From positions 1 to 64,000 of the forward strand of contig JBGARZ010000020.1 in the NCBI GenBank assembly GCA_044229975.1: a stretch of 64,000 nucleotides of DNA. Direction: 5' to 3'. Position 1 is the first letter of the stretch; each line of letters begins with the position of its first letter. Shown piece after piece: positions 1-64,000 of this stretch. The DNA comes from Polyangiales bacterium (lineage in GTDB: Bacteria > Myxococcota_A > Polyangia > Polyangiales > Ga0077539). Both the position numbers and the translations under genes were made by a program. The notes beneath the pieces were generated by a model. The model saw nothing but the letters and a program-made list of their open reading frames with translations, was not told the origin of the DNA and ran no database searches.

Positions 1-95
1 ACCTCAACCGTCCGAACCGCCGGATGCGGACCCGCTTGTCCGGTGGTGTGGCAGGGGTCGGCTCCTCCTCACGGAGGGGCCGCCCCTATGCCGAT
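1..95 (+). mobile_element. 3' end (domains V and VI) of a class C (IIC) group II intron; the rest, including any RT gene, lies left of the window
   Basis: GAACCGCCGGATGCGGACCCGCTTGTCCGGTGGTGT (14-49) is a short domain V with a CGC triad. Domain VI stem GGCAGGGG (50-57) pairs with CCCT-A-TGCC (84-92), leaving a bulged A at 88. Ends in ...CCGAT at 95. Confidence 0.9.
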
Positions 96-178
96 CGCTT
101 GCCCGGCGGTGCAGGCGCGGGACGCGACCAACCCCGGTCCCAAGTGGGCGCAATGACTTTGAACGGAGTGCCGAGAGC

Positions 179-608
179 TCAGCGCCGACGTCGCTCGCTC
201 AGGTCGACCTGCGGGCCGCGCAGCTCCGTGACCGGACTCATCTCCATCCTTCCGGTGATGGGGTCATCCACCAGCCTCTCGCCCGTTACGACGAGCGTGA
301 GGTCGAGGTAGCGCTCGTCGGCCCGTTCACTCCACTCGCACATGAATTCGCGCAGACTTGGAGAGGTCTGCCAGTAGCCGAGCTCCTCGTGCGTCGGGAA
401 CGACAGCACCTCGCTCGTGAGCACGGGGCCTTCGTCGGACGTGCAGTCGAGGTGTGAGTGCTTGCAGCAACCGCCGGTAGAACGATGGCAGCGCGAACCC
501 GAGCGTCCGCTCCGCCCGCGCGAGGTCGTCGGGCGTCGCGACGGGCGGCAGAGAGGGACACCCCGCCATGCGGTCACGGATCTTCGCGATGAGTTCGTCG
601 CCGGTCAT
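179..608 (-). pseudogene. SMI1/KNR4 (SUKH) family immunity-type protein, split across two frames
   Basis: N-terminal PPVATPDDLARAERTLGFALPSFYRRLL is in ORF 327..608. C-terminal GCCKHSHLDCTSDEGPVL...SPSLREFMCEW is in ORF 179..577. Frame switch near 462-476, with the usual middle segment absent. Confidence 0.7.
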
Positions 609-661
609 GGTGCGTCAGTCGTAGGAGTACCCCGCGAAGAACTCGCTCCGCGGTGACCCGA

Positions 662-1294
662 TCAGTCGCCGCGTGCCTTCGTCCGAGGCATCCGCTTGCG
701 CTTCGTGACCGCGGGCCGCGCCGACGGGCGCACCTCGCCCGCCGGAACCCAGTCGACGCTTTCGTCATCCCAGCGCACCTGATAGCCCGCGGCGATCACG
801 ACGCCCTCCCGCTGCGCCGCCGTGACGTGCGCGCCCGGCGGGAGCATCACCTCGCCGACCCCGACGGCCGCACCGAACACCTGCAACCGCTGCAGCACGA
901 CGTACGCGCCGCCGTGGTTGGAGTGCATGGTGACGCGAACACGCGCGGCGGGCGTCGGCCGCGCGAGCACGATGTGCTGGAGCGCGTCGAAGGTCAGCTC
1001 CAGGTCGGCCACCTGAGCGAAGGCGTCGGGCTCGTCGGGGGTCGAGACGTCGAGCGTCACGCGCTTCGCCGCGCTGCTCTCCCAACCCTTCACGCGGGTG
1101 TCGAACAGCAGGCGCTCGACGGTCGCGTCGGCGGCCGTCACCTCCAGGGTCATCACCACCGGGAAGGTCGGGTTCTGCAACGTGCACCAGTAGACCGAGG
1201 GCGAGGTCGTGTCCGCGAACAGGCACTCCGCGGGATAGCCCGGGCCGTACTCCTGGGGGCGCTCGACGACGACGACCGGCAATCGATGACTCAT
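662..1294 (-). CDS. Hypothetical protein with discoidin/galactose-binding-like beta-sandwich
   Basis: [38 protein letters not shown] pattern resembles F5/8 type C/APC10-like folds; high-GC codon usage. Confidence 0.5.
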
Positions 1295-1347
1295 GGTCGG
1301 CGATGAGAGCACAGCCGTGCGGTCGCGGGATGGTCCATCATCGGGGC

Positions 1348-1773
1348 ATGCGATTCCTCCACACCATGCTGCGCGTGCGCGACCTCGACGCGGCGCTCGA
1401 CTTCTTCGTCGGCAAGCTCGGGCTCGTCGAGCTGCGCCGCACCGATCACCCCGGCGGTCGCTTCACGTTGGTGTTCCTCGGGACGGGCGCGGCGGGCGAC
1501 GACGCGCAGATCGAGCTCACCCACAACTGGGACCAGCCCGAGCCGTACACCACGGGCCGCTTCTTCGGGCACCTCGCCTACGCCGTCGACGACATCTACG
1601 CGACCTGCGCGCGGCTCCGCGACGCGGGCGTCACCATCCACCGCCCGCCCCGCGACGGGCGCATGGCCTTCGTGAAGTCGCCCGACGGCCAGTCCATCGA
1701 GCTGCTCCAGCGAGGAGGCGCGCTCCCGCCCGCCGAGCCGTGGACATCACTGCCCAACGTCGGCGAGTGGTGA
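1348..1773 (+). CDS. gloA: Lactoylglutathione lyase (glyoxalase I, VOC family)
   Basis: [45 protein letters not shown] motifs. Confidence 0.92.
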
Positions 1774-1916
1774 GCTCGCCCACGGTCGGCGTCACCCGTT
1801 GGTGAAGACCGCAGCAGCGACTTCACCACCATCGCCGCGATCGACACGCCGATTGAGAAAAATCTCCGCTCGGCGACATTCAAGCGCGTGAGTCCCTCTC
1901 CCTCGCAGCGCCCGCC

Positions 1917-2468
1917 GTGCTGACCGCCGCCGTGGACGCTCCCGCGCCAACCGCCGCCGCGCCCGACTTCCGCGAGGTCTATCGCGCCAACGTGCGCGCC
2001 GTGTGGCGGGCGCTCTCGGCCCTCGGCGTTCGTGGACCCGACGTCGCCGACGCCGCGCAGGAGGTCTTCCTCGTCGTGCACCGCCGCCTCCCCGAGTTCG
2101 ACGGGCGCCACAAGCTGTCGTCGTGGATCCACGCCATCTGCGTGCGCGTCGCCCTCGCCACGCGCCGCCGCGCCGCCTCTCGCCGCGAGCTGCCCGCCGA
2201 GACCGCCGGCGACCCCGTCGCGCCCGGCGGCCCCGCCGAAGACCTCGACGCCCGCGAAGCGATGGAGTCGCTGCGACGCCTGCTCGATGCGCTCGACGAC
2301 GACAAGCGCGCGGTGTTCGTCCTCTACGAAGTGCAGGAGCTGCCCATGCGCGAGGTCGCCGAAGCCCTCGGGTGCCCGCTCCAGACCGCCTACTCGCGCT
2401 ACCACGCCGCGCGAAAGATCATCGAGCACGAAGTCGCGGCCCGCCGCGCGTCGCAGGAGAAGCCATGA
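1917..2468 (+). CDS. ECF RNA polymerase sigma-70 factor
   Basis: Region 2 DAAQEVFLVVHRRL..FDGR..LSSWI; region 4 KRAVFVLYEVQELPMREVAEALGCPLQTAYSR. Confidence 0.92.
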   Translation: MLTAAVDAPAPTAAAPDFREVYRANVRAVWRALSALGVRGPDVADAAQEVFLVVHRRLPEFDGRHKLSSWIHAICVRVALATRRRAASRRELPAETAGDPVAPGGPAEDLDAREAMESLRRLLDALDDDKRAVFVLYEVQELPMREVAEALGCPLQTAYSRYHAARKIIEHEVAARRASQEKP

Positions 2469-3187
2469 GCGCCCCCGTCGATCCGCCCCGCAGCACGGAC
2501 GACCCCGCCGCTCCGCCGGAGCTCGCGCGACTCGTTCGTGGAGCCCGCGCCGAAGGCCCGAGCGAGGCCGAGCTCGCCGCCCTCGACGCCGCCCTCGGCC
2601 CGCTGCTCGGACCACCACCGTCGGGTGGTGGAGGCGCCGCCGCTCCGCTCGCGCGCTGGTGGCTGCGGGCCCTCGGGGTCGCGTCCCTCGCGGTGGTCGT
2701 CGGGGCGGGTGTGGTGGCGGTGCGTTGGTCCCGGCCATCACGCGCGATGGCACCCACGGCGTACGTCGCACCGCGCGATCGACCCGCCATCGTCGCGCCC
2801 GCGGTCAGCCCCGAAGCGCCTCCGGTGTCCGAGCGCTCGCCGCCGGTCGTCGCGATCGTCGCCCCGCCGCGCATCACGGCCGCGCCCGTCGTCCCGCCCT
2901 GCGACCCGGCCGAGCACGTTGCGCTGCTCCAGACGGCGCGCACCGAGCTGCGCCGCGGCGACCCACGCGCGAGCCTCGCCAGCACCGCGCGCGACCGCGC
3001 CCGCTGTCCCCACGGCAGCCTCGCCGAGGAGCGTGACGCCGTCGCCATCGAGTCGCTCATCCGCCTCGATCGTGGCGCCGAGGCCACGCGCCGCCTCGCC
3101 GACTTCGAGCGCGGACACCCCTCGTCGCTGCACCTCCGCGCGCTCCGTTCGCTGCTGGACGGCGGCTCCCAAAACGCTCCACCATGA
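2465..3187 (+). CDS. Putative membrane anti-sigma factor with C-terminal TPR-like helices
   Basis: ATGA overlap with the sigma gene; one TM helix, Pro-rich linker, C-terminal LLQTAR..GSLAEERD..AIESL..HPSS typical of myxobacterial ECF partners. Confidence 0.65.
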   Translation: MSAPVDPPRSTDDPAAPPELARLVRGARAEGPSEAELAALDAALGPLLGPPPSGGGGAAAPLARWWLRALGVASLAVVVGAGVVAVRWSRPSRAMAPTAYVAPRDRPAIVAPAVSPEAPPVSERSPPVVAIVAPPRITAAPVVPPCDPAEHVALLQTARTELRRGDPRASLASTARDRARCPHGSLAEERDAVAIESLIRLDRGAEATRRLADFERGHPSSLHLRALRSLLDGGSQNAPP

Positions 3188-4221
3188 CGGAGATGTCTCC
3201 GGGGTGTCGGTCGTATGCGCTCGCGCTGCTGCTGATGGCGGGTCCGCTCGCTGCGCAGCCCGCCGCGAGGCCGTCGGCCACGCTCAACTGGGTGCGGATG
3301 CCCGGCGCCGAGTCGTGCATCTCCCCGCAGGCCCTTGCTCGCGCGGTCGAAGAGCGCCTCGGCCGCCCGCTGCTCGTGCCGCTCGCCCGCGCCGAGTGGT
3401 CGCTCGAAGGCCGCGTCGAACGCCGCGCCGGTCAATGGATCGCGACGCTCGCCGCCTCGCGCGACGACGGACGCTCGGGCGCCCGATCGGTGAGCATCGA
3501 TGCCCCGGACTGCGCCGCCCTCGACCCGCAGCTCGTCGCCGTGGTCACGCTCCTCCTCGACCCCACCTGGACCGGCGACGTCGCTCCGTCTCCGCCATCT
3601 CTCCCCGCGCCTCCCGTCCCGCCATCCCCGCCATCGGTTGGCGTGGCTCCGGTGCGCCCGATCACCGAGCCCGCTCCGCCTGCTCCACGTCCGCGTCGTA
3701 CGTTGCTCGGCGTCGGCGTCGGCTTCGCGCTCGGCTGGCTGCCCGACCCCGCACCGTCGTTTCGCGTCGAGGCGGGGTTTGCCCCGTGGGGGCCGCGCGC
3801 GCGCATCCACGCGTCGCTCGGCGCGGTGGGTCCCATGCGTCGCTCCATCGGCACGTCGGGACCCGACGCGGACTTCCTCTCGTTGCACGCGGAGCTCGCC
3901 GTCTGCCTCTCGCGGCTCTCCGTGCCGTGGGCCTCGCTCTGTCCCGGCGTGGTCGTCGGAGCGCTGCACGGAAACGCCACCGGATCAGCCCGCGACCTCA
4001 GCGCGTGGAGCCCGGCGCTCGGGGTGAGCCTGCGTGCGCGCTTCGAGGTTCCGCTGTCCGAGGAGTGGAGGATTCTCGCGTCGCTCGGGGCGACGCTCCC
4101 GCTGCTCTGGGCCCGCTTCGCGCTCGCTTCAGGGACGGGCGACACGGTCTCGCAAGACATCGGCCCCGAGTCTCCGGTCGCCCTCGGCGCCGAGCTCGGC
4201 GTGGGGTACGCGCTGCCATGA
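3184..4221 (+). CDS. Secreted hypothetical protein, possible outer-membrane beta-barrel C-terminus (ECF cassette third gene)
   Basis: ATGA overlap; signal peptide; N-terminal two-Cys domain, Pro-rich linker, amphipathic beta strands ending ELGVGYALP. Confidence 0.6.
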   Translation: MTEMSPGCRSYALALLLMAGPLAAQPAARPSATLNWVRMPGAESCISPQALARAVEERLGRPLLVPLARAEWSLEGRVERRAGQWIATLAASRDDGRSGARSVSIDAPDCAALDPQLVAVVTLLLDPTWTGDVAPSPPSLPAPPVPPSPPSVGVAPVRPITEPAPPAPRPRRTLLGVGVGFALGWLPDPAPSFRVEAGFAPWGPRARIHASLGAVGPMRRSIGTSGPDADFLSLHAELAVCLSRLSVPWASLCPGVVVGALHGNATGSARDLSAWSPALGVSLRARFEVPLSEEWRILASLGATLPLLWARFALASGTGDTVSQDIGPESPVALGAELGVGYALP

Positions 4222-5480
4222 AGCACCAACTCGCACTGCTCTCGATGCTCACCGCGCTCGGTGGTTGTCGCGTGGTCACCTTCGTCGGAACCAGCGCCGA
4301 CCTCGACGCATCCCGTGCCGACGCCAGCCTCGACGCGTCTGTCGACGCGGCGCCCGATGGGCCTCACGACGTCAGCCCCGTTGACGTCAGCGACGGCTTC
4401 GACCAGGCGCAGCTGGAGCGCTACGGGCTCGTCCATCGGGGCGTCGGCGTCATCCCCGATGGGGTGTCCGACGAGCGCTCGTTTCGCATCGCGTACCTCG
4501 GCGAGGACGGCCGGGTACGCGTCGAGCGCCGCGCATCGGAGACCCTCGCGCGCGAGTGCGAACGCAGCTTCGACCCGCCGGCCGAGGCCGACCTCGTCGC
4601 GGCCCCCGCGGTGCCCTACCAGCGCTCCGAACTCTACGCGCTCGGTCGCGAGCGGTCTTCGGGGGCGCTGCGCTACTACGCGCTGCTCGGGACGGGGATG
4701 CCCGACACCTGCGGGGCCGGCTTCGACCCCTGGGTCGCGCTACCCGATGCCCCAACAGGAACAGCCTTCCGCAGCGCGCCCGCGGCGGCGTTCATGCCGT
4801 TCGCACCGGGCGGCCCTGCGGTGTGGGTCGCGGTGTTCACCGGCGAGTCCACGGTGCACCTCAGCGAGCGCGCGGTGCTCCCCGGCGCCCCGCGGTGGGA
4901 GCGCTGGATCGCGATGCCGCCGATCCCCGAGGGCGAGCGCGTGGTGGCGGCGCCGAGCATCAGCGTCGGCGGGGTCAACACCTTCATCGTGGGCGTGCTC
5001 ACCGAAGACGCCGCGGGGCGTCGGCGGCTGCGCGATCGCAACTTCCAGCTCCCCGAGCGCGTCTGGGGCCCGGCCTGGACGGAGCAGGAGACGGGGCGGG
5101 GCGTTCCCGAGTCCGAGGTCTCGCACCTGGTGTTCGAGATCGACCCGCGCTACCGGCAGGGGCCGCATCCCTACGCGACGTGGCAACTCTACCGCGACCA
5201 GCGTGGGGCGGTCTGGGCTCAGGTCTACGGCGAGCGCCGCGGGTTCAGCCTGGGGTGGGGCCCGTGGACCGACCTCGGCGCACCCTTCGACGACCTCGTG
5301 GTGAAGGTCGGGCGCATCGTCGCCACCCCGCGCAGGAACGTCCCCCAGGGGCGGGGCGAGGTGCTGGTGCTCGCCGAGCCGCTCGCGGGTCCGCGGACGC
5401 TCCGCTACCTGAGCTCGTGGTTCGACACGCCCGCGGGGTCGGCGGTGCGCTGGGTCGACGTCCCCGACCCGCTCCGCTGA
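4218..5480 (+). CDS. Hypothetical lipoprotein, Trp-rich beta-propeller-like
   Basis: Lipobox-like LGGC after hydrophobic signal; Asp/Ala linker; repeated W..W motifs; ATGA overlap with upstream gene. Confidence 0.65.
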   Translation: MKHQLALLSMLTALGGCRVVTFVGTSADLDASRADASLDASVDAAPDGPHDVSPVDVSDGFDQAQLERYGLVHRGVGVIPDGVSDERSFRIAYLGEDGRVRVERRASETLARECERSFDPPAEADLVAAPAVPYQRSELYALGRERSSGALRYYALLGTGMPDTCGAGFDPWVALPDAPTGTAFRSAPAAAFMPFAPGGPAVWVAVFTGESTVHLSERAVLPGAPRWERWIAMPPIPEGERVVAAPSISVGGVNTFIVGVLTEDAAGRRRLRDRNFQLPERVWGPAWTEQETGRGVPESEVSHLVFEIDPRYRQGPHPYATWQLYRDQRGAVWAQVYGERRGFSLGWGPWTDLGAPFDDLVVKVGRIVATPRRNVPQGRGEVLVLAEPLAGPRTLRYLSSWFDTPAGSAVRWVDVPDPLR

Positions 5481-5485
5481 GGCCT

Positions 5486-6979
5486 TCACATCACGCGCGC
5501 GCTGCGGTCGCCCAGGGCCTTCATCCCGGCGACGTAGGTGCCCGCGGCGACGAAGGCCCCGACGAACCACGCGTAGTCGTACAGCGCGTGCAGCGACGGG
5601 ACGAACGCCCCCGCCCACGCGAGCGCGCAGCCCAGCGCGGTGGCGCCGACGGCGATCCAGTTGGTGCCGATGGCGTTCTGGTAGTTGTAGCGACCGTCGG
5701 GGCGGTAGAGGTCGGCCAGGTCGAGCTCGGTGCGCTTCAAGAACCAGTAGTCCGCGATGAGCACCCCCGCGATGGCGCCGAGGCCACCCGAGTACCCCAG
5801 CAGCCACTTGAAGATGTAGCCCGACGGGTCGGCGAGCAGCTTCCACGGGCACATCGCGACGCCGATGATCCCGGTGACGAGGCCGCCGCGCTTGAAGGTG
5901 ATCCACCTGGGAAAGGCGTTGGCGAAGTCGTTGGCGGGCGACACCACGTTGGCCGCGATGTTGGTCGCGAGCGTGGCGATGACCACGGTGAACATCCCGA
6001 GCGCCACCATCGCGCGCGACTCGAAGCGCGCGGCGAGGTCCATCGGGTCCCAGATCTGCGTGCCGAAGATGACCTGCGTGGCGCTGGTGATGACGACGCC
6101 CATGGCCGCGAAGAGGGTCATCGTGGTGGGCAGCGACACCACCTGGCCGACCATCTGCTCACGCTGCGATCGCCCGTAGCGGGTGAAGTCCGGCATGTTG
6201 AGCGAGAGCGTCGCCCAGAACCCGATCATCGCCGTCAGCGACGGGATGAACACGCTCATGAAGCTGCCGCGCCCATGAAACTGGCTGTTCTGCGCGAGGA
6301 TGGGCCCGAGCCCGTGCGCGCGGTCGACGGCCCACCACACCAGCGCGCCCGTCATGATGAGCACGAAGGGCGCGGCCCAGTCTTCGAGCTTCCGCACCAG
6401 CTCCATGCCGCGGAAGATCACCAGCACGTTGAGACCCCAGAACACCGCGAACGACAGCCACTGCGTCGGCGCATAGCCCGCGACGTGACCGCCGAGGAGC
6501 GTGGTCCATCCGGGCCACATCGCGTGCATGAAGGTGTGCAGCGCCTTGCCGCCGATCCAGCACTGGATGCCGAACCAGCCGCACGCGACGATGGCGCGGA
6601 GCACGGCGGGGAAGTTCGACCCGAAGACCCCGTACGCCGCCCGCGCGAATACCGGGAACGGTATGCCGTAGCGCGTGCCGGGGTGTGAGTTGAGGAGGAT
6701 GGGGACGAGGACGATGAGGTTGCCGAGGAGGATGGTGAGCAGCGCCTGCCACCAGGAGAGGCCCGCCGTGATGAGCCCCGACGCGAGCATGTACGTCGGG
6801 ATGCAGTGGGCCATGGAGATCCACAGCGCGGCGAAGTTGTAGGTCTTCCAGGTGCGCTGCGCGACGGTGGTGGGCGCGAGGTCGTGGTTGTAGAGCGACG
6901 ACCCCGTGAGCTCGACGCCGGGCTTCAGCTCGACGCGTCCATCCTCGTGCTCGATCTGGTCCGGCGCGTCGGTCTGCAT
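5486..6979 (-). CDS. NCS1 family nucleobase:cation symporter (uracil/allantoin permease)
   Basis: LYNHDLAP, RTWKTYNFAALW, GTRYGIPFPVFAR, GWFGIQ, LNMPDFTRY, NIAANVVSP motifs; about 12 TM segments. Confidence 0.95.
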   Translation of the reverse strand: MQTDAPDQIEHEDGRVELKPGVELTGSSLYNHDLAPTTVAQRTWKTYNFAALWISMAHCIPTYMLASGLITAGLSWWQALLTILLGNLIVLVPILLNSHPGTRYGIPFPVFARAAYGVFGSNFPAVLRAIVACGWFGIQCWIGGKALHTFMHAMWPGWTTLLGGHVAGYAPTQWLSFAVFWGLNVLVIFRGMELVRKLEDWAAPFVLIMTGALVWWAVDRAHGLGPILAQNSQFHGRGSFMSVFIPSLTAMIGFWATLSLNMPDFTRYGRSQREQMVGQVVSLPTTMTLFAAMGVVITSATQVIFGTQIWDPMDLAARFESRAMVALGMFTVVIATLATNIAANVVSPANDFANAFPRWITFKRGGLVTGIIGVAMCPWKLLADPSGYIFKWLLGYSGGLGAIAGVLIADYWFLKRTELDLADLYRPDGRYNYQNAIGTNWIAVGATALGCALAWAGAFVPSLHALYDYAWFVGAFVAAGTYVAGMKALGDRSARVM

Positions 6980-7066
6980 CGGCGGACATCACCGCACCGA
7001 ACGCCCGCGCGTCAATGCCCCGTAATGCTCCGACGGTGCCGCGACCCCGTTGCGTATAGTCGCTGC

Positions 7067-7570
7067 GTGGCATCCACCGCACCCTTCCTTGACCGCTACC
7101 TCGACCCGCTGCCGATCCGCTCGCGCGGCCCTGCGTGGTGGTTGTTCCCGGCGCCAACGCCGACCGCGCCCGCGCCCGCGTCGCCTTCGCCGAGGCTGAT
7201 CTCTCCTTCGCTGGAGTGCTTGCAGTGGGTCGAGTACCAGATGGTCGGCGGGGTCGCGCGCATGTCCCGCCGCGGCGTGCCCGATCGGTACAGGTTGATG
7301 CAGACCGAAGAGGCCGCGAGCGCGGCCATCACGCTGCTCAATGCCGCGACGCGCGCCCAGAACTGGACCGAGCGGCACACCTTCGCCGCCGTGGTCTCCG
7401 ACGACTGGGTGCCCATCGCAGGAGCGCCGCATGACCTCCGAAGGACCGCCCATGACGGCTCCGAGGCCACGTCACCGCTGGTGCTCGGGGGCATCGGGCC
7501 GGTGTTCCAGATTCCGTGCACGCTGCTCGACGCGGCGTCGTCATTCCCGGGTGCCGCGACCGGCGGGTGA
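7067..7570 (+). CDS. Hypothetical protein
   Basis: Non-overlapping part of ORF 6806..7570 with GTG start, divergent from the NCS1 gene; no recognisable motif. Confidence 0.5.
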   Translation: MASTAPFLDRYLDPLPIRSRGPAWWLFPAPTPTAPAPASPSPRLISPSLECLQWVEYQMVGGVARMSRRGVPDRYRLMQTEEAASAAITLLNAATRAQNWTERHTFAAVVSDDWVPIAGAPHDLRRTAHDGSEATSPLVLGGIGPVFQIPCTLLDAASSFPGAATGG

Positions 7571-7635
7571 GGGGCTTCGGAATGAGCCCTCCGGGCCCTT
7601 GTCCCGCGGCGCGAACGGGGTAACAGTCGGCCATC

Positions 7636-7995
7636 ATGGCAACCGAAGGGTCGTTCGGGCAGATCGGGTTTCCCTCTTACGAGCTGCCCGTCGCGCCCTT
7701 CGCAAAGGCAGGGTCGGGGTTTCTGCACGTCCTCGGGTCGTGGGTGCTGGCCCGCGTCTCCGACGGCGGTCGCGAGGCCACCTTCAGCGTCGAGGTCGAC
7801 GAGCGCTTCGCCCGCGTGCGCCGCGTCCACGAGGGCACCGCGTCGATGGTGGAGGTCCGCCTCCCGTCGCCGATGTCCGCGAGCGACGTGGTGCAGACCC
7901 TCGCGCGCTGGGCGCCGTCGCAGTCCATGACGGCCCGCGTGCTGGCCGACGTTGGCGCCGCCGCGCGGGTCTCGCTCTCGCTCCCCACCGACTGA
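7636..7995 (+). CDS. Hypothetical protein
   Basis: ATG start, protein-like composition, fills the gap between neighbours. Confidence 0.55.
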   Translation: MATEGSFGQIGFPSYELPVAPFAKAGSGFLHVLGSWVLARVSDGGREATFSVEVDERFARVRRVHEGTASMVEVRLPSPMSASDVVQTLARWAPSQSMTARVLADVGAAARVSLSLPTD

Positions 7996-8116
7996 CCTTT
8001 CGTCTCCCACCACCTGTTGGCTGAACGCATCCGCGCGGGTGCGCAACCACTCGCACGCGGCACCACTGCCGTTCGGAAGGGTGACGGACGTGGGTCAGCA
8101 AGCGTCGGGTGGGGTC

Positions 8117-11100
8117 GTGCGTGCGTCGTTGGTGGCGCTGTGCCTCGGGTGCGTCGGGGTGCCGGTGGACGAGGCCCCCGCGGTCGGGACAGCGCGGCTG
8201 TCGGCGCCCGTCGAACTCGTCGCGTCGCCTGCGGCGCTCGGCTTCCGCGCCGAGGCATCGGGCTGGGGCTGTGCGCCCGCGGCGCTGCGGGTGCGCGGTG
8301 ACGTCGACGGGACGGTGACCGTCGCGGCCGGTGCGCGTGGAGGCGTCGCCTTCGGGACGGTGTCGGCGGTCGCGCCGCGGGTGAAGGTCGACGCCGACGG
8401 CGCGCTCTCGATGGACCGCAACGGCGTGGTCGAGCGCTGGCGCCCGGGGGCCGACGGGGTCGAGCAGAGCTGGACCTTCGACCGCGCGCCCGCGGGCGGG
8501 GTGACGGTGCGGGTGCGCTTCGCGGGGGCCCGCTACGACGGCCCCTCGGAGGGCGGGCTGCGCTTCGTCGACGCGGAGGGCTCCGCGCTGCACTACGGCG
8601 CCGCGACCTGGGTCGACGCGCGCGGCGAGCGCACCGCGGTGATCGAGCGGGTGGAGGGCGACGCGGTGGTGCTCACGGTGCCGGGCGACGTGGTCGCGCG
8701 CTCGGCCTTCCCGGCGGTGCTCGATCCCACGATCTCGGCGGAGGTCGCGGTGGACCCCGTGCCGCTCTACGTCCAGTCGCGCACCATCGTCGGCCGCGCG
8801 TCCATCGCGTCGAGCGGCGCCGGGCAGCTCGCGGTCTGGCAGGACGATCGCGCCATCCACGGGGTCTACGCGGCGCGCATCAGCGCGGCGGGGGCGGTGC
8901 TCGATCCCGCCAACCTCCTCCTCGCACCGTATGGGACGGGGCCGGTGGTGGCGTCGGACGGGGCCGGGTACCTCGTGGCCTGGAAGGGCACCTTCGACGA
9001 GATCTACTGGTCGCGCGTAGACGCGTCGGGCGCGATGCTCGATCCGGGCGGCGTGTCGCGGGCCGGCTCGCTCCGCGGCGGCGCCCTGGCGCTCGCCTTC
9101 GACGGCACCCGGTACGTCCTGGCCTGGTCGACGCCGGGCACCTCAGCCCCCTACGGGATCCAGGTCGCGCGCATCGGGCGGGACGGCGCGCTCCTCGACC
9201 CCACGGGCGTCGTCGTGTCGTCAGGGTCGGCCGTGCGGCGCAGCCCCGCCATCGCGTCGAACGCCGCCGGGTCGCTCGTCGCGTGGGAGGACCTCCGCGA
9301 CGGCGCGTCGCCCCGCGTCTATGCAGCGCGCGTGACCCCGGCGGGCGTCGTGAGCGACCCCGATGGGCGCGTGGTGAGCCTCGCGGCGGCCAACCAGACC
9401 GTGCCCTCGGTGGCGACCGACGGGACCAGCTTCCTCGTCGGGTGGTACGCGCTCATGGGCTCCGGCTCGCGGTCCCCGGGGCCGTACGCCGCGCTGGTCG
9501 GGCCGTCGGGCGCCACGCTGTCGATCGAGGCGCTGTGGCCGACGCCAGGCACCGACCGGGGGGAGGCGCCGGTGGCGGTGGCCTTCTCCGGCGACCGCTA
9601 CCTTGCGACCTGGACGGGCGGAACCCCGGTCACGGCGCCCGGGGTGTCCTACCTGCTGCCGCGCCTCTACGCGGTGCGCGTCGGCGCGTCGGGCAACCTC
9701 CTCGACGCCGCGCCGCGCACGCCGCAGCGCATCGACGCGATCACGCCGCCCTACTACCCGAACCTCACGCAGAGCAGCGCGGTGGCGCGGGCGGGCGGCT
9801 TCCGGCTGCTGTGGGTGCTCAGGGATGGCCTCGCGCCCTACCTGCGGAGCGTCGCCACCGACCTCGACGCCGCGCCGACGGACGCGCCCGTGACGGTCGA
9901 GACGGCGCCGGTCGACCAGATCCTCCCTCAGGTGGCGGCCAGCGCGAGCGGCTACCTCGTGGGCTGGATGGACGCCGGGCCGTACCTCCCGCAGTCCTCA
10001 TTCACCCCGCGCGCGGTGCGCCTCTCGTCGGCCGGCTCGCCGCTCGACGCGCCGTTCGACCTCTCGCCGCTGGAGTACAGCGGCCCCGACAACCCCTTCG
10101 CCCTGCGGCTCGCGGCCTTCGGCACCTCCTACCTGATCGGCTGGTCGCGCCCGGTCAGCCCGGCCCTGCTGATGCGACCGGTGCCTGTGTCCGGGGCGCC
10201 CGGCGCGGTCGCGCCATCCACGGAGGGGACGATCAGGGCGCTCGCGGCCGCGCGCACCAACGCGCTCGGCCTCGTCAGCGGGGGGGCGCGCCGCTTCGGA
10301 CCGGACGGGCGGGCGCTCGACGCCTTCCCGATCGCGCTGCCCTCGCTCGCCGAGGCGGGCGTTGCTTCTGACGGGACGAACTACCTCGTCTACGGGACGA
10401 TCACGCCCCCCGCGTGCGGCGCGACCTCGAGGTGCCCGCGGATCGCGACGGTTCGCCTCAACAGCGCTGGCGACCTGCTCGACGCATCGCCCGTTCCGCT
10501 CGCGGCGTCGGCCCAGCAGTCGCCCTCGAACGGGCGCTACGAGCCCGGCGCCGCCTCCGACGGGACGCGCTACCTGCTGACGTGGAGAGGTTCGGGCCTC
10601 GGCGGCGCCAACCTCGAGATCGCTGCGGCGCGCGTCGGCGCCGACGGCGTGGCGCTGGACGCGGCCCCGATCGTCGTGTCCTCGGCGGCCAGCGCGAAGC
10701 AGTCGCCCTCGGCGGCCCACGACGGCGCGTCGTGGGTGGTGGCGTGGGGCGACTCGCGCGACGGCAACAGCGCGTACGCGGCGCGGGTGAGCGCGGCGGG
10801 CGCGGCGCTCGACCCGGCGGGTGTGGCGGTCGCCACGGGGCTCAACGAGCTGCCCGCGGTGAGGGTCGCCTCGACCGGCGACGGCCGCTCGGCGGTGGTG
10901 TACTCGCGGCGCGCCACGGTGGCGACGCCGGTGTCGGCGCGGCTGCTGGTGCGGATGCTCTCCTTCGGCGACGCGGGGACGCCGGACGCGGGGACGCCGG
11001 ACGCGGGCATGACCGATGCGGGCGTGATCGTCGCGGACTCGGGTGTTGCGGACGTCGGGACGACGGATGGCGGCGCGCCGGACGTGGCTCCGGTGGACGC

Positions 11101-11308
11101 TGGCGGGGTCAGCGACGCGAGCGCCGTGGGCGCTTCCGCAGATGCGGGCGCGCAGGACGTGGTGACGGCGGACGTGCCGACCGCTCCTCCGCCCGAGGAC
11201 GGCGGCCTCTGCGACGTCGGTGGCGCTCCGGGTGCGCGCGGCGCGAGGGGCGCTTGGGCCTTCGCGGCGCTCGGGCTCGTCGGGCTGGCTCGCCGCCGCC
11301 GCCGGTAG
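8117..11308 (+). CDS. Large surface protein with beta-propeller-like repeats and MYXO-CTERM anchor (alternative GTG start at 8081)
   Basis: Signal ending LCLGC; repeated A(S/F/T)DG..YL(V/L).W units; DAG-rich stalk; C-terminus [23 protein letters not shown]. Confidence 0.8.
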
Positions 11309-11357
11309 GAGCCGTTCCCCTTGCGACGCGGACGACGCCCGTGATACCCGCTCTGAC

Positions 11358-11999
11358 ATGAGCGGCGTGGCGCTGCGTACGTACATCTTCCTCGACAGCC
11401 TGCAGCCGCAGCTGGCGTCGTTCATCGGCAAGACGGCGCGGGGGTTCCTGCCCATCCCGTCGATGGCGTCGCTCTGGGTGGAAATCGCCCCGGGCATGGC
11501 CATCAACCGGGTCACCGACCTCGCCCTCAAGGCCAGCCGGGTGCAGCCCGCCGTGCAGGTGGTCGAGCGCGCCTACGGGCTCCTCGAAGTGCACCACGAG
11601 GACAAGGGGCAGGTGATGGACGCTGGCAGCGCCATCCTCGCGTCGCTCGACCTCAAGGAGGAAGACCGGCTCGCGCCCAACCTCCCGACCAACCAGGTGC
11701 TGCGCGGCGTCGAGGCGTACCAGGCGCAGATCATCAACCGAAGCTCTTCGGGCATGATGATCCTGCCGGGTGAGTCGCTGCTCATCCTGGAGACCGACCC
11801 CGCGGGGTACATCGTGCTCGCGGCCAACGAGGCCGAGAAGGCCGCCGACGTGAAGCTGGTGCACATCCAGCCGTACGGGGCCTTCGGGCGCTTGTATCTC
11901 TCCGGGCGCGAGGCCGAGATCGACGCGGCAGCCGAGGCCGCGCGGGCGGCGCTCTCCAGCGTCAAGGGCCGCAAGCAGGAGACGCGGCTCGACCGCTGA
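11358..11999 (+). CDS. Bacterial microcompartment trimeric shell protein (BMC-T, double-stacking CsoS1D/CcmP-like)
   Basis: [60 protein letters not shown] motifs. Confidence 0.95.
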
Positions 12000-12040
12000 A
12001 CCGCACTGACTTTTATCCGACTGACCAAAGGAACCATCCA

Positions 12041-12340
12041 ATGAGCGACGCGCTGGGAATCATCGAGACGAAGGGTTTTGCGGCCGCGGTGCAGGCCGCC
12101 GACGCGATGGTGAAGGCCGCGCGGGTTCAGCTCGTCGGCTACGAGAAGGTCGGCGGGGGGTACACCTCGGTGATCGTTCGCGGGGACGTCGCCGCGGTGA
12201 AGGCCGCGACCGAGGCGGGCCAGCGCGAGGCCGAGCGCGTGGGCGAGACGGTGAGCGTGCTCATCATCCCGCGGCCGCACGCCAACATCGACGAGATCCT
12301 GCCGCTGGGCCGCGGCGCCGCGAAGCCCTCCGGCGCCTGA
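12041..12340 (+). CDS. Bacterial microcompartment hexameric shell protein (BMC-H, PF00936)
   Basis: [45 protein letters not shown] upstream. Confidence 0.97.
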
Positions 12341-12353
12341 GAGACGCTGCCCG

Positions 12354-12641
12354 ATGCTCATCGCTCGCGTCACCGGAACGCTCGTCGCCAGCCGCAAGGA
12401 GCCCACGCTCGACGGGCTCAAGCTCCTGGTGGTGCGCGGTTGTGACGTTCACGGCGAGCCCACCGGGGCGCCGCTGGTCGCCGCCGACGCCGTGGGCGCG
12501 GGCATCGGCGAGGTGGTGCTCATCGCAGCGGGCAGCTCGGCGCGCCAGACCGAGGCGACGAAAGATCGCCCGGTCGACGCGGTGATCATGGCGATCGTCG
12601 ATGCGCTCGACGTCGGCAGCGACACCACCTTCAAGAAGTAA
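12354..12641 (+). CDS. Bacterial microcompartment pentameric vertex protein (BMC-P, EutN/CcmL family, PF03319)
   Basis: [43 protein letters not shown]. Confidence 0.96.
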
Positions 12642-12747
12642 CGGCGCGGGGAGCGCACGATCATCCACGCAGGTCGCCGCCCAAAAGGGATTGTGGCGAT
12701 CTGGTTGGATTGACGCGTGCGACACGATGTCCCAGCAGAGGGGAACG

Positions 12748-14004
12748 ATGAAGTTCGTCCGTCGATCGATCGGGGTGCTGCTGTGCGTGGTCGGCTGCGT
12801 GGGGGTGGACTCCGACGCCGACTCCATCGAGCAGGCGCTGACCGTGTGTCCCGAGCGCGTGACGCGCGACTCGCGCGGCGAGCCTCGCAACGCGGCGGGC
12901 CAGGTGCGCTACTGCTGGCCGGGCGAGGCGAAGTGCTTCTGCGACAGGGACAACGACTGCTACGCCGAGAGCGGCTACGTCGCGTGCCAGCCGCCGGGCG
13001 CCGATGCGGGCACGACCCTCGACGCGGGTCCGCGCGACACCGGAGTGAGTGACCGGGGTCCGCTCGATACGGGTCCGCGTGACACTGGACCGCGTGACAC
13101 CGGCCCGGTGGATACGGGTCCTCGTGACACCGGGGTCGTCGACACGGGGCCGCGCGACAGCGGCGGCGGAACGACTCCGCCAGCGGACACCGTGAGCTAC
13201 ACGGGGAGCTTCGCGGTGCGCAACGGTCGCTCGCGGGCAGTGCTGCGCGTGGCGGGCCTCGACCGCGACGTCACGGTGTACCTCCCGTCGTCACGCAGCG
13301 CGGCACCGGCGCTGGTGCTGGGCTTCCACGGCACCAACGGGTCGGGCGACGTGATGCTCGACGAGAGCGGGGCGCGCACGATGGCCGACCGCAACGGGGT
13401 GGTGTTCATCGCGCCGGACTCGCGGTGGATGCCGCGCGGCGACTGGGACCACGCGACCGAAGAGACCTACTGGGAGACCTCGCCCAGCACCAACCCCAAC
13501 ACCAACCCCGACCTGCTGCTCGTGCGGGCGATCATCATGGAGGCGCAGCGGCGCTTCGGCGTCGACCCGCGGCGCGTCTACGCGATGGGGCACTCCAACG
13601 GAGGGTTCTTCGCGGAGCTGGTGGCCACGCAGATCACGTCGCGCATCGCGGGCTTCGCGACGAGCTCGGCGGGCCTCGTGCGGTGCGCCACCACGACGTC
13701 GTGCCGCTTCCAGGGCAGCGGGACGACCTGCGCGTCGCTGCGCACCCAGTCGGGCTGGTGCAACTGCACCGGCACCGACAAGCCGGGACCCATCCCGACG
13801 AGCGGCCGCATCCCGCCGGGGTACCTCGCGCACGGGACGCGCGACCCGCTGGTGTCGGTGCAGTACACGTGCGCGCTGGCCGAGCGCATGGCGACGGCTG
13901 GAGCGACCACGTCGGTGGTCCTTCGCAACGGCGACGGGCACGTACTGCCCTCGACCTTCGCGCTCGACGCGTGGTCGTTTTTGTCACCGTTGCGGCTGCC
14001 GTGA
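12748..14004 (+). CDS. Lipoprotein with Cys-rich N-terminal module and LpqC/PHB-depolymerase-like esterase domain
   Basis: Lipobox VVGC; LVLGFHG, VDPRRVYAMGHSNGG nucleophile elbow, HGTRDPLV, GDGH; GAGGGG RBS. Confidence 0.85.
   Translation: MKFVRRSIGVLLCVVGCVGVDSDADSIEQALTVCPERVTRDSRGEPRNAAGQVRYCWPGEAKCFCDRDNDCYAESGYVACQPPGADAGTTLDAGPRDTGVSDRGPLDTGPRDTGPRDTGPVDTGPRDTGVVDTGPRDSGGGTTPPADTVSYTGSFAVRNGRSRAVLRVAGLDRDVTVYLPSSRSAAPALVLGFHGTNGSGDVMLDESGARTMADRNGVVFIAPDSRWMPRGDWDHATEETYWETSPSTNPNTNPDLLLVRAIIMEAQRRFGVDPRRVYAMGHSNGGFFAELVATQITSRIAGFATSSAGLVRCATTTSCRFQGSGTTCASLRTQSGWCNCTGTDKPGPIPTSGRIPPGYLAHGTRDPLVSVQYTCALAERMATAGATTSVVLRNGDGHVLPSTFALDAWSFLSPLRLP
13021..13161 (+). repeat. Imperfect 15-bp coding repeats encoding DTGP(R/V) linker
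   Basis: DAGPR DTGVS DRGPL DTGPR DTGPR DTGPV DTGPR DTGVV DTGPR DS in frame. Confidence 0.85.
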
Positions 14005-14045
14005 CACGGATGGACGTCGCGTTCTGAAGGCCCAAGACACTCGCC

Positions 14046-14303
14046 ATGAAGACGAGTGCTGTCTTGATGGTGTTGTTGTTGGGTTGCTCGTCGGCGCAGC
14101 GACCCGAGTCGAACATTCCGGCCGAGGCGCGGCCGCTCTGGGAGCAGTGCAGCCGGGCGCTCAACGACTGGTGCCACCGGCAGGGGCAGGGCGACCCGAC
14201 GCTCGACCGCGACTGCGAGGCCAACACCGCGCGCGACTACGCGGCGCTCACCAACGAAGCGGCGAGGCGGCAGTACCTCGCGGCGCACGCCTGCTCGCTG
14301 TGA
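14046..14303 (+). CDS. Small Cys-containing lipoprotein
   Basis: Lipobox LLGC; four further Cys in a short mature region. Confidence 0.75.
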   Translation: MKTSAVLMVLLLGCSSAQRPESNIPAEARPLWEQCSRALNDWCHRQGQGDPTLDRDCEANTARDYAALTNEAARRQYLAAHACSL

Positions 14304-14331
14304 TCGTTCGGCCCATTGCGCATCTCGCGGG

Positions 14332-15912
14332 CTAGACCGGGCGACCGGCGCGCAGGGCCTCGCGCACCGCGGCGGTGACCTGAGCGTCGGCCGTGCGCTG
14401 GGCGGCGCTGCGTCGGGTGAGCGCCGCGAGCGGGACGCGCATCCGTTCGTTGGTCCGTAGGCGGTCGGCGTTGCGCGCGAGGAAGTCCCAGTACATCGGC
14501 GTGACGGGGCAGGCGCGCGCTGCGTTCTTGCCCGTCGGGTCGAAGCGACAGCCGCGGCAGAAGTCGCTCATGCGATGCAGGTACGCCGCGCCCGAGACAT
14601 ACGGCTTGGTGGTCATCAGGTCGCCAACGGCGAAGGTTCCCATGGCCAGCACGTTGGGCTCGACCACCCAGTCGTACGCGTCCACGTACGCAAACCAGAA
14701 CCAGTCCGTGAGCGCGCGCGGCGACACCCCGATGAGCGTCGCGAGGTTGGCCAACACCATGAGCCGCTCGATGTGGTGCGAGTGCCCGCTCTGCCACACG
14801 CGGTTCACCACCGTGTCGAGGCACCGCAGCCCCGACGGCGCCTCGCCCAGGTACGCCGCGGGCAAGGGCTCACCCGCCGCGAGGAAGTCCGGCGCGCCCG
14901 TCGCCTCGACGCTCGTGAACCCGCGGGTCTCGCGGTGCACGTGGCGGACAAACTCCCGCCAGCCGAGCACCTGCCGCACGAAGCCCTCGGTGCTCGCGAG
15001 ACCGATGGCGCCCGCCCGGTGTGCCGCGACCACGTCGTCGATGAGCCTGCGCGGGAGCAGGCGTGACAGGTTGAGCGGGGCCGAGACCAGGGAGTGGAAG
15101 AGGGCAGGCTCCGCCGCGCTCATGGCGTCTTCGTAGGGGCCAAACATCGGGAGCGCGTGTCGCAGGGCGTGCTGCCAGAGAGCCTCGGCGTCGTCGGCCG
15201 AGCAGGGGAGGTCGAAGCCGTCGAGGGCGCCCCACGCGCCAGGGAAGCGCGCCGCGACGAGGTCGAGCACCTCGCGGGTGATCGCGTCGGGCGCGACGGC
15301 GTAGCGCGACGGCGCCGGCGGATCACCCCGCCATGGGAGACGGTTGTCCCCGTCGTGGGAGAAGCGCCCGCCCTCGGGACGATCGCCGCGCATGAGCAGC
15401 CCCGTGCGGCGACGGACGTGGCGATAGAAGGCGTCCATGCGCCACGGAGGGGCGTCGCCCGCGCCCTCGCGGAAGTCGTCGGCGGTGGTGGCCCAGGTCT
15501 CGTTGGGGACCACGGCGAGGCCCTCCACCGTCGCGAGCCCGTCGCGCAGGCCGCGCTCCGCGGGCTCCATCACGGACACCCCTGCGAGTCCGTGGCGGGC
15601 GATGGTGTCGCGCAGCAGCTCGGCGAAGCCCGCGTCGCCGCCGCGATAGATCACCCGGAAGCCACGCGCGGCGAGTTCGAGCGCGAAGTGCCGCACGTTG
15701 GAGAGCACCAGCGCGAGCTTCTTGCGATGGTAGGGGCGCTCTCGCGGGCGAGCGCGCGACTCCAGCATCACCACGCCGTGGGTGGACGGGTCGGCCGCGG
15801 CGAGCGGGCCCACCGCGGTGGTGAGCTGATCGTAGGGAACGTAGACCCAGCGCCGCGACGACACCTCGTCGGGGCGAGGCAGGGCCGCGCGAATCTGCTC
15901 ACGGAAGTCCAT
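14332..15912 (-). CDS. Cryptochrome/photolyase family protein, FeS-BCP (CryPro, PhrB/CryB-like)
   Basis: YDQL, YHRKKL, WRMDAFYR, FGPYEDAM, EGFVRQVLGWREF, HHIERLMV, DAYDWV, KPYVSG; four Cys (LRCL, FCRGC, ACP). Confidence 0.93.
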   Translation of the reverse strand: MDFREQIRAALPRPDEVSSRRWVYVPYDQLTTAVGPLAAADPSTHGVVMLESRARPRERPYHRKKLALVLSNVRHFALELAARGFRVIYRGGDAGFAELLRDTIARHGLAGVSVMEPAERGLRDGLATVEGLAVVPNETWATTADDFREGAGDAPPWRMDAFYRHVRRRTGLLMRGDRPEGGRFSHDGDNRLPWRGDPPAPSRYAVAPDAITREVLDLVAARFPGAWGALDGFDLPCSADDAEALWQHALRHALPMFGPYEDAMSAAEPALFHSLVSAPLNLSRLLPRRLIDDVVAAHRAGAIGLASTEGFVRQVLGWREFVRHVHRETRGFTSVEATGAPDFLAAGEPLPAAYLGEAPSGLRCLDTVVNRVWQSGHSHHIERLMVLANLATLIGVSPRALTDWFWFAYVDAYDWVVEPNVLAMGTFAVGDLMTTKPYVSGAAYLHRMSDFCRGCRFDPTGKNAARACPVTPMYWDFLARNADRLRTNERMRVPLAALTRRSAAQRTADAQVTAAVREALRAGRPV

Positions 15913-16035
15913 CGGTGGACGGTTGGATGCTCCGAGTGGCGTGCGGTCTCTGGGCCTCAACGACCGCTGCGCTCGTTGACCCCCCACTCGCCTGCGACCT
16001 GCCGACGCGCAACGACCTTGAGGGCGATGGCTCTA

Positions 16036-16866
16036 TCAACCCAGGTCGGCGCCGCGCGACGCCAGCACGATGCCCTGGAAGCGAAATGCCCGCTCGCGCT
16101 CGTAGGTGCCGGTGACGTCGAGCGTGGCCTCGTCGAAGGTGAGCGCGCGCACGCGGCGGAAGCCCTCTTCGACCAGCAACGGCAGCGGGTAGTCCAGGCC
16201 GAAGCGCAGCGGCTCCCCGAGGTCGGCGACGAAGACCCTCGACTGGTCGTCGCGCGGGTCGCGCACATCGCCGCGTACGATCTTCTTGCGCATGTGGTCG
16301 AACATCACCACCGAGCCGGCGTGGGTGCCGTGCGCGATGCGACGGAGCGTGGCGCGCACCGCGGCCTCGGTGAGGTACGGCGTCACGCCCTCCCAGACGA
16401 AGACCGCGGGCGCCTCGACGGAGAAGCCGCGCGCGGTGAGGCGGTCGAGGAAGTCCTCGTGCTCGAAGTCGCAGGTGACGTACGCGGCGCTCTCGATGGG
16501 ATAGCCGTCGAGCGCACGGAGACGCGCGAGCTTCTCGGCCTGGCTCGCGCCCTGGTCGACCTCGAAGAAGCGCACGCCAGGACGGGCGAGGCGCGCCGCG
16601 CGGGTGTCGAAGCCCGCGCCGAGGAGCACCACCTGCGCGACGCCAGCGGCCGTGAAGCGTCGCACGCGCTCGTCGAGGAAGGCGGTGCGGACGGCGGTCC
16701 AGAGTTCCATGTGGGGGAAGACGGCGTCGTAGGCGGTGGCGATGGACTCGCCTTCTTCGCCCGCGAGCGCGGCGGCCCAGGGGTCATGGCACACGGGCTC
16801 CGAACGGGCGGTGCTCCGTGCCCGGTAGGCGGCCACCATCAACGCGGTTCGGCTGGCGGCGCGCAT
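16036..16866 (-). CDS. SAM-dependent methyltransferase, LCM/TIGR00027-like
   Basis: SRTALMVAAYRA, DPWA, RTAFLD, QVVLLGAGFDTRA, FFEVD, WEGVTPYL. Confidence 0.9.
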   Translation of the reverse strand: MRAASRTALMVAAYRARSTARSEPVCHDPWAAALAGEEGESIATAYDAVFPHMELWTAVRTAFLDERVRRFTAAGVAQVVLLGAGFDTRAARLARPGVRFFEVDQGASQAEKLARLRALDGYPIESAAYVTCDFEHEDFLDRLTARGFSVEAPAVFVWEGVTPYLTEAAVRATLRRIAHGTHAGSVVMFDHMRKKIVRGDVRDPRDDQSRVFVADLGEPLRFGLDYPLPLLVEEGFRRVRALTFDEATLDVTGTYERERAFRFQGIVLASRGADLG

Positions 16867-16900
16867 GTTGGCGGCGAAGGTACCGCGGTAGGCTCGCGCG

Positions 16901-17614
16901 ATGTTGCTCCCCACGACCATGGTCGGTTCGTACCCGCGGCCCTCGTGGTTTCGACACCAGCTCGAAGGGCGCGACGTGCTCGACGCCTTCAAGGTCACCT
17001 ATCACGCCGAGGCCTTCGAGGACGCCGTGCGCACCGTGCTGCGCGACCGGGAGCTCGCGGGCCTCGACCTGCCCACCGACGGTCGGTGAACTCGTCGAGG
17101 CGGGCTGTCAGCACGTGCAGTTGGAAGACCTCGGCGCGTGGATCCCCAACCTGAGCGGCGAGAAGGACTTCAAGTGGGTCTCCGACGTGTTGGCGCGCAC
17201 GCTCGCGGGGACCACCGTCGCGACCTCGTGGCACTTCTGCCTGGCAACGTGTGGGGCAACACGATGAAGGGCATGACCGCGGGCGGCTATCCGGAGATCC
17301 TGCCGCGGTACTTCGACGTGCCGGTGGGGCAGTTCGTGCTCGATTTTGCGTGCCGCGAGATGGAGGGCGTCGAGGTGCTGCGCGAGCTGCCGAAGGACAA
17401 GACCGTCGCGGCGGGTGTGATCGACGTGCGCTCGCTGGAGGTCGAGGCGCCCGAGCAGGTCGCCGAGCGCATCCGGAAGGTGCTCGCGGTGATCGAGCCC
17501 GAGCGCGTGACGCTCACCACGGACTGCGGGATGAAGCAGCTCCCGCGGCCCTGCGCGGCGGCCAAGCTGCGGGCGCTGGTGCGCGGCGCGGAGATCGTTC
17601 GCGCGGAGCTGTGA
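16901..17614 (+). pseudogene. Cobalamin-independent methionine synthase II-like (single catalytic domain), disrupted
   Basis: TTMVGSYPRP..GLDLPTDG stops at 17089. ELVEAGCQHVQLED..WHFCL continues in a second frame, and GN..DFA..AGVIDV..TDCG in a third (apparent 1-nt loss near 17243). Confidence 0.8.
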
Positions 17615-17695
17615 GCGGCGGCGTCGCCGAGGCGCGGTGCCGACAACGAGGACGGCCCGCTGCCCTGGTGAGCGCCCATCACGCCGGGTGCGCGC

Positions 17696-18841
17696 TCAGC
17701 GGATGTTCGCCGAGATGGCCGCGAAGTTGGCGCGCAGGTGGTACGCGGGTGCGCCGCCGATCGTCGAGTCGGGCTGACGTACCCAGGAGCCCATCGCGAC
17801 GGTCGCACAGTCAGAGCCCGCGATGAGGTTGCAGAGGGTCGTGACGGTTCCGCCGATGTCGACGTTGACGAGCCGCGCGTTGGCTACGGACACGTCGGCG
17901 TCGACGGTGCCGTAGGGGCGGTCGGCGATGTCCTCGGTGAGCCAGCGGCTGGTGGTCTCGGTGTAGCGACTTCCCGAAGGGATGCCGAGGCCCACGCAGC
18001 CGCGGTCGGCGGTGAGCTGCGCGTCGACGATACGCGCGTTGTCGAGGGGCAGCTCGGTGAAGAGGGTGGTGCCGGTCGCGTTGGTGAAGATCGGGATGCG
18101 GATGGTCGTCGTCGCAGCGACCGTCGAGAAGCGGTCACCCGTGACGGAGAGGGTGCCCGCGATCGGGTCGTAGCGGTCGGGCGAGCGGCCGCCGGCGGTC
18201 GGGCCGTTGCCGTCGAAGAACGCGAACTGCCCGTCCATCAGCCCGATGCCCGTGGTGCCACGGACGATCGACGGGTGAAGGCCGCCCGTGCGGAAGGTGT
18301 TGCTGGTCGTGTCGAGTCGTATGCCCCAGAGGAAGGCGCCGCTGGCCAGCGTGGGGTTGATGATCGACCCGATCGCAGCGCTCGCCAGCGCCGTGGGCTG
18401 GATGACCCTGAGGTACGTGAGGCGATAGCCCGGGGTCGTCGCGCTGTTGGTGTAACGACCGGACGGGCAGACGTTGTCGTTGGTGCATTGGTAGTAGGGC
18501 ACCACGCCGCCGTCGGACGCGACCGGCGGCGCGCAGGTCGTCCCCGCGTCCGAGCACACGCACGGGCCAGGCGCCGACCCGTCGGCCAGACAGGTCTGGG
18601 TGCCCGACACGCCGCCATCGCACGCACAAGCCACGGTCGCCCCTGGCGTACAGAGCCGAACGAGGCCGGTGTCCAGGGTCGGGGCCGTGTCGGCGGACGC
18701 GGTGTCCGATGAGCCCGCGTCGGACCTCACGCTGTCGATCGTCGTCGCGTCCCGAACCGAGGCATCGACCTCCTCGACGAAGGGCGAATCGCCGTTGTTG
18801 CAGGCGGCGGCGACGAAGCAAAGAACGATGGCGACGCGCAT
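17696..18841 (-). CDS. Hypothetical lipoprotein with Cys-rich module
   Basis: Lipobox AAAC; Asp/Ser linker; CTPGATVACAC..C..CVC; beta-rich C-terminal domain. Confidence 0.75.
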   Translation of the reverse strand: MRVAIVLCFVAAACNNGDSPFVEEVDASVRDATTIDSVRSDAGSSDTASADTAPTLDTGLVRLCTPGATVACACDGGVSGTQTCLADGSAPGPCVCSDAGTTCAPPVASDGGVVPYYQCTNDNVCPSGRYTNSATTPGYRLTYLRVIQPTALASAAIGSIINPTLASGAFLWGIRLDTTSNTFRTGGLHPSIVRGTTGIGLMDGQFAFFDGNGPTAGGRSPDRYDPIAGTLSVTGDRFSTVAATTTIRIPIFTNATGTTLFTELPLDNARIVDAQLTADRGCVGLGIPSGSRYTETTSRWLTEDIADRPYGTVDADVSVANARLVNVDIGGTVTTLCNLIAGSDCATVAMGSWVRQPDSTIGGAPAYHLRANFAAISANIR

Positions 18842-18932
18842 GAGCGCAACGTACGTCGATCGCTCCGTGGGTGTCAGCGGTCGTTGGTCGCTCTGGCGTC
18901 GTCGCAGCCGTTCCCACTCGGTCTGCACGCCC

Positions 18933-21878
18933 CTACTGCCCCTGAAACATCCGCCGCAGCTCCATGCGCCGCTCGGGGTCGGCCGTCTCCCGGATGGCCA
19001 CCTCCAGCTCGCGCGCCGCGTCCGCCTGCGCGCCCAGCACGGCCAGCGCCTGGGCCCGCCGCAGGTGCAGCTCCGGCGCCGGCTGCCCCGCCGCCGTCGT
19101 GATGTCCAGCGCCTCGGTGTACCGCGTCCACGCCCGCGACCCGTCATGCCGCCGCCGCGCCAGATCGCCCAGCGCCACCAGCGCGCGAAACCGCTCCGAC
19201 ACATGCGGCCGCAGCGCCAGCGCCTCGGTGAGATCCACCTCCGCGCCACCGCGGTCTCTGCCCTGTCGCTTCAACGCCGCTCGTTGGATGTACAGCCGCG
19301 CCAATCGCGTTCGGTGCAGCACGTCGCCCGGCACCAGGCCCGCCGCCAGCTCGCCCTCGGTGATCGCCCGATCGAGGTGCCCCTCGCGCTCGTGCAACAC
19401 CATCGCCCGCTGGTGCGCTCCTGCCTCGCGCAGCGACTCGCTCTCGTCCAGCACCCGCAGCCACGTCCCGTTCGCCGACGCGTCCGCGACCAACCCCGCG
19501 AGCGGTAGATCGTGCACCCTCGCGAAGCGCGCGAAGACCTCCGCCGTCGCGTCGCGATACAGCAGCGACGGCGCGCGAAACTCCAGCACCAGGTCGCGCG
19601 CGGAGAGCACCTCGGCCCCGTCGCCCACCGCCGCCACGCCGCGCGGCCCCGCGAGAAAGCGCCCCATCCACGCCGCTCGCCCATCGATGCCCGCGCGCTC
19701 GGCTCTCGCCCTCGCCTCGGGCGCTTCGACCCGCGCGAAGAAGGCGTCGAGGTCCAGCTGGTAGGGCTCTCTCGCACCAACGAGCAGGTAGTCCTGACCC
19801 GCGCTCACCTCCACCAGCGCGCACCGCGGAAACACCCGTCTGAACGTCTCCACCACCGAAGCCACCGTCGCCCCGTCGGTGCTGTACGCGTGAAACCACG
19901 CGCCCATCACACCGCCCGCCCGAAGCCTCCCCCGCGCCGCCGTGAAGAACTCCTCCGTGAAGAGCTCGCTCATCCCCGCGACCCACGGGTTGGACGGCTG
20001 GCTCACGATGACGTCGTAGGTCTCCGCGCTCCCTCGCAGCCACTGCGCCGCATCCGCCGCTCGCGCTCGTACCCGCGGGTCGTGCAGCACCCGCCCGTTG
20101 GCCCGCGCGAACTCCACCCGCGCCGCGTCGACCACCTCGGGCAGCAGCTCCAGCACCGTCACCGCGCGCACGCCCGGCACGCTGCGCACCGCGTCCGCCG
20201 TCATGCCGCCGCCGAGCCCCACCACCAGCGCCGTCCCCGTCGCGCGCGCCATCGCGGTCGGAACCAACCCCACCACCGTCTGCGTCGTCGCGTCGCCCTC
20301 GCTCGTCGCGTCGACCTTGCCGTCGATCTGCAACAACACCCCGCCCGTGTCGTCGGTTCGCACCGCCACCGTGGCCTCGCGCCCGTCGCGCCGCCACCGA
20401 ACACGCCCCAGCTCCAGCCCGTCGGCGCCCGCGTACAGAAAGGGCCCCGTCAGCAGCGCGCCCGGGTGCGCCCGCGCGTCGCGCAGCGTCACCACCAGGC
20501 CCACCACCGTCACCGCCGCCCACGCGAGGTCGCGCCACCACACGCGTCGCGTCACCACCACTCCCGCGACCAGCATCGCGATCGCTGAGAGCGCGAGCGT
20601 CCCTTCGAGTCGCAGCAGCGGGAGCGCTCCGAAGGACACCGCCCACGCGCCGACGCCGTTGCCTACGCTCGTCGCGAGCAGCACCGCGCCATTGGCCTGC
20701 GCGGGCGTCGCGCCCTCGTGCTCGATCGCGCGCGCCCCCTGCGCCAGCGCCGCGCCCACGAAGACCACCAGCGGAACCGTCGCCGCCAGCACGCACCCCA
20801 TCGCCGCCGACCAGAGCGTGAGCGTCGACGGCGCCCCGCCCGACAGCAGCCGCATGGACATGCGCGGCAGCGCGAGCGCCACCGGCAGCGCCGCCATCGC
20901 CCCGACGGCACCCCAACGGCACAGCGTCGACAGCGCCGTGCGCGCGCTGGCCTCTGGATGCCGCTTCATCCACAGCGCCGTGAGCGACTCCCCGAGCGCG
21001 AGCGAGAGAACGTGCGCCGCGAGCGCGACCGTGAGCGCGAAGGCGCTCGGCCCGAACGCGAGAATACCCACGCGGGTGAGCGTGAGCTGCCACGCCGTCG
21101 AAGCGACGCCGACGAGGACGAGCGACGCGCCCACCCCGCCGCTCCAAGCACCCACGTTCCCAGTGACGGCCTTACCCGGAGGGACGCGCCCGCCCACCTC
21201 GCGGTCGTCCTCTCTCGCCTTTCCGCTCCACGCGACCGCCGCCACCACGGCATAGACCAGCCCCGCCATCCGAACGGTCCACGACACGCCCACCATCGGC
21301 GCCAACACAAACGTCCCCACCGACGCCGCCGCGGCCGCGCCCAGCGAGTTCGCCGCGCCCACCCAGGCCGTCCCCAGTCCGTCGCGCCAGCCGCCCGCCA
21401 TCACCAGCGCCGGAAACGCGCTCCCCGCCAGCGCGCCCGGGACCACCGTCGCCGCGACGCCCACCAGCGCGCGCAACCCATTGCCCAGCGCGGGCGCCAC
21501 CGCATCTGCGCCCACCAGCAGCCGCGCGATGGGCGCCGCCAAGGCCGGAACCACCGTCGGCGCCACGATCGCAAACACCGCCAGCGCCACGTGCGACAGC
21601 ACCAGCAACCGCCGCGGCGACATCCCCGGTCGCGCCAGTCGTCGACCCGCGAGGTGCGCGCCGAGCCCGAGGCCCAGCAGCACGCCCGACACCGCCGCCG
21701 TCTGCGCGAGCGAGGTGCTGCCGAGCATCGAACGCAGCAGCCGCGCGCCCATCACCTCGGCGGAGAGCGTCGCGCCACCAGAGAGCAGCGCGCACAACGA
21801 CCACCGCCACGAGAGCCTCCATCGACGCATCGGCGGTGGGGCAACGACGGGGGGCGGGGGTTGTTCCCGGCGGGGCAT
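18933..21878 (-). CDS. Fused MFS-like/spermidine synthase-like membrane protein with C-terminal TPR-like region
   Basis: About 13 TM segments, then LQIDGKVDA, VVGLGGGMT, LELLPEV, YDVIVSQPSNPW, LFTEEFF. Confidence 0.85.
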   Translation of the reverse strand: MPRREQPPPPVVAPPPMRRWRLSWRWSLCALLSGGATLSAEVMGARLLRSMLGSTSLAQTAAVSGVLLGLGLGAHLAGRRLARPGMSPRRLLVLSHVALAVFAIVAPTVVPALAAPIARLLVGADAVAPALGNGLRALVGVAATVVPGALAGSAFPALVMAGGWRDGLGTAWVGAANSLGAAAAASVGTFVLAPMVGVSWTVRMAGLVYAVVAAVAWSGKAREDDREVGGRVPPGKAVTGNVGAWSGGVGASLVLVGVASTAWQLTLTRVGILAFGPSAFALTVALAAHVLSLALGESLTALWMKRHPEASARTALSTLCRWGAVGAMAALPVALALPRMSMRLLSGGAPSTLTLWSAAMGCVLAATVPLVVFVGAALAQGARAIEHEGATPAQANGAVLLATSVGNGVGAWAVSFGALPLLRLEGTLALSAIAMLVAGVVVTRRVWWRDLAWAAVTVVGLVVTLRDARAHPGALLTGPFLYAGADGLELGRVRWRRDGREATVAVRTDDTGGVLLQIDGKVDATSEGDATTQTVVGLVPTAMARATGTALVVGLGGGMTADAVRSVPGVRAVTVLELLPEVVDAARVEFARANGRVLHDPRVRARAADAAQWLRGSAETYDVIVSQPSNPWVAGMSELFTEEFFTAARGRLRAGGVMGAWFHAYSTDGATVASVVETFRRVFPRCALVEVSAGQDYLLVGAREPYQLDLDAFFARVEAPEARARAERAGIDGRAAWMGRFLAGPRGVAAVGDGAEVLSARDLVLEFRAPSLLYRDATAEVFARFARVHDLPLAGLVADASANGTWLRVLDESESLREAGAHQRAMVLHEREGHLDRAITEGELAAGLVPGDVLHRTRLARLYIQRAALKRQGRDRGGAEVDLTEALALRPHVSERFRALVALGDLARRRHDGSRAWTRYTEALDITTAAGQPAPELHLRRAQALAVLGAQADAARELEVAIRETADPERRMELRRMFQGQ

Positions 21879-22559
21879 CTACGGAGACGGCGGGTCGTCG
21901 AAGGCGCGGGTGAGGGCGCGCGCGACGGGGTCGTCGGGTCGCGTCGACGGGAGCACCCGCTCGTTGGCCCGCAGTGACGTGAGCAGCCCCTCGACGTTGG
22001 GCGTGAGCAACGCCAGCAGCTCGGGGCGCTCGCGCGCAAGAACGGTGAGCTGCGCGAGCGCGGCGAGGAGGTTCTCCTGGCGGCGGGTCTCGTTGAGGTG
22101 GTGCAGCAGCAGCACCAGCACCGCGAGGCCCAGCGCACCGCCGACGATCACCAGCAGCAGCCGCGGCAGAGCGTCGTCGAAGGCCAGGCGAAACGCCAGC
22201 AACACACCCAGCAGCACCAACAGCGCGCGCAGCACGAGGCGCCACGAGCCCTCCTGCCGCAGGTGACGCAGCGCCTCGGCGCGGAGCGTCTCCAGCGAAG
22301 CACCGGCCGACGCGATGAGCGGCGCGTCGAGCGCGGTGAGCCCATCGGCCTCGGGGCCCGGCGTCACCGTTGGCGGACGCGTGAGCAGCGACGGGCGCAG
22401 GTCGCTCGGCGGGGCGGGGAGTTCGAGCAGCACCTCGGTGGGCGCGACCGTGTCCGTGGCGGACGCGGGCTCCGGCGCGGTGGTGGGCGCGGGCTCGTCG
22501 GGCGGCGGAATGCGGTCGGCGGGAGCGGCGTCGTCCACGGCGGCGTCGGACGCTATCAC
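21879..22559 (-). CDS. Hypothetical membrane protein (Pro-rich N-terminus, two TM helices)
   Basis: Its stop abuts the ATG of the downstream gene; GTG start chosen to avoid overlap with the divergent regulator. Confidence 0.55.
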   Translation of the reverse strand: MIASDAAVDDAAPADRIPPPDEPAPTTAPEPASATDTVAPTEVLLELPAPPSDLRPSLLTRPPTVTPGPEADGLTALDAPLIASAGASLETLRAEALRHLRQEGSWRLVLRALLVLLGVLLAFRLAFDDALPRLLLVIVGGALGLAVLVLLLHHLNETRRQENLLAALAQLTVLARERPELLALLTPNVEGLLTSLRANERVLPSTRPDDPVARALTRAFDDPPSP

Positions 22560-22590
22560 GGCGCGGACGGGGGTGTATCGTGGCGCGACG

Positions 22591-24003
22591 ATGGCGCGAG
22601 CGACGGTGCTTCTGGTCGACGATGAGCCCAACATCCTGCGCACGCTGCGCACGTCGCTGGAGCTCGAGAGCTTCGCCGTGGAGACGGCGAGCGACGGCGT
22701 CGCGGCGCTGGAGAAGCTGCGCACGCGGGCCATTCACGTGACGGTGCTCGACCTCCAGCTCCCGAAGCTCAACGGGCTGGAGGTGCTGCGGCGCGCCATC
22801 GCCGAGGGCATCGAGACGCCCACCATCATGATGAGCGGGCACGCGTCGGTGGACACCGCGGTGCAGGCGATCCAGCTCGGGGCGCGCACCTTCCTGGAGA
22901 AGCCGTTTTCCCCGGAGAAGCTGGTGCTCGACATCCGGCAGACGCTGGAGGTGGTTCAGTTGAAGGGGCACGTCGCGGTGCTCCAGGAGGCCATCGGTCC
23001 GTCGCGCGGATTGCTCGGCGATGGGCCTTCGATGCGCGAGCTCAAGCGGCTGGTGGCGAGGGCGGCGTCGGCGTCGGCGTCGGTGCTCATCACCGGCGAG
23101 CGCGGCACCGGCAAGGAGCTCGTCGCGCGTGCCATCCACGAAGGCTCCAAGCGCGCCAAGAACGACATGGAGAAGCTCAACTGCGCCGCCGTCCCGCAGG
23201 AGCTCATCGAGAGCGAGCTCTTCGGCCATGAAGCCGGGGCGTTTACGGGCGCGGTGAAGATGCGCAAGGGCCGCTTCGAGCGCGCGCAGAACTCGACGCT
23301 CTTCCTCGACGAGGTGGGCGACATGCCCGCGGCCATGCAGGCGAAGCTGTTGCGCGTGTTGCAGGAGGGCGAGGTCGAGCGCGTCGGCGGGTCGCAGACC
23401 ATCAAGGTCGACGTGCGTGTGGTGGCCGCGACCAACCGCGATCTCGTCGCCGACGCGGCGGGCGGTCGCTTCCGCGCCGACCTCTACGATCGGCTCAACG
23501 TGGTGCCCATCAGGGTTCCGCCGTTGAGGGAGCGCAAGGAGGACATTGTGGTGCTGGTGGAGAGCTTCCTGCCGGCGTCGTGCGAGGCCAACGACCGCGC
23601 GCGCAAGCGGCTCACCCAGGGCGCGCTCAACCTGATGTTGAAGTACCGCTTCCCCGGCAACGTGCGCGAGCTCAAGAACCTCATCGACCGCCTCGTCATC
23701 GTCACCGAGCGCGAGGTCATCGACGAGGATGACGTTCGCGAGGCGCTGCCGCCGGGCAGCGTAGAGGGCGCGACGGGCGGAGCGGGCGGACGCGACGGCG
23801 TCTACACGCCAGGAACGCCCTTGAAGGACATGCTCGACGCGTCGGAGCGCGACCTCATCATGCGCTCGCTCGAACACCACAAGGGCAACGCGACGCACGC
23901 CGCGCGCGACCTCGGCCTGGAGCGCAGCCACTTCTACAAGAAGATGCGCGCGCTCGGCATCCGGCGACCGGGCGCGGCGGACGACGAGGAGGAGCAGGCG
24001 TGA
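22591..24003 (+). CDS. Sigma54-dependent response regulator (NtrC/NtrX family)
   Basis: Receiver LLVDDE..LDLQLP; AAA+ GERGTGKE, ESELFGHEAGAFTGA, LFLDEVGD; C-terminal Fis-type HTH. Confidence 0.96.
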   Translation: MARATVLLVDDEPNILRTLRTSLELESFAVETASDGVAALEKLRTRAIHVTVLDLQLPKLNGLEVLRRAIAEGIETPTIMMSGHASVDTAVQAIQLGARTFLEKPFSPEKLVLDIRQTLEVVQLKGHVAVLQEAIGPSRGLLGDGPSMRELKRLVARAASASASVLITGERGTGKELVARAIHEGSKRAKNDMEKLNCAAVPQELIESELFGHEAGAFTGAVKMRKGRFERAQNSTLFLDEVGDMPAAMQAKLLRVLQEGEVERVGGSQTIKVDVRVVAATNRDLVADAAGGRFRADLYDRLNVVPIRVPPLRERKEDIVVLVESFLPASCEANDRARKRLTQGALNLMLKYRFPGNVRELKNLIDRLVIVTEREVIDEDDVREALPPGSVEGATGGAGGRDGVYTPGTPLKDMLDASERDLIMRSLEHHKGNATHAARDLGLERSHFYKKMRALGIRRPGAADDEEEQA

Positions 24004-24881
24004 TGCGACGAGCGCTGGCGGCGATGGTGGTGCTCGTGGGCTGCGGCGGCGACGAGACGGCGACGCCCGGCGTGGGTGCGGGCTACGCGCTGACGGAGCG
24101 GCCGCCGATCCCCGAGCGGGTGGCGTCTGGCGAGTCGGTGCGGGCGATCGTGGTGGCGCGCGAGGAGCGCGTCGGGGCGTCGCGGGACGGCACGCGCTGC
24201 TCGCTGTCGACGGTTCTCTTCGAGGCGACGTCGACGGAGACGGTGACGCCCGCGGGCATCGACTCCGAGGCCGACTGCCGCTTCTACGCGAGCGCGCCGG
24301 AGGTGGTCTTCCAGCGCATGCGGTGGACCTGCGCGGGCGCCATCGAGGTGAGCGCGGGGCCGCTCACGCAGAACGTCGGGCTGTGTCCCGCGGCGGGCGC
24401 GACGGTTCGCTACGAGACCGAGCTCACCTCGTGCGGAACGCTCGCCAGCGACCGTCGCGCGACGGTGACCAGCGTGGACGACGGCATCATGGGCGACGTG
24501 GTGACCGACCTGTCGGCCGAGGCGCGGCTGCCGACTGCGGTGGCGATCACGGCGCCGACGACGCTAGCCGTGACGACGTGGCCCGCGTCGGGCGACCTCG
24601 ACGTGCAGTGGACGAGCGCCGACGCGACGAGCGCGCTGGTGCGCATCGAGCCCGAAGGATCGACGAACCCGGCGAACACGCCGACGATCATCTGCGTGGC
24701 GCGGACTGCTGGGCGGGTGAGGGTTCCGCAGGCGCTCATCGCGCAGGCCAACTTCCGGACGATGGACGCGCGGGTGCGGGTGTGGAGCTACCGCGACACG
24801 ACGGTGCGCGCGGAGAACGGCAAAGCGTACCGGGTGAGCGGCGCGACGGCGTCGAGCGTGGTGTTGCAGCAGCGGCGATAG
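24003..24881 (+). CDS. Hypothetical lipoprotein
   Basis: Lipobox LVGC; overlaps the stop of the regulator; DLDVQW..IICVA pattern. Confidence 0.75.
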   Translation: MRRALAAMVVLVGCGGDETATPGVGAGYALTERPPIPERVASGESVRAIVVAREERVGASRDGTRCSLSTVLFEATSTETVTPAGIDSEADCRFYASAPEVVFQRMRWTCAGAIEVSAGPLTQNVGLCPAAGATVRYETELTSCGTLASDRRATVTSVDDGIMGDVVTDLSAEARLPTAVAITAPTTLAVTTWPASGDLDVQWTSADATSALVRIEPEGSTNPANTPTIICVARTAGRVRVPQALIAQANFRTMDARVRVWSYRDTTVRAENGKAYRVSGATASSVVLQQRR

Positions 24882-24946
24882 CGACGATGCAGACCCCGGT
24901 GCTTCAACATCGGCAACGACGTCTACCGTTCGACCACGGAGCTCGA

Positions 24947-25915
24947 TCAGTGTCGGTGGTGGCGGCCGTGATGGGAGCGACCGTGACGCCGGTGGTGGCC
25001 GTGGCGTTCCTCCGTGTCGGTAGGGTCGGCGGGAGGAGCTTCCTGCAACGCGGAGGGCTGCGCGACCGCGTTGGTTGGCTCTGCTGAGGGTGGGGCCTCG
25101 GCAGGGGGTGTAGCTGGTGGCGGCGGCTCCTCGGCGCCCACCGACGGAGGCGCCTGGACCGGCGCGTTCGACTCCGCGCGGGGGACCTCTCGCGGCGCAG
25201 CCACGGCGACGACGATCGCGCCGACGACGGATGAGGCGAGGCCCACCGCGAAGCCGACGAAGCGCGTGTTGCGGAGAGGCGAACGGGCCGAGTCGAGCGT
25301 CCCCGGAAGCTGCACGTCCCCGAGCGCGCCCACCGCCGCGGACATCGTCGAACGCGCGCGAGCACGGGTGGTGGCCCTCTCGCGGAGGGCCATCACCTCG
25401 ATGGCGCGGAGCAGCTCTCCCGCGTCGGCGAGGTCGCCCATTCCCCCCGGGACGGAGACCTGGATGTTGCTCCGTTCGCGCAGCGGGTTCGGGAGGCGCG
25501 AGCCGGGGATCGTCGGGCGGACCGCGTCACCGAACACGCGCAACGACACGCGGCGCGACATGAGGTAGGCCGTCACGGCGCTGACGACGAGGCCGATCTC
25601 CCAGGCGAGCCACCGCGCGTAGTCGTGGGCGCCGCGCACGGTCCCGAAGACCTCGTCGGCGTTCACCCCGGGGACGGGGCGATGCGCCAGATCCCACATG
25701 ACCTTGAGGAAGACCACCGCGGCGGTGACCAGCAGCCAGGGGTAGTGCACGCGTTGGAGCGAGACCCCGCGGACCTCCGAGAGCAGGAGGGAGCGTCGAC
25801 TCTGGTGGAGGCGTGTCTCGCGGGTGAGCACGACGCAGCCGCGCTCCACCGAGAGGACGGCCGCGGCTTCCCCCCCGAGGCCGCGCAGCACCCACCGCGG
25901 CTCGGCCCCGTTCAC
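24947..25915 (-). CDS. Hypothetical membrane protein, paralog of upstream gene, with His/Arg-rich tail
   Basis: GTGA overlap; three hydrophobic segments; HYPWLLV motif; ends HGHHRRHGRSHHGRHHRH. Confidence 0.6.
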   Translation of the reverse strand: MNGAEPRWVLRGLGGEAAAVLSVERGCVVLTRETRLHQSRRSLLLSEVRGVSLQRVHYPWLLVTAAVVFLKVMWDLAHRPVPGVNADEVFGTVRGAHDYARWLAWEIGLVVSAVTAYLMSRRVSLRVFGDAVRPTIPGSRLPNPLRERSNIQVSVPGGMGDLADAGELLRAIEVMALRERATTRARARSTMSAAVGALGDVQLPGTLDSARSPLRNTRFVGFAVGLASSVVGAIVVAVAAPREVPRAESNAPVQAPPSVGAEEPPPPATPPAEAPPSAEPTNAVAQPSALQEAPPADPTDTEERHGHHRRHGRSHHGRHHRH

Positions 25916-26379
25916 GCGCGGGCCCGGGCCTGGATCGCGGCCTGCTCGACCTGCGACACGAACTGTTGTGCCTGCTGGTGTGCGCCGCCGGGCACGCGCG
26001 CCGTGATGAGCCCGTTGCCCGAGCCGATGTGGAGCAACACCCAGCGGGTGAGGAAGTAGCCGATGACGAGCAGCAGGGCGACGAAGAGGCACAGCCCCGT
26101 CGGAGCGGCGCTCGCCTCCTCAGACTTCAGCATCAGCAGGAGGATGCCGATCAGCGCGAAGAGGGCCGCCAGCACCAGGAACAAGGGGTAATGCGCGCGG
26201 TGCAGCTCGCACCACTGGACCTCATCGAGCGGCGCGGAGGTCATCGAGTAGGCGCCCGCGCCCCGCAGCTCCATCCACACCCGCAGGTTGGTGAGCACGA
26301 TCTGCGTGCGGACGTTCGCCCGCGTGTACTCCCACTGGTTGATCACCCCTTCGCCAGGGAACGGCATACGGCTGTCCAT
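25912..26379 (-). CDS. Hypothetical two-TM membrane protein (PH-like fold possible)
   Basis: AGGAG RBS; GE..IVLTNLRV..PLDEV..HYPLFLV; two TM helices. Confidence 0.75.
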   Translation of the reverse strand: MDSRMPFPGEGVINQWEYTRANVRTQIVLTNLRVWMELRGAGAYSMTSAPLDEVQWCELHRAHYPLFLVLAALFALIGILLLMLKSEEASAAPTGLCLFVALLLVIGYFLTRWVLLHIGSGNGLITARVPGGAHQQAQQFVSQVEQAAIQARARA

Positions 26380-26628
26380 CGCGCACTCCTTCGGAGGTCG
26401 ACGCCCGGCGACCCTTCCGGTCCGCTGGCTACCTCACTCCCGCGGTTGTCGTCGAGCTTTCGGACGCGTCACTCGATCACGATCGCGTCGAGCTCGAAGG
26501 ATTCAAACACTGGCGGCGGTGGACCGGGCGCCCGCATGTAGCCGCGGTCGGTGATCGACAGACACCACAACACCGCCTCAGGTGAGCTGACGACGCGACG
26601 GCCGGTGTACGTTCTCCGCTCATCGCCC

Positions 26629-27867
26629 ATGGTGTTGTCACGACCGCTCGTCTGGATCAGTCCGCTCGTCCTCGTCGCGGGTTGCGCCTCCACCGTCGGA
26701 GCGAACTCCGCGACCTCCGACGCTGCCGTCGCAGCCGACGTGTCCGCGGGCGGCATGGATGTGCCTGTGCCCGTCGACGCGGGCAGCGACGTCCCGCCCG
26801 AGGCGCGCGTCTGTCCCTCGATCGTCGAGCGCGACATTCCCCCCGTCGATGTGCCCGCGACGAGCGAGCCCTTCGTCGTCGACCTCGCGCTTGGCCTCCT
26901 CCACCAGTGCGCGCGCATGAGCGACGACACCGTGCGCTGTCGCGGCAACAACGCGTACGGCGCGCTCGGACGCGGAACCGTCACCTGGCGCGAGCTCGAC
27001 GCGGCCTCCGTCCCCGGACTCACCGGCGTCGCGCAGGTGGTGACGCTCCCCACCGGCGCGACCTGCTCCCGCCACCGCGACGGCACCGTGCGCTGCTGGG
27101 GCACCAACCGTTACGGCGAGCTGGGCACCGGCCCCGACGGCGACACGGCCTTGTGCGACACGCTGGGGCTCTGCCGACCGAGCCCCACCCGCGTGCCCGG
27201 TCTCTCGGACGTGGTGCAGCTCGCCACCAGCCTCGGCACCATCTGCGCCGTGCGTCGCGACGGATCTGTCTGGTGTTGGGGAGGCCGCGATGCGTTTCTT
27301 CCTGACGGCAGCGCAACGCCAGTGCGCGCGGCGGCGATCGCAGATGTCGCGCGCCTCTGGCGCCTCTCGGGAGGATGGATCACGCGCTCCGTCTCCGGGC
27401 AGTACCGCTCGTACAGCATCGGACCGCAGGGGCGCTTGACCGTCGACGTGCCGCGCGAGGCCGAGATCGAGTACAGCGACGGGGCCGCGTCCCCGTGGCA
27501 CCTCTGCTACCGCCTGCCCGATGGATCGGTTCGTTGCCTCGGGCAGAACGATCGCGGCCAGCTCGGTATCGGGTCGACGACGTCCGAGCGTGTCTTCGCC
27601 ACGGAGCTCGTCGATCCTGGGTTGTGCGGCGTGCGCTCGATCACCATCGGCGTGACGAGCGTGTGCGCCCTCATGGCGGACGACACGGCGCAGTGCTGGG
27701 GCGACGACGTGACGCGCCCCACGCCCGTCGCCGGGCTCGACGACGTGACGGCGCTCTTCCCCGGCTACCAGGGGAAGTGCGCGCTGCGCCGTGATCGCAG
27801 CGTGTGGTGCTGGGGGCGGTGGAGCCCGTACGTCGAGTCCCCGGTGCTCGCACGCGTCGAGTGGTAG
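26629..27867 (+). CDS. RCC1/BLIP-II repeat lipoprotein
   Basis: Lipobox VAGC; repeated C....DG(T/S)V.CWG.N..G.LG units. Confidence 0.88.
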   Translation: MVLSRPLVWISPLVLVAGCASTVGANSATSDAAVAADVSAGGMDVPVPVDAGSDVPPEARVCPSIVERDIPPVDVPATSEPFVVDLALGLLHQCARMSDDTVRCRGNNAYGALGRGTVTWRELDAASVPGLTGVAQVVTLPTGATCSRHRDGTVRCWGTNRYGELGTGPDGDTALCDTLGLCRPSPTRVPGLSDVVQLATSLGTICAVRRDGSVWCWGGRDAFLPDGSATPVRAAAIADVARLWRLSGGWITRSVSGQYRSYSIGPQGRLTVDVPREAEIEYSDGAASPWHLCYRLPDGSVRCLGQNDRGQLGIGSTTSERVFATELVDPGLCGVRSITIGVTSVCALMADDTAQCWGDDVTRPTPVAGLDDVTALFPGYQGKCALRRDRSVWCWGRWSPYVESPVLARVEW

Positions 27868-28024
27868 CGGGGGAGCCGTCATCACCCTCACGGAGCGGAT
27901 GGAGATCAACCGCCCCGACGGGAGTGCGTGACGCGAAGTCGGGTTCGGGGTGAATCTCCCAGCGTGCGCGGCAACGAAGCTCCCGCGCGTGGACGCGCTG
28001 CGGTGGCCGATCGGGCCGTCGACG

Positions 28025-28942
28025 ATGGGTCAAAGGTCGCGAGTGTCATTCGAGATTGATCGGTTCGGGCGGCGGCGGTTGTTGTTCCTGGGCGGAGCAG
28101 CGGGGGCGACGGGTTGCGGGTCCGCGGGGGCGGGGCCGGTCGCGCCCGACATGCCCGACGCCGATCAGACCTACGTCAACCTCGACGGCGGCCTCGCCTA
28201 CGCCGCCGCGGACGGATGGTCGCCCGGTGCGGTGGGCGTGGACATCGGGCTCGTCGCCGACCTCCCCGTCGGAACGTGGCGCTACAACGCCGGGGCGCGC
28301 GCCATCGTCGCCCGCGACGACCGCGGGTTCTTCGCCTACTCCGCGCTGTGCACCCACGAGGGCTGCCTCGTCAGCCCACCCGGCGCGGACGGCGTCGCCT
28401 CCTGCCGCTGCCACAACTCGCGCTTCGACGGCGAGGGCCGCCCCACCATGGGTCCCGCGCTCACTCCCCTTCAACGCCACGCGGTGAGGGTCGTCGGGGC
28501 TAGGGTCTTCGTCGACCCGTCGTCGCGCGTGAGCACCACGGTGCGCGCCGACCCCAGCGGCACCTCGGACGATGTTCCGTCGGTGGACAGCGGCGTCGAC
28601 CCGTGTGCTTCTGGGGTCGACGTCGGCGAGCTCGCCCTCTTCGCCGTCGGGACGTGGACCCGCCTCACCGCGCGCTCGCTCATCGTCGGCCGCGACGCCG
28701 CCGGGCTCTTCGCGTACTCCGCGCGCTGCACCCACCAGAACTGCCTCATCGACGCCCCCGCCGCCGGGACGGGCCGCGCCACCTGTAGCTGCCACGGCTC
28801 GCAGTTCGACGGCAACGGCCACGTCCTCACGGGGCCCGCGCGCGTCGACCTCGACCACTACCTCGTCGCCGTGTGCGCGGGGCGCGTTCGCGTCGACGCC
28901 GAGCAGGTCGTCGCGGTCACCGCCCGCACGCCGGTCCCGTGA
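28025..28942 (+). CDS. Tat-type lipoprotein with two tandem Rieske [2Fe-2S] domains
   Basis: GRRRLLFL..ATGC; CTHEGC..CRCHNSRF and CTHQNC..CSCHGSQF, each followed by GPA. Confidence 0.9.
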   Translation: MGQRSRVSFEIDRFGRRRLLFLGGAAGATGCGSAGAGPVAPDMPDADQTYVNLDGGLAYAAADGWSPGAVGVDIGLVADLPVGTWRYNAGARAIVARDDRGFFAYSALCTHEGCLVSPPGADGVASCRCHNSRFDGEGRPTMGPALTPLQRHAVRVVGARVFVDPSSRVSTTVRADPSGTSDDVPSVDSGVDPCASGVDVGELALFAVGTWTRLTARSLIVGRDAAGLFAYSARCTHQNCLIDAPAAGTGRATCSCHGSQFDGNGHVLTGPARVDLDHYLVAVCAGRVRVDAEQVVAVTARTPVP

Positions 28943-28966
28943 TCGAAGGCGCCGAGACCTGACCCG

Positions 28967-30550
28967 ATGACCCGCACCTCCATCACTCCACGGCCCACGC
29001 ATCGTCGCTCGCGCGTCGCGCTCACCGTCGTGCTCACCATCGTTGGTTGCGGCGAGGCATCGCCCTCGTCACCGGGCGTCGTCGACCCGGTCGAGCTGCG
29101 CCCCGCCAACGTCGACGTGCGCCTCGTCGAGCGGGCCCCGGTGAGCTTCGCGGCGCTGGCCGTGCCGATGGGCGTCGACCGCGCGTTTGCGTCGGTGGGC
29201 GCCGAGGGCGACGCGCTGCTCGTCGCCGGGGACGGTCGCTTCTTCGCGGTGGATGCGTACGGTGCCCTCGCTCCGCTCTCACGCCTGCCGGGCGACACGT
29301 CGACCATCGACGGAGCCGTGACCGCGCTGCTGCAACGCGCGCCCGGCGAGGCGCTGGTGACGGGCCCATCGGGAGGGTTGCGCCTGCACGACGGATGGGT
29401 CGAGGGAGCTGGTCTGCCGCCGTTGTTGGCGCGCGCGGTGGCCCGCTGCGGGTGGGCGGGCGAGGCGCTGTGGGCGACGCCCGAGGGGGTGTTCACATCG
29501 CAGGGCACCGGGTGGCTGCGGCTCGATCGCGACGGGATGCCGGTGACCGACGCGCGCGCGCTGCTCGCGGTGGGCGACGGGCGCGAGGCGTGGGTGCTCG
29601 GCTCGGGCGGTGCGCTGCGGCGGCTGCGGGTCGATGGGTCGGGCGAGGCGCCGACGGTGCGGTGGTCGGACCCGGTGCCGGGGCTGCGGCTGGACAGCGT
29701 GAAGTCCATCGCGGCGCACCGCGGGTCGCGGTACATCGCGCGGCAGAGCGATCTGGTGCGGGTGACCGCCGCGGGCGCGCTGGAGCGGGTGCGCATCCCG
29801 GGGATGTACGCGGGGCCCTTCGCGATGGTGTCCGCGGGCCCGTGGCTCTGGATGGCGTGGGACGGCGAGACCGAGGCGGCGGTGGCGCGCTTCGACGGCG
29901 ACCACACGGTGGAGGTGCTCGGCCGAGGGGGTCCGTGGCTCGCGCCTGCGCTGGCCGTCGACCCGCTGCGCGGCGACGTCGCGGTGGTGACCGACGGCGC
30001 GGCGGCGACGCGCGTGGTGGTCGCGTCGGCGGTGACGGTGGTGGGCCTCGTCGATGGCGAGACGGTGCTCGCGCCGAGCGTGTCGGTGCTCGCGCAGCCG
30101 CCGTCGCCTTCGCTGGTCGAGGGCGTGGACTTCTCGCTCGACGGGGTGCGCGTCACGTCGGTGGCCGCCGCGCCGTACGCCTGGGGGCCCGACGGGCAGG
30201 CCCGGCGCAACCTCGACCCGCTCGCGTTTGGTCCGCACGAGGTGACCATCGCGGTGCGCTACCGCGGGGCCGCGCCAGTGCGTGAGACGCGCCGCTTCGT
30301 GTACGCGTCACCGCTCGGGCGGGTGCCGACCTACGTGGGCGACATCCAACCGCTCTACGCCCGTGGTTGTGCGCGCTGCCACTCCACCGGCATCGCGCGC
30401 GACCTCAGCACCTTCGCGGCGATGAGCGCGCAGTCGCCGCTCGTCGTCGCCGCGGTTCGCTCGCGCCGGATGCCGCCCGACCTCGCCATCGACGAGGAGA
30501 CCATCCAGGTGGTGGCCGCGTGGGTCGCCGGCGGCTCGGTCGAGCGCTGA
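28967..30550 (+). CDS. Lipoprotein with propeller-like region, Ig-like domain and C-terminal c-type heme motif
   Basis: Lipobox IVGC; VDFSLDG..APYAW Ig-like segment; PTY..DIQPL..CARCH..RRMPP. Confidence 0.75.
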   Translation: MTRTSITPRPTHRRSRVALTVVLTIVGCGEASPSSPGVVDPVELRPANVDVRLVERAPVSFAALAVPMGVDRAFASVGAEGDALLVAGDGRFFAVDAYGALAPLSRLPGDTSTIDGAVTALLQRAPGEALVTGPSGGLRLHDGWVEGAGLPPLLARAVARCGWAGEALWATPEGVFTSQGTGWLRLDRDGMPVTDARALLAVGDGREAWVLGSGGALRRLRVDGSGEAPTVRWSDPVPGLRLDSVKSIAAHRGSRYIARQSDLVRVTAAGALERVRIPGMYAGPFAMVSAGPWLWMAWDGETEAAVARFDGDHTVEVLGRGGPWLAPALAVDPLRGDVAVVTDGAAATRVVVASAVTVVGLVDGETVLAPSVSVLAQPPSPSLVEGVDFSLDGVRVTSVAAAPYAWGPDGQARRNLDPLAFGPHEVTIAVRYRGAAPVRETRRFVYASPLGRVPTYVGDIQPLYARGCARCHSTGIARDLSTFAAMSAQSPLVVAAVRSRRMPPDLAIDEETIQVVAAWVAGGSVER

Positions 30551-30553
30551 CCC

Positions 30554-33500
30554 TCAGCGCGGCACGAACCACCGAAACGCCGTCCCCGTCGACGGCCCGC
30601 GCTCGGCGGCGCCCGGCGCGCCGACGGCGACCCAGGCGCCCGGTGGTGTCGTCGAAGGCATCGCCGCGGCGGAGGCGCCGAAGCGCGTCACGGCGCTGGC
30701 GTCACCGACTGCGAGCAGCCACGGGTTGCCACCGAGCCCCGCTCCCATCGAGCCGCCGCGCCACGCCATCACGGCCCCCGTCTGCGCGACGTGAAACCCG
30801 CTGGCCGACGCGCCGATGAGCACGTCGACGACGCCGTCCCCGTCGACGTCGGAGCCCGCGATGGACGAGGCGAAGGTCGGGTCGACGGCGGCGGTGCTGT
30901 GCAGCACGAAGCGGTGCGGCGCCTCGACGTTCTGCATGCACACCCGGCGGTAGTCGCCGTCCGACCAAAGCGGACCGTTGCGCCCCGCGGGGCAGCGACG
31001 GTCGGGGCAGAGCCCGGCGAGGTAGGCGCCCGACAGCACCTCGACCACCGGGTCGGAGGAGTCACCCAGAGCCCACGACCCCTGCCGCGTCAGCACATCA
31101 GGAACACCATCACCCGTGACATCCCCGACGCCCGCCACGAGCGAACCCATGGAGGTCTGCGGCACGCGGTCGTAGTCGTCGTCGGTGCGCGTCGCGACGA
31201 CGCCCACGCGGTTGTCGTCGAGCCGCGACGCCTCGATGATGAAAGGCAGCTCGAAGGGCGCAGCGTGCCCGCGCGCGCAGCGTGGACCGAAGCCGAACTG
31301 GAGCGAGACGCCCGGCCGCTGGTTGCCCAGGTAGCCCACCACGGCCTCGCTGCACCCGTCGCCGTCGATGTCGCCGATGCCCGCCACGGAGGAGTAGCTC
31401 GCTGCTGTTCGCACCGGCCACCACGGCGCGGTCGCGGGGTCGCCGCACACCACCTGCACGCGTCCCATGGTGTCGTCCGCGCGCCCGAGAATCACCTCCG
31501 CGCCGCCGCCTCCGCCGATGGCCGAGTGCATCACGAGGAGGTCCTGCCGACCGTCGTTGTTGACGTCGAGGGCGTTGGCCACCGCGCCGCCGACGCCCCC
31601 GCGGAGGCCGACCTGCCCGTCCTGCTCGCGGCCGTATACGCGGAAGCCCTCGACGAAGCTGCCGTCCGCTCGCTGGGTGTAGATGCGCACCATGCCCCGG
31701 TTGGCCGCCGAGGCGTCGACGAGCGCGCCCGCGGCCGTGTGCAGGAAGCACGCGGGGTCGGGCGACGGCGCCACCTGTCCGAGGCGCACGACGTCCCATC
31801 CCCCCGCGCTCGCGCTGGCATCGCCGACCGCCACGTCGGTGCGCCCGTCGCCGTTGAAGTCCAGGGTCGTGACCGCCGTGCCGAGCTGCGCGAAGTCGCG
31901 GTTGCCCGCGTAGGTCACCGCCGCGGGTGAGCCGTTGGAGGGGTAGGTCGAGATGGTTCCTGCGCGCGGTCGCACCACGGCCTCGACCGCGAGGTGGGCC
32001 TGCGGCGCGCCCACGAGCGCGTCCCCGGTGCGCCCTGGCCCGAGCGCCCCGAGCGTGATCGATGAGCCAAACGAATCGCCGCCCGCGCGCTGCGGCAGCA
32101 TGAGCGGCGCGCGCGACATCCAGCGGGTCGCCGCGCTCGCCGCCGCGCCCGGCGCGAGCACGTCGACCCCGCCGGTGAAGTATCCGACGCTGGTGGTTCG
32201 CATCGACGCGGTCACCGCCACCGCCGCGGCGCGTCCGGTCGTCGTGCGGTCGATGGCGAGCGCGCTGCCGAGCCCCTCGGTCGCGGCGCCGCTCGTCGTC
32301 CACGTCGGGGTCAGTGTTCCGCTCGTCATCGCGCTCGCGATCGCGGCCGCCGAGAACATCCACACCTGCCCCGGCGAGGCGGTTCCTACGACCCAGCCCC
32401 CGACGAGGTAGTCCGCGGCGCCGTCGCCGTCGACGTCGCCCACGGCGCCCGAACCACCAGCGCCCGCGTTGGTGTCGCCGAAGAAGCGCGCCCGCGCGAG
32501 CGCCGTCGTCACGAAGCGCGGGGCCGTCATCGTCCCGGCGCCGAAGGTGCCCGCCGCGAACGCGAAGACCGCGCCGCGCGACGTCCCATCGAGCACGTTG
32601 GTGACCGGGTTGCGGTGGTACCGCGGCGCGCGAACCATCAGCACCGGACCGCCCGCGGTCGGCACCACCTCGACGCCCGCGCCGAAGTTCGCGAGGCCCA
32701 TCGGCTCGGCGAGGCTGAGCACCCACGAGGGGCGCGGCTCGAAGCCCATGCGACCGAGTCCGCGATACACGATCACCCGCCCGAGAAACTCCGTGCGGTC
32801 CGTCGCCAGCGCCAGCGGAACCCCGATGACGAGGTCGCGCGCGCCATCCCCATCGACGTCGAAGAACGCCGGCGCGTTGCCGACGTAGAGCATCTCCGTG
32901 TTGTGACAACGCCCGGCCATCGGGTCGGGCAGGAAGTACTCCAGCGTCTGCCACGGGGTCGGCTCGAAGGGCCGCCCCGCACCGCCTGATCCGCGGAAGA
33001 TCTGCACGCGCCCGATCGCCGTGCACGGGCTCGTGACGATGGCCGGTCCACGCGCGCCCGGCGCCACCACGACGAGGTCGGCGTTGTCGTCGCCTGCCAC
33101 GTCTTCCAGCGCAAACGCGGCGCCGAAGCGCTCGCGCTCCGCCGCGCCCAGGAGCGTCTGCACCGGCGTCGCCCCGATGCCGTCGGTGTTGCCCGACCAG
33201 ACTTCGACGGTGCCGACGTTGGGGTAGTTGAGGCTGCGATCGCCCGACCCGACGATGACCTCCGCGCGTCCGTCGCGGGTGACGTCGCCGACGGCCAGCG
33301 CGCGCCCGATGAGGTCGTTGGCGCGGGCGCCGTCGACGGCGCTCGTGGGCTCCGCGGGCAGCGAGCCGTCGGGCCTCGCGAGGTAGAGCGCGACCCTCCC
33401 CGCGTAGGGCGCCGCGCTCTGCATCGTGGGGTGGCCCACCGCGAGGTCGGGCCGTCCATCACCGTTCACGTCGCCCCACGCGAGCGAGCCCCACGGCGTT

Positions 33501-34441
33501 CCCTCGCCGCGCACCGCCGGGGTCGACACGAGCTCCGCGCCCACCACGATGCGCACGGAGGCGCTGCTCCCGGTCGCGCGGTCGGTCATGCGGACGGAGG
33601 TCGCCCCGGCGCGCGCGCCCGTCGCGTCGAACCACAGCTCGGATCCCTCGCGCACCAGCGATCCACCCACGGTGTTGTCGAGCGACGGCGTCAGCGCGTC
33701 CGACCCGCCGACCCAGTCGAGCCGCACCCGACGGTTCGCTGGCACCAGCAGCACCGGCACCCGCGGCCGCAGCGCGGCGTCGGCCGTGACCTGGACGGTG
33801 ACCGGCACCTCCTGCGAGCTCGCGGTGTCCTGCACGAGCCAGGTGAGCGTTCCGGATGCGGTGCCCGCGGTGAAGGTCTGCGTGGCCGCGTCGAGCGTCC
33901 CGATCGTCGGGGCTGGCGGGTTGAGCGCCGTCCAGCGGGTCGCGCCCAGCGAGCCCGTCACCGCGAAGCGCACCGACGCGCCGGGCTGCACCCGCACCAC
34001 CGCGGGCTCGACCGTCAGCGGCCCCACCACCTCGACCTGGGCGCTCGCGCGGAGGTCACACGGGCCGTCCTCGGCGGTCACCTCGAAGGTCACCGCCTGG
34101 GCGCCCGCCGTCACCCGGCCGCCGAGCGACACCGTCGTCCCACGCAGCGTCTCGGGCGCCGTCGCGTGGAAGATCACCAGCGCCCGCGATCCGCCTGCCG
34201 TGCTCAGGGACGCGACCGTCCCCGTCGCGAGTCGCAGGCGTGGTGGGTCGATGGTGAGCGGCGTACACGTCGCCGGCTCGCCGCCGTCGATGGCGTCGGC
34301 CGGGCTGACGCCGTCCGTCGCGCAGTCGCAGCCGGCTTCCGGGTGCCAGAGGTCGTCGGTGAGCGCCGCGTCGGAGGGCGCGGGCGCGTCGGCGCAGGCG
34401 GCGAGGAGGGCCACCGCGCCGAGGAGGCCGGTCGCTCTCAT
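30554..34441 (-). CDS. Large FG-GAP/integrin-alpha repeat lipoprotein
   Basis: Lipobox LAAC; many GDVNGDG/DFNGDG/DIDGDG motifs; ATGA overlap with the DUF1501 gene. Confidence 0.88.
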   Translation of the reverse strand: MRATGLLGAVALLAACADAPAPSDAALTDDLWHPEAGCDCATDGVSPADAIDGGEPATCTPLTIDPPRLRLATGTVASLSTAGGSRALVIFHATAPETLRGTTVSLGGRVTAGAQAVTFEVTAEDGPCDLRASAQVEVVGPLTVEPAVVRVQPGASVRFAVTGSLGATRWTALNPPAPTIGTLDAATQTFTAGTASGTLTWLVQDTASSQEVPVTVQVTADAALRPRVPVLLVPANRRVRLDWVGGSDALTPSLDNTVGGSLVREGSELWFDATGARAGATSVRMTDRATGSSASVRIVVGAELVSTPAVRGEGTPWGSLAWGDVNGDGRPDLAVGHPTMQSAAPYAGRVALYLARPDGSLPAEPTSAVDGARANDLIGRALAVGDVTRDGRAEVIVGSGDRSLNYPNVGTVEVWSGNTDGIGATPVQTLLGAAERERFGAAFALEDVAGDDNADLVVVAPGARGPAIVTSPCTAIGRVQIFRGSGGAGRPFEPTPWQTLEYFLPDPMAGRCHNTEMLYVGNAPAFFDVDGDGARDLVIGVPLALATDRTEFLGRVIVYRGLGRMGFEPRPSWVLSLAEPMGLANFGAGVEVVPTAGGPVLMVRAPRYHRNPVTNVLDGTSRGAVFAFAAGTFGAGTMTAPRFVTTALARARFFGDTNAGAGGSGAVGDVDGDGAADYLVGGWVVGTASPGQVWMFSAAAIASAMTSGTLTPTWTTSGAATEGLGSALAIDRTTTGRAAAVAVTASMRTTSVGYFTGGVDVLAPGAAASAATRWMSRAPLMLPQRAGGDSFGSSITLGALGPGRTGDALVGAPQAHLAVEAVVRPRAGTISTYPSNGSPAAVTYAGNRDFAQLGTAVTTLDFNGDGRTDVAVGDASASAGGWDVVRLGQVAPSPDPACFLHTAAGALVDASAANRGMVRIYTQRADGSFVEGFRVYGREQDGQVGLRGGVGGAVANALDVNNDGRQDLLVMHSAIGGGGGAEVILGRADDTMGRVQVVCGDPATAPWWPVRTAASYSSVAGIGDIDGDGCSEAVVGYLGNQRPGVSLQFGFGPRCARGHAAPFELPFIIEASRLDDNRVGVVATRTDDDYDRVPQTSMGSLVAGVGDVTGDGVPDVLTRQGSWALGDSSDPVVEVLSGAYLAGLCPDRRCPAGRNGPLWSDGDYRRVCMQNVEAPHRFVLHSTAAVDPTFASSIAGSDVDGDGVVDVLIGASASGFHVAQTGAVMAWRGGSMGAGLGGNPWLLAVGDASAVTRFGASAAAMPSTTPPGAWVAVGAPGAAERGPSTGTAFRWFVPR

Positions 34442-35889
34442 GGGGTGCCCGCCGGGACGAGCGCCGCGGTGATGGGCGGCTCGCGGAAGCGCTCGGTGGA
34501 GAGGCCCGCGGAGGCCATGAGGGTCGTGGCGATGTGCGCCGGGGTCATGAGCACCCCAGAGTCCGAGGCGCGGTTGTTGACGATGTCCCACGGCACCGGG
34601 GCCATGCCGACGTCGGTGGTGGCGCCGACGACGGTGTTGCCGCGGATGCCCGCGCCGAGGAGCATCAGCGAGGAGGCCGCGTGGTGGTCGCGCCCGCCGT
34701 AGCTGTTGAAGAGCGGCATGCGCGCAAACTCCGAGAAGCCGATGACGGTCGTGTGGTCGAGGAAGGTTCCGCCCGCGGGGTGAGGGGACGAGCGCAGGTC
34801 GTCGAGCAGCGCCGTGAACGCGTTGACGCCGGGCGCGAGCAGCCGCGCGTGGTCGGCGTTGCCCTGGAAGTGCGTGTCGGTGCCGCCGCCGACGGCGACG
34901 CTGACCACCTGGGAGACGCCCGTCTTGATGGCCTGCACGGCGAGGGCGGCGCGGGCCGCGGGGTGATCGAACTCGCCGCGGGCGAAGCCGTAGCGCGCGC
35001 GAATCGCCTGCGCGGCCGGGGTGTCGGCGCTGACGAACTCGAAGTTGCTCGCGACGTTTTCGCGCACGAGGGCGTCGGCGGTGGCGCGCGACTCCCGGGC
35101 GATGGACCAGAGGTCGCGGCGGTCGTAGCGCTGCTCGTCGCACGAGCCTGGAGTCATGGCGCGCCGCGCGAGGGCGGCCTCGACCGCGTCGGGCTCGTTG
35201 GTGCCGGTGGGCGCGAGCACGAGCACCATGTCTTCGGCGTTGCGGACGGAGAGCGCGCTGGTGTTGGCGGGGAAGCGGTCGTTGTAGGTCTCGACGTTGA
35301 CCGAGAGGTTGAGCAGCGGCCGGGCCACGACGCGCGGCGCGAGCAGGGCGGCGACCTCCGTGGCGATGCTCGACCCGCGCGCGCTGGTGCCGACGGGGTA
35401 CTCGCCGGTGAGGAAGTAGCGGTAGGCGACCTCGTGGCCGAGCGCGGACATCTCGATGCCGCGGAGGATGCACATGCGGTCGGCGAAGTCGGTGAGCTGC
35501 ACGCGGGCGCCGACGCGCTGGCCCATCGGACCGAAGACCAGCGGGCTCGCGCCGGCCGGGCGGGTGAGCTGCGCGCGGTACCCGAAGAGACCGTCGATGT
35601 CGGCGTAGCGGGGCTCGATGAGGGTGCGGCTGCGCTCCGAGTCGGGGAAGCGCGCGGGGTCGCGCGGGTCGAGCAGGAGGAGCTGGTCCCAGCCGCCCGG
35701 GAAGTAGCAGAACAGAAACGCGCGCCCCGACGGCAGCGGCAGGTCGGCGTGGGCGAGGCGACTGAACCCGAAGGCCCCGGCCGCGGCGACGCCGGCGCCG
35801 CCGAGCGCTCCACCCAGGAAGCGGCGGCGGGTGAAGGTGAATCCCTCGCGCGCGCGGCGCTCCTGATCACTGGGCCTTCGGATGGACAT
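34438..35889 (-). CDS. DUF1501 domain protein with Tat signal
   Basis: TRRRFLG; FPGGWDQ..DP; DTH; LDHTTVIGFSEFARMP; GRDH; LGAGIRG. Confidence 0.9.
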   Translation of the reverse strand: MSIRRPSDQERRAREGFTFTRRRFLGGALGGAGVAAAGAFGFSRLAHADLPLPSGRAFLFCYFPGGWDQLLLLDPRDPARFPDSERSRTLIEPRYADIDGLFGYRAQLTRPAGASPLVFGPMGQRVGARVQLTDFADRMCILRGIEMSALGHEVAYRYFLTGEYPVGTSARGSSIATEVAALLAPRVVARPLLNLSVNVETYNDRFPANTSALSVRNAEDMVLVLAPTGTNEPDAVEAALARRAMTPGSCDEQRYDRRDLWSIARESRATADALVRENVASNFEFVSADTPAAQAIRARYGFARGEFDHPAARAALAVQAIKTGVSQVVSVAVGGGTDTHFQGNADHARLLAPGVNAFTALLDDLRSSPHPAGGTFLDHTTVIGFSEFARMPLFNSYGGRDHHAASSLMLLGAGIRGNTVVGATTDVGMAPVPWDIVNNRASDSGVLMTPAHIATTLMASAGLSTERFREPPITAALVPAGTP

Positions 35890-35919
35890 CGTGCGTAACT
35901 CCGATCGGGGCGTAAGCGG

Positions 35920-36666
35920 TCAGTAGGTGAGGAAGCGCGTGTCGGTGGCGAAGGCGATGCAGACGGCCCGCCACCCGTCGAGCGGTGTGGCGCGGGGCTG
36001 CGCGACGGCCACGCGAAACACCTCGAGCACACCCTCGACGGTCTCGCTGGTGGGCGCGAGCTGGAGGCCCCAGAGGCGCATCGCGAGGGCGGCGATGTTG
36101 GCGCGCACCGCCGTCTCGTTGGCCGGAACGGTGTCGGTCTCGCTCACGGTGAGCAGCAGGCGGCGCTCGGTCGCGGGGCGCGCGGCGTCGAGCACCACGC
36201 CCCGCGCACAGACGCTGCGGGCGGCGTCGCCGGACAGCTTGCTGAAGGTCACGGTGGGCTCCAGCACCTCGGAGGTCGTCGCGACGAAGTCGGGCCGCCC
36301 CAGCGTCGCCGCGAAGAACTCGATCATGTCGGTGTTGGGTTCGAAGCGCGTCCCGCCCGGGACCTCTGGCGCGGGGAGCTGCCGCGGGGCCGTCCAGCTC
36401 GCGCCGAGGAGCCCTTCGAGCGAGGCGCGAAACTGGTCGATGTCGAGGCGCCGCGGGGCGCGCCCGACGTGGGCGGCGCGCGACGGATCATCGAGCCGCA
36501 GCGGCGTGGTCATGGGCGGGTGGTTGCCGGGCATCACCGGCGTGGCGGAGCCCGTGACCGTGCGGTCGCGGACGATGCCCGGCGGAGCGGTGACGACCGG
36601 AGCAGGAGCGGTGGAGTCGCAGGCGGCGAGGAGGGAGGCGAGCCCGAGGGTGATGGTGCGCTTCAT
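35920..36666 (-). CDS. Hypothetical lipoprotein of the DUF1501 cluster
   Basis: Lipobox LAAC; RRLDIDQF, TLGRPDF, GWRAVC..FLTY; TGATG overlap with upstream gene. Confidence 0.8.
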   Translation of the reverse strand: MKRTITLGLASLLAACDSTAPAPVVTAPPGIVRDRTVTGSATPVMPGNHPPMTTPLRLDDPSRAAHVGRAPRRLDIDQFRASLEGLLGASWTAPRQLPAPEVPGGTRFEPNTDMIEFFAATLGRPDFVATTSEVLEPTVTFSKLSGDAARSVCARGVVLDAARPATERRLLLTVSETDTVPANETAVRANIAALAMRLWGLQLAPTSETVEGVLEVFRVAVAQPRATPLDGWRAVCIAFATDTRFLTY

Positions 36667-38822
36667 CAATCGACCCTCCGATACGCGGGGGACATCACGA
36701 CGGCGCGAACGAGCGAGCGGTAGCTGCGCCCGTGGGCCTCGAAGTCGCGCACGAGCGCGGGGAGCACATCTTCCGCCTCGGTCGGGCTCATCGGGCGGTT
36801 GAGCAGGCGTTCCCAGGTGGAGCGCACGGTGCACGACTGGAGCTCGCCGCTCGCGAGGGTCTCGGTCACGACGCTGGAGGGCCCGGTGTCGATGCGGCGC
36901 ACGTCCGCGGGGCTGCGGTAGAGGTACGTCTCGAGCGTTCCGAGGAAGGGCACCGCGTCGCCGTCGAGGGCGGTGGTGATGTAGTGGCGGCAGCGGTGCG
37001 GGCAGGCGGCGCCGGTGCACGACGCGCAGACCGGATCGAAGGTCGGGAAGTCGTCGGTGTTGAGGTAGTTGGTGCCGCGCTCGGCCCACCGTCCCCACGC
37101 CGCGCCGAGGGGCTCGATGGAGGCGTGGCAGTACTGGCAGCCGCAGCGGCGCGCGAGGTTCGCTTCGAGGTTGCACGAGTCCTCGGGCGGCGGCGGCGGG
37201 TCCGTCGACGGCTGAAACGGTCGACACAGAAAGGCCGTGCGGAAGCGGTTGATGCGCGCCCGGCGCGTGGCGAAGCGCGCGAGGAAGACGGGCGTCGTCA
37301 GCACGCCGCTGTGCTCCGGGTTGCGGAGGTAGGAGTGCCACTGCGGGTCGTCGATGGGCACGTCGGGCAGCGCCTCGGGCGGCGCCGACGGGCTGAAGTC
37401 GATCTCGCCCATCTGGCTGGTCTGGTAGCGGTTCATGAAGGCGAGCGCGCCGTTGGCGAGGCCGCGGCGGGTCGTGAAGATGGTCGCGTAGTCCTCGTCC
37501 TGGCCGACCACCGAGGCGACGATCTCCAGGGGCTCGCGGTTGAGTGATTCGAGCAGGTGCCCGAGCGTCGACGACAACCGCTGGAAGCTACCGGTGAAGG
37601 GGAAGCACGACGCGCCCTGCGGGCCGCACCCGCACGAGCTGTCCATGAAGATGCCGGGGCGACAGGGCAGCCGGGTGTTGAGGCTGACCGTGCGCTCCTG
37701 GGCCTGGTAGGCGCAGGTCTTCACCCAGTGCCCGCTGGCCCAGTACGGCTGCGTGAGCACCCAGCCCTCCTGGCGTATCTCCACGCGCGACTGAAACCGC
37801 ACCGAGACCCGGTTGTCGCAGGGGTTGACGACCTCGGTGTAGCCCGCGGGGCAGGCGTAGCCGGGGCCGTCGCCGGGCACCATCCGTCCGCCCACGAGCT
37901 TCGTCTTCGACTCGTAGTCGGCGCGCACGAACTCCCCGCCTGCCCCGGTGCCGACGTTGCGGCGGCAGTAGTTGGGGCACGTGCGGACGTCGTCGTAGGG
38001 GAGCGGGATGTCGCTCTCGTCGTAGTAGTACCGGCGCTGCCCCGTGCGCGCGGACGTGTAGTACGCGCGGTTGTCGCTGTCGTGCGGCCAACGGGTGCTG
38101 GAGGCGGCGACGCGCGCCGGGGGATACTCCACGTCGACGTCGCAGCCGATGTAGCTGTCGCCGCCGCGGAGCAGGCGGTCGCCGATGGCGGGGCCGCGGT
38201 CGAAGGTGGCAGGCAACGCCTGGGACTTGGCCACGCAGGCCGGGTCGGCGGGGTTGTAGGTCGCGTTGCGGACGAGGCAGCACGCCGGGTGGTTGGGGTT
38301 GGCGGGCGTGCAGCACGACGCCGCGGTGATGTGGTTGGGGTCGCCGACCGGCGGGCACACCGCCTCGTCCGAGCGGCGGTCCATCTCGCGCACCAGGCGC
38401 TCGGGGTTGATGTTGGAGTCGCTGAGCCCCGCGCTGGCGCCGTTGGTGCGCGGAGGAACCACCGCGAGGCACGCCCCGATGGTGAGCTGGAAGCCCGCCA
38501 TGCTCGGCCACAGGAGGTCGGCGTGCCATCGCTTCACCCGGTCGATGAAGCGCGTGTCGCGGAGCATCGCGTCGACCGTGGCGTCGGGCACCGACCCTTG
38601 CGCCTCGACGGCCCGGTACTCCTCGGGCGTGGGCGGTGCGCCGCGCAGGTCGAGGGAGAGCTGGCGGAGCAGTCGCGACGGCGTTGCCTCCGCCCCGGGG
38701 CACTCGGTCGACGCGGCGACCGCAGCGCGCGTCGGCGGGGCGTGGTCGACGCCCACGCAGGAGAGCGCGGCGAACAGCCCCACCCACAACCCCAGACGCC
38801 CCACCCCTGACATCGATCGCAT
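36666..38822 (-). CDS. DUF1549/DUF1588/DUF1585-like (PSCyt-type) Cys-rich lipoprotein with CxxCH
   Basis: LLRQLSLDLRG.PP; HSGVLTT..FL; CQYCH..IEPLG; C-terminal LVRAVVMSPAYR. Confidence 0.8.
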   Translation of the reverse strand: MRSMSGVGRLGLWVGLFAALSCVGVDHAPPTRAAVAASTECPGAEATPSRLLRQLSLDLRGAPPTPEEYRAVEAQGSVPDATVDAMLRDTRFIDRVKRWHADLLWPSMAGFQLTIGACLAVVPPRTNGASAGLSDSNINPERLVREMDRRSDEAVCPPVGDPNHITAASCCTPANPNHPACCLVRNATYNPADPACVAKSQALPATFDRGPAIGDRLLRGGDSYIGCDVDVEYPPARVAASSTRWPHDSDNRAYYTSARTGQRRYYYDESDIPLPYDDVRTCPNYCRRNVGTGAGGEFVRADYESKTKLVGGRMVPGDGPGYACPAGYTEVVNPCDNRVSVRFQSRVEIRQEGWVLTQPYWASGHWVKTCAYQAQERTVSLNTRLPCRPGIFMDSSCGCGPQGASCFPFTGSFQRLSSTLGHLLESLNREPLEIVASVVGQDEDYATIFTTRRGLANGALAFMNRYQTSQMGEIDFSPSAPPEALPDVPIDDPQWHSYLRNPEHSGVLTTPVFLARFATRRARINRFRTAFLCRPFQPSTDPPPPPEDSCNLEANLARRCGCQYCHASIEPLGAAWGRWAERGTNYLNTDDFPTFDPVCASCTGAACPHRCRHYITTALDGDAVPFLGTLETYLYRSPADVRRIDTGPSSVVTETLASGELQSCTVRSTWERLLNRPMSPTEAEDVLPALVRDFEAHGRSYRSLVRAVVMSPAYRRVD

Positions 38823-38928
38823 GAGCCGTTTCTCCCGTCGCTCCGCGACCTGTTGCGCCCGATCGGCGGTTGGTTCAGCCGGGACGCACATTCGCGTCCC
38901 GACCTTTACCCGCGCTGAAAATCGGCGT

Positions 38929-40491
38929 CTACGGCTGCGGCGTGGAGCCCCCGCGAGGCGCGCCCGCCGCCACGGCCAGCGCGTAGCGCGTCCAGTTGGG
39001 GTCACCGCGGTAGATGGTTCGGTTGACCTCCGCGCAGAGCAGGCCCTCGGCGGCCACGGTGCAGGCCCGTGAAGTGATGGTGTTCCGCTCTTCGAGGGTG
39101 ACGGCGTCGGCGGTGAACTCCGCGCGGTCGATCCATCCCCAGGCGCTGCCGGCGCGACCCGTGACGCGGGCGACACCGGCCGAGCGCAGCGCCGCGGCGA
39201 GCGTCGCGTCGCTGGTGTCGTGTTGGCCCTCGATGAAGCGCAGCACCGATGCGCGCGCCGCCGGGTCGCTGTACCGGACGGCCACCCACGTCGTGCCCAC
39301 CATCTGACCCGTGATGTCGGGAGCGCTGGCGGGTCGCAGCGAGAGGTCGACGGTCATCGATCCGCGGGGGCTGGCTTCGAGCCGCCACGCAAACGAGCTC
39401 CGGGGTGAGCTCGGCGTTCGCACCCGGAAGCCCACGGCGGCGAGGCGTTCGCGCACGCTGGCCTCATCGACGGCGCCGATCGCGCGCGCCGGGAGCGTCG
39501 CCACGACGGGCGCGACGGAGCCGGTGGCGGGTCGGTTGGAAAGCTCCTGCTCGGCCGCGGCTTCGTGGGCGGCGGCGCTGCGGGCGTAGCTCTCGTGCAC
39601 CTCGGCCCGGTGGGACTCGCGGAGCGAGAGCGCGACGGGAACGCTCGCGACGACGACCGCGGCCGCGACGCCGTGCGCGATGAGGGACACGCCGCGGGCC
39701 GACCCGACGGGCTGCGTGGGTGCGGCGAGGAGGGGATGGGTGAAGACGGCCCACCAGCGGTCGGCGCTGAGGGCGACGAAGAAGAGCGCCGGGGCGATGT
39801 GCCAGGAGACGCCGCGCTCCATGACGAGCAGAAACAGCATCGCCGTGAGGGCGACGGTGAGGAGCGACGTGACGATGGCGCGTGACCAGACACGGATGCG
39901 TTCGCTGGCGAGGGCAGGTCCCAGGATCGCCGGGTCGACGGGTGCTCCGACGAGGTGGAGGGTGATGGCGGCGAAGCGGTCGTAGCCGTGGAAGTACGAG
40001 GTGGAGTCGGCGAAGGGGCGCTCGGTCGGCGAGAGGTACAGCGTCGAGCGCAGCACCGTGTTGGTGGTGACGGTGCCGGTGTCGCGGTTGCGCCAGCGGC
40101 TCTTCTCCTGGGTGCGTCGGACGACGGGTCGCAGCGCATCGAAGGAGAGGTCGGCGCCGTTGGTGAGCCACCGCACGATGGACGCGCCGCGGGCCCGTCG
40201 GGTGCGCGGGTCGAGCACGAGCATCTTGCGGGTGAGGGCGAGGCCGGGGAGCAGGATCATCACGGCGAGCACCGCCTGGGGCACGCCCGCGAGGCTGGAG
40301 ACCAGCGCGCCGACGAGGGCGATCTCGACGACCATGCGATAGCCCCACGCGCCGGGGACGGCGACGACGACCGCGCCGACCGACGACGCAGCGGGGGCGG
40401 GCGCGTACGGGGGCGGTGCGGGCTGCTGGGCGTAGGGGTTGTAGGCGGGCTGCTGGTACGGCGGCTGGTGGGGAAACTGCTGGTTGTGCAT
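38929..40491 (-). CDS. Hypothetical multi-pass membrane protein with Gln/Pro/Tyr-rich N-terminus
   Basis: About five hydrophobic segments and a soluble C-terminal domain; GGAG RBS. Confidence 0.65.
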   Translation of the reverse strand: MHNQQFPHQPPYQQPAYNPYAQQPAPPPYAPAPAASSVGAVVVAVPGAWGYRMVVEIALVGALVSSLAGVPQAVLAVMILLPGLALTRKMLVLDPRTRRARGASIVRWLTNGADLSFDALRPVVRRTQEKSRWRNRDTGTVTTNTVLRSTLYLSPTERPFADSTSYFHGYDRFAAITLHLVGAPVDPAILGPALASERIRVWSRAIVTSLLTVALTAMLFLLVMERGVSWHIAPALFFVALSADRWWAVFTHPLLAAPTQPVGSARGVSLIAHGVAAAVVVASVPVALSLRESHRAEVHESYARSAAAHEAAAEQELSNRPATGSVAPVVATLPARAIGAVDEASVRERLAAVGFRVRTPSSPRSSFAWRLEASPRGSMTVDLSLRPASAPDITGQMVGTTWVAVRYSDPAARASVLRFIEGQHDTSDATLAAALRSAGVARVTGRAGSAWGWIDRAEFTADAVTLEERNTITSRACTVAAEGLLCAEVNRTIYRGDPNWTRYALAVAAGAPRGGSTPQP

Positions 40492-40616
40492 GGGGGTGGT
40501 ACTCCGGTCGGACGACGGCACCACAGGGTCGGAAGGCGCTGGTCTCAATCTCCCTCAAAGGACATCAACGGAGCGGCGTTGCGGGCGCCGCGGGTTGTGT
40601 GCGAACACCCGACGCC

Positions 40617-42119
40617 ATGTTCAAGAAGGTGCTGGTGGCCAACCGGGGTGAGATCGCGGTGCGGGTGATTCGCACGCTGCACGAGATGGGCATCGCCGCG
40701 GTGGCGGTGTACTCGGAGGCCGACCGGTCGGCGCTCCACGTGCGGATGGCCGACGAGGCGTGGCCGATCGGCCCGGCGCCCGCGCGCGAGTCGTACCTCG
40801 ACATCGGGAAGGTCATCGACGCGGCGAAGAAGTCGGGCGCCGAGGCGATCCACCCGGGCTACGGCTTCCTCTCGGAGAACCCCGATTTCGTCGACGCGTG
40901 CACGGTCGCGGGCCTGGTGTTCATCGGGCCGCCGTCGAGCGCGATGCGGGCCATGGGGAGCAAGCCCGCCGCGCGCGCGGTGATGAGCGCCGCGGGTGTT
41001 CCCGTGGTGCCCGGCGCCCAGCCCGGGAGCATCGAAGAACTCCTCGCCGCCGCCGATCGCGTGGGCTACCCCGTGATGCTGAAGGCCGCGGCGGGTGGCG
41101 GCGGCAAGGGCATGCGCGAGGTCGAACGCCCGGAAGACCTCCCGGCCGCCTTCGAGCGCGCGCAGAGCGAGGCGCTCAAGAGCTTCGGCGACGCGACGGT
41201 GTACCTGGAGAAGCTCGTGGTGCGCCCGCGGCACGTCGAGATCCAGGTGCTGGGCGATCGCGACGGCAACATCGTGCATGTGTTTGATCGCGACTGCTCG
41301 GTGCAGCGACGTCACCAGAAGGTGGTGGAGGAGGCGCCGTCGCCCGCGGTGTCCGCCGAACTCGTGAAGCGCATGGGCGAGGTGGCGGTGCGCGGCGCAC
41401 AGGCCGTGGGGTACTTCTCGGCGGGGACGTTTGAGTTCCTGCTGGGCGAGGACGGCAGCTTCTACTTCCTCGAAATGAACACCCGCCTTCAGGTGGAGCA
41501 CCCCGTCACCGAGCTCATCACGGGCCTCGACCTGGTGCGCGAGATGGTGCGCGTGGCCGACGGTCAGCCGCTGGGCTTCCAACAGAGCGACCTCATGCGA
41601 CGCGGTCATGCGATCGAGTGCCGCGTGTACGCGGAAGACCCGTCGAGCGGCTTTCTCCCGTCGCCGGGCCGCATCGAGAAGCTGCGGGTTCCGGGCGGTC
41701 CGGGCGTGCGCGATGACGGCGGCGCGTACCCGGGGTGCGAGATCAGCAGCTTCTACGACCCGCTCATCTCGAAGCTGAGCGTGTGGGCGCCCGACCGTCC
41801 TCGCGCGGTGGAGCGCATGGCGCGCGCGCTGCGGGAGTACGTGGTGACCGGCATCCGCACGAACCTCGCGTTCCACCAGCGGCTGATGGCGCACCCGGCG
41901 TTCATCAAGGGCGACTACGACACGGGGTTCATCGAGCGCTTCCGTGAGGAGCTGGTCGGGTACCCGGAGGTGGCGGTCGACGACGCGGAGGCGTGGGCGG
42001 TGGCGACGGCGCTGGCGGCGTCGCGGCTGGAGTCGACGCCGAAGGCCGCGACCGCGGAGGGAAGCGGCGGCGGTGGATTGTCGCCGTGGGTGCTGACCGA
42101 GCGGGGTCGGTGGTCGTGA
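40617..42119 (+). CDS. accC: Acetyl/propionyl-CoA carboxylase, biotin carboxylase subunit
   Basis: LVANRGEIA, HPGYGFLSEN, GGGGKGMR, RDCSVQRRHQK, EMNTRLQVEH; no biotinyl domain. Confidence 0.93.
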   Translation: MFKKVLVANRGEIAVRVIRTLHEMGIAAVAVYSEADRSALHVRMADEAWPIGPAPARESYLDIGKVIDAAKKSGAEAIHPGYGFLSENPDFVDACTVAGLVFIGPPSSAMRAMGSKPAARAVMSAAGVPVVPGAQPGSIEELLAAADRVGYPVMLKAAAGGGGKGMREVERPEDLPAAFERAQSEALKSFGDATVYLEKLVVRPRHVEIQVLGDRDGNIVHVFDRDCSVQRRHQKVVEEAPSPAVSAELVKRMGEVAVRGAQAVGYFSAGTFEFLLGEDGSFYFLEMNTRLQVEHPVTELITGLDLVREMVRVADGQPLGFQQSDLMRRGHAIECRVYAEDPSSGFLPSPGRIEKLRVPGGPGVRDDGGAYPGCEISSFYDPLISKLSVWAPDRPRAVERMARALREYVVTGIRTNLAFHQRLMAHPAFIKGDYDTGFIERFREELVGYPEVAVDDAEAWAVATALAASRLESTPKAATAEGSGGGGLSPWVLTERGRWS

Positions 42120-43195
42120 AGCTGCGTCGACTCGACATCGGGGATTTCCGAGGTATCGAGCGGTTCTCGTGGGCGCCGGGTGACCTCACGGTGCTGACCG
42201 GCCCCAACGCCGACGCGGTGTGTGCGACGGCGCTGCACTACAGCAACACGGCGCGGGGGTGGGGAGCGTTTGCGGAGGGCTTCGCCGAGGAGCCGCCGCA
42301 CCCGAAGGCGCGCTTCGTCGAGGGCTTCGCGGAGACCCGCTGGTACGCGTGCCTGACGCCCCAGGAGGGCGAGTCGCTCGACTTCGGGTATGAACTGATG
42401 CTGGAGCGCATCGAGGAGAACAACGGCTGGGCGATCGTGTACGAGCGCTTCACCCAGCAGGACGACTTCGACCTCACAGAACTCCTCGAACGTCAGGGGT
42501 CGCGCGTGGTGTTCACGCCGTCGCCGAAGGGCCCTGTGCGGGCGGGGATGAAGCCGCCGAAGGAGGAGGTCACGCGGGTGGCGGACGACATGTCCGCGCT
42601 CGGGGCGCTGCCGATCTTCTACAACGACAAGCGCATCCAGCCGTACGCGGAGTACTTCGAGGGCTGGTGCTGGCACCGGCGCATCGATCCGTCGGCGGCG
42701 GGCGCGCCGCGGCGCTTCGAGGCGGTGAAGGCGTATCACGACCGTCTCACGGCGGACGGCCGCAACCTGGTGAACACGCTGTACAGCCTGTGGGGCATCG
42801 AGCAGGTGAAGACGCCGGTGCTGGCGGGCCTGCGGGTGCTCGACGCGACGGTGGAAGACCTCGGGTTTCCGGCGGAGCCCGATGGGAGCCGGATGAGTCT
42901 GACGCTGAAGCACGAGGGCGGACGGGTGACGGAGCTCGCGGCGATGACGGACGCGACGGTGGCGTGGCTGCTACGGGGCGCGATGCTGTGCGGCGTGTGG
43001 CTGGCACCGCTGCTCATCATCGACGCGGTGGAGGAGGGCCTACCGACGGAGCTGACGGGGCCGCTGGCGGCGATGCTGCACGGGGCGGCGAAGCGTACGC
43101 AGGTGGTGCTGACGGGGGTGTCGGAGGCGCTGGACGCGGCGCTGACCGAGGCGTTCGTGGGGGATGGGCCGACGCTGGTGCGGACGGTGGTGTAG
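42116..43195 (+). CDS. AAA_21/ABC-type ATPase-like protein with degenerate catalytic motifs
   Basis: FRGIE..LTVLTGPN start and LTADGRNL..L motif are typical; Walker A, signature and Walker B are altered. Confidence 0.7.
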   Translation: MKLRRLDIGDFRGIERFSWAPGDLTVLTGPNADAVCATALHYSNTARGWGAFAEGFAEEPPHPKARFVEGFAETRWYACLTPQEGESLDFGYELMLERIEENNGWAIVYERFTQQDDFDLTELLERQGSRVVFTPSPKGPVRAGMKPPKEEVTRVADDMSALGALPIFYNDKRIQPYAEYFEGWCWHRRIDPSAAGAPRRFEAVKAYHDRLTADGRNLVNTLYSLWGIEQVKTPVLAGLRVLDATVEDLGFPAEPDGSRMSLTLKHEGGRVTELAAMTDATVAWLLRGAMLCGVWLAPLLIIDAVEEGLPTELTGPLAAMLHGAAKRTQVVLTGVSEALDAALTEAFVGDGPTLVRTVV

Positions 43196-43208
43196 CGGGG
43201 GCGAGAGG

Positions 43209-43694
43209 CTACGAGCGGTTGCGCTCGGCGAGCGTCGCGCGGAGTTCGGGGAGCACGGCGAGGTCTTTGGAGCGACCCGCTTGCTCCTTCACGCGGATCA
43301 GGCGAGCCAACTCCAGGATGCGGATCGGCATGCCGTCGACGTCGATGATCCGGCTGTCATCCAGAACGTCCTCGTAAGCCGTGTTGGTCTCGATGGTGCC
43401 GAGCGCGTCGAGCACCCCGAGCTTCGTGTTGAACAGCGCGTGTCCCGGAGCCATCAGGTGGGATTCGTTGGGGCGAAGCCGATGAGAGTCCGTGCGAAAC
43501 GTGGCGTCGAGTTCGGTGAGCGCCGCGACAAGACGGTGTACGTTCTCTGGCGTTCGGTGGTGGAGGATGTCGAGGTCGAGCGTGTTGATCGGTGCCCCGT
43601 TGAGCACTGCCGCGACGCCGCCGACCACGACGAACTCCACATCGTGTCGCACCAGCACGCGGAGCATCTCAACGAGGGGGAAGCTTCCAGGCAT
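43209..43694 (-). CDS. Putative nucleotidyltransferase (Pol-beta superfamily)
   Basis: VVVGGVAAVLNG..TLDLDI, G.LD, LIRVKEQAGRSKDL. Confidence 0.8.
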   Translation of the reverse strand: MPGSFPLVEMLRVLVRHDVEFVVVGGVAAVLNGAPINTLDLDILHHRTPENVHRLVAALTELDATFRTDSHRLRPNESHLMAPGHALFNTKLGVLDALGTIETNTAYEDVLDDSRIIDVDGMPIRILELARLIRVKEQAGRSKDLAVLPELRATLAERNRS

Positions 43695-43869
43695 CACGCA
43701 TCTTGTTGGCGAGGTACATGTGCCCCTGGAGCATCTCGAGTCGCTGGAGCGGGGTAAGTGCCAGCGACCATCGGATGAGCGTCAGGTCGACGCCGTCCTC
43801 GTTGACCAACGGCAGCGCCGTCTCGTCGTTGCCGACCTCCCCTTCGGTCGTCTTGTGCTCGTCGCTCAT
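43669..43869 (-). CDS. Small protein overlapping the nucleotidyltransferase (putative antitoxin/partner)
   Basis: 66 aa, GVDLTLIRWSLALTPLQRL; GGAGG upstream; overlaps the NTase start. Confidence 0.7.
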   Translation of the reverse strand: MSDEHKTTEGEVGNDETALPLVNEDGVDLTLIRWSLALTPLQRLEMLQGHMYLANKMRDAWKLPPR

Positions 43870-44092
43870 GTTTGGCCAGCATACCTCCAAACGCCACCTT
43901 CGACGGAGCCCATGGTGTTGGGCGCGCGCCCCTTCGGGTGAGGCTGGTGACTGACGACGCGGCGGTCGTACCCCGCCCCCACCTCCGCCCGTCGCACCCG
44001 CCGTCCGACCCACCGCATCAACTTGCCCACCGGCCCGGCGTTTGGTGTACGGTCCGCGCCTCGCGATCAGTACCGCTGGCGTTGCAGGGTGA

Positions 44093-44121
44093 TTGACACC
44101 CCTTGGCGACGCCGCTAGACC
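44093..44121 (+). promoter_or_regulatory. Housekeeping sigma (SigA/sigma70) promoter of the nuo operon
   Basis: TTGACA (44093-44098), 17-nt spacer, TAGACC (44116-44121); GGAG RBS and GTG start at 44141 follow. Confidence 0.65.
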
Positions 44122-44140
44122 GTCGCGCCGCGGAGCACCT

Positions 44141-44512
44141 GTGCAGCAAGGACTCACCCAGGCTTACGGCCCCATCTTCCTCATCATCGGGTTCTCGCTC
44201 TTCGTGGCGGCCGCGATGTTCACCCTGGCCACCATCATCGGGCCGAAAAACCCGACCGCTGGCAAGGACGCTCCCTTCGAGGCCGGCAACCCCTCCACAG
44301 GTACCAGCCACGTCAAGCTGTCGGTGAAGTTCTATCTCACCGCGATTCTGTTCGTCGTGTTCGATATCGAAGCCATCTTCCTCTACCCCTGGGCGGTCCT
44401 CTTCCAGCGCCTCGGGTGGGTCGGGCTCGCGGAGATGCTGGTGTTCATCACCGTGCTCTCGGCCGGACTCGTCTACTGCTGGAAGAAGGGAGCCCTCGAA
44501 TGGCAGACCTGA
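44141..44512 (+). CDS. nuoA: NADH-quinone oxidoreductase subunit A
   Basis: PFEAG, KFYLTAILFVVFDIE, LYPWA, KKGALEW. Confidence 0.95.
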   Translation: MQQGLTQAYGPIFLIIGFSLFVAAAMFTLATIIGPKNPTAGKDAPFEAGNPSTGTSHVKLSVKFYLTAILFVVFDIEAIFLYPWAVLFQRLGWVGLAEMLVFITVLSAGLVYCWKKGALEWQT

Positions 44513-45078
44513 CCTCGAACCTCGAAACCCGAACCATCGGCGGGGGCGAGTCCGGCTTCGTCACCACCAAGCTCGACGCCCTCCTCAACTGGGCCCGCAA
44601 GTACTCGCTGTTCCAGTACCCCTTCGCGACGGCGTGCTGCGGCATGGAGTTCTTCTCCACCGCGTCGCCCCGCTACGACATCGCCCGCTTCGGCGCCGAG
44701 GCCCCGCGCTTCTCGCCCCGCCAGAGCGACGTCCTCTGGGTGGTCGGAACCATCTCCCAGCGCCAGGCCCCCGTGCTGCGCCGCGTGTACGAGCAGATGA
44801 CCGAGCCCAAGTGGGTCGTCGCCTTCGGAACGTGCGCCTCGTGCGGCGGCTTCTACGACAACTACGCGACCGTCCCGGGCATCGACAAGATCATCCCCGT
44901 CGACGTGTTCATCCCCGGCTGCCCGCCGCGCCCCGAGGCCGTGCTCGACGGTCTCATGCTCCTGCAAGAGCGCATCGGCCGCGGCGACCGCACCCCCGAG
45001 ACCCTCAAGAACACCGCCCTCCCCGAAGGCGCCGAGGAGTCCCTGGAAAAGCTCTACCAGATCCGCATGAAGCCCTGA
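44500..45078 (+). CDS. nuoB: NADH-quinone oxidoreductase subunit B
   Basis: ATACCGME, RFSPRQSD, PKWV..GTCASCGG, IPGCPPRPE. Confidence 0.97.
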   Translation: MADLTSNLETRTIGGGESGFVTTKLDALLNWARKYSLFQYPFATACCGMEFFSTASPRYDIARFGAEAPRFSPRQSDVLWVVGTISQRQAPVLRRVYEQMTEPKWVVAFGTCASCGGFYDNYATVPGIDKIIPVDVFIPGCPPRPEAVLDGLMLLQERIGRGDRTPETLKNTALPEGAEESLEKLYQIRMKP

Positions 45079-45086
45079 GAGAGTCG

Positions 45087-45668
45087 ATGTCCAAGCTCAT
45101 TCTCGAACGCCTCAAGGCCCAGTTCGGCGACGACATCATCGAGGTCAGCAGCTTCCGCGGCGACGACGTCGCCCTGGTGAAGCCCGCCCGCTGGCTCGAC
45201 GTCGCGCGCTTCGTCCACGACGACCCGCGCTGCGCCTGCACCTACTTCGTCGACCTGTCGGCCGTCGACCTGTGCGACCCGCGCACCGACGAGCTCGACA
45301 TGGACGACCGCTTCGAGGTGTACGTCATCGCGTACTCCGTCGAGCTCAAGCACCGCGTCCGCATCAAGACCCGCCTGCCCGGCGACGAGCCCCGCCTCGC
45401 CACGGTCATCCCCGTGTGGAGCGGCGCCAACTGGATGGAGCGCGAGGTCTTCGACATGTACGGCGTGCACTTCGAGGGTCACCCCGACGAGCGCCGCATC
45501 CTCACGTACGACGAGTTCAAGGGTCACCCCCTCCGCAAGGACTACCCCGCCAACCGCGCGCAGCCGTTGGTCGAGTACCGCGAAGGAACCTTCAACAAGC
45601 TCGGGCCCTTTCTCCAGGACGAGGGCATGCCCCTCAACCGCACGTCGCTCGCCGACGAGCGCAACTAA
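45087..45668 (+). CDS. nuoC: NADH-quinone oxidoreductase subunit C
   Basis: ANWMEREVFDMYG..FEGHPD.RRIL, GHPLRKDYP. Confidence 0.96.
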   Translation: MSKLILERLKAQFGDDIIEVSSFRGDDVALVKPARWLDVARFVHDDPRCACTYFVDLSAVDLCDPRTDELDMDDRFEVYVIAYSVELKHRVRIKTRLPGDEPRLATVIPVWSGANWMEREVFDMYGVHFEGHPDERRILTYDEFKGHPLRKDYPANRAQPLVEYREGTFNKLGPFLQDEGMPLNRTSLADERN

Positions 45669-45710
45669 GACCTCCCTTCCCCTTCCCAACGACCTGGAGC
45701 CAGCACCCTC

Positions 45711-46943
<1,233 letters not shown>

Positions 46944-46973
46944 TCGTTCTTCAGAACTTCAGAGAGACGATCG

Positions 46974-48665
46974 ATGCCTACGTTCAAGCTTGATGACCGC
47001 GAGATCCCCTTCGAGAAGGGGGAGACCATCATCCAGGCGGCCTACCGCCAGGGGATCGAGATCCCGCACTACTGCTGGCACCCGGGCCTCTCGGTCGCGG
47101 CCAACTGCCGGATGTGCCTCGTCGAGATCGAGCCCGGTCCCGGCCAGCGCGCGATGATGCTCGACGTCCTCAAGTGGGACGCCGCCAAGAACGACTACGT
47201 CGTCGACCGCAAGCCCAAGCTCCAGCCCGCCTGCCAGCAGGCCGCCGCCGAGGGCATGGTCGTCCGCTCGGAGAACTCCCACTTCGTCAAGGATGCGCGG
47301 GCGCACGTGCAGGAGTTTCTCCTGGTCAACCACCCGGTCGACTGCCCCATCTGCGACCAGGCCGGCGAGTGCAAGCTGCAGGACTACTACATGTCCGAGC
47401 AGCGCACGCCCAAGCGCATGCTCGACGAGCCCGTGCACAAGCCCAAGGGCGTGCCCTTCGGCCCGAAGATCGTCTACGACGGCGAGCGCTGCATCGCCTG
47501 CACCCGCTGCGTGCGCGTCTGCGACGAGCTCGCGGGCGACCACATGCTCGACCTGCGCGAGCGCGGCAACAAGAACGAGATCTCCCTCGCGCCGGGTCGT
47601 CAGCTCGACGGCGACTACTCGCTCATGACCGAGCACGTGTGCCCGGTGGGCGCGCTCACCAGCAGCCACTTCCGCTTCAAGGCGCGCGTGTGGACGCTCA
47701 AGGAGACGCCGAGCATCTGCACGGGCTGCGCGACCGGCTGCAACACCTGGATCGACGTCGACCTCCGCGAGCAGCGCGCCTACCGCGCCCGCCCGAGGGA
47801 CAACGAGGCCGTCAACAAGTACTGGATGTGCGACGACGGCATGATGACCTACCTGCGCGAGCACGAGCACCGGGTGCTCAAGGCGAGCGTGAAGCGGGAC
47901 GGTCACCGTGAAGAAGCGACCGTCGCGGAGGCGCTGGAGCGCGCCGCGTCGGGCCTCAAGGGCGTGCAGAAGGGCTGGCTCGCGGTGCTGCTCTCGGCGC
48001 AGGCGAGCACCGAGGACAACTTCGTGATGGTGGAGTTTGCGCGGCAGCTCGGCGCCCCGCTCTACCTGTCGGCGAAGGGCCCGTGGAAGGGCGACGAGAT
48101 CCTCCGCAACGTCGATCAGAACCCCAACCGCGCGGGCGCCGTGGCCGTGGCCAACAACGCCAAGGTCGGCTCGCTGAAGGACCTGCTGCACGCCGTGAGC
48201 GCGGGCCAGGTGCAGGCCGTCGTGGGCCTCGGGACGGACATCGACGCCGACGCCGACGCGCTCGCGGTGCTGAGCCGCGTGTCCGAGGTGGTCCTCATCG
48301 CGGCGCATGATGGTCCGCTCGCGTCGAAGGCGTCGGTGCTGTTGCCCGCGGCGAGCTGGCTGGAGGCGCCGGGCAGCTTCATGAACGTCAAGGGCATCGC
48401 CCAGGACTTCAAGAAGGCGCTCACGCCGAAGGGTGATGCCACGCCCGCGTGGGACCTCGTGGCGCGTCTCGGTCGGGCCATGGACCTCGACCTGAAGTAC
48501 CGGAAGTTCAAGGAGGTGCGCGCTGCGTTGGCGGTGCTCACCCCGGCGGCCAACCCGGAGCGCACGCCGCAGTCCGAGCCGCCGCCTCCGTCGTCGTCGC
48601 CCAATCCCCCGGCGGTCCCCGCCATGCCTGCTCCGGCGGTCCCCTCCACCGCGACCAACCCGTAG
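46974..48665 (+). CDS. nuoG: NADH-quinone oxidoreductase subunit G (short form)
   Basis: IPHYCWH..ANCRMC; NHPVDCPICDQAGEC; CIACTRC..CPVGAL; additional CTGCATGC..C cluster motif. Confidence 0.93.
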   Translation: MPTFKLDDREIPFEKGETIIQAAYRQGIEIPHYCWHPGLSVAANCRMCLVEIEPGPGQRAMMLDVLKWDAAKNDYVVDRKPKLQPACQQAAAEGMVVRSENSHFVKDARAHVQEFLLVNHPVDCPICDQAGECKLQDYYMSEQRTPKRMLDEPVHKPKGVPFGPKIVYDGERCIACTRCVRVCDELAGDHMLDLRERGNKNEISLAPGRQLDGDYSLMTEHVCPVGALTSSHFRFKARVWTLKETPSICTGCATGCNTWIDVDLREQRAYRARPRDNEAVNKYWMCDDGMMTYLREHEHRVLKASVKRDGHREEATVAEALERAASGLKGVQKGWLAVLLSAQASTEDNFVMVEFARQLGAPLYLSAKGPWKGDEILRNVDQNPNRAGAVAVANNAKVGSLKDLLHAVSAGQVQAVVGLGTDIDADADALAVLSRVSEVVLIAAHDGPLASKASVLLPAASWLEAPGSFMNVKGIAQDFKKALTPKGDATPAWDLVARLGRAMDLDLKYRKFKEVRAALAVLTPAANPERTPQSEPPPPSSSPNPPAVPAMPAPAVPSTATNP

Positions 48666-48672
48666 AGGAACG

Positions 48673-49821
48673 ATGCTCTTCTGGATCTCAGCCTTCGTGA
48701 AGGTCGCCCTGATCGTCGGCGTGCTCGTGAACTTCGCCGCCATCCTTTTGTGGGTGGAGCGCAAGCAGTCCGCGATGATGCAGAACCGCATCGGCCCCAA
48801 CCGCGCGTCGATCAAGATCGGCAAGCTGGAGATTCGCGCGGCCGGTCTGGTCCACTCCATCGCCGACGGCATCAAGCTGGTCTGGAAGGAGGACTGGGAG
48901 CCCAAGAACGTCGACCGCTTCCTGTACCGCCTCGCCCCCGTGGCGGCGCTGGTGCCGGCGCTCTGTCTGTTCGCGGTGATCCCGTTTGGTCCGACGCTGT
49001 ACTTCGAGCACGCGCGCGAGCTCTACAGCCCGGCCTGGGCGACCGACCTCAACACCACGATCAACTCGATCCCGATGCAGATCACCAACCTCAACGTGGG
49101 CGTGCTCTACGTCTTCGCGGTGGCGGGTGCGGGCGTCATCGGCGCGGCGCTCGCGGGGTGGGCGAGCGACAACAAGTTCTCGCTGATGGGCGGCCTGCGC
49201 GCGGCGAGCCAGATGGTGTCCTACGAGGTGGCCATGGGCCTCTCGCTGGTGGGCTCCATGATGGTCTACCAGACGGTGCGCCTCGACGAGATGGTCACCT
49301 GGCAGACCCAGCACTGCTGGGGAATCTTCACGCAGCCCTTCGCCTTCGTGCTCTTCGCGACGGCTGCCATCGCCGAGACCAAGCGCGTGCCGTTCGACTG
49401 CCCTGAGGGCGAGAGCGAGCTCGTGGCCGGGTACTTCACCGAGTACGCGGGGCTGAAGTTCGCGATGTTCGCGTCGGGCGAGCTCGTCGAGGTGTGTACG
49501 TCGAGCGCGCTGCTCACGACCATCTTCCTCGGTGGCTGGCAGTTCCCCTTCGTGCAGCTCACCGGCCTGGAGTTTCACTACTTCGGGCTCAACATCTCCT
49601 GGCACTGGGCGCACTTCATCGTGGTGGGGGTGAGCATCCTCGCCTTCTGCCTGAAGTGCCTCGTGCTCATCTTCATGCAGCTCCAGATCCGCTGGACGCT
49701 CCCGCGCTTCCGCTACGACCAGATCATGAAGCTCGGCTGGCGCATCCTGCTGCCCGCGGCGCTCGTCAACGTGCTGGTGACGGGCATCGCGCTGATCTTC
49801 CTCAACCACGGCGCGCCGTAG
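48673..49821 (+). CDS. nuoH: NADH-quinone oxidoreductase subunit H
   Basis: ERK..A.MQNRIGPN, SQMVSYE, AETKRVPFD.PEGESELVAG, RWTLPRFRYDQ. Confidence 0.97.
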   Translation: MLFWISAFVKVALIVGVLVNFAAILLWVERKQSAMMQNRIGPNRASIKIGKLEIRAAGLVHSIADGIKLVWKEDWEPKNVDRFLYRLAPVAALVPALCLFAVIPFGPTLYFEHARELYSPAWATDLNTTINSIPMQITNLNVGVLYVFAVAGAGVIGAALAGWASDNKFSLMGGLRAASQMVSYEVAMGLSLVGSMMVYQTVRLDEMVTWQTQHCWGIFTQPFAFVLFATAAIAETKRVPFDCPEGESELVAGYFTEYAGLKFAMFASGELVEVCTSSALLTTIFLGGWQFPFVQLTGLEFHYFGLNISWHWAHFIVVGVSILAFCLKCLVLIFMQLQIRWTLPRFRYDQIMKLGWRILLPAALVNVLVTGIALIFLNHGAP

Positions 49822-49844
49822 ACACAGACCGGAGAGATCGACCG

Positions 49845-50474
49845 ATGCCTGGCAAGACCAAGGTGCTGAAGAAGCCCAACCGCACCCTCTCCGATCAGTC
49901 GTACATCGTGGAAGTCGTGAAGGGCCTCGGCCTGACGCTCAAGCACTTCTTCCAGGGCACCAAGCAGATGGTGACCAACAAGGTCCCCAACGCCGTCTCC
50001 GACCCGCTGGCCGAGGGCATCGCGACCATCTCGTACCCCGAGGAGAAGCGGCCGTACTCCGAGCGATGGCGCGGCGTTCATCGCCTCACGCACCGCGACG
50101 ATGGGTCACCGCGATGCGTGGCGTGCCTGTGCTGCTCCACGGCGTGCCCGGCGCAGTGCATCTACATCAAGCCCGGCGAGTACCCCGAAGGCGACAAGCG
50201 CCGCGGGTACGAGCGCTACCCGGTGGAGTTCGTCATCGACGAGCTGCGCTGCATCTTCTGCGGGTTCTGCGTCGAGGCGTGCCCGTGTGACGCGATCCGC
50301 ATGGACACCGGGACGCACATGACGGCCTTCGAGGTGAAGTCGGACTTCATCTACGACAAGGACAAGCTGATGAGCCTGGTGTCCCAGCACGGGACGCAGA
50401 AGTCGGAGAACCCGCGGCACGAGCCGGGTGACCCGACGCACCCGGGCATCGATCGCCTCCGCGGCGGTCACTGA
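49845..50474 (+). CDS. nuoI: NADH-quinone oxidoreductase subunit I
   Basis: TISYPEE; CVACLCCSTACP and CIFCGFCVEACP. Confidence 0.96.
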   Translation: MPGKTKVLKKPNRTLSDQSYIVEVVKGLGLTLKHFFQGTKQMVTNKVPNAVSDPLAEGIATISYPEEKRPYSERWRGVHRLTHRDDGSPRCVACLCCSTACPAQCIYIKPGEYPEGDKRRGYERYPVEFVIDELRCIFCGFCVEACPCDAIRMDTGTHMTAFEVKSDFIYDKDKLMSLVSQHGTQKSENPRHEPGDPTHPGIDRLRGGH

Positions 50475-50500
50475 GCTGAACGGGTCTGCGAGCGGAGAGG

Positions 50501-50560
50501 GGACCGGCGACCGCGAGGGCGCCGGGTCTTCCAGCGCCCCCGGTCGTCTGCCGAAGACCC
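50501..50560. terminator. Possible hairpin(s) between convergent nuoI and the outer-membrane protein gene
   Basis: Imperfect stem CCGGCG.CC-GCGA-GG.CGCCGG; also inverted repeat GGGTCTTC (50524-50531)/GAAGACCC (50553-50560); no clear U-tract. Confidence 0.3.
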
Positions 50561-50567
50561 GCGATGG

Positions 50568-51113
50568 TCAGAAGTAGAAGCGCGCGTGGAAGGTTCCGCC
50601 GACGCCGAAGTAGAGGTACGCGCCGTTGGGGTTGAAGATGTTGAGGCGCGGCACGGCTTCGATCGCGAGCTCGAGCGGGAAGCGCTGAAACTGCAACGAG
50701 AGCCCGATCGGGAGCTCGGCGCCGAAGGTGTACCAGTCGTTGTTGCCGAAGCCGAAGTTGACGCCGGGGCCGACGTACCACTCCAGCGCCGCGACCCGTC
50801 CGCGCGTCAGCACGTTGGGGTGAAAGAGGTAGTCGCCGCGCAGGAAGATGCCGCTCTTGATCGGGGCGTAGCGGGGGCCGAAGTCGTTGCCGACGTAGCC
50901 GTTCTGGTACCAGAACGACGCGACGAACTGGAGCGACTGACGGCCGCCGACGAAGAGGTTGGCCGAGAGCCCGACGTCGGGGTAGCCGAGCGCGAGCCCG
51001 AGGCCGAAGTTGCGGCCACCGCCGACCTGCGCGTGCGCGGTCGAAGGGGTGGCAAGAGAGAGAGCGAGCGTCGTAGCGGACGCGAACACGAGGCCAGTGG
51101 TTGTGGTCTTCAC
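50568..51113 (-). CDS. Small outer-membrane beta-barrel-like protein (DUF3996-like)
   Basis: Signal ending AHA-Q; FGLGLALGYP.VGLS; WYVGPG; C-terminal ARFYF with terminal Phe. Confidence 0.75.
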   Translation of the reverse strand: MKTTTTGLVFASATTLALSLATPSTAHAQVGGGRNFGLGLALGYPDVGLSANLFVGGRQSLQFVASFWYQNGYVGNDFGPRYAPIKSGIFLRGDYLFHPNVLTRGRVAALEWYVGPGVNFGFGNNDWYTFGAELPIGLSLQFQRFPLELAIEAVPRLNIFNPNGAYLYFGVGGTFHARFYF

Positions 51114-51317
51114 AAGCAACGTGTTGTGCCGGGCGCGCCGACCGCAAGCGGGTGGCCGTCGACAACCGTCCGGCACGGGCGGGTCATATTCCGCAGTGCG
51201 GCGGCAACAAAATCCATCTTGATTCATGGGCAATTGATCGACGGTGCATGACGCATGACATGGGAATCCGCAGGGGAGGAACTGACACCGCGCTAACTGT
51301 GGAGTTAGCGTCGCGGT

Positions 51318-52961
51318 ATGGGTGGCGACAACCGTAGGGGAGTCGGCAGGAAACGCGCAGGCGCGTTGTTCGCCGCGTTGCTCGGGTGCTCGACGGCGGA
51401 GTCCCACCCCGAGATGGTGAGCTCGGCGACGATCGGTGCCGCCGACATGGAGGGGATGTTTTCGGAGGTGGCGATCGCGCAGGCGCCCGACGGTCCGCTC
51501 GCTCCGTGTGTCCTCTTCGACGACCTCGATGGTGATCGGCGGCCCGATCTCTTCGTGGTTCCGACCATCGAAGAGGGCCGCACGGCGACGCGCGCGCTGC
51601 TCTATCGCAACGAGGGCGGCGCGTTCTCACGCCACGAGATACCGCTCGGCATGCTGCGGTACCCGCAGAGCTGCGCGGCCGCCGACTACGACGGTGATGG
51701 TCGCGTCGACGTCTTCATCGGCGGAGCGGGCAACGGGATGATGCTCCGCAACCGCGGCGACCTGGCCTTTCAGGACGTCACCCACGCCGTTGGCGTACCG
51801 GAGCCGGGGCACACGTACACGCGGGTTCCGGCCTTCATCGACTACGACCGCGACGGCAGGCCCGACCTCTACCTCGGGCGCATGGGGCCGGGCGACGGGC
51901 CGTTTCGCTGCGACATCGTGGACGGCCAGATGGACTACGCCTGCCACCGCTCCAACGGCGCGACGGGCGGCGGTCCGGCGCTGCTGCTGCACAACGTCGG
52001 CGGGCGCTTCGAGGTAGTCGACGGAGCGGCGGGCGCGATCAACCACGCCGCCTCGCGCGGCGTCGCCGTCGTCGACTGGAACCTCGATGGCTGGATGGAC
52101 CTCGTCGTCGCCAACGACTTCGGCGCCAACCGCGTGTACCTCAACCGCGGAGGCACCTTCGTCGACGTCGCGCCCGCGCTCGGACTCGACGCGTACAACC
52201 ACGGGATGGGCGTGGCGTGCGCCGACTTCGCGGGCACCGGCGGGTGGGACCTCTACGTCGCCGACTACGGCCCCAACCAGCTCTGGGTGAACACCGGCGG
52301 TGGGGCGCTGCTCGACCAGGGCTGGGAGTCCAACGTCGGGCGCGCGACCTGGACCGACTCGAACTGGGCGCCGCTCGCGGCGGACTTCGATCAGGACGGG
52401 CGGGTCGACCTCTTCGTCGCGAGCTCGGCCTCCATGGCCACCCGAGAAGAACTCCAACCCGGCATCAACGGCGTGCTTCGCACCGACGCTCCGCAGCGCG
52501 ACCTGTTCTTCTTCAATCGTGGTCCGGGCGCCGTCTTCGCGGTGGGGCAGTGGCCCCACGCAGAGGGCGTCGGCGTCGGCATCGAGATGGCGGCGACGGC
52601 CGCGGCGGACTTCGACGGCGATGGCGACATCGACGTGGCCGAGGTGTACGGGCCGTGGCCGCGGACGGTGTTCCGGCTGATTCGCAACGACGTGCGGGCG
52701 CAGGGGCACTGGCTCCAGGTGAGCCTCGAAGGGACGGCGGACGGAGCGACGGTGCTGCTCGACGCGGGCAGCCAGCACCAGCGCCGATCGCTCACGCGCA
52801 GCTCGGGGTCGCTCGGCGGTTCGTCACCCGTCGGGCACTTCGGGCTCGGCGACGCGACGACGGTCGACCGGCTGACCGTGGTGTGGCCTTCCGGGCGAAC
52901 GCAGAAGATCGCAGGGCCGCTGCCGGTCGATCGCGTCATGACGATCGCGCAGGAGCGGTAG
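51318..52961 (+). CDS. CRTAC1 family protein (FG-GAP/VCBS repeats plus ASPIC/UnbV domain)
   Basis: Repeated D(Y/F/W)DxDG..D; C-terminal HWLQV.LEG..GA.V..HFGLG..V.WPSG. Confidence 0.9.
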   Translation: MGGDNRRGVGRKRAGALFAALLGCSTAESHPEMVSSATIGAADMEGMFSEVAIAQAPDGPLAPCVLFDDLDGDRRPDLFVVPTIEEGRTATRALLYRNEGGAFSRHEIPLGMLRYPQSCAAADYDGDGRVDVFIGGAGNGMMLRNRGDLAFQDVTHAVGVPEPGHTYTRVPAFIDYDRDGRPDLYLGRMGPGDGPFRCDIVDGQMDYACHRSNGATGGGPALLLHNVGGRFEVVDGAAGAINHAASRGVAVVDWNLDGWMDLVVANDFGANRVYLNRGGTFVDVAPALGLDAYNHGMGVACADFAGTGGWDLYVADYGPNQLWVNTGGGALLDQGWESNVGRATWTDSNWAPLAADFDQDGRVDLFVASSASMATREELQPGINGVLRTDAPQRDLFFFNRGPGAVFAVGQWPHAEGVGVGIEMAATAAADFDGDGDIDVAEVYGPWPRTVFRLIRNDVRAQGHWLQVSLEGTADGATVLLDAGSQHQRRSLTRSSGSLGGSSPVGHFGLGDATTVDRLTVVWPSGRTQKIAGPLPVDRVMTIAQER

Positions 52962-53009
52962 ACGCGCGCCTTGACGGCGGGCGCAGACACGATAGGTGTC
53001 GCTGCCATC

Positions 53010-54053
53010 ATGAAGCGGGTGATGCGGGCGCTGGGTGGCTGGGCTGTCGTCGGTGCGATGGCCGTTGGCTGTGGCGACAACGGGACGACGCCCGCCGACA
53101 ACGATGCGGGTGAGCCGAAGGTCGACGTCCCTGCGACGCCCACCGATCGCGGAACCGTGACCGCCATGGACGCGGGCACCACCGTGACGCCGATCGATGC
53201 GGGTGAGCCCGTCGAGACCGACGTCGGAGCGCCCGTCACGCCAGTGGACGCCGGGTGCGTCTACGAAGCGGTGGTCGCCGATCGCAACGGAGAGCCCCGC
53301 AACGCCGCGGGCAACATCCGCTGGTGCTGGCCGGGTGAGCCCCGCTGCACCTGCGATCGCGACGACGACTGCTACCGCGACGCTGGCTACGTCGCGCAGT
53401 GCCGCCCCGCCGGGAGCGGCCCCATCGACGCCGGGACGGTCACTCCGCGCGACAGCGGAACGGTGACCCCGCGCGACGTTCCGACGACGCCGCCGGCCGA
53501 CCTCGGCAACACGGGGATGAACCTGTGCAGTGATCCCGTCCCGGCGACGACGACGGGGCCGACGGTCAACCTGGAGACCATCCACTTCAACTGGTCGATG
53601 CAGTGCTACCGACCCGAAGACGGGTCGCTGTTCGTGTTCGTGGAGGACACCGAGACGGCGATGGTGGCGCTGCGCTTCTACGACTTCCTCAACGACGGCG
53701 GGCCCATCACCGGCGACACCATCGACCTCTCGCGGGTGCGCACGGCGTCGCGGCCGTTCTTCGTGTCGAGCCTCTCGGGCATCGTGACCGAGCCGATGTG
53801 GCGGGCCGAGCGCAGCTACCTCGCCTACGAGGGACAGGTGATCTTCCACCAGCTCCAGCGCAGCAGCCCGGTGGGCACGCGCATGCGGGTGGAGTTTCGC
53901 AACGTGCGCGCCCGCGAGGTGCGCCAGTACACCAGCGGGCGCTGCGAGAATGTCGTCAACGGCGGACGGATGTTCATCCGCTCGCTGCTGCTCGACCTGC
54001 CGGTCAACAACATCCACACCAACGAAGACTGCATCGACTGGGCGGGCGGCTGA
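53010..54053 (+). CDS. Hypothetical lipoprotein with six-Cys module
   Basis: Lipobox AVGC; DAG linker; GEPRNAAG..CWPGE..C.CDRD.DCY module. Confidence 0.78.
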   Translation: MKRVMRALGGWAVVGAMAVGCGDNGTTPADNDAGEPKVDVPATPTDRGTVTAMDAGTTVTPIDAGEPVETDVGAPVTPVDAGCVYEAVVADRNGEPRNAAGNIRWCWPGEPRCTCDRDDDCYRDAGYVAQCRPAGSGPIDAGTVTPRDSGTVTPRDVPTTPPADLGNTGMNLCSDPVPATTTGPTVNLETIHFNWSMQCYRPEDGSLFVFVEDTETAMVALRFYDFLNDGGPITGDTIDLSRVRTASRPFFVSSLSGIVTEPMWRAERSYLAYEGQVIFHQLQRSSPVGTRMRVEFRNVRAREVRQYTSGRCENVVNGGRMFIRSLLLDLPVNNIHTNEDCIDWAGG

Positions 54054-54141
54054 GCCTTCGCCAGCAGCCGCGGGTGCGGGATTCTGGACCACGCCTCCAG
54101 TGTCGTGGGACCACCCCGAGCAGGACGGTGTACGAGGATCA

Positions 54142-56106
54142 ATGCTGAGGCAGGTAAAGGTCGAGCGCTTCCGCGGCTTTGAGAAGCTTGCCCTCGACCT
54201 GCGGCCCGTGACCGTACTCGTTGGCCCCAACAGCTCTGGCAAGACTAGCGTGTTGCAGGCGCTGCGGCTCGGTCTCCAGCTTCTCGACTTCGCGTTCCTT
54301 GCCGAGACCCCATTGGGTAGGGTCGAGCGCGGTGGCGCCGCGATGATTCGAGTGACGGAGGACACCCTGGTCCCCGACCTTAGCCGCTTCATCCCGCTGC
54401 TCGACTGGGAGGCGCTGTTCCCTCGATCACATACCGCGGAAAACGTGGCGCTGAAGATCGAGCTCCTGTTCGACGCGGAGGACGAGTTTCAGCGCATCGA
54501 GACATCGCTTCGATGCGGTCGAAACCGGCAGCTCAAGCTCAGCGCCTGGGTGAGCGCTCGCAAGGCCCAGGCGCTGGTGCGTGGCAAGTCCCCACGCTCA
54601 TCGCTGGTCAACGCGACGCTGCGCGACTATCTCCGGCCTCACATCCCGCGCGCGGTGTTCGTCCCGCCATTCTACGGGGTCGTGCGCGAGGAGGAGTACC
54701 GCGCCGGGCCGGTGGTCGATCGGATGCTCGGCGGCGGCGATCAAAGCCACATCGTGCGCAACCTCATCATGCGACTGCCCCCCGAAGCGCTTGCGCGACT
54801 CAACGCGGCGTTGGTCGAGGAGATCGGCATGCGGGTGAGCGCACGCACGACCGAGTCCGAGCGTGAGAGCCACCATCCGCTGCGCGTGGAGTTTCGCGGC
54901 GGCAACGGCGCGCTCGAGCTGTCGGCCGCAGGCGCGGGTCTGGTCAACCTGCTCGCGGTGCTCGCGACGCTCGAACGCTATCGAGCGGAGGCCGACGGAC
55001 GCTCGGTGCTGTTTCTCTTCGATGAGCCCGAGGCCCACTTGCACCCGAAGTTGCAGGGCACCGTGGCCAACCGGCTGGCGACGGCCATCCGCAGCTTCGG
55101 AGGACAGGTGTTGCTCGCCACGCACTCCGTCGAGATGATCAACCGGCTCGCCCAGCGCGACGACGCGAGTGTGGTCCGCGTCGATCGGAGCGCGCCTGCG
55201 CCAGCGGTGTTGAACACGCAACATGAACTCGTCTCCGAGCTGATGTCCTGGGCCGATCTCACGCCCTTCAGCCTGGTAAACTTTCTCGCGTCACGGCTCA
55301 TCGTCTTTTGCGAGGGGCCGTCCGATCACAAGGTCCTGGAGCAGTGCGCTGCCGTCTATCTGCGCAACGACCCGCGACGACTCGAGAGGTTTCGCCAGTG
55401 GACCATCGTCGAGCTCGTGGGCAGCGGAAACCGATCGATCCCTGACCTCCTCGGTCAGGTGTTGAAGGCCCACCTCATTCCGGCGGCGACCGACGGGCGC
55501 CCGGTGCGAGTCATTACGCTCCTTGACCGCGACGCTACGCGAACACCGGGCACGAAGCCGGAGGTCCGGGCTGGTGGCGCGTTGGAGACCGAGGAGACCG
55601 TGTGGTCGCGCCACAGCATCGAGAATCTTCTCCTGGAGGTGGAAGTACTCGCGCCGTGGATTCGGGCGTTTGCGGGGGATGCCTTGCCAAAGGGCGTCGA
55701 CCTCACGGGGCTCATCATACAGGCGATCGAGGTCGCCAATCGCGATGTGGACCTTCTCAACCAGGCTCAAATCGCCTTGACACTACCCTTGGCGAACGAG
55801 GCATCTGGCGGGAAGAAGGAGATGTTCGCCGCCCGGTCGATCGCCGAGGCTGGTGCGCGTGCAGCAGCGCTGGTTCGTCACGAACCGGCCGTATGGCAGC
55901 GCGGGCACGATCGCTCCAAGGCAGTGCTGGGAGCCGTGCGTGGCGCTCTGCCACCAGCGGTGCGGTCGACCTTCCCGGTCGACGTGGTCAGTCTGCTGGA
56001 GCGAACGGATCCCGAGCGCTTTGGGCTCGACGTCGCCGCTGCGATTCCACGCGAGATCCGCGAGCTCCTCGACCGGATGGTTCGCGCGAGCGTCACGTCC
56101 GACTGA
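54142..56106 (+). CDS. OLD-family-like ATP-dependent nuclease (ABC ATPase plus TOPRIM)
   Basis: Walker A GPNSSGKT; Walker B FLFDEPEAHLHP; ATHS; TOPRIM FCEGPSD, LDRD, SIENLL; GAGGA RBS. Confidence 0.85.
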   Translation: MLRQVKVERFRGFEKLALDLRPVTVLVGPNSSGKTSVLQALRLGLQLLDFAFLAETPLGRVERGGAAMIRVTEDTLVPDLSRFIPLLDWEALFPRSHTAENVALKIELLFDAEDEFQRIETSLRCGRNRQLKLSAWVSARKAQALVRGKSPRSSLVNATLRDYLRPHIPRAVFVPPFYGVVREEEYRAGPVVDRMLGGGDQSHIVRNLIMRLPPEALARLNAALVEEIGMRVSARTTESERESHHPLRVEFRGGNGALELSAAGAGLVNLLAVLATLERYRAEADGRSVLFLFDEPEAHLHPKLQGTVANRLATAIRSFGGQVLLATHSVEMINRLAQRDDASVVRVDRSAPAPAVLNTQHELVSELMSWADLTPFSLVNFLASRLIVFCEGPSDHKVLEQCAAVYLRNDPRRLERFRQWTIVELVGSGNRSIPDLLGQVLKAHLIPAATDGRPVRVITLLDRDATRTPGTKPEVRAGGALETEETVWSRHSIENLLLEVEVLAPWIRAFAGDALPKGVDLTGLIIQAIEVANRDVDLLNQAQIALTLPLANEASGGKKEMFAARSIAEAGARAAALVRHEPAVWQRGHDRSKAVLGAVRGALPPAVRSTFPVDVVSLLERTDPERFGLDVAAAIPREIRELLDRMVRASVTSD

Positions 56107-56115
56107 GCAGGAGGG

Positions 56116-57036
56116 TCACCCCACGCTCACCCGTGCGGTGAGCCCGAGGTGCTCGCCGTAGCGCTCCGCGGCCTCCGTCACGAGCCGCGTCACCACCTTC
56201 GACAGCGCACCAAACGCCGTCACCGCCACCAGCACCTCGCGCTTCTTCAGCGTTCGCGTCCACGTCCCCGCGATGCGCCCGTCCACCACCACCACGTGGT
56301 TGAACAGCACGTTGCCGCGCGAGTCGAGCTTCGCCGCCGGGACGTCCACGCCGAGCGCCGCGCGGTCTTCATACGCCACCACGTACTCGTCGTAGTTGGG
56401 CAGCAGCAACACCCGCGGCGCCTCGCCGCCGTCCTCTATCTCCGCGCCCATCCAGTACGTCGTCCCGCCCATCTCCGTCGCCACCGGCGCCGCGCGCTCG
56501 ATGCCCGCTCGTGCGTCCGTCAGCGTCAACCCCGACCACCACGCGAAGTCCCGCTCGGTCGCCGGTCCGTGGCTCGCGAAGTACCGCGCCGCCAGCTCGC
56601 GTAGCGCCTCACCGCGCTCCTTCGCCTTCGTCGGCGGCACCCGCTCGTCGACCAGCGCGTACGTCTGCTGCTTGCCCCGCGGCGCGCCGCTCACCACCAC
56701 CGCGTCGAGCTCCGCCGCCATCATCAGGTTCGCCAACCGCATCGTGTCGGTCACGTCGATGCCCGCCGCCGTGAGCGCCGCCCCGAGCTCTTCGCGCGTC
56801 CGATGAGCACCTCCCCCCAGCGCCTCGCGCAGCACCTCGCCCGCCGCGAAGGCCTGCTCCACCGCCGCGTCGGTCGCGCCGAGTCGCTGACCGACGGCCC
56901 ACTTCGCGCCGGGGTAGTCCTGCGACTGCACCGCGCCCAGGCCCGCCACGAGCTCGGCCGGGGTCTTCAGCCGCTGCCCATGGAAGCGATGCCGCCGCAG
57001 CCGCGCGGCGAGCAGCTCTCGCGGCGTGAGCGGCAC
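56116..57036 (-). CDS. AlkZ-like (HTH_42) DNA glycosylase, apparently with in-frame internal deletion
   Basis: LGAVQSQD; RYFASHGPAT.RDFAWWSGL; LLPNYDEYVVAY; VVVDGRIAGTW. The usual RTH.LRPTWH segment is missing. Confidence 0.75.
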   Translation of the reverse strand: MPLTPRELLAARLRRHRFHGQRLKTPAELVAGLGAVQSQDYPGAKWAVGQRLGATDAAVEQAFAAGEVLREALGGGAHRTREELGAALTAAGIDVTDTMRLANLMMAAELDAVVVSGAPRGKQQTYALVDERVPPTKAKERGEALRELAARYFASHGPATERDFAWWSGLTLTDARAGIERAAPVATEMGGTTYWMGAEIEDGGEAPRVLLLPNYDEYVVAYEDRAALGVDVPAAKLDSRGNVLFNHVVVVDGRIAGTWTRTLKKREVLVAVTAFGALSKVVTRLVTEAAERYGEHLGLTARVSVG

Positions 57037-57038
57037 CC

Positions 57039-59819
57039 CTACTCCACCACCTCGACGCTCTCCGTCGGGCGCGTCCGGTAGGTGCGGTCGACCCAGTTGT
57101 ACAGGTCGAGGAAGTACGTCTCCATCCGCGCGTTGCCTGCGATCGAGTCCACGAAGAACGTCCCCTCCAGGCACCCATCTCCATCCCGACAACGCCCGTC
57201 CGGGAACACCAATATGAACTTCGCCGGCCGCTGCCAGTCGCCCGTGTTGCGCGCCACCATCCGCGCCGCCACCACCAGCGCCGCGCCCGCGAACTCCGAC
57301 GGCTGCATCCCGTACCCGTGCAGCAGATACACCACCGGGTAACGCACGCCCGCGTTGGCCGGGTCGTGATACCCCGGCGGCAGAAACACGCTCACCGGCC
57401 CCGCCCGCCCCGTACGCTCCGACCGGAACTCGAACGCGCACTGGTACCCGTTCGCACACCGGCCCGCGTTGTCGACCGTCGTCGAAAACGGCGCCATCGC
57501 GCGGTCGCCGCCCGGCCACCGCGCCTGCACCGCATACAGGCCCGACAAGAGCCGCGTCGCGATCTGGAGGTTGGTGCCGACGTGCGCGCCGTCGCCCTCC
57601 GCGATGTCCGTCGGCGACGCGTCGATGGACCCGTAGCGAACCATCATGTGCGATGGCACGTGCGCCCAGTCGACCACCGACGGATCAAACGCGATCTCGC
57701 TCTCGCGCGTCGACACCCGACCCGGCATCAACCCGGTGAAGCCGTTGAGGATGCGGAGCCCGACGTTCTGCTGCGCCACCGCGCCCGCGAAGTGGTTGGC
57801 GTTGACCCCGAACTGCAACGCGTCCCGCACGCCGCCGTCGATGTACGTCGCCAGCCGCGCCGCCTCTTCGCGCGGCAATCCCGCGTAGAGCACGCGCGGG
57901 TTGAGCCGGTCGTAGCCGGGCAGCATCGACGTCGCCGTGTCGTAGCGGCCGTTGCCTTCGCCCTGGTCGTACGGACACATCCGCCCGGTGGGGCACGCCA
58001 CGCCGTCGAGGCCGAGGTCGTCGTAGGGCTCCATCGCGTCGCGGAGGTAGTTGGTCTCGGTCCCGCTCGGGTTGTACTGACGGTCGTAGTCGTCGCCCGA
58101 TGGATCGGGGTTGGTCGCGGCGTCGTAGCCGGGCTCGTCGCGGTTGGCGAGGCGGTCGTTGCCCACGTCACGGTACGGCTCGCTGAAGTTGCGGATGACC
58201 GGCTCGCCCGCGTCCCGACGGCCGTTGGCGTTGCGGTCGACCGCCATCGTGATCTCGACGGGGTAGCCGCCGACGGAGCCGTTCCAGGTGCCCACGTCGA
58301 CGGGCGAACGACCTCCATCGCAGAACGTGATCACGGGGTACCGACCGTCGGGGTTGTACTCGTCGTCGTAGAAGCGCTGGTCCATCGACGCGGTCGCGCC
58401 GCCGAGCACCACCGGGGTCGCGCAGCGCTGCGCGTCGGTGCGCATGAGCTCGCTCGCCGGAACCCCCAACGGCAACACCCCACCATCGGGTCCGCTCCCC
58501 ATGATCGGGTTGCCGAACATCCGCCCGATGTCACGGAAGCCCTGGAAACGAGCCTCGCGGTCGAAGGTTCCGCCGGTGCCGCGGCCGGGCGGCGCGAAGA
58601 AGTGCTCGAAGTGCTGGCCCACCATCCCGAGGTCGTCGGGCACGGGGGTTCGTGACTCGCTCGACGTCGCGCACGCGGCCTCACCCAGCGTCGCGCGCTC
58701 GGCCTCGGTGCAGAACCCACCGAACACATACCGCCGCAGGTAAGACCCCGAGAAGGCCGAGTCGGCCGGGCCACCGAGCGGCGCGAGCACATCGAAGAGC
58801 GCGGGGTTGCGCAGGCCGATCATCGACGTCCCGACCGCGCCCATGGAGATGCCGTAGAGCGCGCGAAACTTCGTCGACCGCGTGACGCGCGTCGCCCCGA
58901 CGCCGCGACGCATCACCGCGCGGTACGTGCCGAAGCGGTAGCCCGAGAAGGACACCGAGTTGCCGCCCGCGTCGATGCGCGTGTCGGCCAGCGGCACGAT
59001 GCGGGTGCGCGCGGTGCCTCCGGGCGGCGCCCAGGCGACCTCCACGTGGGCCTCGTAGAGCGACGGCACACGCGCGGCGTTGACGGGGATGGTCATCGCC
59101 ACCTCGCGGGTGAAACGCAGCGGGCCGGGCGCGAAGGTCACCGCCGGGCCGAGCGCGTCGTACCCATCGGGAACCGGTGCGTCGGCGGCGCACGCGACGG
59201 AGACCGCGTCGGTGGGGAGGCCGGTGATGTTGGTCGGGATGCTGAGCCCGGCGATGCCGATGGGTGATCCCGCGGCGGAGGCGACGGTCTGCCCCGCGCG
59301 CAGGACGCCCCACGCGACGGAGGCGCCCGCGGTGCACGTCGGCAGCGTGGTGGCGCGCACCTCGACGTCGACGATGGTGGTGACGGCGTTGGTGTTGTCG
59401 GCGGGGTCGGACTGCGTGACGCGGAGCTGCGTCTGGCCGGCGCTCACGCCGCGGACGGTGAAGCCGACGGAGCCGTGTCCGACGGTGATGCGCGGCGCGG
59501 TGGTGGGGCCGGTGAGCAGCGCGGCGTTGACGCTCTCGACGCGGAAGGTCGCGTCGCAGGCCGAGCGGTCGCCCGCGAGACGGAGCAGCACCTGCGCGTC
59601 GCCGCCGACCGGGACGATGAGCCGCTCGGGCAGCACCGAGTGAACGCGCACCGCCTCGGTGCAGACCGTGGGTACGTCGGGCGCCTTCGCGTCGACGACC
59701 GGGACGTCAGGCGTCGCATCGACGACGTCGATGGGATTGCCCGCGTCCGTCATGGTCGACGGCGTGGAAGACGACGAACAGCCCGCCAGAACGATGGCCC
59801 CGACATACAACCCGCGCAT
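57039..59819 (-). CDS. Lipoprotein with ZU5-like domain and alpha/beta-hydrolase (esterase) motifs in permuted order
   Basis: Lipobox LAGC; RALYGISMG; YIDGGVRD; GAHVG; C-terminal VFLPPGY..YPVVYLLHGYG..FPDG. Confidence 0.8.
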   Translation of the reverse strand: MRGLYVGAIVLAGCSSSSTPSTMTDAGNPIDVVDATPDVPVVDAKAPDVPTVCTEAVRVHSVLPERLIVPVGGDAQVLLRLAGDRSACDATFRVESVNAALLTGPTTAPRITVGHGSVGFTVRGVSAGQTQLRVTQSDPADNTNAVTTIVDVEVRATTLPTCTAGASVAWGVLRAGQTVASAAGSPIGIAGLSIPTNITGLPTDAVSVACAADAPVPDGYDALGPAVTFAPGPLRFTREVAMTIPVNAARVPSLYEAHVEVAWAPPGGTARTRIVPLADTRIDAGGNSVSFSGYRFGTYRAVMRRGVGATRVTRSTKFRALYGISMGAVGTSMIGLRNPALFDVLAPLGGPADSAFSGSYLRRYVFGGFCTEAERATLGEAACATSSESRTPVPDDLGMVGQHFEHFFAPPGRGTGGTFDREARFQGFRDIGRMFGNPIMGSGPDGGVLPLGVPASELMRTDAQRCATPVVLGGATASMDQRFYDDEYNPDGRYPVITFCDGGRSPVDVGTWNGSVGGYPVEITMAVDRNANGRRDAGEPVIRNFSEPYRDVGNDRLANRDEPGYDAATNPDPSGDDYDRQYNPSGTETNYLRDAMEPYDDLGLDGVACPTGRMCPYDQGEGNGRYDTATSMLPGYDRLNPRVLYAGLPREEAARLATYIDGGVRDALQFGVNANHFAGAVAQQNVGLRILNGFTGLMPGRVSTRESEIAFDPSVVDWAHVPSHMMVRYGSIDASPTDIAEGDGAHVGTNLQIATRLLSGLYAVQARWPGGDRAMAPFSTTVDNAGRCANGYQCAFEFRSERTGRAGPVSVFLPPGYHDPANAGVRYPVVYLLHGYGMQPSEFAGAALVVAARMVARNTGDWQRPAKFILVFPDGRCRDGDGCLEGTFFVDSIAGNARMETYFLDLYNWVDRTYRTRPTESVEVVE

Positions 59820-59894
59820 GGCCGCGGAGCATATACAGGTGTCAGGGACGAGCGAAGCGGAGCGGGGCCCACGCCGCGGCGTCAGTGGCGGTCG

Positions 59895-62800
59895 CTACGG
59901 ATTGAGGATGGTCGTCGTCGGCGCGGGCCCGACGCCTGACGCGCCGCCCGTGTAGAAGTGCGTTCGACCGGAGGCGATCACCGCGAGGTCGCCGAAGCCG
60001 TCGCCGTGGACGTCGCCCAGCCCGATCGCGCCGTAGCCGAAGAGGGAGCTGCCCGTCGGGCCGGTGAGCGCCGTCGTCGACAGCGACGTGCCGGCGGCGT
60101 TGCCGAAGTACACGGTCAGCGTGTTGCTGGAGGTCGAGCCCAGGACCACGTCGCTGAAGCCGTCGCCGTTGAGGTCGCCCGCGCCCGTCGCCGCCGCCGC
60201 CGCGGAACTCACCCGGTTGTATCCGTTGAGGGTGGTCGGCGTCGTGGTGGGGCCGGCCGTGGTGCCCAGGTACAGGTACCCCGCGTACGGCCCTGTGAGT
60301 CCGATGGGGTCGGCGGCGATCAGCGCATCGGCGAGCCCGTCGCCGTTGACGTCGCCCGCCGCGGCGACCACGAGGTTGCTGGGGTTCACGCCGAACACCA
60401 GGCTCGCCGTACTGGGCGTCCCGAAGCCCGTCGAACTGCCCCGGTAGAAGTAGAACGTCATGGCAGCGACGTTGACGACGAGGGCGTCGGAGAAGCCGTC
60501 GCCGTTGACGTCGCCCGGGCCCGCCACCGTCGCGTTGCTGAGCGCCGTCCCGCTGGGGGCGACGAGCCGCGTCGGCGGCTCGACCGGGCCCGACGCGCTG
60601 CCGCGGTAGACGTAGTAGCCGAACGCGAAGTCCGCGTAGCCGTCGTTGTTGATGTCGCCCAGCGCCACGGCCGGACCGGGCCCGGAGCTTCCGGCGGCCG
60701 GGGTCAGGCTGATGGCCGTCGCGCTCAGCCCGGACGGGCCGCCGAGATACAGCGACATGGTGCCGCCGCCCCCGCTCGAGAGGAGGTCGGAGAAGCCGTC
60801 GCCGTTGACGTCGCCCGCGCTGCCGACCGCGTTGGCGTAGGCCGGCCACTGCGCGACGGGCGTCGTCGCGATGCCGCCCGGCCCGCCCAGCACCACGTAG
60901 GCGTTGTAGGAGCCGACGCCCACGGCGGCGTCCGCGTAGCCGTCGCCGTTCACGTCGAGCGTCGTCCCCCACGAGCCGTCGCGCGCCGCCGAGCGCGCCC
61001 CCACCGTGAACTGCCACGTCGCGGTCGGCGCGGTCACCGTCGCGCCCCCGCGCCGCCCGCTCAGCCGCCAGAACCACACGCCCGGAGAGAGCGCCGCCGC
61101 CGGCCGGACGCTCGACCCGGTGGCGTCGATCGGCGCGAGGCACCCGGCGGTCATCGCCCGGTTGCGGCAGAGCTCGACGCGCGTCCCGGCGGTGCTGTCG
61201 CCCTCCACCCAGCGCAGCGTCGGCTGCTGCGAGGTCACGTTGCTGGTGGACAGCGGCCCAAGCTGGCGCGGCGGCAGGGCCGTGCACACGCCTGCGACGC
61301 AGGGCGACACGCCGGTGCACGCGTTGCCGCAGACGCCGCAGTGGGCGGTGCTGGTGCGGGTGTCGAAGCAGGCGCCGGCGCAGAGGGTGGCGTCCACGCG
61401 GTCGGGGCAGGTCTGCGTGTAGCCGAGCGGGTTGGTGTAGCTCGTCCCGCCGCAGCGGTTGGCCAAGACGCAGTTGTCGACGCAGCGGCGCGAGGGGCCG
61501 TCGCAGAGGCTCGTGCGGTCGTCGCAGGCGCCGCAGCCGAGGCCGCCGCACTGGTCGGCCGTCGTGCAGGCGGCGGTGAAGGTCGCGGCCGAGCAGCCCG
61601 GCCCGAAGGACGCCGCCGAGAAGCCATACGACGCGACGGGGGAGGTCGTCCCGCCCGCGACCTCGATGGTCACGGTGTGCGAGCCCGCGCGTCGGGCCGA
61701 GCAGTAACCCAGCAGGTACAGCGTGCGGAACTCCGCCGCGATGCGGCTGGCCAGCGCGTCGAACTCGCGGGTGAGCGTGGAGGCGTCGGGCGCGATGAGG
61801 GCCCCGCCGGGCGCGAGCGCGGAGAGCACCGCGGGCATGAAGTCGCTGCCCGTGAGACCCACGGCCAGCGTGCGGTCGGTGCTGGCGCGCACGGCCTCGG
61901 TCGCCTCGGCCTGCGTGCGCAGCCCCGCGGTGTCGCCGCCGTCGGTGAAGAGCACCACGTACCCGCGGGTAAACGCCCCGCCCGCGTTGCGCGTGCGGAA
62001 CGCCGACTCGGCGGCGTTTTGCCGGGCGAGCGCGGCGATGGTGGCGCCGAAGAGGTTGGTCGAGCCGGGGTCGTTCGCGGTGTAGCTGGAGAGCGCGTCG
62101 AGGCGCGAGAGCAGCCGGGCCGTGTCGACGGTGGGCGCCTGCCACTCGGTGAGGGCGGACTCACCCGCGAAGACCTGGACGCTGATCTGCACCGGCAGGC
62201 GGCGCTCGGTCTGGAGCGACGTGACGAAGCGGCGGGCCGCGGCGATGAGCTGCGGGAGGATGGCGTTGGTCGACGCGCTCACGTCGAGCACCAGCGACAC
62301 GAACACCTGCGGGCCAGTGCGGGAGATGAGCGTCGCCGAGGCCTCGCTGGGGAGCGCGGTGCCGTCCTCGCGCACGACGAAGTCCGCGCCGGTGAGGTCG
62401 GTGAGCGGGCGGCCGAGGCAGTCCTCGGCGGTGAAGAACATCGCGACGCCTGACGACGAGACGGTGCGCCCTTCGAGCAGGTGCGTGGTCGCGCACGAGC
62501 GGTCGGCGGGCTCGCGGTAGTCGACGCCGTCGGCGACGAAGCCGCGGCTGAAGTGCGTGACGCTGCCGGAGAGGGTCGAGCCGGTGACGAGGCCGCCGAC
62601 GCGCTCGTAGCCGCCGCCCGTCGCGCGCGACCAGAACAGCGTCGCGCGAGAGGCGCCGCCGGTGAAGGGCAGGGTGACGCGCACGGGCGCGGCGAAGGTC
62701 GTCCCCGCGGGCTCGAAGCGGAAGACCGGCGAGTAGCCGGTGTAGCCGGCGGGCGCGGTCTCGGTCGTCGCGATGATCTGGAGGGACACCGACGTCGTGA

Positions 62801-63443
62801 GCGCGCCGGCCGGGACGGTGAGGCTGGCGCCGGCGCAGGAGACCGTTCCGCCAGCGCTGCCGATGGTGACCGCGGGACAAGCGCCGGGGACGTCCGCCGC
62901 GGGCGCGTCGGTGGTGGGGACGTCGGTGGCGGGGACGTCGGTGGTCGGGACGTCGGTGGTGGGGACGTCGGTGGTCGGGACGTCGGTGGTGGGGACGTCG
63001 GTGGTGGGGACGTCGGTGGTGGGGACGTCGGTGGTGGGGACGTCGGTGGTCGGGACGTCGGTGGTCGGGGCGTCCATCACCGGCATGTCGATGGTCGGGA
63101 CGTCTGTGGCGGGGGCGTCTGGCGGCAGCTCGGACGTCGGCGCGTCGGGGGCGGGTACGTCCGCGGCGGGGGCGTCCATCGACGGGGGCACGTCAGCCAC
63201 GGGGGCGTCGACGGTCGCGACGTCGGCGGGCGCATCGGCGGTGCCGGCGTCGGCGCCGGGGCACGCGCACACGCCGAAGGTGCGATCGGGCAGGCACGAC
63301 TGCACGCCGCTGACGCCGCCCGCGCAGGCGCAGGCGACGGTCTGTCCCGTGACGCAGCCCGTGGCAGGCGCCGGGTCCGACCCGCACGCCGCGGTCACGG
63401 CCACCATTGTCGCAAACAGCAATCCGCCGGTCGTTCGTCCCAT
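59895..63443 (-). CDS. Multidomain lipoprotein: Cys module, DVPTT repeats, ZU5-like, VWA, Cys-rich repeat, FG-GAP repeats
   Basis: Lipobox TAAC; LTVPAGAL..FEPAG..HFS; MIDAS LDVSAS..FTDG; HCGVCGNAC; GDVNGDG repeats. Confidence 0.85.
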   Translation of the reverse strand: MGRTTGGLLFATMVAVTAACGSDPAPATGCVTGQTVACACAGGVSGVQSCLPDRTFGVCACPGADAGTADAPADVATVDAPVADVPPSMDAPAADVPAPDAPTSELPPDAPATDVPTIDMPVMDAPTTDVPTTDVPTTDVPTTDVPTTDVPTTDVPTTDVPTTDVPTTDVPATDVPTTDAPAADVPGACPAVTIGSAGGTVSCAGASLTVPAGALTTSVSLQIIATTETAPAGYTGYSPVFRFEPAGTTFAAPVRVTLPFTGGASRATLFWSRATGGGYERVGGLVTGSTLSGSVTHFSRGFVADGVDYREPADRSCATTHLLEGRTVSSSGVAMFFTAEDCLGRPLTDLTGADFVVREDGTALPSEASATLISRTGPQVFVSLVLDVSASTNAILPQLIAAARRFVTSLQTERRLPVQISVQVFAGESALTEWQAPTVDTARLLSRLDALSSYTANDPGSTNLFGATIAALARQNAAESAFRTRNAGGAFTRGYVVLFTDGGDTAGLRTQAEATEAVRASTDRTLAVGLTGSDFMPAVLSALAPGGALIAPDASTLTREFDALASRIAAEFRTLYLLGYCSARRAGSHTVTIEVAGGTTSPVASYGFSAASFGPGCSAATFTAACTTADQCGGLGCGACDDRTSLCDGPSRRCVDNCVLANRCGGTSYTNPLGYTQTCPDRVDATLCAGACFDTRTSTAHCGVCGNACTGVSPCVAGVCTALPPRQLGPLSTSNVTSQQPTLRWVEGDSTAGTRVELCRNRAMTAGCLAPIDATGSSVRPAAALSPGVWFWRLSGRRGGATVTAPTATWQFTVGARSAARDGSWGTTLDVNGDGYADAAVGVGSYNAYVVLGGPGGIATTPVAQWPAYANAVGSAGDVNGDGFSDLLSSGGGGTMSLYLGGPSGLSATAISLTPAAGSSGPGPAVALGDINNDGYADFAFGYYVYRGSASGPVEPPTRLVAPSGTALSNATVAGPGDVNGDGFSDALVVNVAAMTFYFYRGSSTGFGTPSTASLVFGVNPSNLVVAAAGDVNGDGLADALIAADPIGLTGPYAGYLYLGTTAGPTTTPTTLNGYNRVSSAAAAATGAGDLNGDGFSDVVLGSTSSNTLTVYFGNAAGTSLSTTALTGPTGSSLFGYGAIGLGDVHGDGFGDLAVIASGRTHFYTGGASGVGPAPTTTILNP
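62907..63071 (-). repeat. Eleven near-perfect 15-bp coding tandem repeats (DVPTT)
   Basis: Unit GTCGGTGG(T/C)(G/C)GGGAC repeated contiguously on the + strand with no spacers. Confidence 0.95.
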
Positions 63444-63553
63444 GTGCAATGCCCTCCGAGGCGGAGGACCTTTCACACGGTCGGGTTGCCCGCACAAGGG
63501 CGCGCGGCGAAAGCGGGAGCGGGCGGTCGGAGGGGCGTGCGATGCTCGTGGCC

Positions 63554-64000
63554 ATGACGGTCGAGGGGTTCATCGCGAAGTGGGCGTCGTCGGAGGCGGC
63601 GGAGCGGGCGCACAAGGACTCGTTTCTCAACGAGCTGTGTGACGTGATCGGGGTGCCGCGGCCCGACCAGCTCACCGGCGACCCCGCGCAGGATCGCTAC
63701 GTCTTCGAGGCCGACGCCACCCTCGTCCACGACGGCAAGAAGAACTCCGTCGGCAAGATGGACCTCTACAAGCGCGGATGCTTCGTGCTGGAGGCCAAGC
63801 AGGGGTCCAACGAAGGAGCGAAGAAGCTCGGCTCCGCCCGCCGCGGCACCGCCGGCTGGACCATCATGATGCAGAAGGCCTACGGCCAGGCCATCGGCTA
63901 CGCGAAGGTGGTGGACGCGCCGCCGCCGTTCCTCGTGGTGTGTGACATCGGGCACTGCTTCGACCTCTACGCGTGCTTCGATGGGTCGAGCGTGTGGAAG
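63554..64000 (+). CDS. MmeI-like Type IIL/IIG restriction-modification enzyme, N-terminal nuclease region (runs off window; absent from ORF track)
   Basis: Manual translation: MTVEGFIAKW..ERAHKDSFLNELCDVIGVPRP..YVFE..MDLYKRGCFVLEAKQG..QAIGYA..PPFLVVCD. Confidence 0.88.
   Translation, partial: MTVEGFIAKWASSEAAERAHKDSFLNELCDVIGVPRPDQLTGDPAQDRYVFEADATLVHDGKKNSVGKMDLYKRGCFVLEAKQGSNEGAKKLGSARRGTAGWTIMMQKAYGQAIGYAKVVDAPPPFLVVCDIGHCFDLYACFDGSSVWK

Follow-up and report, generated by a model that had tools for sequence, protein, structure and literature searches.

The window, which is the whole stretch of 64,000 nucleotides analysed here, at the beginning of contig C26 in a genome of 10.0 Mb (39 contigs, 93% complete, 3% estimated contamination), shows an operon of three genes encoding bacterial microcompartment (BMC) shell proteins, and the question raised by this locus is what its shell would enclose. 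The first-pass annotation described it as a minimal shell-only operon without cargo enzyme, similar to the shell genes of Haliangium ochraceum (HO) and belonging to a dispersed-locus or cargo-unknown organelle, and proposed it as a natural three-gene shell kit. The frames of the BMC-T, BMC-H and BMC-P genes (Table 1) are all intact and co-directional, and their products match PF00936, PF00936 and PF03319, respectively, over the Pfam cut-off, which upholds the tandem of one trimer, one hexamer and one pentamer gene. The similarity to HO also stands, since the closest solved relatives of all three are HO proteins. The BMC-T belongs to the double-stacking, permuted, CcmP-like class (T-dp) and its best native PDB match is HO-5816 (E 4.9e-99); the BMC-H matches HO-5815 (E 1.7e-39), with an engineered BMC-H tandem fusion scoring higher in the same search, and the BMC-P matches the pentamer of the HO shell entry 5v74 (E 1.6e-35). 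The CcmP model gives 270 bits on the T-dp, below its cut-off of 340, and all the carboxysome equivalog models (CcmK/CcmL/CcmP and CsoS) are below cut-off. The BMC-H, which contains MVKAA, KVGGG and PRPH motifs, is the only single-domain hexamer of the genome (a single tblastn match), and the BMC-P is one of three copies. Silent codon changes exceed replacements between the window T-dp and those of six relatives, for example 49 against 11 of 213, and by this measure the window shell genes are under purifying selection.

Table 1. Positions of the features of the window and of the related genes elsewhere in the genome (C, contig; L, locus; window positions without prefix)
Feature	Position	Strand	Remarks
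Large predicted surface protein	7952-11308	+	1118 aa frame; repeated beta-rich motifs; hydrophobic-plus-Arg tail
Predicted leaderless sigma70-like promoter of the window operon	11321..11350	+	TTGCGA, 18 nt, TACCCG preceded by TG
BMC-T (PF00936), T-dp	11358..11999	+	213 aa; HO BMC-T2 counterpart
BMC-H hexamer (PF00936)	12041..12340	+	99 aa; best native PDB match HO-5815
BMC-P vertex pentamer (PF03319)	12354..12641	+	95 aa; best PDB match 5v74_A1
Lipoprotein-like protein	12748-14004	+	DTG/PRD repeat linker; PHB-depolymerase-like esterase domain, below cut-off
Second T-dp	C38:286739		best PDB match 5v76, presumably HO T3
T-s (BMC-T)	C32:261620		HO T1 entry 5dih, E 5.5e-23; PduT-type entries slightly better
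BMC-P, BMC-P, then class II aldolase	C36:60744-61980		Pfam
Acylating aldehyde dehydrogenase (AldDH), EutE-type	C23:178993-180435		NF011927, 645 bits (cut-off 403)
eutC-eutL-eat (eat, ethanolamine permease)	C23:169875-172713		NCBIfam, over cut-off
EutL	C23:171176		NF011934, over cut-off
eutB, lone gene	C23:120975		NCBIfam, over cut-off
deoC	C32:136404-137243		NCBIfam, over cut-off
AckA-PduL fusion (acetate kinase + phosphotransacylase)	C13:37390-39201 (L020:1391-3199)		untagged

The proteins encoded on both sides of the operon look exported by their sequence. The upstream one shows no Pfam or NCBIfam match and ends in a tail that we take to be MYXO-CTERM-like. In a set of 27 T-dp loci, matches to the upstream gene are confined to its own locus, and those to the downstream gene to its own locus and five loci of the same genus (five of the eight same-genus genomes); the flanks of T-H-P are, in these comparisons, poorly conserved. 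Metatranscriptome contigs of four runs from three studies, at an identity of at least 85%, cover all three shell genes and some of them bridge the H-P junction. They were discounted as proof of expression since they come from relatives and DNA carry-over is possible, and the bare flanks are uninformative because of their poor conservation. Comparison of the eut/aldDH region with three RNA runs and one DNA run was also discounted, as neighbouring genes are covered too and short foreign matches swamp the signal. Neither RNA comparison is used here for expression or habitat.

Genome-wide family searches for aldehyde dehydrogenase, PduL, EutB, EutC, DeoC and iron-containing alcohol dehydrogenase (Fe-ADH) give zero matches on the window contig, and neither does a tblastn search with the class II aldolase, so that the earlier statement that the 64 kb contain no cargo holds for these families. 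Taken genome-wide it fails, since AldDH, DeoC, EutB, EutC and a class II aldolase are encoded elsewhere. The shell and enzyme genes are in eight places on five contigs, as expected of the dispersed locus that the first-pass annotation had considered; none of these places comes closer than 11 kb to a contig end, and each component is single-copy in the genome (tblastn). The shell inventory is the full HO type I set (one H, three P, two T-dp and one T-s) plus EutL, in which the T-s is assigned mainly by its synteny in relatives, because PduT-type entries match it slightly better than HO T1. That annotation had also remarked that a standard HO set elsewhere would make the operon a split known locus, and the AldDH, the second T-dp, the T-s and the two BMC-P with the aldolase were all found. 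Because this set is present, the native shell would be expected to use the products of eight shell genes instead of three; the idea of a three-gene kit gives way to a genome encoding five further shell proteins, and that of a cargo-unknown organelle to one with AldDH, DeoC and EutC bearing N-terminal helices like encapsulation peptides (EPs), together with EutB. The genome also encodes a pyrimidine-nucleoside phosphorylase and a cobalamin adenosyltransferase; within its 93% completeness, a PGM-family candidate was the only trace of a DeoB phosphopentomutase, which was not found, and no EutA reactivase is over cut-off, with a single sub-cut-off match of 46 positions. An ECF sigma factor gene (L013:7970-8707; C36:59969-60706) is directly upstream of the satellite with the two BMC-P and the aldolase, which shows its own TTGACA...TAACGT element all the same. 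Immediately beyond the ethanolamine permease gene there is a pair of genes with lower GC3 (L012:5927-7875; C23:167926-169874) encoding an AAA-ATPase and an HNH-like protein, presumably resembling a defence module.

How the three genes came to stand alone is indicated by a set of 41 genomes, which includes the window genome, 24 of the same family and 16 of the same order. AldDH is found in 30 of them, BMC-P in 30 and T-dp in 29, and these are the same genomes except for one, 77% complete, without T-dp. Of the 30 aldDH loci, 12 have the gene immediately after T-H-P, among them all five from other families, and the operon order of these relatives is T-H-P-aldDH-T. The aldDH is apart from T-H-P in the other 18, including all nine of the window's genus. 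Intermediates also occur, in which T-s still comes after aldDH (five genomes) or aldDH keeps to the contig of T-H-P at a distance of 3.5 or about 7 kb; of the 80 wider T-dp loci, 68 contain an aldDH. In the aldDH tree, all outgroups have the joined state and three changes are needed, at least two of them forced, so that a single fission event is not supported; by this tree the form with three genes arose by a split and is derived, nested within one family. Wherever a same-family locus extends far enough, its T, H and P genes are together, and eutB and eutC of the 25 family genomes are adjacent in 14, apart in 10 and undecidable in one. The same split is present in 8 of 8 same-genus genomes, with proteins 82-98% identical. 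In three relatives, aldDH or T-dp is frameshifted or interrupted by stops (aldDH in G021, locus L127; T-dp in G025, locus L050; and G002:C37:12216-12858), and G002 contains a second, frameshifted T-dp and a fourth BMC-P; these interrupted copies could reflect sequencing error, strain mixing or decay.

The predicted promoter of the window operon ends 7 nt before the ATG of the T-dp. All 23 T-dp loci of the family have a TA 13-20 nt upstream of the start, in most cases within GTGATAC following TTG, and a strict consensus promoter scan gives 0 sites at the window operon; from this spacing we infer a leaderless promoter. A TAnnnT 15-17 nt upstream of the start is seen for all 18 detached aldDH genes and for 1 of 12 operon-embedded ones, kin in these counts not being independent, and the joined genes mostly have Shine-Dalgarno-like motifs upstream. 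Across the genome, TAnnnT before ATG codons is strongly enriched at 12-16 nt (172 at -14 vs about 20 between -24 and -40), which suggests that leaderless transcription is widespread in the lineage. Leaderless starts would thus be a trait of the genome and not specific to BMC genes. As a shared regulator site, only -10-like boxes were seen by eye upstream of ten loci.

AldDH, DeoC and EutC each begin with an amphipathic helix, which is conserved, and then a variable linker; the hydrophobic moment of the helices is from 0.48 to 0.54 (0.48 in AldDH). Passages of Du 2025 (PMC12747264) describe this helix-linker arrangement as the form of an EP, and the three helices are interpreted as peptides that would load all three enzymes into one shell. 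A profile of these N-termini was built after dropping the training rows without pattern match (3 of 57 for DeoC and AldDH, 13 of 25 for EutC), with a training-window pattern that was not blind, having been written with all three protein sets known. When trained on AldDH and EutC, it places DeoC first among the non-training matches of 13,376 frames genome-wide, with a response-regulator helix as runner-up (18.3 vs 20.7); EutC also ranks first when left out, and AldDH only about 20th. The best extra match, a response-regulator C-terminal helix, was rejected as a fourth tagged protein. EutC N-termini of the phylum reach only -5.2 to 12.3, and the profile is weak.

The association of the DeoC helix with the shell was followed in two samples. 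In near relatives (30 of 36 DeoC matches covered), inspection by eye shows the helix in 26 of the 27 loci with a shell, the remaining one being cut by a contig end, and in none of three shell-less ones. The second sample contains 34 hand-picked genomes of several families, 15 shell-bearing and 19 others, of which 14 have DeoC, and was scored with a profile whose training set contained no DeoC: DeoC is present with the helix in 15 of 15 shell-bearing genomes (3.6-34.1) and none of the 14 shell-less DeoCs shows it (2.0 or less), a thin margin between the lowest shell-positive score of 3.6 and the highest shell-negative score of 2.0. Five of the 80 wider T-dp loci have rpiB-deoC directly upstream of T-dp, and four of them continue with H-P-aldDH-T-P-P. 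A tree of the catalytic domain, from a quick search that took in 13 of the 27 shell-bearing rows from near relatives, separates 28 detached DeoCs of shell-bearing genomes and five operon DeoCs from 17 shell-less ones with an SH-aLRT of 90, which is below the starred level; in two families, shell-bearing and shell-less members are on opposite sides of this branch. The DeoC linker of many other families shows a cysteine-rich segment (e.g. C-x6-C-x4-C in loci L183-L186, L193-L196, L199, L201, L202 and L208), which is missing in the window's family, and the EutC linker of that family has a C-x6/7-H-x-C motif; both are possible metal sites.

The ethanolamine genes show a looser association. In a phylum sample of 401 genomes, in which T-dp-positive means a match at 1e-40 and may include some other BMC types, T-dp is found in 172 and EutB in 114: 101 contain both, 71 only T-dp, 13 only EutB and 216 neither. 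EutB is thus present in 101 of 172 T-dp-positive genomes vs 13 of 229 T-dp-negative ones, in counts where kin are not independent, and in 24 of 24 other same-family genomes. Among the best 30 EutB loci, EutL adjoins EutC in 24 of 24 shell-positive loci with EutC and in none of three shell-negative ones, and three shell-positive loci are without EutC nearby. Since EutB is absent from 71 of the 172 T-dp-positive genomes, ethanolamine is regarded as an optional input.

Other enzymes were considered as cargo. The AckA-PduL fusion was rejected as dedicated cargo, being untagged and having a distribution that does not track the shell, with presence in 15 of the 24 genomes of the family, in none of 5 further shell-bearing genomes and in three without a shell; PduL-family matches with similarly long frames occur in 19 of the 41 genomes. 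Fe-ADH, whose sole copy is untagged, below all cut-offs and in an unrelated neighbourhood, and RpiB, untagged and encoded in an unrelated neighbourhood after fabF (C11:505952), were rejected as well. No EP-tagged alcohol dehydrogenase or phosphotransacylase was found in the genome. The class II aldolase of the BMC-P satellite shows all family models far below cut-off, the nearest including L-fuculose-phosphate aldolases; the hydrophobic moment of its C-terminal helix is 0.25, vs 0.48-0.54 in the tagged enzymes, and this helix is outside the top 25 in every peptide scan. A second class II aldolase (L253; C23:143612-144253), 37% identical to that of the satellite, has a short hydrophobic C-terminal helix and is encoded between eutB and eutC, divergently from an aconitase-like gene.

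DeoC converts deoxyribose-5-phosphate into glyceraldehyde-3-phosphate and acetaldehyde, the B12-dependent EutBC converts ethanolamine into acetaldehyde and ammonia, and EutE-type AldDH yields acetyl-CoA and NADH. As both inputs give acetaldehyde and AldDH turns it into acetyl-CoA, the organelle is read as an acetaldehyde trap: T-H-P is probably the shell-core piece of a scattered HO-type metabolosome, likely fed by deoxyribose-5-phosphate and ethanolamine. In such a compartment, EutB would enter the shell riding with EutC, EutL would admit ethanolamine or B12, and the substrates might derive from DNA and phosphatidylethanolamine of prey or necromass. With neither alcohol dehydrogenase nor phosphotransacylase found in tagged form, the cofactors would have to cross the shell, and CoA, NAD and the products would presumably do so through the T-dp pores, which may be gated. 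An operon like those of the sugar-phosphate utilisation (SPU) BMCs, with the order rpiB-deoC-T-H-P-aldDH-T-P-P, may have broken up stepwise, the detached genes staying expressed by gaining leaderless promoters of their own. A broader reading carries about an even chance: that the HO organelle is a shattered SPU operon with a tagged, detached DeoC as its signature and a tagged ethanolamine lyase in over half of the shell-bearing myxobacteria, a two-input acetaldehyde trap serving the use of prey DNA and membrane lipid, present in about 40% of the phylum and distributed here over eight unlinked loci with leaderless promoters.

The acetaldehyde trap leaves the class II aldolase beside two BMC-P genes unexplained, and this adjacency, the aldolase in 24 type I satellite loci counted in a passage of Sutter 2021 (PMC8217296), and the L-fuculose-phosphate aldolases among its nearest models, agree with a split HO organelle whose main substrate would be a fuculose- or rhamnulose-1-phosphate-like sugar, cleaved to lactaldehyde or similar, with DeoC and EutBC as side inputs. 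We consider this unlikely, because the aldolase lacks a convincing family match and a helix of comparable moment, whereas DeoC is tagged in all examined shell-bearing genomes with an intact 5' end. Two shells made at different times from a shared pool of H and P, one with T-dp, DeoC and AldDH and the other with EutL, EutBC and AldDH in separate lumens, would account for eutC-eutL-eat being predicted to form a transcription unit of its own, preceded by its own TA element, and for the T-dp-positive genomes missing the ethanolamine module. The genome, however, contains only one BMC-H and one acylating AldDH, no dedicated regulator was seen beside the eut genes, and the AldDH, DeoC and EutC peptides are mutually similar, so that we think this arrangement quite improbable.

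A self-sufficient shell, empty or non-metabolic, to which the scattered enzymes would be unrelated or relics, would fit three genes under purifying selection that are never separated in same-family loci with room to show it. It would also fit the sufficiency of H, T and P for a closed shell, a point of the first-pass annotation that has been established with HO proteins: H, T2 and P of HO assemble alone in E. coli, as reported in part of Hagen 2018 (PMC6056538). Yet the full HO set is in the genome, AldDH and shell co-occur across the 41 genomes, the tags are conserved in detached genes, and the joined state is found in all outgroup families with the split state nested within one family; such a shell is very improbable here. 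The notion that the scatter is an artefact of binning or assembly, for which 39 contigs and 3% estimated contamination could speak, deserves hardly any credence and is already largely refuted by the distance of every locus from contig ends, the recurrence of the split in all eight same-genus genomes with 82-98% identical proteins, and the single copy of all components.

The ideas themselves are earlier than this analysis and were based on fewer cases; new here is the support for the job of the HO organelle, from the DeoC tag, the DeoC tree and the co-occurrence of EutB. In the passages of Sutter 2021 (PMC8217296), the HO function is called 'enigmatic', EP-like extensions are noted on 'some' detached PF01791 enzymes, the EUT module is counted in 4 of 41 loci, and both DNA-sugar catabolism and an ethanolamine add-on are already suggested for HO. 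Compared with these catalogue counts, the tagged DeoC and the EUT module appear far more general in the present samples. Parts of Du 2025 (PMC12747264) describe SPU-type compartments of deep Myxococcota and Hodarchaeales that recruited EP-bearing DERA and AldDH. A literature search, with most subscription papers outside its reach, found no paper testing native HO cargo. The counts and the tree lead to specific predictions on tagged enzymes and substrates that are cheap to test, and nominate three peptides as candidates for native targeting to a shell type much used in engineering; the case also cautions that typing BMCs by locus overlooks cargo in lineages with easily detaching genes.

Among known systems, HO type I is the reference, with one H, three P, two T-dp and one T-s in the passages of Sutter 2021 (PMC8217296) and a shell-gene count also given in part of Axen 2014 (PMC4207490); the H. 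ochraceum layout used for comparison was taken in part from the former. The window genome shares its shell set, an acylating AldDH with an EP-like helix and the satellite of two BMC-P and a class II aldolase, and differs in that aldDH and T-s are each detached, eutB is parted from eutC-eutL-eat, the genes are in eight places and EutL is extra. As the catalogue text calls AldDH together with the shell genes in the main locus typical of type I (Sutter 2021), not obligatory, the genome is filed as a further-split HO type I variant, and the catalogue locus diagrams may already contain similar split loci. The engineered minimal shells HT1P, HT2P and HT3P likewise have one hexamer, one trimer and one pentamer, HT2P being the window combination, but they are synthetic, the yield of HT2P is below that of the T1 or T3 versions in the sections of Hagen 2018 (PMC6056538), HT1P is the minimal shell used in those of Doron 2024 (PMC10853475), and the window genome encodes five further shell proteins. 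Taken alone, T-H-P is an unremarkable operon, split off from an organelle already in the catalogue, and minimal HO shells are in routine laboratory use.

The fragmented (FRAG) BMC types, as far as the Sutter 2021 passages describe them, resemble this genome in shell genes spread over as many as six places, in a BMC-P triplet and in shell-only loci, and differ in belonging to other phyla and in having no EP matches, whereas an HO-like shell and three EP-like tags are found here. EUT3 and the SPU6/EUT-module loci also combine EutBC with EutL and T-dp, and the HO satellite EutB is placed in the EUT3 clade, but EUT3 forms a single contiguous locus in which there is one BMC-P (same passages of Sutter 2021). 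The EUT module of HO and SPU satellites is represented by EutB, EutC and an EutL-type BMC-T, EutA not being found, and unlike a canonical metabolosome the genome shows no tagged alcohol dehydrogenase or phosphotransacylase. A record titled as a Klebsiella pneumoniae metagenome-assembled genome (L309), probably mislabelled, contains an HO type II-like locus (T-H-P-aldDH-T-P-P). SPU5 and SPU7 are named in Sutter 2021 (PMC8217296), in the part consulted, as the types nearest to HO. Here, DeoC (PF01791) and RpiB (PF02502) are encoded outside the BMC locus and RpiB is untagged, which differs from SPU; shared with SPU are a DeoC with an EP-like tag, an EutE-like AldDH and a BMC-P triplet. The DeoC groups with the operon DeoCs, and the five rpiB-deoC-T-H loci, four of them with P-aldDH-T-P-P, show the gene order of HO loci.
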